Positions 1 to 40,063 of a stretch of 40,063 nt of DNA are shown in pieces. The position numbers and the translations under genes were made by a program. Under the pieces are notes generated by a model. That model did not search any database. It saw nothing but the letters and a program-made list of their open reading frames with translations, and was not told the DNA's origin. The stretch is taken from the NCBI GenBank assembly GCA_031290595.1, contig JAITNG010000028.1:1-40063 (forward strand), written 5' to 3'. The DNA is from Oscillospiraceae bacterium. GTDB lineage: Bacteria > Bacillota > Clostridia > Oscillospirales > Acutalibacteraceae. How positions within the stretch are numbered: the stretch's first letter is position 1; every line of letters starts with the position of its first letter.

Positions 1-131
1 AAGTGAAGTTTTTAGCCCAAATTAGATTGACGTGTGCAAGAATCCACGTCAAATAGTTCATTGCAAGAAGCCTTGACAGGCAACCAGACCGCCGCGCTGA
101 TATTTTACAGCCAGTGCACAAAGCCAGTTTT

Positions 132-154
132 CCGGGTGACTGCTAGTCGCCCGG
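132..154. repeat. GC-rich hairpin CCGGGTGAC-TGCTA-GTCGCCCGG downstream of the SGNH hydrolase stop. It has the same GAC-TGCTA-GTC core and loop as the arm hairpins of the palindromic element at 13653-13813.
   Basis: Read directly: 9-bp stem with one G:T wobble and a 5-nt loop TGCTA. No convincing U-tract on either strand. Confidence 0.5.
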
Positions 155-183
155 AGCTTTATTGTGCCATACATTTTGCTTGC

Positions 184-822
184 TCAAAAATACTGCTTCA
201 TATTCGCAAGCACAATTTCATACCCTGCGGGATACATGTGCGCCCCGTCAAACGTGAGTTCTTTCCGCAAATTCCCGTCTGCGTCGGTTAAGCCTGTGTT
301 GACGTTGATGAATGCGTAGCGGTGCTTTTGCGCCAGCTGCGCCACTTTTTCGCTTGCTGCTGCAAGCATTGCGTTCGTGCGCGGCACGGAATCCATCGCT
401 GGATTGACAGGGTAATACGCCATCACGTAGACCTGCGTCTGCGGCAGCTTTTCTTTGCACTGCCGCAGAATCTCGTCATAATTCGCAAGGAAAGTGGATT
501 CGGGGACGTTGTAGCCGACGTCATTTGAACCAATATTGATAAAAATTTTGCGCGGCGCCAAATCAAAAATGCAGACGTCCATCGCCGCCAGCAGTTCCGC
601 CGTCGTCGTTGCGCGAATCCCCCGGTTATAAATCGCTTTATCCAGGCCAAGGGTTTTTTGCATTTCTTCGATTGGAAAGATCTCCATCAGGGAAGACCCA
701 ACGAAAACAATTTGCCCCTTTTGCGCCGTTTGATTTTCCTGCGCATAGCGCGCACGCAGGTCATCTTTATATTGCGCAATACGGGGGTTCTTGTTCGTTA
801 GGGAAGTTGATTGCTCCGGCAT
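184..822 (-). CDS. SGNH/GDSL-family hydrolase (lipase/esterase-like), 212 aa
   Basis: The C-terminal two thirds of ORF 184..1140 carry the SGNH blocks: FVGSSL (block I Ser), NRGIRA (block II Gly), GSND (block III) and DGAHM (block V DxxH). The ATG at 822 is preceded by GAAGGAGAA. The Arg-rich upstream extension overlaps the neighbouring gene and looks non-coding. Confidence 0.85.
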   Translation of the reverse strand: MPEQSTSLTNKNPRIAQYKDDLRARYAQENQTAQKGQIVFVGSSLMEIFPIEEMQKTLGLDKAIYNRGIRATTTAELLAAMDVCIFDLAPRKIFINIGSNDVGYNVPESTFLANYDEILRQCKEKLPQTQVYVMAYYPVNPAMDSVPRTNAMLAAASEKVAQLAQKHRYAFINVNTGLTDADGNLRKELTFDGAHMYPAGYEIVLANMKQYF

Positions 823-847
823 GATGTTCTCCTTCAAGTGCGCACGT

Positions 848-1390
848 TCAGCTATCCCACTTGATCTTCGCCGGGTTCGGCTCTTCTTCCACCGCGATGG
901 CCTGTAAGGCGGCAATTTCTTCGGCAAACACCGCTTCGGCGATTGCGTCGTAAATTTCGGCAGCTTCTTCCCAGCCCACGCGGTCGTAGGCGATTGCCGT
1001 CGCGCCGTAATAGGCGATGTTGATGGACATTGTGGGGAAAGCCGCCGTGTTGACGGCCGCATAGATCGCCCGTGCGGCCGCTTGCGCGATGTAGTGCGCC
1101 GCCGCATCCGGGTTCTTTTCCGCCGCCTGAGCAGCCGCAAAGCACCCCTTGAAGAGCGGCTTCACCCGCGCAACGGGGATGTTGCCGCCCAGCCAATCCT
1201 GCGCCGCATCCAGCGCGGCGCGGGGGCGGGCGTCGTCGGGGCAATGCTTTTCGTAAATTGGCAGCAGCTGCTGCCGGGCATAGCCGGTCGTCCAGCGGAC
1301 AAGGGTTTCTTTGCTCTGGGTTTCGATCAGCTGCATCAGGCGCTGGATGCTTTCGCCGCGCCAATCGCCGAGCATTTTACGTGGTTTCAT
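848..1390 (-). CDS. Hypothetical alpha-helical, Ala-rich protein, possibly an Imm-5-like (polymorphic-toxin immunity-type) domain protein, 180 aa
   Basis: ORF 848..1438 trimmed to the ATG at 1390, which has RBS GAAGGTGG. The repeated-Ala helical pattern and the W..G...P.AR motif recall the Imm-5-like family; this is from memory only. It lies 25 nt upstream of the SGNH gene, so the two are probably an operon. Confidence 0.4.
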   Translation of the reverse strand: MKPRKMLGDWRGESIQRLMQLIETQSKETLVRWTTGYARQQLLPIYEKHCPDDARPRAALDAAQDWLGGNIPVARVKPLFKGCFAAAQAAEKNPDAAAHYIAQAAARAIYAAVNTAAFPTMSINIAYYGATAIAYDRVGWEEAAEIYDAIAEAVFAEEIAALQAIAVEEEPNPAKIKWDS

Positions 1391-1550
1391 GGTCGTTACA
1401 CCACCTTCTATTCTAAATCTGCAACCAGTATACCACAAATTGGCGAAGATAGCAAGCCATCAAAAAAAAAGGGAGTGGCCGCGGAGCGCAGCACGGTTGG
1501 CTTTCAGATGAAGAATAGTTAGACTGCCGTGCGCCCCCGTTTTTCCGCCC

Positions 1551-1579
1551 TTGAATTTTCCCGCGCATTGTGCTATACT
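1551..1579 (+). promoter_or_regulatory. sigma70-type promoter TTGAAT-17-TATACT for the teichoic-acid-type gene cluster
   Basis: Hexamers and the 17-nt spacer were read directly. The -10 element overlaps the GTG at 1570, which argues that the real start codon is downstream, at 1633. Confidence 0.6.
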
Positions 1580-1632
1580 GTCATCATACAAAAAACAGTG
1601 TCGTTTTGGCGGCGGGGGGAGGGGGTGTTGCA

Positions 1633-2799
1633 GTGGGGAAAATCAAAAAGGCGCTGCGGTTTGTGCTGCGCCTTTGTTTGGTGCGCTTGCTTTGGCCGTT
1701 GCTGTATCGCTTGGGCTGCCTGCGGCCAATCGACCCGCGGCTGGTGCTGTTCGGCAACGAATCCTGGGCGGAACCGACCGATAATTTTCGCCCGCTGATG
1801 GCGCAGCTGGCCGCCGAGGGCTTTGATTGCCGCTATTTTGGCAAGCGGCAGGAAGCCAAGTGGAAGCATTACCTGCGCAGCGCCCGCTTCTTTTTTGATT
1901 ACGCCCGCGCCAGGGTTTTGTTTGTGGACGAGGCCTTTTCGCCCTCCCTGGCTTGTCGCCCGCGCACGGGTACGGCGCTGGTGCAGGTCTGGCACGGCTG
2001 CGGCGCATTCAAAAAATTCGGGTATTCCACCGTTAATTTTGCCTGGGGGCCGGGCCGGCGGGAACTCCGGTGGCTGCCCATGCACCGGCATTACACCCAC
2101 GTCTGCGTTTCCGCGCCGGAGGTGATCCCCTGCTATGCCGAAGCGTTCCGCTGCCCGCCGGAGCGCATCCACGCCTGGGGTGCGCCGCGCACGGACGTCT
2201 ATTTTGACCGGGAATTCATCGCGCAATCGCGCAAAGCCGTGCTGGCGGCGTTCCCGGGTATCGGCGCGCGGAAGATTTTGCTCTATGCCCCCACCTTCCG
2301 GGGGAACAGCATTGCCGAATCCCGCCACGATGCTGCGCTGGATCTCCCTTTGCTGGCGGCGCAGCTGGGCGAAACCTGCGCTTTGCTGCTCAAACCCCAC
2401 CCCAAGGTGGATGTTTCGCTGGCGGACGATGCAACGCAGGATTTTGCCTTTGACGCACGCCGCTTGCCCATCGAAACCCTGCTTTGCGCGGCCGATCTGT
2501 TGCTTGCGGATTATTCTTCCCTCATTTTTGAATATGCCCTGCTGGGGCGGCCGATGCTCTTTTATGCCTATGACCTGGAAGCATACGACGCCGCCCGGAG
2601 TTTTTACTACCCCTACCAGAGCTTTGTGCCGGGGGACGTTGTGACGGATTCGGCGCAAGTGGTGGAGGGCATACAGCGGGAGCTGCTGGAGCGTCGCTTC
2701 GATCCTGCGCGGGTGACGCGCTTCCGCCAACGCTTCATGTCCGCCTGTGACGGGTATTGCACGCAGCGGCTCATTGCGCAGATAATAAGTAACAAGTAA
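1633..2799 (+). CDS. CDP-glycerol glycerophosphotransferase family protein (TagB/TagF-like)
   Basis: Family motifs are LYAPTFRG, KPHP and DYSSLIFEYALLGRPMLFYAYD. The GTG at 1633 follows GGAGGGGG with about 7 nt spacing. The track start at 1570 lies inside the predicted promoter. Confidence 0.85.
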   Translation: MGKIKKALRFVLRLCLVRLLWPLLYRLGCLRPIDPRLVLFGNESWAEPTDNFRPLMAQLAAEGFDCRYFGKRQEAKWKHYLRSARFFFDYARARVLFVDEAFSPSLACRPRTGTALVQVWHGCGAFKKFGYSTVNFAWGPGRRELRWLPMHRHYTHVCVSAPEVIPCYAEAFRCPPERIHAWGAPRTDVYFDREFIAQSRKAVLAAFPGIGARKILLYAPTFRGNSIAESRHDAALDLPLLAAQLGETCALLLKPHPKVDVSLADDATQDFAFDARRLPIETLLCAADLLLADYSSLIFEYALLGRPMLFYAYDLEAYDAARSFYYPYQSFVPGDVVTDSAQVVEGIQRELLERRFDPARVTRFRQRFMSACDGYCTQRLIAQIISNK

Positions 2800-2822
2800 T
2801 AAATAATAGTTGGAGGGACGGG

Positions 2823-3791
2823 TTGAATATGATGCACCTTTCCTTGGTGATGCCCTGCTACAATGAGGCTGAAAATGTGGAGGCCATGCACGATGCAGTG
2901 GAAGCGGCCTTTGCGGGCTGCGGCTTTGCTTATGAGATGGTTTTTGTTGACGACGGGAGCCGGGACGGCACCTGGCAGACGCTCAAGTCACTGCGTGCGC
3001 GTTCGGCGCAGCGCATCCGGCTGGTGCGCTTCAGCCGCAACTTCGGCAAGGAATCCGCCATTTTTGCCGGGTTGCGCCACGCCCAAGGCGAACTGGTCAC
3101 GCTGATTGACGCCGACCTTCAGCAACCGCCGGAGCTTGCGCTGGAAATGGTGCGCTGGCTCGACGCCAACGAAGAGGACGACTGCGTCGCCGCCTTCCAG
3201 GAACAGCGCAGCGAGGGGGCGCTCACAGTGCTGCTCAAGCGCGGCTTTTATGCCCTGATGAACCGCGTCACGGAAATCGAGTTTGTGCAGGGCGCAAGCG
3301 ACTTCCGCACCATGCGGCGCACGATGGTGGATGCGATTTTGGAAATGGGGGAACACAACCGATTTTCCAAGGGCATCTTCTCCTGGGTCGGGTTTCGGAC
3401 GCACTACATCCCCTACACCGCGCGGGAACGCCATGCCGGGAAGACCAAGTGGGGGACGTGGAAGCTCTTTAAATATGCCTTTGACGGCATCGTTTCGTTC
3501 ACCACCATGCCGCTGCGGCTGGCGGTTTTTGCGGGGGTGGGCGCCGCCCTGGCTTCGCTGGTTTATATGGTCGTGGTGATCATCCAAAAGCTGGCCTACG
3601 GGATCACCATCCCCGGCTACGCCACGCTGGTGGTGCTGATCCTCCTGCTCGGCGGCATGGAACTGTTCTTCATGGGCGTGCTGGGGGAATACCTGGCCAA
3701 AACATACGTAGAAAGCAAGCGCCGCCCCATCTTTTTGGCGCGGGAGGTTTTGGAGCCGAAGGAGGAGCGATGGCCAAACGAGGAACCGTAA
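2823..3791 (+). CDS. Family-2 glycosyltransferase, GtrB/ArnC-like polyprenyl-phosphate sugar transferase with two C-terminal TM helices
   Basis: Motifs are MPCYNEAENV, VFVDDGSRDGT and IDADLQ (DxD), plus the hydrophobic C-terminal helices LRLAVFAGVGAALASLVYMVVVII and YATLVVLILLLGGMELFFMGVLG. RBS GGAGGG lies at 2812-2817. The start could be the TTG at 2823 or the ATG at 2829 or 2832. Confidence 0.9.
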   Translation: MNMMHLSLVMPCYNEAENVEAMHDAVEAAFAGCGFAYEMVFVDDGSRDGTWQTLKSLRARSAQRIRLVRFSRNFGKESAIFAGLRHAQGELVTLIDADLQQPPELALEMVRWLDANEEDDCVAAFQEQRSEGALTVLLKRGFYALMNRVTEIEFVQGASDFRTMRRTMVDAILEMGEHNRFSKGIFSWVGFRTHYIPYTARERHAGKTKWGTWKLFKYAFDGIVSFTTMPLRLAVFAGVGAALASLVYMVVVIIQKLAYGITIPGYATLVVLILLLGGMELFFMGVLGEYLAKTYVESKRRPIFLAREVLEPKEERWPNEEP

Positions 3792-5044
3792 CCGCCTTCC
3801 GGGCGTTCTATTTTGTGTTTTTTGCGTTCACCGTGTTGCTGGCCTTCTTTTTTGTTCCCTCCCCTGATGATTGGGGCTGGGCGACGGGCGACGGTCTTGC
3901 CCTGCTGCAACGCGGCTTTGCCGATTACAACGGCCGTTATTTGGGCAACCTCTTCGCCTTTGCGCTGCTGCGGGCGACTTGGCTGCTGCCCCCTGCCAAG
4001 GCGCTGGTGCTGACGGGTATCCTGGCGCTGCTCCAAAAAATTTCCGGCAACCAGGATGTTCGCTTCCTCCGGCTTTGCGCCATAGCGCTCCTCCTTCCCT
4101 GCCCGCTGTTCATCCAGAATATTGTTTGGACCTCAGCCTTCACCAATTACGAGATCCCTGTCGCGCTCCTGCTCTGTTGCGCGTATCTTGTGTTTTTCCC
4201 CAAAACCCAAACCAGCCGGTGGAAATCGTTTTTGCGCTGTGCCATCCTCCTGCTCCTGGGTTTTGCCGGCCAGCTTTTTATGGAACACTACACCCTGTTT
4301 GCCCTGGGGCTTGCAGGGTTTGCGGTGCTTTTTCACCGCCGCAAAACCGGGCGGTTTTTGCTGGCGCCATCCCTTTGGCTCTGCGCCGCCGCTGCGGGCG
4401 CGGTGCTGATGTTCAGCAACGGGGCATACCTGCAAATTTTGCGGGGCGAGCAGCGTTACCAGCGCCTGGAATGGAATCCGCTTGCCACACTGGGTTCCAT
4501 CGCAGGGGGCTTTTTGGCGGCCTGCCTACCGGCGCTGCTTTTGCTTGCCTTTTTGTTGCTCCGCCTACGCAAGCGCAACCGCCGCGCATTTGCGGCGATC
4601 CCCAAAAGCAAAACGGCCTGGTTTTACCTGGCGGCGCTGCTTACTTTAACGGCGCCGCTGGCGGTCGTTTTCCCCGTGGGGTCACGCTGCTTCAGCATGG
4701 CGGCAGTGCTTTTGCTGCTGGCGGCGCAAAAGCTCTTTGCCGCCGCCGCCCCTGCGCCTTCCGCCACCGGCAACCGGGGTTTGGCTATCGCGCTTGCCTT
4801 CGTTATGGCGCTGGATCTGGCCGGTTACGCCACCGTTTTTGCCGCGTACCGCCATAAAATCGACCGGGTACGCACCCAGGTTGCGCAGGGGAACACGGTG
4901 ATCACCCTGCGCCACACGCCGCTGCGCTTCCTCGTTTACGCGCTGGATGCGGAGCCGAAAAGCCGCAGCATCCAAAGCGCGTTCAACCAATACTATGGTT
5001 TGCCGGAGGACGTCAAAATCGAATATTTAAACCGCGGGCAATAA
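3770..5044 (+). CDS. Polytopic membrane protein, putative GT-C/GtrC-like (DUF6056-like) glycosyltransferase partner of the GtrB-like enzyme
   Basis: It is 424 aa and very hydrophobic, with at least 10 predicted TM segments. It overlaps the end of the GT2 gene by 22 nt, so the two are translationally coupled. The function is inferred from the conserved GtrB plus membrane-glycosyltransferase arrangement. Confidence 0.5.
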   Translation: MAKRGTVTAFRAFYFVFFAFTVLLAFFFVPSPDDWGWATGDGLALLQRGFADYNGRYLGNLFAFALLRATWLLPPAKALVLTGILALLQKISGNQDVRFLRLCAIALLLPCPLFIQNIVWTSAFTNYEIPVALLLCCAYLVFFPKTQTSRWKSFLRCAILLLLGFAGQLFMEHYTLFALGLAGFAVLFHRRKTGRFLLAPSLWLCAAAAGAVLMFSNGAYLQILRGEQRYQRLEWNPLATLGSIAGGFLAACLPALLLLAFLLLRLRKRNRRAFAAIPKSKTAWFYLAALLTLTAPLAVVFPVGSRCFSMAAVLLLLAAQKLFAAAAPAPSATGNRGLAIALAFVMALDLAGYATVFAAYRHKIDRVRTQVAQGNTVITLRHTPLRFLVYALDAEPKSRSIQSAFNQYYGLPEDVKIEYLNRGQ

Positions 5045-5056
5045 CAACAAAAAACA

Positions 5057-5083
5057 GGGCGGGGTACCAAAGGTACCCCGCCC
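5057..5083 (-). terminator. Rho-independent terminator between convergent genes; strongest for the minus-strand HEAT gene
   Basis: Perfect hairpin GGGCGGGGTACC-AAA-GGTACCCCGCCC. On the minus strand it is followed by TGTTTTTTGTTG. On the plus strand it is followed only by AAAAATTT. Confidence 0.8.
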
Positions 5084-5123
5084 AAAAATTTCATGCACAG
5101 TGGTCTGCAAGCGGCACAGCCGC

Positions 5124-5963
5124 CTAAATTTCCAGGGCTTCTTCCAGGCCTGCCAGTTCGTCCACTGCCGCTTCGGCGGCGCCGGGCGCTTGTTTGACGG
5201 GGTTGCTCAGGGCGAACGCTGTTTGCACCAGGGCGCTCACGTCCGTCATGCGCTCGGCTGCGGTGGAACGCACCTGCACGGTGGGGTCGTTGAGCAGCAC
5301 CCAGGCCAGCACATCCTGCCCGGTGAGCTTGCGCGTGGCAGCTTGGCGGATGGTGGGTTCCACATCGGATTTTGCGACGATGGCCAGCACGCTTTGATCC
5401 ACGATGCGCTCCACTGCCATCAGGCGCAGCTCGGCTTCGGGGTCGTGGCACGAAACTGCGTCCAGCGCTTCCAGCGCCGCCGGGGCGTCCAAAAAGCAGA
5501 ACAGGCGCTTGACCGCCCGCTTGCGCACGCAAGGCTCCGCGTCATTTGCCGAAGCCTGTGCCAGTGCGGTGAGATCCGTCAGGTGTTTGATCGCCGCGCG
5601 GCGGACGAAGGAATTGGCGTCGTTCAAAGCAAACGGAACGAGCCATGCCTGGAGTTCCTCCTGGGTGTAATCACTTGCCAAAAGGATCTGCCGCCCCAGC
5701 TTTTCGATCACCATGTAGCGCAGATACCATTCGTTGACTTCAAGGCTGCTTTGCACAAGCGCTTCAAGCGCACGGGGCTGCGTGTCGGTTTCCACCAGGC
5801 CATCCATGATGCTGCGCTCGTTTTGGCCGCGCTGTTCGGCCAGGATGCGGATGCGATCCTTCTCCTGTTCCAACGCGCGCTGGCGCTGCACCTCTTCCTC
5901 CTGGGCGCTCCGCTGCCCGTCCAGTCCATCGTTCGGCCGTGTTGGCCGTTTTGCGATTGCCAT
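5124..5963 (-). CDS. HEAT-repeat (PBS-lyase-HEAT-like) protein, 279 aa
   Basis: Repeated D-x4-VR-x2-A-x3-L units: NDANSFVRRAAIKHL, DAEPCVRKRAVKRL, DVEPTIRQAATRKL and DPTVQVRSTAAERM. The ATG at 5963 follows RBS AAAGGGA. It is a paralog of the upstream gene. Confidence 0.8.
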   Translation of the reverse strand: MAIAKRPTRPNDGLDGQRSAQEEEVQRQRALEQEKDRIRILAEQRGQNERSIMDGLVETDTQPRALEALVQSSLEVNEWYLRYMVIEKLGRQILLASDYTQEELQAWLVPFALNDANSFVRRAAIKHLTDLTALAQASANDAEPCVRKRAVKRLFCFLDAPAALEALDAVSCHDPEAELRLMAVERIVDQSVLAIVAKSDVEPTIRQAATRKLTGQDVLAWVLLNDPTVQVRSTAAERMTDVSALVQTAFALSNPVKQAPGAAEAAVDELAGLEEALEI

Positions 5964-5998
5964 TCGATCATCCCTTTCATCCTTAAAATATTAACTGA

Positions 5999-6613
5999 CT
6001 AGTTGGCCGCCATACGCGTGCTGCTCGCTTTTTTACGTGTCTGCCGGGTTTTTTCGGGCTGCGGCTCCGCTTCCTTTTCCTTTGCAGCCTTGGGCGCTTT
6101 TGGCGCTTTTGGCGCCCGTGGGGTTTTGTTTGGTGCGGCCGTTTTTCTTGCCGCCTTGCGGCTGGAACCCAAAGCAAAACCTCCGTTTTCCAAAAAACGG
6201 AGTAGCTGTTCCACTGCTTTTGCGCGGACGCTGGGGTCTTCATCGTGGCAGGCAGCCATTTTCAGCGTGGGGAGATCCGTCAGGTTTTTGACGGCGGCGC
6301 GGCGCACGTAGCTGTTGCTATCGTGGAGGGCAAAAGGAACCAACCAGGCCTGTAGTTCATCGGGCGTATAATTGCTGGTGTTGAGCACCATTTGCAGACC
6401 GAGCATTTCCACAACCATATAGCGTATATACCATTCTTCACGTTCCATGCCTTCGCCGACAAGAGCTTCCATATCCCCGGGCTGCGTGGCCGCTTTGTTC
6501 AGGAGCATTATAATCTTACGCTCATTTTCCTTCAGATCACATTCCGGCTCCTGCGGTCGCTCTTGCCGCACCTGTGAGTCTTCGTTTTCATGCTCATTTT
6601 GCACAATCGCCAT
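5999..6613 (-). CDS. HEAT-repeat protein paralog with a Lys/Pro/Ala-rich basic C-terminal tail, about 204 aa
   Basis: It shares the block EEWYIRYMVVEMLG...ELQAWLVPFALHDSNSYVRRAAVKNLTDL with the downstream paralog. The tail reads PNKTPRAPKAPKAPKAAKEKEAE. The ATG at 6613 follows GAAAGGGA, and the track start at 6619 is a TTG. Confidence 0.75.
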   Translation of the reverse strand: MAIVQNEHENEDSQVRQERPQEPECDLKENERKIIMLLNKAATQPGDMEALVGEGMEREEWYIRYMVVEMLGLQMVLNTSNYTPDELQAWLVPFALHDSNSYVRRAAVKNLTDLPTLKMAACHDEDPSVRAKAVEQLLRFLENGGFALGSSRKAARKTAAPNKTPRAPKAPKAPKAAKEKEAEPQPEKTRQTRKKASSTRMAAN

Positions 6614-6655
6614 GAACAACCATCCCTTTCCCCTACACGGTATTAATTACCTATT

Positions 6656-6684
6656 AATATACACGATTCAAAAGGAAATGTCAA
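6656..6684 (-). promoter_or_regulatory. sigma70-type promoter TTGACA-17-TATATT for the HEAT-repeat gene pair
   Basis: Read on the minus strand: TTGACAtttccttttgaatcgtgTATATT. It lies about 40 nt upstream of the ATG at 6613. Confidence 0.65.
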
Positions 6685-6744
6685 GCGGTTTCGCAAATAA
6701 TGTAAAAAAAACTTGATTTACTGCCTTTTATTCCCACCGCAGCC

Positions 6745-7350
6745 CTAAAAGTGCGCAATAATATAATCTTTGGCTTCGGTGTATATCTGGTCTTCGCGCC
6801 CGCGTAAAAGCGCTTCAAAAGCCGCATCCCAGGCCTCTACCTGTTCTTTGGAGATGGAAAACGCTTCGTTGCTCTCATCAAAAGCGTTGTAGGCGCTGTG
6901 GAAGAGCGCGGCATATTCGCCGCCGACCAGCTGTTCCACCGCCCGGAACGCCACAGGCGCCAGGGGCTTGCCGTTGGCGCGGAAGAAGTGGCTCAGCCCC
7001 TTGCGGGTATCCTGCACCACATAGCCCAGGGCATAGATCAGGCGCTCGTGTTCTTCCAGGGCGGTGAAGGCTTCCGCCATGGCGGGGATTTTTTCCAGCG
7101 CCATTTGGATGTGGCAGCACACGCCTTCAATCAGGCGTTCCGGCGGCGTTTGCGCCAGCCGATCCCGCTCCAGGGTGGCAAAATCCGCCCGGAGCTTTTT
7201 TTCATATTCCAGGGTTGCGATCAGCTTTGTTTTGGCTGCGGTGTGTTTTTTGGCCGCCCGCAAGGCCTTGCTCCAAACGAAAACGCAAAGCAAAAGCGCG
7301 GCAACCAGCACGGCCAGCTGTAGGGGGTATTCAGAAAAATAAGCGAACAT
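6745..7350 (-). CDS. N-terminally membrane-anchored hypothetical protein, possible DUF4375/DMP19-like domain
   Basis: An N-terminal TM helix (LQLAVLVAALLLCVFVW) is followed by a helical domain. The stretch LIYALGYVVQDTRKGLSHFFRANG resembles the NGG..Q.F.N core of DUF4375; this is from memory and the match is weak. RBS GGGAGGG precedes the ATG at 7350. It sits 22 nt after the corA stop, so the two are probably an operon. Confidence 0.4.
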   Translation of the reverse strand: MFAYFSEYPLQLAVLVAALLLCVFVWSKALRAAKKHTAAKTKLIATLEYEKKLRADFATLERDRLAQTPPERLIEGVCCHIQMALEKIPAMAEAFTALEEHERLIYALGYVVQDTRKGLSHFFRANGKPLAPVAFRAVEQLVGGEYAALFHSAYNAFDESNEAFSISKEQVEAWDAAFEALLRGREDQIYTEAKDYIIAHF

Positions 7351-7372
7351 AGAAGCCCTCCCGGTTTTTCAA

Positions 7373-8335
7373 TTATTTATAGAAGCGCATTTTGGTCAGC
7401 ACGACGGCTGCCAGGATGGAAAACACCAGGGAAATCAGCAGGGCAAACAGCGGCGTGCCGTCAAGCGGCAGCGCGTCGATGTTCATGCCATAGAAGCTGA
7501 AGACGATGGTCGGCACGGCCATGACGATGGTGATCACCGTGAGCACCTTCATGACGATGTTGAGGTTGTTGGAAATGATGCTGGCAAAGGCGTCCATGGT
7601 GCCGGAAAGGATGCTGGCGTAAATATCGCACATCTCGATAGCCTGTTTGACTTCCACCAGCACGTCTTCCAGCAGATCCTGGTCTTCGTCATACAGGCGG
7701 ATGTACTTTTTGCGCAGCAGGCGTTCCAGCACTTTTTCGGTGGCTTTGAGGGAGGTGGAAAAATACACAAGGGATTTTTCCAGCCCCAGGAGCTGAAACA
7801 GCTCTTCGTTGCGCGATGATTTGTGCAGCTCGCTTTCCACCCGGGCGGAAAGTTTATCGATCTGCTTAAGATATTGCAAATACCGCCCCGCGATGCGCAG
7901 CAGGATCAGCAGCACGAACTGCGTCCGGAACTGCGTGTTGACCCCCTTGACCAGGCCGGATGTGAAATCTTCGGCCACGGTGTTGCGGTTGAGCGAAACG
8001 GTGATCACGTGGTGCTGGGCGACGATCATGCTCATGGGCATGGTGTAATACGTCGTGGCCTCATGGCTGGATTTTTTCTTGTTCTTGCCGGGGTTTTCGG
8101 CCCGTTCCAGCACCGGGTAGTCAATGACGATCAGGGTCTGGCCGTCTTCGCTTTCCACGCGTGAAGCCTCCTCTTCATCCAATGCCGCGCGGGTAAAGCT
8201 GCGGTCGATGGCGAGGGTTTCTTCAATGTAGCAAAGCTCCGCTTCGGTGGGCGCAATGAGGGAAACCCAGCAGCCGTCTTCCAGAGCCGGGATTTCAGTG
8301 ATGCGGTTTTCGATGGTCTTATAGTATTTGATCAT
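7373..8335 (-). CDS. corA: CorA-family magnesium/cobalt transporter
   Basis: It has the signature FYGMNI (YGMN) before the last TM helix and two C-terminal TM segments. The ATG at 8335 (MIKYYKTIENR...) is preferred over the upstream TTG at 8386. Confidence 0.9.
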   Translation of the reverse strand: MIKYYKTIENRITEIPALEDGCWVSLIAPTEAELCYIEETLAIDRSFTRAALDEEEASRVESEDGQTLIVIDYPVLERAENPGKNKKKSSHEATTYYTMPMSMIVAQHHVITVSLNRNTVAEDFTSGLVKGVNTQFRTQFVLLILLRIAGRYLQYLKQIDKLSARVESELHKSSRNEELFQLLGLEKSLVYFSTSLKATEKVLERLLRKKYIRLYDEDQDLLEDVLVEVKQAIEMCDIYASILSGTMDAFASIISNNLNIVMKVLTVITIVMAVPTIVFSFYGMNIDALPLDGTPLFALLISLVFSILAAVVLTKMRFYK

Positions 8336-8467
8336 GGTGGGCGCGTCCTTCCCCGCGCACACCGTTGCCCGGCGGCGCGTGTTCAATGATATTGGCGTCT
8401 TCGCCAGGTACTACCGCCAGGGTCGCCGGACATATTGGTCAACTCCTTTTCCGCATGTAATATGCTT

Positions 8468-8496
8468 ATTGTAACACAAGATAGGGGGGATGTCAA
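8468..8496 (-). promoter_or_regulatory. Consensus-like sigma70 promoter TTGACA-17-TACAAT upstream of corA
   Basis: Read on the minus strand: TTGACAtccccccctatcttgtgtTACAAT. It leaves a leader of about 125 nt before the corA ATG. Confidence 0.7.
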
Positions 8497-8501
8497 ACAA
8501 A

Positions 8502-8538
8502 GGTTGTACCCCCGGCATGGCTACGCCGGGGTACAACC
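8502..8538. repeat. Hairpin GGTTGTACCCC(C)GGC...GCCGGGGTACAACC (REP-like palindrome)
   Basis: Read directly: arms of about 14 bp with a single bulged C, located between the phage module and the corA promoter. Confidence 0.6.
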
Positions 8539-8564
8539 TGAAAATAGAAATATACCGCACGTTG

Positions 8565-8590
8565 CCGGGACACGGCACGCCGTGTCCCGG
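8565..8590 (-). terminator. Terminator/REP-like hairpin CCGGGACACGGC-AC-GCCGTGTCCCGG closing the phage head module
   Basis: Perfect 12-bp arms. On the minus strand it is followed by the T-rich GTGCGGTATATTTCTATTTTC. It belongs to the CCnGGACAnGGC hairpin family also seen at 13905 and 38938. Confidence 0.65.
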
Positions 8591-8610
8591 TACGTGAAAT
8601 GGAACGCTTT

Positions 8611-9453
8611 TCACGCCACCGCAAAGTAAACATACGGCGTATACGCCAGATTGAGCGCCGCTGTGGTGGTGCCGGCTGCGACGGCTGCGCCGCTGCGCAG
8701 ACGGAAGCCCGTTGCTGTGACGGAAAGCCCCTGCGTGCCGCCTTCGCGGGTGGCGTAGCCGAAATACGACTGCGCGGCGCCGCCGGTGAAGTTGGCGTAA
8801 ACCACTGGCAGATCCGCCGCGAAGGCGAAGACGGCGCGGGGGTGCAGGCCGAGTTCGATGTTCTGCGTGGCCGCGCCGGAACCGAGGTATGTCCCCGTGC
8901 GGAAGGGCGCGTCCACCCAGCCTTTTTCGGCGGCGGAAAGATGAATATCGCCGTTGCCGATGTGGCTGCCGCAGAGCAGATCCTTGCTCAAAAAGGAGGT
9001 CAGGGTCAGCCCCGTGCTTTCCGCCGGGCAGAAGTCCGCGATGATCTCCGCCCAGGCTTCCAGCACAAACGCATCCGTGTCGCGGTGGGCGGCAACGTCG
9101 CCGCAGCCGGATTCCGGGATGTTGAGGTCGCTGGCAAAGGTGAGCATATCCAGCACGGATGTGAAGATTTCGTGGCAGCGGTCGCCGCCTTCGGCAAAGG
9201 GGACGTGCACGCCCAGCCGTAGGCGGATCACCGCTGTGCGGCAGTATTCCTGGCGTTCGAGCACGCCGTCGTCGTTTTCTGCAAACTTATCGGTGATCGC
9301 TACGGTATCCACCCCAACGGCCACGATGGCGCTGCGCAGCGGAACCGCCTTGTTTGCGGCGGGGTATTCCGTCAAAAAGCCGACGTCTTGCAGCGGCTCC
9401 TGTTCGCCGAGCCATTGGGCGATTGCGCCCGGCATGGCGCTGATTGCGCTCAT
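8611..9453 (-). CDS. Phage neck/tail-completion-like N-terminal domain fused to a beta-rich C-terminal domain of unknown function, 280 aa; last gene of the module
   Basis: The ATG at 9453 (MSAISAMPG...) follows RBS AAAGGTG, and the track ORF extends spuriously to 9603. Its position after the adaptor and stopper genes fits a gp17/HK97-gp10-like neck protein. The C-terminal half (HIGNGDIHLSAAEKGW...TGTYLGSGAATQNIELGLHPRAVF...) resembles fibre or jelly-roll-type phage domains, but I cannot assign it. Confidence 0.55.
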   Translation of the reverse strand: MSAISAMPGAIAQWLGEQEPLQDVGFLTEYPAANKAVPLRSAIVAVGVDTVAITDKFAENDDGVLERQEYCRTAVIRLRLGVHVPFAEGGDRCHEIFTSVLDMLTFASDLNIPESGCGDVAAHRDTDAFVLEAWAEIIADFCPAESTGLTLTSFLSKDLLCGSHIGNGDIHLSAAEKGWVDAPFRTGTYLGSGAATQNIELGLHPRAVFAFAADLPVVYANFTGGAAQSYFGYATREGGTQGLSVTATGFRLRSGAAVAAGTTTAALNLAYTPYVYFAVA

Positions 9454-9481
9454 ATGTTTGATCACACCTTTCGTTGTAGCC

Positions 9482-9814
9482 CTATTCCACAATGCTGCGG
9501 ATAATCGCCCAGACGTGGCTGGCTTCCGCGCCGCAATGGACTGTTTCCGCACGGTCAACGGTGTAGCGTTCTTCGCCGCATTCGATGCTGGCTTCCCGCC
9601 CAAGCAGGTTCAGGTCATGTTCCGGCGGCCCCAGGTAGAGGTAGTAGCCTTCCCGGTTGAAGCCGATGCGGGTGTTGACCCCGCCAAGGTACATCTTGTT
9701 TTTGTAGCGCAGCGGCTGGATGAACGCGCCGAAGGTTTCGCTCTGCCAGCCATCGGGCAAGCGGAGCCGCACCGGGCGCCCGTAGCGCTGCATGATCTGG
9801 CGAATTTCCTTCAT
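9482..9814 (-). CDS. Putative phage head-closure/stopper (SPP1 gp16-like) protein, 110 aa
   Basis: The call rests on size and position directly after the gp6/gp15-like adaptor. A 4-nt ATGA overlap couples it to the upstream gene. Confidence 0.5.
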   Translation of the reverse strand: MKEIRQIMQRYGRPVRLRLPDGWQSETFGAFIQPLRYKNKMYLGGVNTRIGFNREGYYLYLGPPEHDLNLLGREASIECGEERYTVDRAETVHCGAEASHVWAIIRSIVE

Positions 9815-10224
9815 GCGGCGCCCCCGTGCGTGTGGAACGCCGTTGTGCGCACCGCAAAGCCCCGGTCGCGCAGCAACTCCGCCACGGCGGCAAGGCCTTC
9901 GGCACGCAGACGCTCCGCCCGCTCAATGCGCCGGAGGAAGGCTTCTTCCCCCCGCTTGCGCACGGTAATATCCCCGGCCTTGAAGCTCTCGATTTGTGCA
10001 TCCTCCTCCGCTGCCGCGCGGCTTTCCGCCCGTTGCAGCACCAGGCAGTAGGCGATCCCGGCGGCGGCGCGGTCAATGCGCGGGTCGTCCGGGTTTGCGT
10101 CCGACCGGAGCAGCGGGTGCAGCTGGGCAAGCGCGGCGGCGCAAAAGGGCAGCGCCGCCCGCGCAGCTTCGTCGTCCAGTTCGGTGAGCAGCCGCAGTTG
10201 CCCCAAAACGGTTCCCTGGCTCAT
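9811..10224 (-). CDS. Phage head-tail connector/adaptor (gp6/gp15-like), 137 aa
   Basis: A helical N-terminal half is followed by FKAGDITV...R, which is typical of the Phage_connect_1 family. It is the first gene after the MCP, and RBS AAAGGAGG precedes it. Confidence 0.65.
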   Translation of the reverse strand: MSQGTVLGQLRLLTELDDEAARAALPFCAAALAQLHPLLRSDANPDDPRIDRAAAGIAYCLVLQRAESRAAAEEDAQIESFKAGDITVRKRGEEAFLRRIERAERLRAEGLAAVAELLRDRGFAVRTTAFHTHGGAA

Positions 10225-10252
10225 GGATGAAACCTCCTTTCGTCATTTGCAA

Positions 10253-10281
10253 GGGGCGGGCGGCTGCCCGCCGCCCGCCCC
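10253..10281 (-). terminator. Strong GC hairpin (11-bp stem) immediately after the capsid gene; a putative attenuator or mRNA stabiliser rather than a full terminator
   Basis: GGGGCGGGCGG-N7-CCGCCCGCCCC, read directly. No U-tract follows on the minus strand; the next bases are TTGCAAATG. Confidence 0.5.
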
Positions 10282-10299
10282 GTTCCCCCAAAATCGCAG

Positions 10300-11298
10300 T
10301 TATGCAAGCGCCTTCACAGCGCCGGCGTGGAGTTTGGCAAAGCCCACCGTGGCGGTGATGGCCGCGCGTTCCAGCTGGTGGTCAATCAGCTTATCATAAT
10401 CGGTGACGACGCCGCCCGCCGTGACCATTTCGAGCGCGCTGTTCTTATCCAGGGCAAGGATGCGCCCGGCAGGGACGGCGTTGGATTTGATCAGCTCCGC
10501 GCCCAGCGGGGTCACCAGGCGGCCTGTGCCGTGGAAGTTCAGCCCGGCGGTCGCGTCGCGGAATTCCGCCATGGCCAGCAGCTGCTGCATCTGCGCGGCG
10601 GGGGCGAGCAGCGTCGTCATGGCAAAGGGATCCATGCTGTTCCACAGCGTCAGCAGGTCGGCGTAAGCCAGGCTGCCGCCCGCCATGCCCACTTCCGCCG
10701 CAGCTTCGCCAGTGCCGCCGTCGCCATTGAGCAGCACATCCACCGCTTCGGTCAGCAGGGTTTTGGCGATTTCCGCGCCGATTTGCCGCAGCGTGACGGT
10801 GAACAGCTCCAAACGGTGGAAACGGATCGCTTCGTAGCTGGCCGAAAGCAGACGGCCATGCTTGTGCATGGCGACAAGGCTTTGCTTGTTCAGCACCTTG
10901 GTTTCGGGCAAAGCGCCGCCTTCGGCAATGGCCGCTTCCGTGCTGCCGGAACCCGCAACCGTTTCAATCGAGCGGTAATCCAGCCCGTTGACCTGCGTGG
11001 TGGTGGCGGTGATGCGGGGCAGCACGTCGCTGCGCTCCATCCCCTGGCGCACCGCGCGGGCGATGTATTCCGGGAAGAGGGTGGCCGTTTCGGCGCTTTG
11101 GAAGAACTTTTCGACCCGGTCGCTCCCCGCGCCGCTGATGCGGATGCCGAAGCGCTTGAGCTGGCGTTCGTAGGCGTCCAGTTCGCCCAAAGGCGTGCCG
11201 CAATATTGCGCGGTGGGGTCGGCCAGCTCAAGGGTCTTCGCAAACCCCTGTGCAGAAGTGTAAAGGCTCTTATCCAACTTCAGATTATCATACGCCAT
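10300..11298 (-). CDS. HK97-fold phage major capsid protein, 332 aa
   Basis: Size and position after the protease/scaffold gene fit a capsid. The sequence style is typical of Clostridial phage capsid families (N-terminal SLYTSAQGF...LDAYERQLKRFGIR, C-terminal VTDYDKLIDHQLERAAIT). RBS AAAGGAGA precedes the ATG. Confidence 0.8.
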   Translation of the reverse strand: MAYDNLKLDKSLYTSAQGFAKTLELADPTAQYCGTPLGELDAYERQLKRFGIRISGAGSDRVEKFFQSAETATLFPEYIARAVRQGMERSDVLPRITATTTQVNGLDYRSIETVAGSGSTEAAIAEGGALPETKVLNKQSLVAMHKHGRLLSASYEAIRFHRLELFTVTLRQIGAEIAKTLLTEAVDVLLNGDGGTGEAAAEVGMAGGSLAYADLLTLWNSMDPFAMTTLLAPAAQMQQLLAMAEFRDATAGLNFHGTGRLVTPLGAELIKSNAVPAGRILALDKNSALEMVTAGGVVTDYDKLIDHQLERAAITATVGFAKLHAGAVKALA

Positions 11299-11373
11299 AA
11301 TTCAAATCTCCTTTTCGATGTGTTTTTTGATGTGTTGTAGGTAGGTTTTTGATGGATTGCTTTTGGGCTTGAT

Positions 11374-12375
11374 TTAGTTGAGCCGAAAGTCGGCGTTTTC
11401 GGCCGCCGGGGGGTCTGCGGGGCGGCAGAGCTGCGGCCGCAGGGGGATGATTTTGCCCGCTTGCTTTTCCAGTGCCAGGGTGACGTCTTCCAGTTCCCCG
11501 GTGCTGAGGTTGTTGCACATGCGTGCCAGCAGGTCTTCCGCCAAACCGGGCAGCGCAACCAGGGCGGTGCGCTGCGCCTTGGCCAGCAGGTTGCTGCGGT
11601 AGGCGCGCCCGTCGGCGGCTAGGGTTTCGAGCTGCTCCAGTTCAGCTTGCAGGGCTTTTGCCGTGGCGTCATCCATCGTGATGGCTTCGCCACCGGCTGC
11701 ATCAAAGAGCTTGCGTAAATCTTCCATGCTTTGGATCCTCCTTTCTTTTGGGATTTGCTTCGCCTGCCAGGCTTTGATCACACCGGCGCCGGGCTGTGCG
11801 GGCACCGCTACGAACGAAAACTCGTAGGCGTCCGTCGGCTCCTCCAGCCGGGCGTGGCAGGGGATTCCGTCCACGATCTCCCCCTTGCGGTGGGTGCAGC
11901 CCTCCCGGCCAAACACCTTGCCACAGGCCGAACAGCGCACCGCCTTCACCGCGCAGCTGACGCTGACCTCCTTTTTGATCCCCGCGTCAATCTGCCGGCA
12001 AAGCTCCGCCGTGCTTTCGCTGCGCAGCATATAGATTTTGCCGACCAGGCTTGTGTAGGCCTCGCCCAGGCTGGTTTTGCGGGCGGGGTCGGTGCGCAGC
12101 TCCGTGTCATAAACGCGCATCAGCTGGTCGCTTGCCCGCATACTGTGGTCAAACAGCCCCGTTTTGCCGGTGAAGCGCTTGGCCAGGGCTTCCAGGCTCT
12201 CCACCGGGAAGCGTTCGCCGTCCCGGTCGATCTCGTTGTCGCACAGCGCCGCACGGAACACGTAAAGCTCTTCGGCGGGCAGCGGTCTGCGGGTCAAACG
12301 ATGGATCAGTTTGAGGTCGTCCGCGCCGGGCGTGCAGGGCTGCGCCTCCCGCCCCGTTTGCTTATAAATATCCAA
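11374..12375 (-). CDS. HK97-family prohead serine protease fused to a C-terminal coiled-coil scaffold, with a Cys-rich zinc-ribbon-like insertion, 333 aa
   Basis: Motifs are CDNEIDRDGERF...GLFDH (catalytic His region), KKEVSVSCAV (Ser region) and EFSFVAVPAQPGAGV. The insertion reads CSACGKVFGREGCTHRKGEIVDGIPCH. The C-terminal part, ALQAELEQLETLAADGRAYRSNLL, is coiled coil. The TTG start at 12375 follows GGAGGG with 6 nt spacing. Confidence 0.8.
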   Translation of the reverse strand: MDIYKQTGREAQPCTPGADDLKLIHRLTRRPLPAEELYVFRAALCDNEIDRDGERFPVESLEALAKRFTGKTGLFDHSMRASDQLMRVYDTELRTDPARKTSLGEAYTSLVGKIYMLRSESTAELCRQIDAGIKKEVSVSCAVKAVRCSACGKVFGREGCTHRKGEIVDGIPCHARLEEPTDAYEFSFVAVPAQPGAGVIKAWQAKQIPKERRIQSMEDLRKLFDAAGGEAITMDDATAKALQAELEQLETLAADGRAYRSNLLAKAQRTALVALPGLAEDLLARMCNNLSTGELEDVTLALEKQAGKIIPLRPQLCRPADPPAAENADFRLN

Positions 12376-12378
12376 TGC

Positions 12379-13581
12379 TTACCCTCCTGTTCCTTCCTTG
12401 ATTTTTGCCGCCTGCGCCCGGAGTAATTCTGCGCGTGCGAGTTCCACTTCATCCGCCAGGGTGATGTCATCCCACACCACCGTGCAGGGGGCGGCGTAGC
12501 CCTGCGCCGCCAGCATTGTCTGGCTGATGCGCAAAATCACGGGCGTCAGGATGCGGCGGTAGCTTTCCAGTTCGCTGGTGAGCAAATCGGCTTGCTGGGC
12601 GCTCATCCGCTCCGTGCTGGACCAGGTCAGGCCGAGCAAAAAGGGCGGCAGCCCGGTTTTGGCCACAATCTGTTCCAGCAGCTGGCGGATGGGGATTTCG
12701 CTTTCCGGCAGCGGCGCTTCCGCGCCGATCACCCGGATGCTGACGTCCCCTGCGGCGATGAAATCCCGCACGCCCGCGCCTTCCTGCATCGCGGCTTCCC
12801 ACTGCGTGGCCAGCTCCTGCACCCGTTCCCGTGTGTGCAGCCGCTCTGCGGGGTCGCTCCCCGGCTGGTATGTTACCGCAAAGCGGACGTTGCCCAGGCG
12901 TTCCCAGTTTTGCCCCAGCGTGTGCAGAATTTGCAGCAGCACACCGCTGACGAAGGGCAGCCCCTTGAGCAGCGAATTCCCCGCAAGCGCCCCGGGCAGG
13001 GGGTTGAGTACGCTGAGGTAGACCAGCTGCGGGTGCGGCACCGGCCGCAGCTGCTCCGGCTCGCCTGTGCAGATTTCCACATCCAGGCCGTTTGCCGCCC
13101 GGCAGAGCGTCACGCCCTCCGGCGGGGCGTTCCACAGTGCGGCGGGGGAGCCGTCTTCGCGCAGCACCAGTTCCCCCAGGGCGGTGCCGAGGGTCAGCAG
13201 CTGCTCAAAATAGGTCGCGACGAAGGCGTGGATCCCCCGCTGGTTGCCGCCCGCCGGGAGCAGCGCGAGGGTTTCGGCCAGCCAGCGCTCCGCCCGCGCA
13301 TCCGCGCACCCCACCCGGAAGCCGCCGACCAGCCGCACCAGGTGGAAGACGGCTGCGTCGATCAGCGGCACCGCCTCCCGCAGGGAATAGTAGAGCCGAG
13401 CCTCCGCCGCCGGGCAACAGTGCTCCATTTCCCCACAGAACCCCGCTGCGGCGCCGCTCTGCCCCGCGAGCATGGGGAAGGGCTGCGGATTCCCCCGGGC
13501 GGCGAGCGCCAAAGGAGCCGCCGCCTGCGCCGAACCCCCGGCGCGTTTACGTTTCCGCCAACCGGCGGAAGAGTTTGCCAT
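12379..13581 (-). CDS. Phage portal protein, about 400 aa
   Basis: Size and position between terL and the protease fit a portal. Its stop codon is embedded in the protease RBS. The ATG at 13581 follows AAAGGA with 9 nt spacing. Confidence 0.75.
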   Translation of the reverse strand: MANSSAGWRKRKRAGGSAQAAAPLALAARGNPQPFPMLAGQSGAAAGFCGEMEHCCPAAEARLYYSLREAVPLIDAAVFHLVRLVGGFRVGCADARAERWLAETLALLPAGGNQRGIHAFVATYFEQLLTLGTALGELVLREDGSPAALWNAPPEGVTLCRAANGLDVEICTGEPEQLRPVPHPQLVYLSVLNPLPGALAGNSLLKGLPFVSGVLLQILHTLGQNWERLGNVRFAVTYQPGSDPAERLHTRERVQELATQWEAAMQEGAGVRDFIAAGDVSIRVIGAEAPLPESEIPIRQLLEQIVAKTGLPPFLLGLTWSSTERMSAQQADLLTSELESYRRILTPVILRISQTMLAAQGYAAPCTVVWDDITLADEVELARAELLRAQAAKIKEGTGG

Positions 13582-13597
13582 GGCAATCAATCCTTTC

Positions 13598-13632
13598 TAG
13601 ACTTTAGATTTTAGATGGTAGATGGTAGATGG
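13598..13632. repeat. Five tandem heptamers: TAGACTT TAGATTT TAGATGG TAGATGG TAGATGG
   Basis: Read directly. The array abuts the portal RBS and its near edge lies 17 nt upstream of the portal ATG in minus-strand orientation. Confidence 0.85.
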
Positions 13633-13652
13633 TTTCTCGATTGAAATCGTTA

Positions 13653-13813
13653 TTTTAAAGCCCCGGTCGACTGCTAGTCGACCCTACAAATTTTACGGCT
13701 GATAGCCGATTGTTGACGTGCCTTCGTGAAAACAATAAATGTGGGTAGTGGGTGAACCGGCTATTAGCCGTACCATTTGTAGGGTCGACTAGCAGTCGAC
13801 CGGGGCTTTAAAA
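13653..13813. repeat. 161-bp MITE-like palindromic multi-hairpin element with TTTTAAAGCCC...CCCTACAA termini
   Basis: The arms are about 56 bp and near-perfect inverted repeats, identical for 38 nt. Each arm holds its own hairpins: GGTCGAC-TGCTA-GTCGACC and CGGCT-GAT-AGCCG. There is no ORF. Confidence 0.85.
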
Positions 13814-13904
13814 TGTCTTTTGCCCCAAGCGCACATACGATGAAGTGTTTTTATTGAGGAACAGTATAAAAGACTTCTTTCGTTCAACCTTGTGCATTAG
13901 CGCA

Positions 13905-13930
13905 CCTGGACAAGGCAAGCCTTGTCCAGG
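13905..13930. repeat. REP-like hairpin CCTGGACAAGGC-AA-GCCTTGTCCAGG just after the terL stop
   Basis: Perfect 12-bp arms with no U-tract on the minus strand. It belongs to the same family as the hairpins at 8565-8590 and 38938-38963. Confidence 0.7.
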
Positions 13931-13945
13931 AACATGTGTGACCAA

Positions 13946-15211
13946 TCACTTTCCCCCCCGCCGCGCCGTTGCCGCAAAAAGCCCGCCGCTTGCTTCTTCC
14001 CCGCGCAGCACTGTGACTGTGAAGTAGCGCATGTCGTCCATTGCGTGGTCGTTTTCTTTGCGCGGCGCATCCTTGTTGCCGCCCGGATCCCAACGGTAGA
14101 GCGAGAATTCCCGCAAACAATCGGTGCAGCCCTGCGCAAAGCCAAGTACGCCCGCCTGTAAAGCGTCCGCCACGCGGCGGATGCCGTAAAGCACATCGTT
14201 GTTGGCCGGGATCGCCGCAAACCGCCCGTGCCGCCGGATGCATTCCAAAAAGCTGGCCGCCGAGGGGTCGCAGATCACGCCGCGGATCGGCAGCGCCGCC
14301 GCCAGTTCTTCCAGCGCATGGTAATGCTCTTCGTCGGTGCGCTGGCAGCCCCTTGCGCGGCTATCCCAATAATACTCCCGCAGCCGCAGCCACCTGCCGC
14401 CGCAGCCCCCCCAAAGCCCGAACGAAGCCGGGTTCACCGTGCCGTAGTCGCAGGAAATCCAGTATTCCCCACAGGCCGCAGGGGCTTCCGCAAACACGTG
14501 CTTTTCCGCCGAAAACATGGGGTAGACCAGGCCTTCCGCCGCCACCCAGCGGCCTTCCACAAACCGGGCATAAAACGCGCCGGAATAGAGCTTCTTATAC
14601 CTTGCCAGCATCGCCGGGCTGAGCGAGGGGTTGTCCTCCATACAAAAATGAATATAAAGGCAATTCTTCTCCTCCGCCTTGCAAATCCACTCTGTGTGGA
14701 ACCAGTGCGCCGGGTATTCCGGGTTGCAGTTGAACCAGAGCTTCGAGCGTTCCAGCGAACAGCGGGCTATCGCCTGTTCCACAAACGAGCGGGGCATCAG
14801 CGCGACTTCATCCAGCAGCACGCCCCCCAGCGTCATGCCCTGGATCAGTGCGGCCGAACCTTCATCCTTGCCGCCGAACAGATAAAACCGGTTGCACCTG
14901 CCGCCGTATGCTATTTCCACCAGGTTTTGGCTGCGCTTTTCGCTGCAACAGAACCCCAGTTCCCCCAACAGCGGCAGCAACGGCGTGATCACGTTGCGCC
15001 GCAGCGAAGTCACCGTTTTGCCGCAGATGGCAAACGAACTGCCCGCAAACGCCGCCATCGCCCAGCCCACAAACGAAATCCCCATGCAAAGCGTCTTCCC
15101 CGAACGCACCGCCCCGTCGCAAATTACCGCATCGCATCCGCTCCAACCGCTCCCCGGGTGCCACCAATGCAAAGCCAAAACCTGCTTCTCCGAAAATTTT
15201 TTTAGGGTCAT
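13946..15211 (-). CDS. terL: Phage terminase large subunit (PBSX/Terminase_3-like), 421 aa
   Basis: It has Walker A GAVRSGKT, Walker B GGVLLDEV and the nuclease-domain acidic motifs ISCDYG and DHAMDD. It follows the small terminase gene. Confidence 0.92.
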   Translation of the reverse strand: MTLKKFSEKQVLALHWWHPGSGWSGCDAVICDGAVRSGKTLCMGISFVGWAMAAFAGSSFAICGKTVTSLRRNVITPLLPLLGELGFCCSEKRSQNLVEIAYGGRCNRFYLFGGKDEGSAALIQGMTLGGVLLDEVALMPRSFVEQAIARCSLERSKLWFNCNPEYPAHWFHTEWICKAEEKNCLYIHFCMEDNPSLSPAMLARYKKLYSGAFYARFVEGRWVAAEGLVYPMFSAEKHVFAEAPAACGEYWISCDYGTVNPASFGLWGGCGGRWLRLREYYWDSRARGCQRTDEEHYHALEELAAALPIRGVICDPSAASFLECIRRHGRFAAIPANNDVLYGIRRVADALQAGVLGFAQGCTDCLREFSLYRWDPGGNKDAPRKENDHAMDDMRYFTVTVLRGEEASGGLFAATARRGGK

Positions 15212-15259
15212 AGTTTTCCTTTCATAAGAATTGGGGCTTGATCTTCCTACTTACGGCGT

Positions 15260-15817
15260 TCAGGGGCTTTCCGGCTCTTGCGGCACAGCCGCCAAAGAAC
15301 GTTCGATGGCGGCGTAGAAGTCTTTTGCGCCGTTGCTGCTTTCTTCCGGGCTGCCCAGGGCTTCCAGGCGGCGCAAGGCTTCGCAGCGGTCAAAAAACTT
15401 GATTTCCAGCCCGCCGCCCTTGGGGCGCTTGATGTCGCTGACGTTGAACACATCCATCTTTTCAAGCAGCGCCGATGTGGGGGTTTCCTCCAAAAAGAGC
15501 AGCTTCAGCGCATCCGTCCCCGCGCCAAAGGCCAGGCGGCGGTATCCCGCCAGCACCTCCGCCCGCAGCGGTTCCTCCGCTGTGCCGCTTGCAATTTCTG
15601 CGCGTATATCTTCCCGCGCCAACAGCTCCATCGCCGCGTGCTGCGGGGAACCTTTATAACCCGCCCAGGCGGCGGCCCCCGCCTCGTTGCGCGTGCGGCG
15701 GAACAGGGCGCAAAACAACAGCTCCTGCCCCGTGAGTTCTTCCGGCTTCTTTCCGTCATTGCGCTTCGGCAAACAAAACACCCCCTCACTTATCCCCACC
15801 AAAAGGCGAAAGCGCAT
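15260..15817 (-). CDS. terS: Phage terminase small subunit (Terminase_2-like)
   Basis: LTGQELLFCALFRRTRNEAGAAAWAGYKGSPQHAAMELLAREDIRAEI matches the HTH core of the family, and IKFFDRCEALRRLEAL matches the C-terminal motif. The start is uncertain. The ATG at 15817 has no RBS, whereas the TTG at 15772 follows GAGGGGG. The track start at 15895 is unlikely. Confidence 0.75.
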   Translation of the reverse strand: MRFRLLVGISEGVFCLPKRNDGKKPEELTGQELLFCALFRRTRNEAGAAAWAGYKGSPQHAAMELLAREDIRAEIASGTAEEPLRAEVLAGYRRLAFGAGTDALKLLFLEETPTSALLEKMDVFNVSDIKRPKGGGLEIKFFDRCEALRRLEALGSPEESSNGAKDFYAAIERSLAAVPQEPESP

Positions 15818-15941
15818 CACTTTTTTGATGCAGAATAAAAATTTTTTTGAAAAGCTGCTCAAAATCACGGTTTTTGCGGCTGCAAAAGCAAGCAAAGCCT
15901 TATCTTCCTCAAGTTTTACGTGATTACTTTTTACTTATTGC

Positions 15942-15970
15942 TTGCTATTCCCCTACGTCTGTGCTATAAT
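15942..15970 (+). promoter_or_regulatory. sigma70-type promoter TTGCTA-17-TATAAT for the permease gene
   Basis: Hexamers and spacer were read directly. It is divergent from terS. Confidence 0.6.
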
Positions 15971-16014
15971 CGTCCATATCAACCGAATATGGCGAAGAAA
16001 GGTGGATTTTCCTT

Positions 16015-17427
16015 ATGCAGCTGAAACCTTTGATCCGCGAAACCCGCAGACAGGTCAACCGCACTACCTCCATCCTCTTTTTGGTGCAGCTCTTCGGCGC
16101 CCTGGGGGCGGGCTTCTTCTTCGTCGTGCAAAACATCCTCAAGGTGGATGGGATGCTTGGCGCACTGGAACCAAAGAATGAACAGATTCTTTGGTTCATT
16201 CTTTTTTGGGGGACGGATTTTTTCATGATCTCCCTCAGCGCGGTGCTTTGTTACCTGATCGCCGGGCTGCCGGGGTTGGCGCCGGGGCTGGCGCTTGCGG
16301 TCTATTTCGCCCACTTTGCGGGCGACGCGCCCGTCACGGCGGAGGAGGGCTACTTCGCCTACTTCGCCACGCCCCTGCACGGCGGCGGCGGCGTGAACAT
16401 CGGTTACGTGAGCTACTTTTTGATGGCGCTGGTGTGCGGCCTGCTGATCAAGCTGCTGTATGCCGGTTGGAGCGAAGCGAAAATCCGCCTGGGCAAGCGG
16501 CTGGATACGACACTGGCCAAGCTGCGCAAAAAAATAAAGCTGCTCCCGGCGGCGCTCACGGGCGAACAAGTCCTCGAAAACGTCGATCTCATTGTGCTGG
16601 TGCTGATCATCCCGGTGGCCAGCGCGGCGTTCACCTTTGTGGCCGTCCGCTATGGGATCCAAAAGCCCTTCGGTTCCCTGGCCGGGGCGATTGTGGAACC
16701 CCTGCTCCGCCTGGCGGAAAGCCACATCCTCATCGTCGGGCTGATTTTGGGGCTGCTGGCGGGGTTCGACATCACCGGCCCCATGAGCATGGCGGGCTTT
16801 GCCGTGGCGACGGCGGCATTTTTGCAGCAGGGCGATGCGCGGCTGCTGACGATCTATGGCGCGTGCTTCATCGCAACGGGCTGGTCGCCGCTGTTCATGG
16901 TGCTGCTCGCGAAGCTACGCAAAAAACCCGCGACAGATACGGACGACATGAACTTTGCGGTGAGCGGGCCGATCAACGCCTTTTTTGAGAACATCAAGCT
17001 GACGGTGGCGTTCAGTATGCCCTTCGCCCTGCGCAGCCCGCTGACGGTGATCCCCGGGCTGATGGCCGGGAGCGCCTTCACCGGCTGGCTGACGGCGGCG
17101 GCGGGGATTGTCAACACCTCCTACCTGCGCGAATCGCCCAAATACGCCCGCGGCAAGGGCATGGCCGAACTGCTTGAACGCGGCGAAATCTACCTTTCGT
17201 TCTCGCTGCCCCTGCGTTCCGGCGATTGGCTGCGCTGCCGCATCCCGCTGTTTTTTATCATCCTGGCAGGTGGCCTGGTGGGCGGCGCGGTGATGTATGC
17301 CCTCCGGCTGCAACAGGTGAAAAACCAAAAAAAGCGCGGCACCTACGTGGAAAGCCAGGGCGACATCGTGCTGGAAATGCGGCTGTTGGCCAAAGAGCGG
17401 CTGCGGGGGGTGAAGGGCGAGGAATGA
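16015..17427 (+). CDS. Polytopic membrane permease, PTS fructose-family EIIC-like, 470 aa; no EIIA/EIIB nearby
   Basis: It has about 10 hydrophobic segments. GFDITGPMSMAGFAVATAAF resembles the EIIC-Fru GFDxGGPxNKxAxxF motif. This comes from memory only, so the family call is tentative. Confidence 0.45.
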   Translation: MQLKPLIRETRRQVNRTTSILFLVQLFGALGAGFFFVVQNILKVDGMLGALEPKNEQILWFILFWGTDFFMISLSAVLCYLIAGLPGLAPGLALAVYFAHFAGDAPVTAEEGYFAYFATPLHGGGGVNIGYVSYFLMALVCGLLIKLLYAGWSEAKIRLGKRLDTTLAKLRKKIKLLPAALTGEQVLENVDLIVLVLIIPVASAAFTFVAVRYGIQKPFGSLAGAIVEPLLRLAESHILIVGLILGLLAGFDITGPMSMAGFAVATAAFLQQGDARLLTIYGACFIATGWSPLFMVLLAKLRKKPATDTDDMNFAVSGPINAFFENIKLTVAFSMPFALRSPLTVIPGLMAGSAFTGWLTAAAGIVNTSYLRESPKYARGKGMAELLERGEIYLSFSLPLRSGDWLRCRIPLFFIILAGGLVGGAVMYALRLQQVKNQKKRGTYVESQGDIVLEMRLLAKERLRGVKGEE

Positions 17428-17449
17428 CAAAATGACTAAAAAAACAAGA

Positions 17450-17476
17450 CGCAGGGCAGAAAAGCGCTGCCCTGCG
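17450..17476 (+). terminator. Probable terminator hairpin CGCAGGGCAG-N7-CTGCCCTGCG after the permease gene
   Basis: Read directly. The T-run (TTTTTT) begins about 10 nt after the stem, so the efficiency is uncertain. Confidence 0.5.
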
Positions 17477-17504
17477 CAATTTCGACATTTTTTCGCGGAA
17501 TATG

Positions 17505-17533
17505 TTGACATACGCTTAAAAATGCTGTATAAT
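17505..17533 (+). promoter_or_regulatory. Perfect-consensus sigma70 promoter TTGACA-17-TATAAT at the edge of the low-GC islet
   Basis: Read directly. It lies about 170 nt upstream of the first islet gene. Confidence 0.65.
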
Positions 17534-17650
17534 AAGGTAAAGCGACAAATTAATCCCTTGATTTGCCGTTTGCATCATGTTAATACCATCCATATTATGG
17601 GGATTTACAAAAAATACCTTATGCATTATGATGAATTTAACGGTTTTCGC

Positions 17651-17679
17651 TTGCAAAAGGTTTGAATATTTGCTATACT
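17651..17679 (+). promoter_or_regulatory. Second sigma70-type promoter TTGCAA-17-TATACT, proximal to the first islet gene
   Basis: Read directly. It lies about 24 nt upstream of the GTG at 17703. Confidence 0.6.
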
Positions 17680-17702
17680 AACTATGTATCGGAGGATGGC
17701 GA

Positions 17703-18254
17703 GTGAAACGATGGTTTCAACGGCTCGGTATTGCAACAGCGCACGAACCCATCAAACGTAGGGAGCGTTGGAGCTTCATTTTCCAATCGGTTCCGATACT
17801 CTTGGTTTGGGGGTTGACGTTTTGGTTGCTTGGGGGACGCGAATCGGCGGTTTATGCGTATTGGCTGGCGTGGATGTCTTGTACTTGCGGATTGATTGCT
17901 CTTGCACTGGAAAAGAAAACACTTGATGCCGAATTCAGGAAGAGGACATATCATGTTAGAAAACTGCGAAAGCCCTTTGTTTTATTCCGTCTTCAAATTC
18001 GCGCGATACTCGTAATAGCTACGTTTGTTGCGAGTGAAGTAGTTGCCATTCTGCATCCAGCCGATCTGCTGAACAGCCTGGATGTGCATTCGTCCCTGGC
18101 TGTAGACAGTCCCACAGAGCAGTGGCATAAGATGTTTGCCGCAATTGTTATATTCGTTCTGTTCGTTTCTGAGATTCTTGACTTATCGCTGCGGCTGTTT
18201 GGGCTACGATCTGTCATTCGGTTCGACACACAAAAAGGAGTTATCCATGAGTAA
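17703..18254 (+). CDS. Hypothetical membrane protein with about 4 TM segments, 183 aa (low-GC islet gene 1)
   Basis: The GTG start follows GGAGGA with 6 nt spacing. It has hydrophobic segments and no recognisable family motif. Confidence 0.6.
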   Translation: MKRWFQRLGIATAHEPIKRRERWSFIFQSVPILLVWGLTFWLLGGRESAVYAYWLAWMSCTCGLIALALEKKTLDAEFRKRTYHVRKLRKPFVLFRLQIRAILVIATFVASEVVAILHPADLLNSLDVHSSLAVDSPTEQWHKMFAAIVIFVLFVSEILDLSLRLFGLRSVIRFDTQKGVIHE

Positions 18255-18426
18255 AGAAGGATTCACATTTATATTACCGGCGCTGATCGCAAGTTTGGTC
18301 GGCATAGTCTGCTTGTTCAGTTCACCGCAATCAGGCAAGATCAAAAAAAGAATGAGAAACAGGCGGTGCAAAATTGTGCAGCCGGAATATCATGGAAGTT
18401 ACTCCCCGGATGAAAACGAGGTGTGA
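18247..18426 (+). CDS. Small single-TM protein with a basic tail, 59 aa (low-GC islet gene 2)
   Basis: The ATG at 18247 overlaps the upstream stop (ATGAGTAA) and follows AAAAGGAG. The sequence is MSKEGFTFILPALIASLVGIVCLF...KKRMRNRRCK. Confidence 0.5.
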   Translation: MSKEGFTFILPALIASLVGIVCLFSSPQSGKIKKRMRNRRCKIVQPEYHGSYSPDENEV

Positions 18427-18438
18427 GGAGAATTGCAT

Positions 18439-19008
18439 ATGAACGGAGAAAAGGAACAAGGAGTCGCTGTCGCAAATTTGCTTTGGCAATATTACGAGTT
18501 AATAATCCAAAACGCGAAGCAGGGAATCAAGAAACTTAACCCCATTACAACGAAGGAAAAGAAGCGAGAATTTGTGCAGGGCTTCGTCGAAAAATACGAC
18601 GAATTCATAGAAAAATATATGGTTAAAAGAAGCAAGGGATTGGACGCTCATAAAGTAGCTGCGCTTGCAATCGTTCAGCTTTTGGCAATGGATTTGCTGG
18701 AAAAACCAGTGAAAGACGGTTACTACACCGCGCAAGAGATCGCAATTGACGTTGGGCTAACGTTCATGCAGGGGCAACTGGATGATACCCTAAAAAAGAA
18801 AGGGATCGTCCCGCCAATCACGCAATATGTGATGCCGGTTCCGTTTTCATGTGATACGCCTTATGCCGGGGTTCTTGCACGCGAGTTGGAGGTCGCCAAA
18901 GATTGCCCGCCCTTGCAGCGTGCTTTTAGCCTCGCCAACGAGCTGTTCCTACTTGAATATATTACGCTGTTGAGCAACCACATTGATCCGCAGCTGCTCA
19001 AACACTAG
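18439..19008 (+). CDS. Hypothetical soluble helical protein, 189 aa (low-GC islet gene 3)
   Basis: The ATG at 18439 follows GAGGAGA with about 7 nt spacing. No motif was recognised, and a good terminator follows the gene. Confidence 0.6.
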   Translation: MNGEKEQGVAVANLLWQYYELIIQNAKQGIKKLNPITTKEKKREFVQGFVEKYDEFIEKYMVKRSKGLDAHKVAALAIVQLLAMDLLEKPVKDGYYTAQEIAIDVGLTFMQGQLDDTLKKKGIVPPITQYVMPVPFSCDTPYAGVLARELEVAKDCPPLQRAFSLANELFLLEYITLLSNHIDPQLLKH

Positions 19009-19041
19009 CCCTTAAAAAATTACCCAAAAACACCACGGAAT

Positions 19042-19078
19042 CCGGCGAAAGATTTTCGCTGGGTTTTGTGTTTTTTTT
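19042..19078 (+). terminator. Rho-independent terminator ending the low-GC islet
   Basis: Hairpin CCGGCGAAA-GAT-TTTCGCTGG with one G:T pair, followed by GTTTTGTGTTTTTTTT. Confidence 0.8.
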
Positions 19079-19089
19079 CAAAGAAAACA

Positions 19090-19118
19090 TTGCGTTACAC
19101 CGCCATATTTGTTATAAT
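19090..19118 (+). promoter_or_regulatory. sigma70-type promoter TTGCGT-17-TATAAT for the PFOR gene
   Basis: Read directly. It lies about 57 nt upstream of the ATG at 19176. Confidence 0.65.
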
Positions 19119-19175
19119 ATTCTTCGTGTCAATGATTATTTTGCAGGAAAAACTGCACATTAGGAGGATGCACCG

Positions 19176-22100
19176 ATGGCCAGAAAAACCAAAACCATGA
19201 AGGGGAACGCTGCGGCGGCTTACGTTTCCTACGCATTCACGGAAGTCGCCGCGATTTACCCCATCACCCCCTCTTCCGATATGGCGGAAGAAACCGACCA
19301 GATGGCCGCCGCGGGCGTGAAGAACATCTTTGGGCAAACCGTGAAGGTGGCCGAAATGCAGAGCGAGGCCGGCGCGGCCGGCGCGGTGCACGGTTCCCTG
19401 GCGGCGGGCGCGCTGACCACGACCTACACGGCGTCGCAGGGGCTGCTGCTGATGATCCCGAACATGTATAAGATCGCGGGCGAGCTGCTGCCGGGCGTGA
19501 TTGATGTTTCCGCACGCTGCGTGGCCAGTCATGCGCTCAACATCTATGGCGACCACAGCGACGTTTATGCTTGCCGCCAGACCGGCTATGCGATGCTTTG
19601 TTCCGGCAATGTGCAGGAAGTGATGGATCTTGGCGCGGTGGCGCACCTTGCGTCCCTCAAGAGCCGTGTGCCGTTCCTGCACTTTTTTGACGGCTTCCGC
19701 ACGTCGCACGAAATTCAGAAGATCTCCGTGTGGGATTATGCCGAACTCAAGGATATGGTGGATCTGGACGCCGTCGATGCGTTCCGCCGCCGTTCGCTGA
19801 ATCCGGAACACCCCGTGCTGCGCGGCTCCGCGCAAAACCCGGATATTTTCTTCCAGGCGCGTGAGGCCTGCAACAGCTACTATGATGAAGTGGTCGGCGT
19901 CACTGAGGACTATTTGGGCGAAGTCAACCGCAGGATCGGGACGAACTACCAGCTCTTCAATTATTATGGTGCGCCGGACGCCGACCGCATCGTGATTGCC
20001 ATGGGTTCCGCGTGCGATACGCTGGAAGAAACCGTGGATTACCTGAATGCGCACGGCGAAAAAGTCGGCCTGGTGAAGGTGCGGCTCTATCGCCCCTTCA
20101 GCGCCAAGCATTTGCTGGCGGCGATCCCCGCGACGGCCAAGAGCATCACCGTGCTTGACCGCACCAAGGAACCCGGTTCCCTGGGCGAGCCGCTTTGGCT
20201 GGATGTTGTGGCCGCACTCAAGGGCAGCCGGTTCAAGGATCTCCCCGTCTACGGCGGGCGCTACGGCCTGGGCAGCAAGGATACCAACCCCGCCTGTACC
20301 CTGGCCGTCTATGCCAACATGACCGCCGCGCAGCCCAAGCCGCGCTTCACGGTCGGCATCGACGACGATGTGACCTACCTCAGTCTGCCGCTGACCAACC
20401 ATGCGGATACCGCCCCCGACGGCACGTTCAGCTGCAAGTTCTGGGGTCTGGGCGGCGACGGCACCGTGGGCGCGAACCAGGATTCCATCAAGATCATCGG
20501 CGATAACACCGATATGTTTGCCCAGGGCTATTTTGCATATGACAGCAAGAAGACCGGCGGCATCACCATCAGCCACCTGCGCTTTGGCAAAACGCCCATC
20601 AAGAGCACCTATTACATCAACAAGGCGGATTTTGTGGCCTGTCACAACCCCTCCTATATTGATAAGTATGATATGCTCAGCGACCTCAAGCCCGGCGGCA
20701 CCTTCCTGCTCAATTGCAGCTGGAGTGCGGCGGAGCTGGAGGGCGTCCTGCCGGGTGCGGTGAAGAAATATCTGGCCAAAAACAACATCAAATTTTACAC
20801 CATCAACGCCACCAAGCTGGCGGAAGAAATCCTCCGGGACGGCCGCCGCACCAACACCACGTTGCAGTCGGCGTTCTTCAACCTGACGGGGATCCTCCCG
20901 GCCGACCAGGTGATTGGCCTGATGAAGGCCGCCGTGACCAAGAAGTTCAGCAAAAAGGGCGATCAGGTGGTCAACATGAACCACGCCGCCATCGATGCGG
21001 GCTTCAACGCCACCGAGCAAATCGAAGTCCCCGCCGTCTGGGCGGATGCGGAAGAAACCGCCGTGGAAATTGAAGTGGCGACCGAGCGCGAAGATCTGCG
21101 CAAATTCGTCAGCGGCATCCTGCACCCGATCAACGCCCAAAAGGGCGACAGCCTGCCGGTTTCCACCTTCCTTGGCAGCGCGGACGGCACCTTCCCCCAG
21201 GGCAGCGCGGCGCACGAAAAGCGCGGCATCGCCATCGACGTCCCCGTGTGGGATCCCGCCAACTGCACCCAGTGCAACCGCTGTTCACTGGTTTGCCCCC
21301 ACGCCGTCAACCGCCCCGCCGTGTTGAGCGAAGACGAGCTGGCGGCTGCGCCACAGGCGACCAAGACGAAGGATTTCACCGGTCTGCCCGGCAAAAAATT
21401 CTGCATGGCCTTTTCTGTGCTGGATTGCATGGGCTGCGGCCAGTGCGCCAACATCTGCCCCGGCATGAAGGGCAACAAGGCGCTCAAAATGGTACCCCTG
21501 GCCACGCAGCTGGAGCAGCAGAAGGTGTTCGATTACACCGAATCCCTGCCCAAAAAGGAGGAAGTGCTTGCCAAGTTCAAGGCTTCCACCGTCATCGGCA
21601 GCCAATACCGCACGCCGCTGCTGGAGTTTTCCGGCGCATGTGCAGGGTGTGGCGAAACGCCCTATGCCAAGCTGGCCACCCAGCTCTTCGGCGAGCGGAT
21701 GTATATCGCCAACGCCACGGGCTGCTCCTCCATCTGGGGCGGCAGCGCGCCCAGCACGCCCTATACCGTGAACAAAGAGGGCAAAGGCCCGGCCTGGCAG
21801 AACTCCCTCTTTGAAGATAACGCCGAATTCGGGTTTGGTATGCTGCTGGCCAACAACGCCATCCGCAAGCGCCTGGTGACTTTGAGCGAAGAACTGCTTG
21901 CCCTGCACGCTGTGCCGGAACTCAAAGCCGCTGCACAGGCGTGGATTGACAGCCTGGACGACAGCGAAACCAACCCGGCGGCGGCCAAGGCCTACATCGC
22001 CGCGCTGGAAGACGGCGTGGATTTGGAAGAAAAAGATTTTATCGGCACGCCGTATGAAAGCTATTGGGATCAAGAAAATCAATGGTGCAAATGCGAAACC

Positions 22101-22814
22101 TGCACAAAAGCGCGTGAAATCCTGAAGGATGCGGATTACCTGGTCAAAAAGTCCATCTGGGCGCTGGGCGGCGACGGCTGGGCATACGACATCGGCTTCG
22201 GCGGGCTGGATCATGTGATCGCCCAAAACGAAGACTTGAACATCCTGGTGTTTGATACGGAAGTCTATTCCAACACCGGCGGACAGGCGTCCAAGGCCAC
22301 CCCCACCGGCGCGGTTGCGAAGTTTGCGGCGGCGGGCAAGGAGATCAAGAAGAAGGATCTCGCCCAGATCGCCATGAGCTACGGCTACGTCTATGTTGCG
22401 CAGGTGGCCATGGGCGCGGATTACCCCCAGACCATCAAGGCCTTTGCCGAAGCGGAAAGCTACAAGGGACCGTCCATCATCATCGCTTACGCCCCCTGCA
22501 TCAACCACGGCATCAAGGGCGGCATGGGCAACGGCATGGCCGAAGAAGCCGCCGCCGTGGCAGCGGGCTACTGGCACCTCTTCCGCTTTGACCCGCGTCT
22601 GCGCGGCATTGACGGCAAGAACCCCTTCCAGCTCGATAGCAAAGCGCCCAGCACGGATTACCGCGCTTTCATCGAAAATGAGGTGCGCTACAGTTCCCTC
22701 AAACGAGCCTTCCCCGCCAAGGCTGAAACGCTCTTCGATGCATCCGCCCAACAGGCGAAGGAAAAATATGAACACCTGGTGAAGCTCCAGGCGCTTTACA
22801 GCAACCAAGCATAA
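19176..22814 (+). CDS. nifJ: Pyruvate:ferredoxin (flavodoxin) oxidoreductase, 1212 aa
   Basis: The N-terminus TMKGNAAAAYVSYAFTEV is typical. There are two 4Fe-4S motifs, CTQCNRCSLVCPH and CMGCGQCANICP, and a TPP-binding region, GGDGWAYDIGFGG. The single-polypeptide length is characteristic, and RBS AGGAGGA precedes the ATG. Confidence 0.97.
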   Translation: MARKTKTMKGNAAAAYVSYAFTEVAAIYPITPSSDMAEETDQMAAAGVKNIFGQTVKVAEMQSEAGAAGAVHGSLAAGALTTTYTASQGLLLMIPNMYKIAGELLPGVIDVSARCVASHALNIYGDHSDVYACRQTGYAMLCSGNVQEVMDLGAVAHLASLKSRVPFLHFFDGFRTSHEIQKISVWDYAELKDMVDLDAVDAFRRRSLNPEHPVLRGSAQNPDIFFQAREACNSYYDEVVGVTEDYLGEVNRRIGTNYQLFNYYGAPDADRIVIAMGSACDTLEETVDYLNAHGEKVGLVKVRLYRPFSAKHLLAAIPATAKSITVLDRTKEPGSLGEPLWLDVVAALKGSRFKDLPVYGGRYGLGSKDTNPACTLAVYANMTAAQPKPRFTVGIDDDVTYLSLPLTNHADTAPDGTFSCKFWGLGGDGTVGANQDSIKIIGDNTDMFAQGYFAYDSKKTGGITISHLRFGKTPIKSTYYINKADFVACHNPSYIDKYDMLSDLKPGGTFLLNCSWSAAELEGVLPGAVKKYLAKNNIKFYTINATKLAEEILRDGRRTNTTLQSAFFNLTGILPADQVIGLMKAAVTKKFSKKGDQVVNMNHAAIDAGFNATEQIEVPAVWADAEETAVEIEVATEREDLRKFVSGILHPINAQKGDSLPVSTFLGSADGTFPQGSAAHEKRGIAIDVPVWDPANCTQCNRCSLVCPHAVNRPAVLSEDELAAAPQATKTKDFTGLPGKKFCMAFSVLDCMGCGQCANICPGMKGNKALKMVPLATQLEQQKVFDYTESLPKKEEVLAKFKASTVIGSQYRTPLLEFSGACAGCGETPYAKLATQLFGERMYIANATGCSSIWGGSAPSTPYTVNKEGKGPAWQNSLFEDNAEFGFGMLLANNAIRKRLVTLSEELLALHAVPELKAAAQAWIDSLDDSETNPAAAKAYIAALEDGVDLEEKDFIGTPYESYWDQENQWCKCETCTKAREILKDADYLVKKSIWALGGDGWAYDIGFGGLDHVIAQNEDLNILVFDTEVYSNTGGQASKATPTGAVAKFAAAGKEIKKKDLAQIAMSYGYVYVAQVAMGADYPQTIKAFAEAESYKGPSIIIAYAPCINHGIKGGMGNGMAEEAAAVAAGYWHLFRFDPRLRGIDGKNPFQLDSKAPSTDYRAFIENEVRYSSLKRAFPAKAETLFDASAQQAKEKYEHLVKLQALYSNQA

Positions 22815-22829
22815 AGAACATGAGGAAGA

Positions 22830-22864
22830 CCCCGGCCTGGCACAATAGCCAAGCCGGGGTTTTT
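22830..22864 (+). terminator. Rho-independent terminator of the PFOR gene
   Basis: Hairpin CCCCGGCCTGGC-ACAATA-GCCAAGCCGGGG with one mismatch, followed by TTTTT. Confidence 0.85.
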
Positions 22865-22940
22865 ACGTACCTGTATGTTCCGATTTTCTTCCAGGGAGTT
22901 CACACTCACTTGCTTTTTTGACCTGGTGTTCTGATCTTTC

Positions 22941-23081
22941 TTAGCCGCCGCAGGTGCAGCCGTTACTGCTGCCGAACAGGCCGTTATCGGCACAGCCGGT
23001 GTTGCAGTTGTTGTTGCCCAACCCGCCCAAAAGCAGGAGCAGGCAAAGCAGGGGAAGGAGCGAATTCAGGTTGCAGTTCAT
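22941..23081 (-). CDS. Tiny Cys/Gly/Asn-rich membrane peptide, 46 aa, YjcZ-like style
   Basis: The sequence is MNCNLNSLLPLLCLLLLLGGLGNNNCNTGCADNGLFGSSNGCTCGG. The ATG at 23081 is preceded by GGGGGG. The track ORF 22941..23129 has a spurious upstream extension. Confidence 0.5.
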   Translation of the reverse strand: MNCNLNSLLPLLCLLLLLGGLGNNNCNTGCADNGLFGSSNGCTCGG

Positions 23082-23208
23082 GAGAGGACCCCCCGTTTTA
23101 AATTTGTGCATTTTCGCTGCACATTGCATCTTATGCGCCGTGCGGCGGCACTATGCACGAGTGCGCGGTTTTTTTGATCCCGTGGGGAACCGGGTTTTGC
23201 AGGATTCC

Positions 23209-23334
23209 TTAGCCGTTGCAGCCACAGTTGTAATCGTTGCCGCAGGAATTGCCGGCGCCGCTGCCGCCGCCGCAAAGGAGCAGGATCAGGATCAGGAACA
23301 TGAAGCTGTTGTTGCCACCGCATCCGAAGCCCAT
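23209..23334 (-). CDS. Tiny Cys/Gly/Asn-rich membrane peptide, 41 aa; not in the ORF track because it is under 60 aa
   Basis: Hand translation of the minus strand gives MGFGCGGNNSFMFLILILLLCGGGSGAGNSCGNDYNCGCNG*. A strong RBS, GAAAGGAGG, lies 8 nt upstream of the ATG at 23334. Confidence 0.55.
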   Translation of the reverse strand: MGFGCGGNNSFMFLILILLLCGGGSGAGNSCGNDYNCGCNG

Positions 23335-23410
23335 AGTGTGAACCTCCTTTCTTGTAGCTTACATTCTCATGGTATGCGGCCGCAAGGGAAGAGGTTCCGA
23401 AAATCCCAAA

Positions 23411-23451
23411 AGAAAAAAGCCGCCCTGCCCCCGTGGAAGGGGGAGGGCGGC
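23411..23451 (-). terminator. Rho-independent terminator of the secreted-protein operon
   Basis: On the minus strand: GCCGCCCTCCCCC-TTCCAC-GGGGGCAGGGCGGC followed by TTTTTT. Confidence 0.85.
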
Positions 23452-23467
23452 TTTTGCAATGTTTGGT

Positions 23468-23782
23468 TTAGCTGAAGAGCGAGGTGATGATGAAGTTCAC
23501 CGCCGTTGCAAGCCCCTGGGAAAGCAGAACGAAGCCGTTCTTATAGAGCAAATCGAAGATGGGGTAAAAGACCTTCCAGAAGCTCTCGAACTGGTCTGCC
23601 CATTCCGGCCGGGTAACGCCCGGTTCGGTGGTTTCTGTGGATGGTACGGTGAGGTCGTCGTCGGCTGCATCCAGGGCAAGCGCCGCTTGTTGTTTTTCGA
23701 CGCCGGTGGCATAGACCACGGCGGTCATGACGCTCAACAGAGCGAGGATGCTCAGAACAGCTGCCAGGATTTTCTTAACCAT
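23468..23782 (-). CDS. Small secreted or membrane-associated hypothetical protein, 104 aa
   Basis: The ATG at 23782 follows AAGGAGGA. The N-terminal signal or anchor is MVKKILAAVLSILALLSVMTAVVYA, and the C-terminus is hydrophobic. It starts 33 nt after the 528-aa gene. Confidence 0.6.
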   Translation of the reverse strand: MVKKILAAVLSILALLSVMTAVVYATGVEKQQAALALDAADDDLTVPSTETTEPGVTRPEWADQFESFWKVFYPIFDLLYKNGFVLLSQGLATAVNFIITSLFS

Positions 23783-23815
23783 TTGCTGATTCCTCCTTAA
23801 AAAGATTACCACGGA

Positions 23816-25402
23816 TCAAAAGAGTTTGAGGCCAAAGATTTCGAGGATCGCGAGCAGATCCACGTTGGTCACTTCACGAATCCAATCGGCGAAGGGCAGC
23901 AGCCATGCGAGCAGGCCGTTGAGCAAATCGCCGGCATGGGGGATGGGATCGCCGAATTCGTCATTCAGGCCGCCCAGCACCGTCGCCCAGCGCTCCAGGC
24001 GCGTCTTCAGCCAATCCCAGGTGCGAACCGGCGCTGCGGGGCTATAGACCGGGAAGGGGTTGCTTGGGTCGGCCTTCCACTGCGCTTCCAAGGTGATTTC
24101 GTAGTTGTTGTAGGGTTCCAGGGCGGAATAGGCGCCCTCACGCTGACCCGCGACGATGTCGGGGGAGTTGGTAACACCAGCATTGTTGGTGATGCCAACG
24201 ATGCGCCAGCCGTCAAAGATCGCTTGCCCGGTGCCGTTGACGCCCTTGTATTCGCAAGCATAGTCGATGGTGATCAGTTCATCCAGCACCGCCGTGTTGG
24301 TAAGCAGGCCATAAAATGTCACCGATCTCTGCGTATTCACGAGCTTGCCAGCTGTATCCAGATAAATGTCGCTAAGGAACGCATAGGAACTGGGCGGTGT
24401 GGGGAGAGCAGGGGGTATGGGGAGGGGCGGTGTGGGCGCCGTCCAGGTGTAAGGCAGCAACGGATAGCTGCCGTTGGCGTTCTTGTTGGGGATCGTAGTG
24501 CTGGTGTTGCCGGTGTAGACCAGCGGATAGGGCAGACGTTCGCCGGTGACCGGGTGATAGTAGTTCGCAGGCGCAAAACCCAGCGCTTTGCCGCCGATGC
24601 CGGGGACGGTCAGCGTGGTGTTATCCGCAATATTCGCCTGGAAGGGACTGCCGGCGAGGTAGCCAAAACGCCCCAGGGTGTAATAGGAGAACACCTGGGT
24701 GGTGCCGTCCTGAATGTAACTGGGGTCGTCTTCACCCACCTTGGCAAAGACGGTCTTTGTGCGGTCAAGCACGTTTGTGCCGGCACTGGCGGCGGGGAAC
24801 AACGCCTTGGTGAACAGGGGGTGATCCACGTCGTCCACTTTTTCGGTGACAACATCGCCGTTGGCGTCCACTTTTTCTGAGCCGTCGGCGTTGAGCACGG
24901 GCACCGTCTTTTTGGGGCTGTTGTATGTCTTGTTGTAAAAAGTGTTTTGCAGGGTGCCGGGCGTGAAGCGCAGGTTGACCCAGGCGATGGTGTCTTTCAC
25001 AAATGCGCCGTTGTTATACCCCGGACCGGTCAGACTGGTTTCAAACCAGCTGTTGGCCACAAAGGTGTCGCCCGGGTTGACGGTGAGGGTGGCGAACAGC
25101 GCTTCCACCCGTGGGGTGATCGAGGCCAGCTCCGCTTTATCCGCTTCATACTGTTCCTTGGCGGTATCCAGCACGACGGGGATGTTGACGGCTCTTTGCA
25201 GCGTATAGTAGCGGGAGAGCAGACTGTCCGGGTCGCTGGCGCTGCCGAGCTCCGCCAGCGCCGCTGTGTAAACCGCGTATTTGCCCGCCTCATCCTTGGC
25301 GGCAAAGAACGGCGCCCCTGCCGCAGAACCGCTGATTGCGAAGACGCCCATCGCCATCAACAGCGCCAACAGCAATGCGGTTAGCTTTTTGATTGACTTC
25401 AT
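23816..25402 (-). CDS. Secreted hypothetical protein, 528 aa, with signal peptide, Pro-rich linker and one Listeria-Bacteroides-repeat-like unit
   Basis: The signal peptide is MKSIKKLTALLLALLMAMGVFAISGSAAG. The linker is TAPTPPLPIPPALPTPPSS. The unit AIFDGW...YEITLEAQW is repeat-like. The C-terminus is amphipathic and hydrophobic. RBS AAGGAGGA precedes the ATG. Confidence 0.6.
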   Translation of the reverse strand: MKSIKKLTALLLALLMAMGVFAISGSAAGAPFFAAKDEAGKYAVYTAALAELGSASDPDSLLSRYYTLQRAVNIPVVLDTAKEQYEADKAELASITPRVEALFATLTVNPGDTFVANSWFETSLTGPGYNNGAFVKDTIAWVNLRFTPGTLQNTFYNKTYNSPKKTVPVLNADGSEKVDANGDVVTEKVDDVDHPLFTKALFPAASAGTNVLDRTKTVFAKVGEDDPSYIQDGTTQVFSYYTLGRFGYLAGSPFQANIADNTTLTVPGIGGKALGFAPANYYHPVTGERLPYPLVYTGNTSTTIPNKNANGSYPLLPYTWTAPTPPLPIPPALPTPPSSYAFLSDIYLDTAGKLVNTQRSVTFYGLLTNTAVLDELITIDYACEYKGVNGTGQAIFDGWRIVGITNNAGVTNSPDIVAGQREGAYSALEPYNNYEITLEAQWKADPSNPFPVYSPAAPVRTWDWLKTRLERWATVLGGLNDEFGDPIPHAGDLLNGLLAWLLPFADWIREVTNVDLLAILEIFGLKLF

Positions 25403-25472
25403 TCCAAAATTCCTCCTTAAAGTTTTCTATAGCCATATTGCCTGGCGGCACGCACCCGCCGGACTTACTTCT

Positions 25473-25501
25473 ATTTTACATGATTGAAACGGAAATTGCA
25501 A
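25473..25501 (-). promoter_or_regulatory. sigma70-type promoter TTGCAA-17-TAAAAT for the secreted-protein operon
   Basis: Read on the minus strand: TTGCAAtttccgtttcaatcatgTAAAAT. Confidence 0.55.
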
Positions 25502-25570
25502 GGGTTTATTCAAATTTTTTACTGGAAGTTGCCCGAACGGGGTGCGCGACGCTTTTCCATGCGCCGCCCG

Positions 25571-25595
25571 GCAAATTGCACAAGCAGCAATTTGC
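25571..25595. promoter_or_regulatory. Perfect 9-bp inverted repeat GCAAATTGC-N7-GCAATTTGC; a candidate operator in the divergent intergenic region
   Basis: Read directly. It lies between the secreted-protein operon promoter and the cdaR-like promoter. Confidence 0.3.
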
Positions 25596-25721
25596 ATAAG
25601 AACTGCCGCTGTTTTTCGTTCATCCTGGCCAAGGAAAATTTATTTTTGTAAGATTTGCCAGCCAATAACTGTGAAAAGGAACAGAATTTGACGCAACAAA
25701 AAATTATTTTTCATTTTACTC

Positions 25722-25750
25722 TTGCATTATGCTGAAAAATCGTGTACAAT
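25722..25750 (+). promoter_or_regulatory. sigma70-type promoter TTGCAT-17-TACAAT for the CdaR-like regulator gene
   Basis: Read directly. It lies about 60 nt upstream of the ATG at 25811. Confidence 0.6.
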
Positions 25751-25810
25751 ATATACAATCTTGAAAAAGATGCCATAAAGAATTGCAAGGGGAAAAGGAG
25801 GACGTTGTGC

Positions 25811-26896
25811 ATGTCCAACCGATTGTTTCAGGGTATTATCCACCAGATTTCCGGCTCCGTTGACCGCATGGTCGGCGTGGTGGATGAAAACGGGGAGATC
25901 ATTGCCTGTAGCGAAACCGGGCGCCTGGGCGAAACTTACCCCGGCGAACTTACGCTTGCCTTTGGTGCGCAGGAAGCGGCGAGCATCGGCAACTGCACCT
26001 TTTGCAAACTCGAAGGCGTCCCCGGCAACCAGTTCGCCGTCTTTATTGACGGCACTGACGAAGCGGCGGCGCGCTACGCATCCCTGTGCGCTGTGACCCT
26101 GGGCAGCGTGGAACAGTTTGCGGGCGAGCGCTTTGACCGCGCCAACTTCATCAAAAACGTCATCCTCGATAACATCCTCCCCGGGGATGTGTATTTGCGC
26201 ACGCGCGAGCTTCACTTCAACAACGAAGCGCCGCGGGCGGTGCTTTTGATCCGCATGAGCGAAAGCTGCGAGGTTTCGGTCTTTGAAACCGTGCGCTCCC
26301 TCTTCCCGGATCACAGCAAGGATTTCGTCATCAGCGTCAGCGAAACGGACATTGCCCTGGTCAAGGAAGTCCGCGCAAGCATGGATGCGCGGGATCTTGA
26401 AAAACTGGCGCGTTCCATCGCGGATGCGGTCAGCACCGAATTTTACAGCCAGCCCACCATCGGCATCGGTTCCACCGTGTTGAGCATCCCGGAACTCGCC
26501 GCCTCCTATAAGGAAGCCCAGGTTTCGCTGGAAGTCGGCAAGGTGTTCGACACCGAAAAGAAGATCATCAGCTACGATTACCTGGGCATCGCCCGGTTGA
26601 TCTATCAATTGCCCAAGCGCCTTTGCGGCATGTTCCTCCAGGAAGTCTTTAAGCGCGGCACCATCGATAGCCTGGATCAGGAAACGCTGTTCACCATCCA
26701 GAAGTTCTTTGAAAACAACCTCAATGTTTCTGAAACCTCGCGCAAGCTCTTCGTCCACCGCAACACCCTGGTCTACCGGCTCGAAAAGATTAAGAAGCTC
26801 ACGGGGCTGGATCTGCGCGAATTCGACGACGCCATCGTCTTCAAAGTGGCGCTGATGGTGAAGAAGTATCTGGACGCCAGACCTACGCGTTATTAA
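25811..26896 (+). CDS. CdaR/PucR-family transcriptional regulator (sugar-diacid-regulator-like)
   Basis: The N-terminal part, VGVVDENGEIIACSETGRLGETYPG, resembles the diacid-recognition domain. The C-terminal HTH is NLNVSETSRKLFVHRNTLVYRLEKIKKLTGLD. The ATG at 25811 follows AAGGAGGA. Confidence 0.8.
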   Translation: MSNRLFQGIIHQISGSVDRMVGVVDENGEIIACSETGRLGETYPGELTLAFGAQEAASIGNCTFCKLEGVPGNQFAVFIDGTDEAAARYASLCAVTLGSVEQFAGERFDRANFIKNVILDNILPGDVYLRTRELHFNNEAPRAVLLIRMSESCEVSVFETVRSLFPDHSKDFVISVSETDIALVKEVRASMDARDLEKLARSIADAVSTEFYSQPTIGIGSTVLSIPELAASYKEAQVSLEVGKVFDTEKKIISYDYLGIARLIYQLPKRLCGMFLQEVFKRGTIDSLDQETLFTIQKFFENNLNVSETSRKLFVHRNTLVYRLEKIKKLTGLDLREFDDAIVFKVALMVKKYLDARPTRY

Positions 26897-26917
26897 GTAA
26901 ATTAATATTATATATAT

Positions 26918-26954
26918 AAAATGCCGGGTGGATGATTCCGCCCAATGGCATTTT
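26918..26954 (+). terminator. Probable terminator after the regulator gene
   Basis: AAAATGCC-GGGTGG-ATGATT-CCGCCC-AAT-GGCATTTT, a composite stem that ends in TTTT. Confidence 0.55.
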
Positions 26955-27048
26955 GTGCAGGGGATTTTTTACATTTACTGGGAATTCCCCCTTGCCTGTT
27001 CTTTCATTTTTGATTTCTTGCGAAAAAAGAAAGGTGTTGTCGAAAAAA

Positions 27049-27840
27049 ATGATCGACTTTCGCGATGTTACAAAAGAATATCCCAACGGAACCGTTGCCT
27101 TGCGGCGTGTTTCGCTGCACATTGCGCCGCGTGAATTTGTCTTTGTCGTCGGCGCTTCGGGCGCGGGCAAAAGCACCTTCCTCAAGCTGTTGTTGCATGA
27201 GGAGATCCCAACCGGCGGCACCATCCGGGTGGGGCGCTTTGAGCTGAGTAGCCTCAAGCCCAGGCAGATCCCCCTCTTCCGGCGGCAGATGGGCGTGGTG
27301 TTTCAGGATTTCCGCCTGATCAGCTCCATGGATGTATACGACAACATCGCCTTTGCCATGCGCGTTGTGGGCGCGAAGGAAAAAGCGATCCGTGAACGCG
27401 TGGCATATTTGCTCCAGCTGGTGGGCTTATCGCAAAAGGCGCAAAGCAACCCGAGCGAGCTTTCCGGCGGGGAACAGCAGCGGGTGGCCATCGCCCGTGC
27501 GCTGGCCAACAAGCCCGATTTGATCATCGCCGATGAACCCACCGGCAACATTGACCCTCGCATGAGCCAGGAACTGGTGGAGCTGTTCATGCGCCTCAAC
27601 GAAGTCGGCACCACGGTGGTGATGGTCACCCACGCCCACGATTTGGTGCGGCACTACAACAAGCGCGTGATCATCCTGGAAAACGGCGCGGTCGCCGCCG
27701 ACGGCGGGTTGAAGCAAGCGCCCCCCGCAAGGCCGCAAGCCCCGCCGCCAACGCCCAGGCCCCCCGCCCAACCCCTGCGTGTGAACACCCCCCCGGCCAC
27801 CCCGGAAGACACGTTTTTGCAAATCTGGGATAATGCATAG
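27049..27840 (+). CDS. ftsE: Cell-division ABC ATPase FtsE with a Pro-rich C-terminal extension, 263 aa
   Basis: It has Walker [10 protein letters not shown], signature LSGGEQQR and Walker [10 protein letters not shown]. The N-terminus [14 protein letters not shown] is typical of FtsE. The ATG at 27049 follows AGAAAGGTG. Confidence 0.93.
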
Positions 27841-27902
27841 GTTTTGCAACAGGCCGTTGCAAAAATGCAGAAAATCTTTATTACTTAAAAAGAGGTGATC
27901 CG

Positions 27903-28832
27903 ATGCGTGGCAACGGTGGGCGGGTGTTTTTGACCCGCATGGGGCTGCACAATATCCGCGTCAACAAAACGATGAGCATCGCTTCGGTGCTGGTGCTGAT
28001 TTCGTGCCTGATGCTCATGGGCCTGGTGTTTATGGCGGCAATCAATCTCAACGAGATGCTTGCGCAGTTCAGTTCGCGCAACGTCATCATGGTTTACCTC
28101 AGCGACGGCGTGACCGAGCCGGAGCGCGAGAGCCTTGAGCGCCAGATCATGCGGCTGGAAAATGTGCAGGGCTGCATCTATATATCCAGCGAAGAGGCCT
28201 ATGAAAAAATAGCCGCCGGCCAGGATTTTTCAGTGCTCGACGGCATCCAAAAGGATTTTATGCCGGAAAGTTTTGAAGTCACGCCGCTTTCGATGGCGGA
28301 ATTTGATGAAACAGTCGCGCAGCTGGAAGGACTTGGCAGCACGGTGCAACGGGTGCGGCACTTCCAGGGGGTTGCGCGGCAACTTTCGGCGCTTGAACGG
28401 GCGCTGACCATCGTCGGCGCTGCGGTGATCGGGGTGCTGCTGGTGGTTTCGGTGTTCATTATTTCCGGCACGGTGCGGGCGACGATGTATTCCCGCCAGC
28501 AGGAAATCAAGGTGATGAAGAGCGTGGGCGCCGCGCCGTCGTTCATCCGCTGGCCATTTTTGGTGGAAGGCGTCGCGCTGGGGGTCGTCGGCTCCCTGGC
28601 GGCGATGGGGCTTGTGTTCGTCCTCTACCTCGCCCTGGCACAGGCGCTGGAACCGCTGCTGAGCAGCTTGCTCACCGGCTTTACGCTGGTGCCGTTCGGG
28701 CAATATCTAAAATACCTGCTGCCGGGCTTCCTCGGCGTCGGTCTGCTCACGGGCGGCGGCGGCAGTATGTTTTCCATCACACGGTATTTAAAGGAGAAGG
28801 TGTATGAGAATTCAGAACTGGAAGCGGCATAG
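27903..28832 (+). CDS. ftsX: Cell-division permease-like protein FtsX
   Basis: It has an N-terminal TM segment, a large extracellular loop and three C-terminal TM segments. It lies immediately downstream of ftsE, with RBS AGAGGTGA. Confidence 0.88.
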   Translation: MRGNGGRVFLTRMGLHNIRVNKTMSIASVLVLISCLMLMGLVFMAAINLNEMLAQFSSRNVIMVYLSDGVTEPERESLERQIMRLENVQGCIYISSEEAYEKIAAGQDFSVLDGIQKDFMPESFEVTPLSMAEFDETVAQLEGLGSTVQRVRHFQGVARQLSALERALTIVGAAVIGVLLVVSVFIISGTVRATMYSRQQEIKVMKSVGAAPSFIRWPFLVEGVALGVVGSLAAMGLVFVLYLALAQALEPLLSSLLTGFTLVPFGQYLKYLLPGFLGVGLLTGGGGSMFSITRYLKEKVYENSELEAA

Positions 28833-30177
28833 CGCGTGGCTCCGGCGCGCGGTTGCGTTGCTGCTGGCGCTGGCGCTGCTCACCGGCGCTGCGCTGCTGC
28901 CTTCCGGCGCCGCGCAGACCAAGGAAGAGCTGGAACAGAAAAAAGAGGAAGTCGAAGACCGCATCCAGCAGCGCGAAGAGGAGATTGCCCAGCTCAAAAA
29001 AGACAAGGTGGAGCAGGAAAAGCTGATCAGCGTACTGGCGGCGCAGGTGAAGGCAATTGAAGAAAAGGCGGCACTGATTGACGGGGAGATCAGCTCAATC
29101 AACGCCTCCATCGGGCAGCTGCGCACGCGCATCGATGCGCTGAACCTGCAAATCAACGACTGCCGCAGCACCATTGCACGCATCCAGGGCGAAACCGACG
29201 GCAAGCGCAGCCAGATTGCCGAAATGCAGCAACAGCTCCAGCAACGGCTCCGGCAGCAATACATGGACGGCCCCGTTTCCAACCTCCAACTGCTGCTTTC
29301 CAGCCCCGATCTTTCCAGCTTTTTGACCATGGCGGAATATATACGCGCCCAGGCGGAGCGCGACGCGACGCTGCGCAGCGCGCTTGAAAGCGATATGGCC
29401 GACCTGCTGCGGCTCGAAAAAGAGCAGGAACAGCAACAGGCGACGCTGGAAACCATGCGCGGCACGCTGGAACAGGAAACCGACGCGTGGAACTTCCAGC
29501 TCACAGAGCAAAAGCGTGCCAAAAAGGAACTTGAAGCCCAGCACGGGCGCATCAGCGACGCGCAAACGGAGCTGTTTACCATCATCAACAGCCTGCAAAA
29601 GAAGACCGAAGAGGCGCAGCGCCTGTTGGCCGAAGACCGCCGGGCGGCGGAAAAATTTGAGGATATGCTTGACGCATTGCTCAACGAAAAGAAGCAGAAC
29701 GGCACCATCAAGCCCGATAACCTCCCGATTGCCGAGGGCAAGATGATTTGGCCCGTCCCCAGCAGCGCGTGCTACATCAGCAGCGAATTTGGCGACACGC
29801 AAAACCGTTCGTACCCCCACATGGGGCTGGATATTTCCGCCAGCGGCGCAAACACCAAGGATTACCCGATCCAGGCGGCGCTCGACGGCGAAGTGGTGGA
29901 TTTTGGCTACAACAGCTCCAAGGGAAATTACGTTGTGCTCTACCACGGCTACTACGAACCCATGGGCAAGGAGATCCGCGCGACCTATATGCACCTGCGC
30001 TCCATCGATGAATCCATTCAGGATGGCGCAAAAATCAAGGTGGGCAAGGTGATTGGCATCATGGGGCAGACGGGCAACGCCACAGGCTCGCACCTGCACT
30101 TCCAAATCAACGAAATCGGTTCCGACGGCAAATCCACGCCGGTGAACCCGCTGAAGTATGTGAAGAACCCCTACTGA
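28804..30177 (+). CDS. Coiled-coil M23 peptidoglycan metalloendopeptidase (EnvC/PcsB-type FtsEX partner)
   Basis: A signal peptide is followed by a long Gln/Glu/Leu coiled coil. The C-terminal M23 motifs are HMGLDI (HxxxD) and GNATGSHLHFQI (HxH). It overlaps the end of ftsX by 29 nt. Confidence 0.9.
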   Translation: MRIQNWKRHSAWLRRAVALLLALALLTGAALLPSGAAQTKEELEQKKEEVEDRIQQREEEIAQLKKDKVEQEKLISVLAAQVKAIEEKAALIDGEISSINASIGQLRTRIDALNLQINDCRSTIARIQGETDGKRSQIAEMQQQLQQRLRQQYMDGPVSNLQLLLSSPDLSSFLTMAEYIRAQAERDATLRSALESDMADLLRLEKEQEQQQATLETMRGTLEQETDAWNFQLTEQKRAKKELEAQHGRISDAQTELFTIINSLQKKTEEAQRLLAEDRRAAEKFEDMLDALLNEKKQNGTIKPDNLPIAEGKMIWPVPSSACYISSEFGDTQNRSYPHMGLDISASGANTKDYPIQAALDGEVVDFGYNSSKGNYVVLYHGYYEPMGKEIRATYMHLRSIDESIQDGAKIKVGKVIGIMGQTGNATGSHLHFQINEIGSDGKSTPVNPLKYVKNPY

Positions 30178-30189
30178 GTTGCTTTTGCG

Positions 30190-30220
30190 CCCGGTTGGCT
30201 TTCAAAGCCAACCGGGTTTG
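30190..30220 (+). terminator. Rho-independent terminator of the ftsEX-M23 operon
   Basis: CCCGGTTGGCT-TTCAA-AGCCAACCGGG followed by TTT. Confidence 0.75.
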
Positions 30221-30307
30221 ATTGTATTTTTCCCTTGCATTTTGCTGCGTTTCGTGGTAGTATTAGGCTACGCGAATCAACATAATAGGGAAAGAGGTTC
30301 ATTTGCT

Positions 30308-31135
30308 ATGAAACTTGGCATTATTTCCGGCTGGGAAGAGAAGGATTTCCAACAGGTGCGCGGTTATGGCCTGCGCTATGCGGAGTTCTGCATCAATGTG
30401 GGGACGGATGCGAAACCCATTGCCGCCCGGGCGGAGGAGATCAGGGGCTATTCCGTCGCCAGCGGCGTGCAGGTGTCTTCCATCGGTCGCTGGGGCACCA
30501 ACCGCATCCTGGAAGACGGCAGCTTCAACACCCCGGAATATGAGAACGACCTGGCGCTGATTGACCTTGCCGCCGCCCTGGGCTGCCCGGTGTTCACCTG
30601 CGGCTGCAACCCGGTCAAAGGGATCCCCTTTGACCAGAATGCGGCATTTGCCATCGCCTACTTCCGCGCCCTGGTGGCATACGCCGCGCCCAAAGGGGTG
30701 GAGGTTGCGGTCTACAACTGCGATTGGAACAACCTGATCTATGACGAAAAGGGCTGGGACGCCGTGCTGCCGGAAGTGCCGGGGTTGGGGATCAAATACG
30801 ATACATCCCACTGCATCAACCGCGACGGCGACTTTTTGGCCGAAATGCTGGCCTACGGCAAAAACATCAAGCACTTTCACCTCAAGGGCACGGTGCGCAT
30901 CCATGGATGCAACGTCCCCGATCCGCCCGCCGGGATGGACGACATCCCCTGGGGCGTGGTGTTCGCGATCCTCTATGCACAGGATTACAAGGGCGTGTTG
31001 AGCATCGAACCCCATTCCGGCCTCTGGAGCCATGGCAAGCGCGGCGAATTCGGCATTCAGTTCACGATTGATTATATGAAAAAGTTCGTCCTGGAAGAGG
31101 ACGAAGACGACGGCAGCAAGCAATACATGCCGTGA
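30308..31135 (+). CDS. Sugar phosphate isomerase/epimerase (xylose-isomerase-like TIM barrel) family protein
   Basis: It is 275 aa from the ATG at 30308 (MKLGIISGW...). The features IKHFHLKG and SIEPHS are typical of the AP_endonuc_2 fold. The track start at 30179 runs through the upstream terminator. Confidence 0.65.
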   Translation: MKLGIISGWEEKDFQQVRGYGLRYAEFCINVGTDAKPIAARAEEIRGYSVASGVQVSSIGRWGTNRILEDGSFNTPEYENDLALIDLAAALGCPVFTCGCNPVKGIPFDQNAAFAIAYFRALVAYAAPKGVEVAVYNCDWNNLIYDEKGWDAVLPEVPGLGIKYDTSHCINRDGDFLAEMLAYGKNIKHFHLKGTVRIHGCNVPDPPAGMDDIPWGVVFAILYAQDYKGVLSIEPHSGLWSHGKRGEFGIQFTIDYMKKFVLEEDEDDGSKQYMP

Positions 31136-31149
31136 TAGGATAGGGTACT

Positions 31150-32160
31150 ATGAAAAGAACGTGCAAACAAATCATATCCCTCTGCCTGGCGGCGCTGCTG
31201 TGCATCCCGCTGGCGCTGTGCGCTGCGGCTGCGCAGCAAAAAGCGCCCATGGATGTGGTGTTCCTCATCGATAGCAGCGGCTCCATGGAAGACATTTTTC
31301 CTTTGGCTGTGGAACAGCTGCGGGGGTATCTTACGGGGCTGGCGGCGAGCGAGGCGGCGGATTTCCGCTTTGCGCTGGTTGACTTTCGGGATTTCCCGGG
31401 CAAGACGACCTACGAAGAGGACTACCCCTACAAGGTGCAGGCGGATTTCACCGCGAACGTCGCTTCCCTTTCCATCGCCCTGGGTGCGCTGGATATTGGC
31501 TACGGCGGCGACCGGGAGGAATCCGTGTATTCCGCTTTGATTGACGGCCTTGGCGGCCTCAGCTGGCGCGAAGGCGCGGGGCGTGCCGCCGTGCTGATTG
31601 GCGACGCGCCCGCCCTGGATCCCGAAACCGAAACCGGCTACACCGCCGCCGCTGCGGCTGCCGCCCTGCAAACCCTGGGGGTGACGCTACACACCGTCAC
31701 CATCCTGCCGGATTGGGAGGAGGATCCCGCGCCGTTCGATAGCTTCCGGGCGCTGGCCGACGCCACGGGCGGCCAGGCGGTGCTGCTGCCGGCGGCGGGC
31801 GGTCTGTTGGACGTGCTGCTGGAACAGGCGCGCAGTCTGCCGTTGCCGAAGCCGGAGCCGCCCGACCCGCCGCCGTATGCGCCGAACCTTGATTTGCCCG
31901 CCAGCATCACCATTTACCGCAAAGAAGCCTGCAACATATTCAGGGGAACCCCGGCTGTGCGCTGGGAAAGTTCAGACCCCACTGTGCTGGCCATCGATAA
32001 CAGCGGGCAGATCCAATACCAGTTCGCCAAAACCGGCGCCGTGAAAATCAGGGGCTACGACGCAAACAATAACAAGCTGGCTGAAACACAGGTAAAAGTC
32101 GAATGGCAGTGGTGGCAATGGATATTGGTCATCCTGCTGCTGGGCTGGCTGTACCTGTGA
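31150..32160 (+). CDS. Cell-surface vWA-domain protein with a Big_2-like domain and a C-terminal TM anchor
   Basis: It has a signal peptide and the MIDAS motif DSSGSM. VRWESSDPTVLAIDNSGQI...VKV is Big_2-like. The C-terminal helix is WQWILVILLLGWLYL. Confidence 0.75.
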   Translation: MKRTCKQIISLCLAALLCIPLALCAAAAQQKAPMDVVFLIDSSGSMEDIFPLAVEQLRGYLTGLAASEAADFRFALVDFRDFPGKTTYEEDYPYKVQADFTANVASLSIALGALDIGYGGDREESVYSALIDGLGGLSWREGAGRAAVLIGDAPALDPETETGYTAAAAAAALQTLGVTLHTVTILPDWEEDPAPFDSFRALADATGGQAVLLPAAGGLLDVLLEQARSLPLPKPEPPDPPPYAPNLDLPASITIYRKEACNIFRGTPAVRWESSDPTVLAIDNSGQIQYQFAKTGAVKIRGYDANNNKLAETQVKVEWQWWQWILVILLLGWLYL

Positions 32161-32201
32161 TGCAAGCAAAAATAATAAATAATGGGTGGTAAGATATTCC
32201 G

Positions 32202-32648
32202 ATGTCTATCTTTCATCGTGAAAAAAAAGAAAAGGCGATTATCGTCGGCTGCGGGCGGCTGGGTTCGCAGCTGGCGGATTTGCTTTCGGATGAAAACCAG
32301 CACGTCACCATTCTGGACCGCGACGGCGCCGCCTTCCGCAAGCTCTCTTCCGCCTTTGGCGGCCTGGTGCTGGAAGGCGACGGCAGCGATTTTGATATGC
32401 TGGTGGAAGCCGGGGCGCATGATGCGACCATCCTCGCCGTGACGACCGATGACGACGATACCAACATCATGATCGGCCTGATGGGCAAGGAAATCCTGCA
32501 CATCGAAGCCGTCGTGGTCAGGCTCAACGATACCGCCAAAAAGGCGGCTATTGCGGATTCCGGCATTGCGGTGCTTTCGCCTTCCACCCTTTGCGTGGCG
32601 GAATTCCAGCGCTTGCTTGACGCCAGAAAGGGAGAGGGCGAAGCATGA
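32202..32648 (+). CDS. trkA: TrkA-N (RCK N-terminal, NAD-binding) domain protein, 148 aa
   Basis: It has the Rossmann motif IVGCGRLGSQLA and the potassium-transporter context. Confidence 0.8.
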   Translation: MSIFHREKKEKAIIVGCGRLGSQLADLLSDENQHVTILDRDGAAFRKLSSAFGGLVLEGDGSDFDMLVEAGAHDATILAVTTDDDDTNIMIGLMGKEILHIEAVVVRLNDTAKKAAIADSGIAVLSPSTLCVAEFQRLLDARKGEGEA

Positions 32649-33310
32649 AAATTATGTTGGTGGGCGGGCATTATAAGGCGCACTTTCTGGCAAAATCCCT
32701 CAAGGCCAAGCATCACGAGGTCGTGCTGGTCAACGACAACATGGAATGGTGTAAATTCCTCACCAACGCGCACGATGTGGTCTGCGTCTGTGGGGATGGC
32801 ACCAAGCCCTTCATTTTGGAAGACGCGCGGGCGGCGGAAATGGACGCCGTGGCGGCGCTGACCAACAAGGACGCTGAAAACCTGGTGATCTGCAAGCTGG
32901 CCAAAAAGCTCTTCCACGTCAAAAGCACGCTTGCCATCGTCAACGACCCCAAAAACCTGGTGGTTTTCACCCGCCTGGGGGTCGATAAGTGCATCAGCGC
33001 GACGGAGATGCTTTCGGACGTGATCGAAAGCGAAACCGTGTTTTCGGCGGTGCATAGCTATTTGCCGTTGGAAAACGGGCGCATTGTCTGCCTGGATCTT
33101 GTCCTCCCTGCGGATTCGCCGGTGTGCGGCAAACGGCTGCGGGAACTGGAGATGCCCCACGGCAGCATCGTGGGGATCATTGTGCGCGGCGAAACGACGC
33201 TCGTCCCCAACGGGGATGCGGAGCTGCTGGCGGAGGATAAAATCATCCTGCTGGCAACCGCCCAGGCGGCGGAACGCGCAACGGCGCTGTTTGGAGGCGG
33301 GAACGTTTGA
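32645..33310 (+). CDS. trkA: TrkA-family potassium-uptake regulatory protein (RCK N + C domains), 221 aa
   Basis: IMLVGGHYKAHFLAKSL is a degenerate GxGxxG motif. The C-terminal TrkA-C-like part reads GKRLRELEMPHGSIVGIIVRGE...PNGDAELLAEDKIIL. An ATGA overlap couples it to the upstream gene. Confidence 0.75.
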   Translation: MKIMLVGGHYKAHFLAKSLKAKHHEVVLVNDNMEWCKFLTNAHDVVCVCGDGTKPFILEDARAAEMDAVAALTNKDAENLVICKLAKKLFHVKSTLAIVNDPKNLVVFTRLGVDKCISATEMLSDVIESETVFSAVHSYLPLENGRIVCLDLVLPADSPVCGKRLRELEMPHGSIVGIIVRGETTLVPNGDAELLAEDKIILLATAQAAERATALFGGGNV

Positions 33311-34794
33311 AAGAAGCGAATCAACCCGCACGCGGCACCGGCTTTGTGCCCAAGCTCCTGTTCATGGTGAGCATCGTCTTCCTCACGCCGCTGTTGATGC
33401 TGCTCCCCTTTGCGCAGGATCGGCAGTGGAAGTATGTGATGAGCTTTTTCCTCCCCGCCGTGGCGGCGCTGCTCAGCGCCCTGGTGGCGGCCTGGTGGCT
33501 ACGCCGGTTTGCGCGTAGGCGCACGGGGCGGCAACAGGCCGTGGTGACGGTGATGCTGCTTTGGTGCTATGTGATGGCGCTGGGTGCGCTCCCGTTCCTG
33601 GCGGGCGGGCAGCTGCGGCTCGTCCCCGCGCTGCTGGAATCCGTCAGCGGCTGGACGACCACCGGCATGACCGTGCTGCCGGATATTGACAACACCCCGC
33701 ATATTTTCCTGTTTTACCGGGGTTTTATGCAGTTCTGCGGCGGCCTGGGCTTTGTGTTGATTTTGCTGCTCTTTGCCGGTGGCAGGGAAGCCAGCAAGCT
33801 ATTTTCTGCCGAAGGCCACAGCGATATGCTTGAACCCAACCTGATCAGCACCGCGCGGCACACGATGTACCTTTACCTGGGCATGGTGACCGGCGGCGCA
33901 CTGCTTTATATCGTCTTTGGGATGGATTGGTTTGAAGCGGTCAACCATTCCATGTCGGCCCTGGGGACGGGCGGCTTTTCGCCCCGTGGCGAAAACATCG
34001 GCGCTTACGATAGTCTGCCCATCGAACTGATCACCATCCTGCTGATGCTGCTGGGGGCGACGAACTTTGCCGCCCTGGCGTTGATGTTCAAGGGCAAATG
34101 GCGCAGCTTCTTCAAGATGGGCGAAGTGCGCTTTTTTCTCTTGCTGGTGGGGGGCGTCGTGCTGGTGATCGCCCTCCTGGGCAAGGTGCTGCACGCTTAC
34201 CAAACCTTTGGCGCGAGTTTGCGCGACGCCGTGTTCCTGGCGGTTTCCGCCGTTTCAACCACCGGCTATTCCATCAATTCGGTGGATCACTGGCGCCCGC
34301 CCATGCTCTTTTTGATTTTTGTGCTGATGTTCATCGGCGGCGCGTCCGGCTCCACCGCCGGGGGGATCAAATACACCCGCGTCTATGTGCTTTCGCGCTC
34401 CTTTGCCGTGCATCTGCGCGCCAAATTCCTGCCGGAGCGGGCGGTGAGCCTGGTGACGGTGCAGGGGGCGACGGGCAAGTTCCGGCTCACGGAAGCCGGC
34501 CTGGCGCAGCACCAGCGGGTAGCGCTGGTTTATCTTGCCACCTTCTTCGGCGGCGCGTTCCTGCTCTCGCTTGACCCCGGCATCCCCACGATGGAGGACG
34601 CGATGTTCGAGTTCGCCTCATCGCTGAGCACCACCGGCCTTTCCGATTACACCAACGCGGAGGCAAGCAATTATGTGATGCTCATCCAAACCGTCGGCAT
34701 GATCTTCGCAAGGATGGAAGTATACATGGTCTACGTCTTCATGGCGGCGGGCATAGCCAAACTCAGGCAGGCAAAGCACAAATTCACAATCTGA
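33307..34794 (+). CDS. trkH: TrkH/KtrB-family potassium transporter membrane subunit
   Basis: It is polytopic with four P-loop-like glycine motifs: SGWTTTGMT, LGTGGFS, VSTTGYS and LSTTGLS. It is coupled to the trkA genes. Confidence 0.85.
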   Translation: MKEANQPARGTGFVPKLLFMVSIVFLTPLLMLLPFAQDRQWKYVMSFFLPAVAALLSALVAAWWLRRFARRRTGRQQAVVTVMLLWCYVMALGALPFLAGGQLRLVPALLESVSGWTTTGMTVLPDIDNTPHIFLFYRGFMQFCGGLGFVLILLLFAGGREASKLFSAEGHSDMLEPNLISTARHTMYLYLGMVTGGALLYIVFGMDWFEAVNHSMSALGTGGFSPRGENIGAYDSLPIELITILLMLLGATNFAALALMFKGKWRSFFKMGEVRFFLLLVGGVVLVIALLGKVLHAYQTFGASLRDAVFLAVSAVSTTGYSINSVDHWRPPMLFLIFVLMFIGGASGSTAGGIKYTRVYVLSRSFAVHLRAKFLPERAVSLVTVQGATGKFRLTEAGLAQHQRVALVYLATFFGGAFLLSLDPGIPTMEDAMFEFASSLSTTGLSDYTNAEASNYVMLIQTVGMIFARMEVYMVYVFMAAGIAKLRQAKHKFTI

Positions 34795-34812
34795 AACCGG
34801 GAAGGATATGCG

Positions 34813-35691
34813 ATGGCACAAAGTGGGCGCTTTATTGCGTTGGGCGCGTTTGACGGGCTGCACCGGGCGCACATAGCGGTGCTGGAAGCGGCGGCGGCAG
34901 GGGGGGCGGCCAGGGGGCTGCGCCCCGCCGTGCTGTTGTTTGCGCAGCACCCCCTGCGCTGGATCGCCGGGGAGGCGCCCCCGCTGCTGCTCCGGGATGC
35001 GGAGCGGGATGCACGCCTGGAAGCCATGGGGCTGGAAATTTTGAAACGCCCGTTTGAACCCTTACGCACGCTGCCGCCGGAGGTGTTTTTTGAACGCATC
35101 CTGTGCGGGCAGCTGGGGGCGCAGGGGCTGAGTTGCGGTTACCACTACCGTTTTGGCCTGGACGCCGCCGGGGATGCCCCCCTGCTGCAAAGGCTGTGCG
35201 CGGCGCGGGGGGTGCAGCTGGCGGTGATCCCCAAAATGGAATATGACGGCGCGCCCATCAGCTCCACCCGCATCCGCCAAGCCCTGGCCGAAGGCAACAT
35301 CGAAGCCGCCAACGCCATGCTGGGGCGGCCGTTTGGCTACGATTACCCGGTGGAAGAGGGCGACCGCATCGGCCGCACGCTGGGTGCGCCGACGATCAAC
35401 CAGCACTTCCCGCCCGGGGTGGCGGTGCCGCGCTACGGCGTTTATGCCGCACAGGCCTTTGTGGATGGCCGCTGGCTGCCGGGCGTGACCAACATCGGGC
35501 GCAGGCCGTCGTTCGCCAGCAGCGCCCTGCGCAGCGAAACGCACATCCTGGGCTTTGCGGGCGACCTTTACGGCCAGCGGATCCCGGTGGCGCTGCTCTC
35601 CTTCCTCCGCCCGGAGCGGAGCTTTTCTACGTTGAATGCACTGGCGCAGCAAATCGCCATTGATAAAGAACACGCACGGAAGGCAGAGTGA
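34813..35691 (+). CDS. ribF: Bifunctional riboflavin kinase / FMN adenylyltransferase
   Basis: It has the N-terminal motif GAFDGLHRAH and the kinase-domain motif GRTLGAPTINQ. The length is 292 aa and RBS GGAAGGA precedes the ATG. Confidence 0.88.
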   Translation: MAQSGRFIALGAFDGLHRAHIAVLEAAAAGGAARGLRPAVLLFAQHPLRWIAGEAPPLLLRDAERDARLEAMGLEILKRPFEPLRTLPPEVFFERILCGQLGAQGLSCGYHYRFGLDAAGDAPLLQRLCAARGVQLAVIPKMEYDGAPISSTRIRQALAEGNIEAANAMLGRPFGYDYPVEEGDRIGRTLGAPTINQHFPPGVAVPRYGVYAAQAFVDGRWLPGVTNIGRRPSFASSALRSETHILGFAGDLYGQRIPVALLSFLRPERSFSTLNALAQQIAIDKEHARKAE

Positions 35692-37163
35692 ACCGCATGA
35701 AAAAGAAAGAACTGCACAGCGAAGACCAGTTCAGCGATCAGGCGGGCGAACAGCTCACATGGGCGACGAAGCTCAACTACGGCGTCGGCGCGATGGGGAA
35801 ATCCCTCAGCAACCAAATCACCGTGAAAACCCGCTTTTTCTACGAAAACGTCCTGCACCTGCACCTTGGCTTTCTTTCTGTGCTTTATTTTCTGGGGCGC
35901 ATCTGGGATGGCGTGAACGACCTGCTGATGGGGACGGTCATCGACAACACCCGCGGCAAGTACGGAAAGTTCCGGCCATGGATTGTGCTGGGTGCGCTCA
36001 CAAACGCCGTGGTGACGGTGGCGATGTTCTGGCAGCCGAGCTTCCGCAGCCACACAGCGCTGCTGGCGGTCTGGGTCGCGTTCTTTTATGTGCTGTGGGA
36101 TATGACCTATACCATGGTGGACGTCGGCTACTGGGCGATGATCCCCGCGCTTTCGATGGAACAGAAGCAGCGCGATCAGCTTTCCATGATCCCGCGTATT
36201 TTTGCAGGGCCTGCAAGCATCATCGGGGCGTTCAGCAACAAGATTTATGAAACCATCGGCGGCGGGCAGGAGCCTTCCCAAATGGCCAGGGGTATATTTA
36301 CATGCGCAATTATCAGCTCCGGCGTTTATATTCTGACTTCCCTCTATTCCGCCGCCAAGGTGAAGGAACCGGGGATCGACACGCCCAAGATCAATCAGGA
36401 AAAGTTCAGCTTGCGCAAAGCGGCTTCCATCCTGCTGCACAACGACCAGGCGCTTGTGATTGTGGGCGTGATGATCCTTTTCAACTGGGCAAACAACCTC
36501 ACCGGCAGCGGTATGGATAACCACTTCTTCTGGGAACTGGGTGGACCGGAGGCATTGACGCAACAGGGCTTTTTCAACATTATCACCGGCGCGGGTTCGA
36601 CCATCGGGCTGTTCGTCTTCCCGCTTGTTTCGCGCTGGTTCGGGCGCAAGCGTGTTTATGCCGGTTCCTTCCTGGTTCCCTGCCTGGGCTACCTTGCCAT
36701 GGCGCTGGTTGACCGCTTTGCCCCGGGTTCCTTCCTCCCCCTTGCGGTGAGCGGGTTGGTGGCCTACGTGGGCTACGGTTCCATGAGCGTGATGCAGGGC
36801 GTGATGCTGGCCGACGCTGTGGATTACGGCGAATACACCACCGGCGTCCGCAACGAGGGCATCATCTTTTCGACTCTGACGATGCTGAGTAAGCTGGCCA
36901 AGGCTTTCAGCGATTTGACGGGGACGGTCATCGCCTCCGTCACAAAATTCGGCGGCCAGCACGCAAACACCGCCACCCCCCTGGCGATCCGTGGCTTCAA
37001 AATGACGATGTACCAAATCCCGCCCCTCCTGTTGCTGCTGGCGCTGCTGCTCTATTTGCGCAAATTCCGGCTGCACCCGGCAAGGGTGGAAGAAATCCAG
37101 GGCGAACTCAAAGCAAGAAAAGCGGCGCTTGCCGTGGAAATTGAAAGCGGCACAGCCGACTAA
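35688..37163 (+). CDS. Glycoside-pentoside-hexuronide (GPH):cation symporter family MFS transporter
   Basis: It has the GPH signature region GRIWDGVNDLLMGTVIDNTRGKYGKFRPW and about 12 TM segments. The start is either the GTG at 35688 or, more likely, the ATG at 35697. Confidence 0.85.
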   Translation: MNRMKKKELHSEDQFSDQAGEQLTWATKLNYGVGAMGKSLSNQITVKTRFFYENVLHLHLGFLSVLYFLGRIWDGVNDLLMGTVIDNTRGKYGKFRPWIVLGALTNAVVTVAMFWQPSFRSHTALLAVWVAFFYVLWDMTYTMVDVGYWAMIPALSMEQKQRDQLSMIPRIFAGPASIIGAFSNKIYETIGGGQEPSQMARGIFTCAIISSGVYILTSLYSAAKVKEPGIDTPKINQEKFSLRKAASILLHNDQALVIVGVMILFNWANNLTGSGMDNHFFWELGGPEALTQQGFFNIITGAGSTIGLFVFPLVSRWFGRKRVYAGSFLVPCLGYLAMALVDRFAPGSFLPLAVSGLVAYVGYGSMSVMQGVMLADAVDYGEYTTGVRNEGIIFSTLTMLSKLAKAFSDLTGTVIASVTKFGGQHANTATPLAIRGFKMTMYQIPPLLLLLALLLYLRKFRLHPARVEEIQGELKARKAALAVEIESGTAD

Positions 37164-37189
37164 TGCTGTTTTTCGTTAAGCAAAGTGTA

Positions 37190-37348
37190 TTTTAAAACCC
37201 GGCGTGCCCGAGGCGCGCCCTACAACAGTCCGGCCAAAGGCCGTTTTACCCTCTTTGATATATCCGCAAACCCAATTGAACGATGAAGGCAAAAGCGCCT
37301 TCGGCGCGACTTTTGTAGGGCGTGCCTCGGGCGCGCCGGGCTTTAAAA
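37190..37348. repeat. 159-bp MITE-like palindromic multi-hairpin element; second member of the TTTTAAA(G/A)CCC...CCCTACAA family
   Basis: The 36-nt terminal inverted repeats are TTTTAAAACCCGGCGTGCCCGAGGCGCGCCCTACAA and TTGTAGGGCGTGCCTCGGGCGCGCCGGGCTTTAAAA. The internal hairpins are CGGCC-AAA-GGCCG and GCGCC-TTC-GGCGC. It lies between the GPH transporter and mmsA genes. Confidence 0.85.
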
Positions 37349-37398
37349 TAACGTTTTTTAATTGCGGAATAATATAAACATCAAGAAAGGAACCCCTT

Positions 37399-38904
37399 AT
37401 GCCAGAAATTCTAAAGCCCTTTATCAACGGGCAATTCATCGCATCCCAAAGCACGACCTTCACCGATGCTTTCGACCCCAGCACAGGCAAAATCATTGCG
37501 CGTGTCCCCTCCTGCACCTGGGCGGAAGTGGAGCGCGCCATCGCGGCGGCGAAGACGGCTTACCCCGCCTGGTCGGCCACACCGGCGGTCAAGCGCACAC
37601 AGGTGCTTTACCGCGTCCGTGCGCTGTTGGAACAGCACATGGAGGAACTGACCCGCCTGGTCGCCGAAGAAAACGGAAAATCCTGGGAAGAGGCGCAGGG
37701 CGACGTCCTCAAGGCCAAGGAAGGCACGGAGCTGGCCATCGCCGCGCCCTCGCTTTTGATGGGCGAAAGCCTGATGGATACCTCCAACGGCTTCGATACG
37801 GTGCTTTACCGCGAATCGCTGGGCGTTTTTGCGGGCATCGTCCCGTTCAACTTCCCGGCGATGATCCCCTTTGGCTGGATGGCGCCGGTCTGCCTGGCCT
37901 GTGGCAACACGATGGTGCTCAAAGCGGCCTCCCCCACCCCCCGCACCGCGCTGCGCATTGCGGCGCTCTACCAAGAAGCCGGCCTACCCGACGGCGTGCT
38001 GAACGTCGTCACCTGCGACCGCACGGTGGCCGACGGCATCCTCACGCACCCGGATGTTAAGGGCGTCACCTTCGTCGGCACCACCAAGGTGGGGCTGCAC
38101 ATCTATGCCACGGCGGCGGGCGCGGGCAAACGCGTGCAAGCGCTGTGCGAAGCGAAGAACCATGCCCTGGTGTTGGAAGACGCGCCCGTTGAGCGCACGG
38201 CGGCGGGGATCGTCAACGCGGCCTTTGGCTGTGCCGGGGAACGCTGCATGGCGCTGCCTGTGGTGGTTGCGCAAGCAAGCATCGCCGACGCGCTGGCGGC
38301 GGCCATTGTGGAACAGGCGAAGAAGCGCCGCCTGGGGCCGGCATACGAAAAAACGACGGAACTGGGTCCTGTCGTCAACGCCGCGCACAAGGCTTCGATT
38401 CTGCGCAGGATTGAGCAGGGAATTGCCGACGGCGCAAAGCTGCTCCTGGACGGCCGGAACGCCGTTGTGCCGGGGTATGAGGACGGCTATTTTGTGGGGC
38501 CGACGGTGTTTGACCATGTGGAACCGGGCATGTCCATTGGCGACACGGAGATCTTTGGACCCGTGCTGTGCATCAAGCGCGTGCAGGATTTTGAAGAAGG
38601 CCTTGCCCTGATGAACCGCAATCCCTTCGCCAACGGTTCCGTGATCTTCACCCAAAACGGCTATTATGCCCGCGAATTTGCCCGCCGCACGGATGGCGGC
38701 ATGGTGGGGGTCAACGTGGGGATCCCCGTGCCGGTGGGGGTGTTCCCCTTCAGCGGCCACAAGAATTCCTTCTTTGGCGACGCCCACTGCCTTGGCAAGG
38801 ATTCCTACAAATTCTACACCGATAGCAAGGTGGTCACCACCCGCTGGTTCGACGATGCAGAAGCCAGGAAGACGAAGACCACCACCTGGGACGGCACGAT
38901 GTAG
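37399..38904 (+). CDS. mmsA: CoA-acylating methylmalonate-semialdehyde dehydrogenase (aldehyde dehydrogenase family)
   Basis: Motifs are FNFPAMIP, the catalytic-Cys region AGERCMA and a C-terminal FSGHKNSFFGD...GKDSYKFYT..KVVTTRW typical of MmsA/IolA. The length is 501 aa. Confidence 0.85.
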   Translation: MPEILKPFINGQFIASQSTTFTDAFDPSTGKIIARVPSCTWAEVERAIAAAKTAYPAWSATPAVKRTQVLYRVRALLEQHMEELTRLVAEENGKSWEEAQGDVLKAKEGTELAIAAPSLLMGESLMDTSNGFDTVLYRESLGVFAGIVPFNFPAMIPFGWMAPVCLACGNTMVLKAASPTPRTALRIAALYQEAGLPDGVLNVVTCDRTVADGILTHPDVKGVTFVGTTKVGLHIYATAAGAGKRVQALCEAKNHALVLEDAPVERTAAGIVNAAFGCAGERCMALPVVVAQASIADALAAAIVEQAKKRRLGPAYEKTTELGPVVNAAHKASILRRIEQGIADGAKLLLDGRNAVVPGYEDGYFVGPTVFDHVEPGMSIGDTEIFGPVLCIKRVQDFEEGLALMNRNPFANGSVIFTQNGYYAREFARRTDGGMVGVNVGIPVPVGVFPFSGHKNSFFGDAHCLGKDSYKFYTDSKVVTTRWFDDAEARKTKTTTWDGTM

Positions 38905-38937
38905 GCGGCGGCAAAAAGCAGTGCTTCGTTTTAGGCG

Positions 38938-38975
38938 CCTGGACACGGCGCGCCGTGTCCAGGTTCGCTTTTTAT
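38938..38975 (+). terminator. Rho-independent terminator of mmsA, built on a CCnGGACAnGGC-family hairpin
   Basis: CCTGGACACGGCG/CGCCGTGTCCAGG, perfect 13-nt arms, followed by TTCGCTTTTTA. Confidence 0.8.
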
Positions 38976-38980
38976 TGCAG

Positions 38981-38997
38981 GTTGAATAGTATTCAAC
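38981..38997. promoter_or_regulatory. 17-bp perfect palindrome GTTGAATA-G-TATTCAAC upstream of bioY; a candidate operator
   Basis: Read directly. It lies 47 nt upstream of the bioY ATG and does not match the BirA half-site consensus as I recall it. Confidence 0.3.
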
Positions 38998-39043
38998 ATA
39001 ACCCCACACAAACACGCATTTTCATGGAAATGGAGTACATCAT

Positions 39044-39613
39044 ATGAAGAAAAACCTTGTTCTAAATCTTATCCTTTGTGCGCTCTTTGCGGCGTTGAGC
39101 GCGGCGCTTTCGCAGGTTTCGGTGCCGCTTGGGCTTGTGCCTGTTGTGATGACGCATGTCGCCATCTTCGCCGGCGCGGGGCTGTTGGGCTGGAAGTGGG
39201 GAACCATGAGCCAGGTTGTCTATATTGCGATGGGCGCGGTGGGGCTGCCGGTGTTCGCCCAATCATCCGGCGGCCCGGGCGTTCTTATGGGGCCGACCGG
39301 CGGGTTCATCGTCGGCTATGCCCTTGCCGCCCTGGGCGTCGGTCTGCTGCTGGATCGCTTTGGCCGCCGCTGGGCGCTGGCGCCCGCCATGCTGCTGGGC
39401 GTGCTGCTGGTGTATCTGCCGGGCATCCCCTGGCTGATGCACACGACGGGGTCGGGCTTTGTTGAATCCGCTACGCTTTATATGCTCCCCTTCCTCCCCG
39501 GTGATTTGCTCAAGGCTGCCGCCAGCGCTGTGTTGATTGCGCGGCTCTACCCTGTGGCGCAGCGGTATCTGCGGTATGGCCAGTCGCCTGTGGCGCTCCC
39601 CAAATCAACATGA
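39044..39613 (+). CDS. bioY: Biotin transporter substrate-binding S component BioY
   Basis: It is 189 aa with 5-6 TM segments. The typical blocks are GPTGGFIVGY and PFLPGDLLKAAASAVL. Confidence 0.85.
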   Translation: MKKNLVLNLILCALFAALSAALSQVSVPLGLVPVVMTHVAIFAGAGLLGWKWGTMSQVVYIAMGAVGLPVFAQSSGGPGVLMGPTGGFIVGYALAALGVGLLLDRFGRRWALAPAMLLGVLLVYLPGIPWLMHTTGSGFVESATLYMLPFLPGDLLKAAASAVLIARLYPVAQRYLRYGQSPVALPKST

Positions 39614-40017
39614 TTGCACTGCGGGCGCACCATGTTTTTTGCCTGTTGCATTATGTTGGCAAGGGCTATGACGCCGCCTTCACCGCCAACATGGACGCCC
39701 TGCTTGCCGCGCTGCGGGCGGAACCTGCGCAGCGGATTCGCCTTTGTGCCGCGCCGGATGTTCTGTGCGCGGCTTGCCCTCGTTTGCGCGGCGCTGTTTG
39801 TGAAAGCGAGGCCAGGGTGCGCGGTTTTGATGCGCGTGCCATGGCGGCCTGTGGCTGGCGTGCGGGGCAAACGCTGCCCTGGGCGCTGGCGGAAGCCGCG
39901 GCACGCACAGCGCTGCAATCCCCCGGCGCGTTGCAGGGGATCTGCGGCGGCTGCGAATGGAAATGCCATAGCGCAATCGCGCACGTCAATCTAATCTTCC
40001 GCTTGCTAACGCACTGA
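39610..40017 (+). CDS. DUF1284-family Cys-rich protein
   Basis: It has the N-terminal LRAHHVFCLLHYVGKGY motif and Cys clusters (DVLCAACP...C, CGGCEWKC). An ATGA overlap couples it to bioY. Confidence 0.6.
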   Translation: MIALRAHHVFCLLHYVGKGYDAAFTANMDALLAALRAEPAQRIRLCAAPDVLCAACPRLRGAVCESEARVRGFDARAMAACGWRAGQTLPWALAEAAARTALQSPGALQGICGGCEWKCHSAIAHVNLIFRLLTH

Positions 40018-40063
40018 ACATGTGGTAAAATATACCAGGGTGATGAAATGAAGGAAATCAGCG

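Follow-up and report, generated by a model that had tools for sequence, protein, structure and literature searches.

In Faecalibacterium prausnitzii, FpGTA (Borodovich et al., Nat Commun 2026, PMC12946183) forms particles without a visible tail; it is near-ubiquitous across the genus. It consists of a head operon plus a separate 5.5-kb operon for fiber, RBP, and lysis functions, ∼125 kb away. The same study reports that 4-10 kb chromosomal fragments are packaged in a GTA-like manner in several Oscillospirales genera, with the locus unassigned, and head-only clusters of mouse gut Oscillospirales have been flagged as GTA or satellite candidates (bioRxiv 10.64898/2026.07.08.737213). The cf-PICIs (Alqurainy et al. 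2023, bioRxiv 10.1101/2022.09.08.507074) are mobile islands that package themselves, carry att sites as well as integrase, regulator, and replication modules, and yield tail-less DNA-filled capsids. PBSX-type elements, represented by the defective prophages PBSX and PBSZ of Bacillus, are domesticated and package host DNA; PBSX itself, one element of ∼28 kb with a full contractile tail (sheath, tube, long tape measure, and fibers), xre-type regulators, and lysis genes, packages DNA without transferring it (discussed in PMC12946183). RcGTA of the Alphaproteobacteria encodes a tail tube, tape measure, distal tail, hub, and fibers.

Here, we describe a 7.2-kb locus in a 40,063-nucleotide stretch of DNA from an Oscillospiraceae bacterium (contig JAITNG010000028.1; hereafter, the window). 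Its genes encode a small and a large terminase (terS and terL), a portal, a putative protease-scaffold fusion (g4), an HK97-type capsid protein, a putative adaptor (g6), a predicted stopper (g7), and g8 (Table 1). With moderate confidence, we favor the reading of the locus as a GTA-like viriform: a head, packaging, and neck module of phage origin that has been domesticated and has an extremely reduced tail. Like FpGTA, it is a chromosomal operon of gut Oscillospirales in which a few structural genes come after terS-terL-portal-X-capsid, and both lack integrase and replication genes. FpGTA differs in that its capsid is annotated as N4-gp56 family, a Prp-like gene stands between portal and capsid, and a podovirus tail nozzle is encoded in its operon I, whereas the window has a PBSX-family TerL, a Ser-protease/scaffold fusion of 333 residues, and an SPP1/lambda-like neck with a stopper and a terminator fold. 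The window capsid protein had no N4-gp56 match in NCBIfam. We reject orthology with FpGTA on the grounds of the N4-type capsid and tail nozzle, albeit indirectly, from annotation alone and without a sequence alignment; on this indirect comparison, the window locus is likely an independent domestication. It shares with cf-PICIs its own terminase, portal, protease, capsid, and head-tail connectors and the absence of dedicated tail genes, and with PBSX and PBSZ the PBSX-family terminase (TIGR01547). RcGTA, too, is vertically inherited, under purifying selection, and without replication or integration genes; further shared features are presumptive control in trans and a head-packaging-neck gene order including adaptor and stopper. 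Unlike the window locus, PBSX and RcGTA encode the tails listed above, and RcGTA shows no sequence-level relationship beyond shared folds and belongs to a different host phylum.

Table 1. Features of the locus, in operon order, with the evidence for each
Feature	Coordinates	Strand	Basis
5' leader and putative operon control region	15773..15900	-	Sequence reading
Small terminase terS, ∼170 aa	15260..15772	-	Pfam Terminase_2 4.9e-6; phrog_2606
Large terminase terL, PBSX family	13946..15211	-	Terminase_6N; phrog_2 8e-45; NCBIfam TIGR01547
Palindromic REP/MITE-like insert, 163 bp	13652..13814	.	In terL-portal spacer
Portal	12379..13581	-	phrog_30703 3.5e-112; Pfam Phage_portal 9.8e-5 (below gathering cutoff)
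g4, 333 aa, putative prohead serine protease with C-terminal scaffold-like region	11374..12375	-	phrog_16951 1.8e-83
Major capsid protein, HK97-fold family PF25209	10300..11298	-	PF25209 3.5e-17; phrog_3922 3e-83
g6, putative head-tail adaptor	9811..10224	-	Position only
g7, predicted head-closure protein (stopper), SPP1 gp16-like	9482..9814	-	AF2 model and Foldseek
g8, 280 aa, fusion protein	8611..9453	-	AF2 (pLDDT 81) and Foldseek
Two hairpins 3' of g8, probable operon end	8502..8590	-	Sequence reading

An earlier note, made from the sequence alone, had reported eight collinear minus-strand head and packaging genes, and this held: all eight ORFs are confirmed and are full length relative to their homologues. 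Its claim that GC and codon style match the flanks held as well (RSCU r = 0.95; GC3 0.78 vs 0.77), and its claim of tightly coupled ORFs held in part. A gap of 365 nt, which contains the palindromic insert, separates terL from the portal gene, and the coupling is therefore not uniformly tight. The insert has arms of 60 nt that are 93% complementary, its RNA fold reaches -105 kcal/mol (z = -15), and its 19-nt core is found again in 35 metagenome contigs. It is missing from the two closest relatives, L086 and L001, which shows that it does not belong to the ancestral cluster; such a stable structure between terL and portal could harm downstream gene expression in this genome. We infer from alignment with homologues of 159-172 aa that terS likely starts at the TTG at 15772, preceded by the RBS GAGGGGG, and not at 15895. 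The TerL ATPase and nuclease motifs are intact, as had been claimed: 70 homologues show no variation at Walker A (G33-T40), Walker B (D134/E135), or the acidic nuclease positions D255, D315, and D392/393, and the protein scores 141 bits against the PBSX-family model (cutoff 105). The portal likely starts at the ATG at 13581. The PHROG family matched by g4 is of unknown function, its NCBIfam match to a prohead protease/MCP fusion is weak (6.7e-5), and a PDB profile search gave no match. H77, S138, and a CxxC...C.H...C pattern are invariant in 21 homologues, and a Zn ribbon is inserted in the putative protease; we regard g4 as a putative prohead serine protease whose catalytic role is inferred. 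The capsid protein has >7,900 homologues.

The neck genes rest on evidence of differing strength. A gp6/gp15-like adaptor had been proposed for g6, but the window protein has no match in Pfam, PHROG, or NCBIfam, and beyond position, the assignment has only eight weak phrog_541 "head-tail adaptor" matches among the pooled neck genes of relatives, in which g6 is conserved; we retain it as putative. The proposal that g7 is a gp16-like stopper held at the level of the structural model, a beta-barrel (pLDDT 83, pTM 0.75) with a disordered yet highly conserved loop at residues 38-52. Its best Foldseek matches are stoppers or neck proteins, e.g., SPP1 gp16 and the T1 stopper (7z4w_1, probability 1.0, TM 0.51; also 9l0e_A, 9c39_E, and 6toa_G, the RcGTA neck), with modest E-values (0.03-0.5), and the identification remains a prediction. 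The last gene, previously described as neck-like, requires correction, and it provides the new point of this analysis. g8 combines a tail-terminator fold (residues 1-141, AF2), a flexible linker (∼142-173), and a fiber- or adhesin-like beta-sandwich domain (∼174-280). Foldseek matched it to lambda gpU, T5 p142, and the pyocin collar in the PDB (E 5e-5 to 1e-2) and to tail terminator, tail completion, and DUF3168 proteins in BFVD. Its origin is chimeric; the two domains are separate genes in relatives, with a baseplate module in between, and two separate genes of L019 match the two halves (E 8e-18 and 1e-19). The relative P0213 matches DUF7483. In a profile search, the C-terminal domain turned up by itself; it also turned up in giant proteins with an initial signal or TM segment, where it forms 6-31 tandem repeats, a use suggestive of adhesion. 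With this fusion protein, the locus contains one tail-derived gene.

Apart from the tail-derived part of g8, no tail, lysis, integrase, or replication genes were found in the 40-kb window. Sheath, tube, tape measure, baseplate, lysis, and regulator genes are absent from the locus, and no ejection gene lies within 40 kb. The head cluster is flanked by housekeeping genes: Pfam searches of 30 flanking ORFs returned housekeeping families or no match and nothing else, and the window contains no tRNA and no Rfam match. The locus is not self-sufficient, since lysis, regulator, ejection, and tail genes are missing within 40 kb. It remains possible that it is the head half of a split, multilocus GTA, with baseplate/tail and lysis operons elsewhere and a short-tailed finished particle. 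There is precedent in operons I and II of FpGTA and in the dispersed RcGTA loci, and lysis functions must in any case sit elsewhere. Moreover, in some relatives the neck genes are immediately followed by LysM, hub, gpW-like, Baseplate_J, and gpI-like genes, in an XkdP-XkdU-like order as in PBSX, and the lineage therefore once used a baseplate; these relatives are basal in the terL+MCP tree, and some also have a sheath-like ORF. Against a split GTA, the terminator domain of g8 is fused to the domain of the relatives' last tail gene, which looks like deletion of the intervening module and not relocation, and tblastn with all tail and baseplate families of the relatives gave no further match in the 40-kb window.

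The cluster is present in at least 553 Oscillospirales species genomes (GTDB). Its chromosomal contexts are conserved, with eight or nine genes between housekeeping genes in different genomes, and the window architecture accounts for 44 of the 86 loci compared by ORF clustering. In a phage collection, no close portal relative was present among named isolates (best 30% identity); closer matches came from five unannotated faecal-virome contigs, of which L005 was examined and has ABC-transporter genes 5' of the cluster. Across 14 syntenic species, cluster identity follows flank identity (Pearson 0.94, Spearman 0.90), and cluster and flanks are equally conserved (e.g., MCP 87%, MgtE 87%); between the window and L086, the flanks are 71-77% identical and the cluster proteins 70-88%. 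The cluster genes have a median dN/dS of 0.08-0.21 (terL 0.08, portal and capsid 0.12 each, g6 0.21), and the flanks one of 0.08-0.17. We note that the correlation and dN/dS are pairwise, that the pairs are phylogenetically nonindependent, and that dS is near saturation (median ∼1.1-1.3). Co-divergence, synteny, and purifying selection support that the host lineage keeps the locus and passes it on vertically within the Oscillospirales. Because of flank co-divergence, housekeeping-like dN/dS, and host codon usage, we consider the cluster domesticated and neither a decaying prophage nor a mobile satellite. That it is an inert, slowly decaying remnant is all but excluded. No promoter, regulator, or lysis gene is recognizable nearby, and a palindromic insert lies inside this genome's operon, as a remnant might show; however, the eight ORFs are intact across dozens of species at 45-88% amino-acid identity, selection equals that on the housekeeping neighbors, the catalytic motifs are invariant, and codon usage is ameliorated to the host.

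A satellite-like tail hijacker, whose tail-less capsids would be completed by tails of co-resident or co-infecting phages as in cf-PICI chimeric particles, is unlikely. In its favor, the gene content (terS, terL, portal, protease, capsid, connectors, and no tail) equals the cf-PICI morphogenetic module, and similar gut clusters have been likened to capsid-forming satellites (bioRxiv 10.64898/2026.07.08.737213). Unlike in cf-PICIs, however, no integrase, AlpA-type regulator, or primase-replicase was found in the window or in six distinct contexts, the only ones that the Pfam check covered, and the conserved chromosomal position and host co-divergence are unlike a mobile element. We also infer that an own terminator-fold ring with an added domain would fill the docking site of a foreign tail. 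Taken together, the distribution, co-divergence, selection, and codon data support the earlier note's claim of a candidate domesticated capsid-forming system, as opposed to a fresh prophage or simple decay. Two of the findings it had named as refutations were negative: L086 and L001 (capsid identity 77-78%) carry the same tail-less eight genes and no full prophage, and no frameshifting was seen in orthologues. None of its three sub-options (a GTA-like head locus whose partners lie elsewhere, a satellite, or a truly tail-less particle) is singled out, and the satellite is least favored because of vertical inheritance and the lack of integrase, replication, and regulator genes.

The leader contains a weak sigma70-like TTGAGC-17-TTTATT (15862-15834) and a palindrome, GCATCAAAAAAGTGATGC, at 15831-15814; the corresponding position in L086 holds a compensated palindrome, GCGTCAAAAAAGTGACGC. 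A promoter scan of the operon strand did not find a consensus sigma70 site, and the leader shows no significant fold (z = 0.16). The previously claimed hairpin, corA promoter, and divergent permease promoter are all present, the last at 15942-15970. A short distance upstream of the -35 box of the corA promoter (TTGACA-17-TACAAT, 8496-8468, promoter scan) are hairpins at 8565-8590 and 8502-8538, the latter with a T-rich tract behind it; a strict terminator scan lists neither, owing to imperfect stems or a missing T-tract.

Under the favored reading of a GTA-like viriform, transcription of the operon would start in the leader 5' of terS and depend on a regulator from another locus. Portal, g4 as protease-scaffold fusion, and capsid protein would assemble into procapsids, which TerS and the PBSX-type TerL would fill by a headful mechanism, most likely with chromosomal DNA, and g6 and g7 would close the portal channel as adaptor and stopper. 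A g8 ring, presumably hexameric as in tail terminators, would dock on the stopper at the usual tail-joining site and display beta-sandwich domains from an ancestral distal tail or fiber gene, which could attach to cell surfaces. For release by lysis and for DNA entry into a recipient, functions outside the locus would be required. Particle formation, host DNA packaging, the ring and binding role of g8, and gene transfer are all inferred; no experiment links the family to particles or packaged DNA. A host-beneficial particle with a nontransfer role (DNA export for biofilm/eDNA, a phage decoy, or an adhesive DNA-filled nanoparticle) is a doubtful alternative. It would fit the selection on an intact packaging motor and closed capsid in a locus without an ejection function, the adhesion suggested by the g8 C-domain repeats, and the precedent of PBSX, of the same terminase family; direct evidence is lacking, and this reading is one by exclusion. 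As a GTA-like viriform, the locus is a good candidate, though no more than a candidate, for the unassigned GTA-like DNA packaging of these bacteria.

Profile searches (Pfam, PHROG, NCBIfam) matched five of the eight cluster proteins, encoded by collinear minus-strand ORFs that are flanked by corA and a PTS-EIIC-like permease gene (table). The TIGR01547 score of the large terminase is 141 bits against an NCBIfam cutoff of 105, and 70 homologues show no variation in its Walker A and Walker B motifs or at three acidic nuclease positions. In g4, His77, Ser138, and a Cys/His zinc-ribbon pattern are all invariant in 21 homologues, and the protein weakly matches an NCBIfam prohead-protease/capsid fusion model, which together make an inferred role as protease plus scaffold plausible. 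The last three genes, g6, g7, and g8, have no family match, and profile searches of g4, g6, and g7 against PDB sequences returned no meaningful match. The structure model of the 110-aa g7 is a small beta-barrel (pLDDT 83, pTM 0.75) with a loop that is both disordered and highly conserved; its top Foldseek matches are SPP1 gp16, the T1 stopper, Sf14, FCWL1, and RcGTA necks, with high probabilities and modest E-values against head-closure and stopper proteins. The adaptor role of g6 is putative and rests on gene position and on a pooled set of 99 neck proteins, for which PHROGs gave weak "head-tail adaptor" matches and Pfam only noise. We note that in most relatives g4 and the capsid gene are separated by an extra gene of ∼112 aa, which matches phrog_4588 ("virion structural protein", 2.2e-20) and possibly encodes an accessory protein for decoration or scaffolding. 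The window and about 16 other loci lack it, and an hmmsearch for its fusion into g4 was negative.

Coordinates of features in the window and in related loci (L-numbers), with family matches where found
Feature	Locus	Position	Strand	Match or remark
corA	window	7373-8386
Gene cluster	window	8611-15772	minus	eight ORFs
terS	window	15772 (probable TTG start)	minus	Pfam Terminase_2
terL	window		minus	Terminase_6N; phrog_2, 8e-45; NCBIfam "PBSX family phage terminase large subunit", above cutoff
portal	window		minus	phrog_30703, 3.5e-112
g4	window		minus	333 aa, between portal and capsid; phrog_16951, function unknown
capsid protein	window		minus	PF25209; phrog_3922, 3e-83
163-bp palindromic element	window	13652-13814		between terL and portal
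Leader palindrome	window	15814-15831
PTS-EIIC-like permease	window	16015-17427
Low-GC stretch	window	17000-19100		GC 0.47-0.52, about 0.60 elsewhere
ORF in low-GC stretch	window	17703-18254		no Pfam match
ORF in low-GC stretch	window	18433-19008		no Pfam match
528-aa ORF	window	23816-25402		no Pfam or NCBIfam match
CorA gene	L086	2778-3737		adjoins cluster
MgtE gene	L003	4116-5471		divergent from terS
MgtE gene	L012	3974-5332		divergent from terS
∼112-aa gene	L076	9639-9974		between g4 and capsid gene
Counterpart of g8 residues 1-141	L019	11717-12289		E 8e-18
Counterpart of g8 residues 158-278	L019	16649-17182		37% identity, E 1e-19
Extra stretch	L154	5981-9055		between neck genes and LysM gene

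The capsid protein has >7,900 homologues in the protein collection, the named ones from Oscillospiraceae or Clostridiales MAGs. Contigs of homologues at 46-78% capsid identity always show the same 8-9 genes with the 280-aa protein last, set between unrelated housekeeping genes. When GTDB was scanned with one genome per species, at least 553 species genomes proved to carry a relative of the locus; the best 80 of these loci belong to Acutalibacteraceae, Oscillospiraceae, Ruminococcaceae, and unclassified Clostridia from human, ruminant, rabbit, and chicken guts. The top capsid identity to the window among the GTDB representatives retrieved is 63%, and the closest capsid relatives, L086 and L001, are 77-78% identical. 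ORF calling and clustering of 86 loci gave four architecture classes. Class A, the window type, ends in the 280-aa g8 (44 of the 86); class B ends in a ∼145-aa terminator domain alone (11 loci); in class C (17 loci, counting the rearranged L046 and L050) a run of LysM/XkdP-like, baseplate hub, gpW-like, Baseplate_J, and gpI-like genes comes after the neck genes, and a protein of 158-177 aa comes last; and the fourth class, of rearranged loci, is small. IMG/VR holds 237 relatives, mostly filed as 4-17 kb "viral" fragments, and class C is the commonest among the best 80 of them (46 loci). In L154, L158, L159, L162, L177, and L206, the neck genes and the LysM gene are set apart by an additional ∼3.4 kb. 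In L154, the only such locus examined, one ORF in this stretch is 340 aa long and weakly matches a tail sheath (5li2_A, E 0.006), and ORFs of 129, 143, and 170 aa come after it. Together they could represent a miniature contractile tail whose tape measure is very short. When terL+MCP sequences were placed in a midpoint-rooted NJ tree, the forms with baseplate genes came out as basal and paraphyletic, with classes A and B nested inside; from this we read a reductive evolution of the tail, taking both its direction and the number of events as tentative.

The final gene, called neck-like in an earlier note made from sequence alone, is instead tail-derived. The structure model of g8 (280 aa, pLDDT 81) has two domains with a low-confidence linker between them. 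The N-domain matches the tail terminators lambda gpU, T5 p142, and the R-pyocin collar, and its BFVD matches bear the names "tail terminator", "tail completion", or DUF3168; the C-domain is predicted to fold as a beta-sandwich. Residues 1-141 resemble the product of a terminator-like gene that stands by itself in classes B and C, residues 158-278 resemble the final gene of the class C tail module, and in L019 the two counterparts are separated by ∼4.4 kb of baseplate genes. The g8 protein is a chimera of two genes that remain separate in class C relatives. Among 1.84 billion representative proteins, a profile search returned the complete fusion (∼270-282 aa), the N-domain by itself (∼140-165 aa), the C-domain by itself (∼145-160 aa, very common), and proteins of 700-4000 aa with 6-31 tandem C-domain repeats. 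Both of the repeat-protein N-termini that we read (P0408, P0416) start with a signal or TM-like segment, and the giant P0408 had no match in the PDB. Since the C-domain occurs in fusions, alone, and as tandem repeats, it appears to be a modular surface-binding unit, with binding itself inferred.

Co-divergence was assessed in 14 species whose clusters have the same neighbours: MgtE on the upstream side, and YdjC-like and glycosidase-like genes on the downstream side. Identity averaged over TerL, portal, capsid, and g8 correlates with the average for four flanking proteins (Pearson 0.94, Spearman 0.90), and conservation is equal in the cluster (capsid 87%, TerL 84%) and its flanks (MgtE 87%, F10 83%). 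Median dN/dS is 0.08 for terL, 0.12 for portal and capsid, 0.14-0.17 for g4, g7, g8, and terS, and 0.21 for g6, with flanking medians of 0.08-0.17; these are pairwise NG86 estimates from non-independent pairs at high dS, so the values are rough and the direction is clear. The chromosomal position of the cluster is conserved across species. L086, the locus closest to the window, has the HEAT-DMP19-CorA flank in common with it at 71-77% identity, with cluster proteins at 70-88%, and codon usage of the cluster is host-like (RSCU r = 0.95; GC3 0.78 vs 0.77). By Pfam, 30 flanking ORFs fall into housekeeping families (teichoic-acid and glycosyl transferases, HEAT-repeat proteins, CorA, PFOR, FtsEX with an M23 peptidase, TrkAH, RibF, MFS, aldehyde dehydrogenase, BioY) or have no match. 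The window contains no tRNA and no Rfam family, and neither it nor six other Pfam-annotated contexts contain a replication, integration, or lysogeny-control gene. Co-divergence, purifying selection, and the lack of mobility genes in annotated contexts therefore exclude a fresh or decaying prophage, and the earlier claim to that effect held on synteny, co-divergence, dN/dS, and host-like codons.

The same note had left open a tail-hijacking satellite. Capsid-forming satellites (cf-PICIs), like the window locus, encode their own terminase, portal, protease, capsid, and connectors without tail genes, but they also carry an integrase, an AlpA-type regulator, a primase/replication module, and att-flanked mobility, whereas none of these genes was found in the window or annotated relatives. 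Co-divergence and the absence of integrase, replication, and regulator genes in annotated contexts argue against a mobile satellite, as does the conserved position. A PBSX-like prophage shares the PBSX-family large terminase with the window but unites a contractile tail, a lysis cassette, and an xre regulator in one element; Pfam and tblastn found no sheath, tube, tape measure, baseplate, lysis cassette, or xre regulator in the window. Further PBSX-like features occur in relatives only, as baseplate genes and, in some, a possible sheath. The main rival to the reading favored below, which remains possible, is that a baseplate and lysis operon is located elsewhere in the genome; the locus itself has no recognisable ejection gene.

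Two other statements of the earlier note required correction, namely the start of terS (table) and uniform tight coupling of the genes, which failed between terL and portal, where a 365-nt gap holds a 163-bp palindromic element. This element has 60-nt arms (93% complementary) around a 43-nt centre, and is predicted to form an RNA hairpin of -105 kcal/mol (z = -15); the closest relatives lack it. The core of the element, the 19-nt GGTCGACTGCTAGTCGACC, was found again in 35 metagenome contigs, often with several such contigs in one sample and often at a contig end, a pattern suggestive of a multi-copy repeat of the REP/MITE kind; an exact 29-mer of the element had no match in metagenomes. The element may affect expression in this genome. 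In the leader, the palindrome GCATCAAAAAAGTGATGC has a doubly compensated counterpart, GCGTCAAAAAAGTGACGC, upstream of terS in L086, and L001 has a different 7-bp palindrome at that place; an operator or RNA hairpin is conceivable, with only three sequences and no significance. A conserved regulatory motif upstream of terS was rejected, the k-mer enrichment being dominated by shared ancestry of syntenic MgtE-side intergenic regions. Strict terminator-like leader hairpins occur in 10 of 66 loci (∼0.9 expected), and the leader fold of the window is not significant. Relative to the CorA flank shared with L086 and to the permease flank shared with L001, the window has its cluster in inverted orientation, and no inverted repeats that might explain this were found at its boundaries. 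We also observed that Mg2+ transporters of two unrelated kinds adjoin the cluster in different clades: MgtE is divergent from terS in 30 of 86 loci, and in the window and L086 the neighbour is CorA. Rfam returned no M-box riboswitch at these genes, and the adjacency may be either chance synteny or shared regulation.

Criteria for GTAs and viriforms have been discussed, as in Kogay et al. 2022 (bioRxiv 10.1101/2022.06.10.494566) and by Lang and co-workers. A GTA has chromosomal, caudovirus-derived structural and packaging genes without replication, integration, or lysogeny control; these are inherited vertically, with purifying selection on the structural genes; near-random host DNA is packaged in pieces too small for all particle genes; and the packaged DNA is delivered to recipient cells. 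The cluster fits the gene-content criterion (window and six other Pfam-annotated contexts) and that of vertical inheritance and purifying selection. Support for random packaging of host DNA by this locus is only circumstantial. Borodovich et al. (PMC12946183) describe many gut Oscillospirales as packaging chromosomal DNA of 4-10 kb in a GTA-like manner, with GTA-type events lacking an assigned locus in Onthomonas, CAG-115, UBA11524, UBA1829, Ruminococcus_C callidus, and others. A portal search of 50,697 phage records returned five unannotated faecal-virome contigs, one cyanophage (30% identity), and nothing else. The one virome contig examined, MT835508.1 (L005; 46.7 kb, "Bacteriophage sp.", human faecal VLPs), carries a class B cluster and looks like bacterial chromosome because ABC-transporter genes lie upstream and no recognised phage genes downstream; its presence in VLPs reflects either GTA-type packaging of host DNA or contamination.

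The Faecalibacterium agent FpGTA (PMC12946183) combines a head operon with a distant fibre/lysis operon, which carries fibre, RBP, holin, and endolysin genes; its particles measure 40 nm, contain DNA of about 9 kb, and show no visible tail. Its annotated proteins include an N4-gp56-family capsid (RCH50849.1), a Prp-like protein, and a tail nozzle. In contrast, the window capsid matches no NCBIfam family at E <= 0.01, the protein between portal and capsid is g4 with no Prp match, and there is no nozzle-like gene, the last gene having a terminator fold. We reject orthology with FpGTA since the window proteins miss the FpGTA families and the neck is SPP1/lambda-like; this evidence is indirect, without sequence alignment, and on the same indirect test we conclude that the window locus is analogous and was domesticated independently. 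A 2026 preprint on mouse gut viromes describes head-only Oscillospirales clusters, termed GTA candidates or capsid-forming-satellite-like. Our literature search found no paper defining the present locus family.

On balance we favor a host-maintained particle system as the most likely reading, by a modest margin and without experimental demonstration. In such a system, portal, g4, and capsid protein would assemble a procapsid, TerS and TerL would package DNA, probably chromosomal, into it by a headful mechanism, and g6 and g7 would close it. A ring of g8 would then sit at the tail-joining site with its adhesin-like domains exposed, and regulation, lysis, and DNA entry would be encoded outside the locus. 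A bolder reading, possible only as a joint proposal, is a transducing particle that truly lacks a tail and for which one 7-kb host operon suffices as the coding locus. Its sole "tail" would be a terminator-fold ring fused to an adhesin-like beta-sandwich, it would have been reduced from a small PBSX-like myovirus via baseplate-only intermediates, and it would be the source of much of the unassigned 4-10 kb GTA-like packaging in gut Oscillospirales. If the tail-less reading is true, DNA would be delivered without a tail tube or ejection machinery, e.g., by surface docking followed by recipient uptake.

Recent long-read sequencing of gut virus-like particles shows that Oscillospirales package much chromosomal DNA in short discrete pieces, with a gene cluster assigned in Faecalibacterium only. 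For the other lineages, the present family offers a specific candidate that can be put to the test: it occurs in at least 553 species genomes, is common in human and ruminant gut metagenomes, and is under housekeeping-like constraint. The window locus is a concrete GTA-like candidate for an abundant gut-microbiome activity without an assigned locus, the link to that activity being inferred. Virus-detection pipelines already file such loci as "viral" (IMG/VR), and the five virome contigs matching the portal, of which the one examined carries the cluster, are deposited in GenBank as "Bacteriophage sp."; gut virome and prophage counts are therefore likely inflated. The tail-reduction series, from possible sheath and baseplate to baseplate only, terminator only, and terminator-adhesin fusion, could reveal a path from virus to host organelle and the minimum needed to close and target a DNA-filled capsid.
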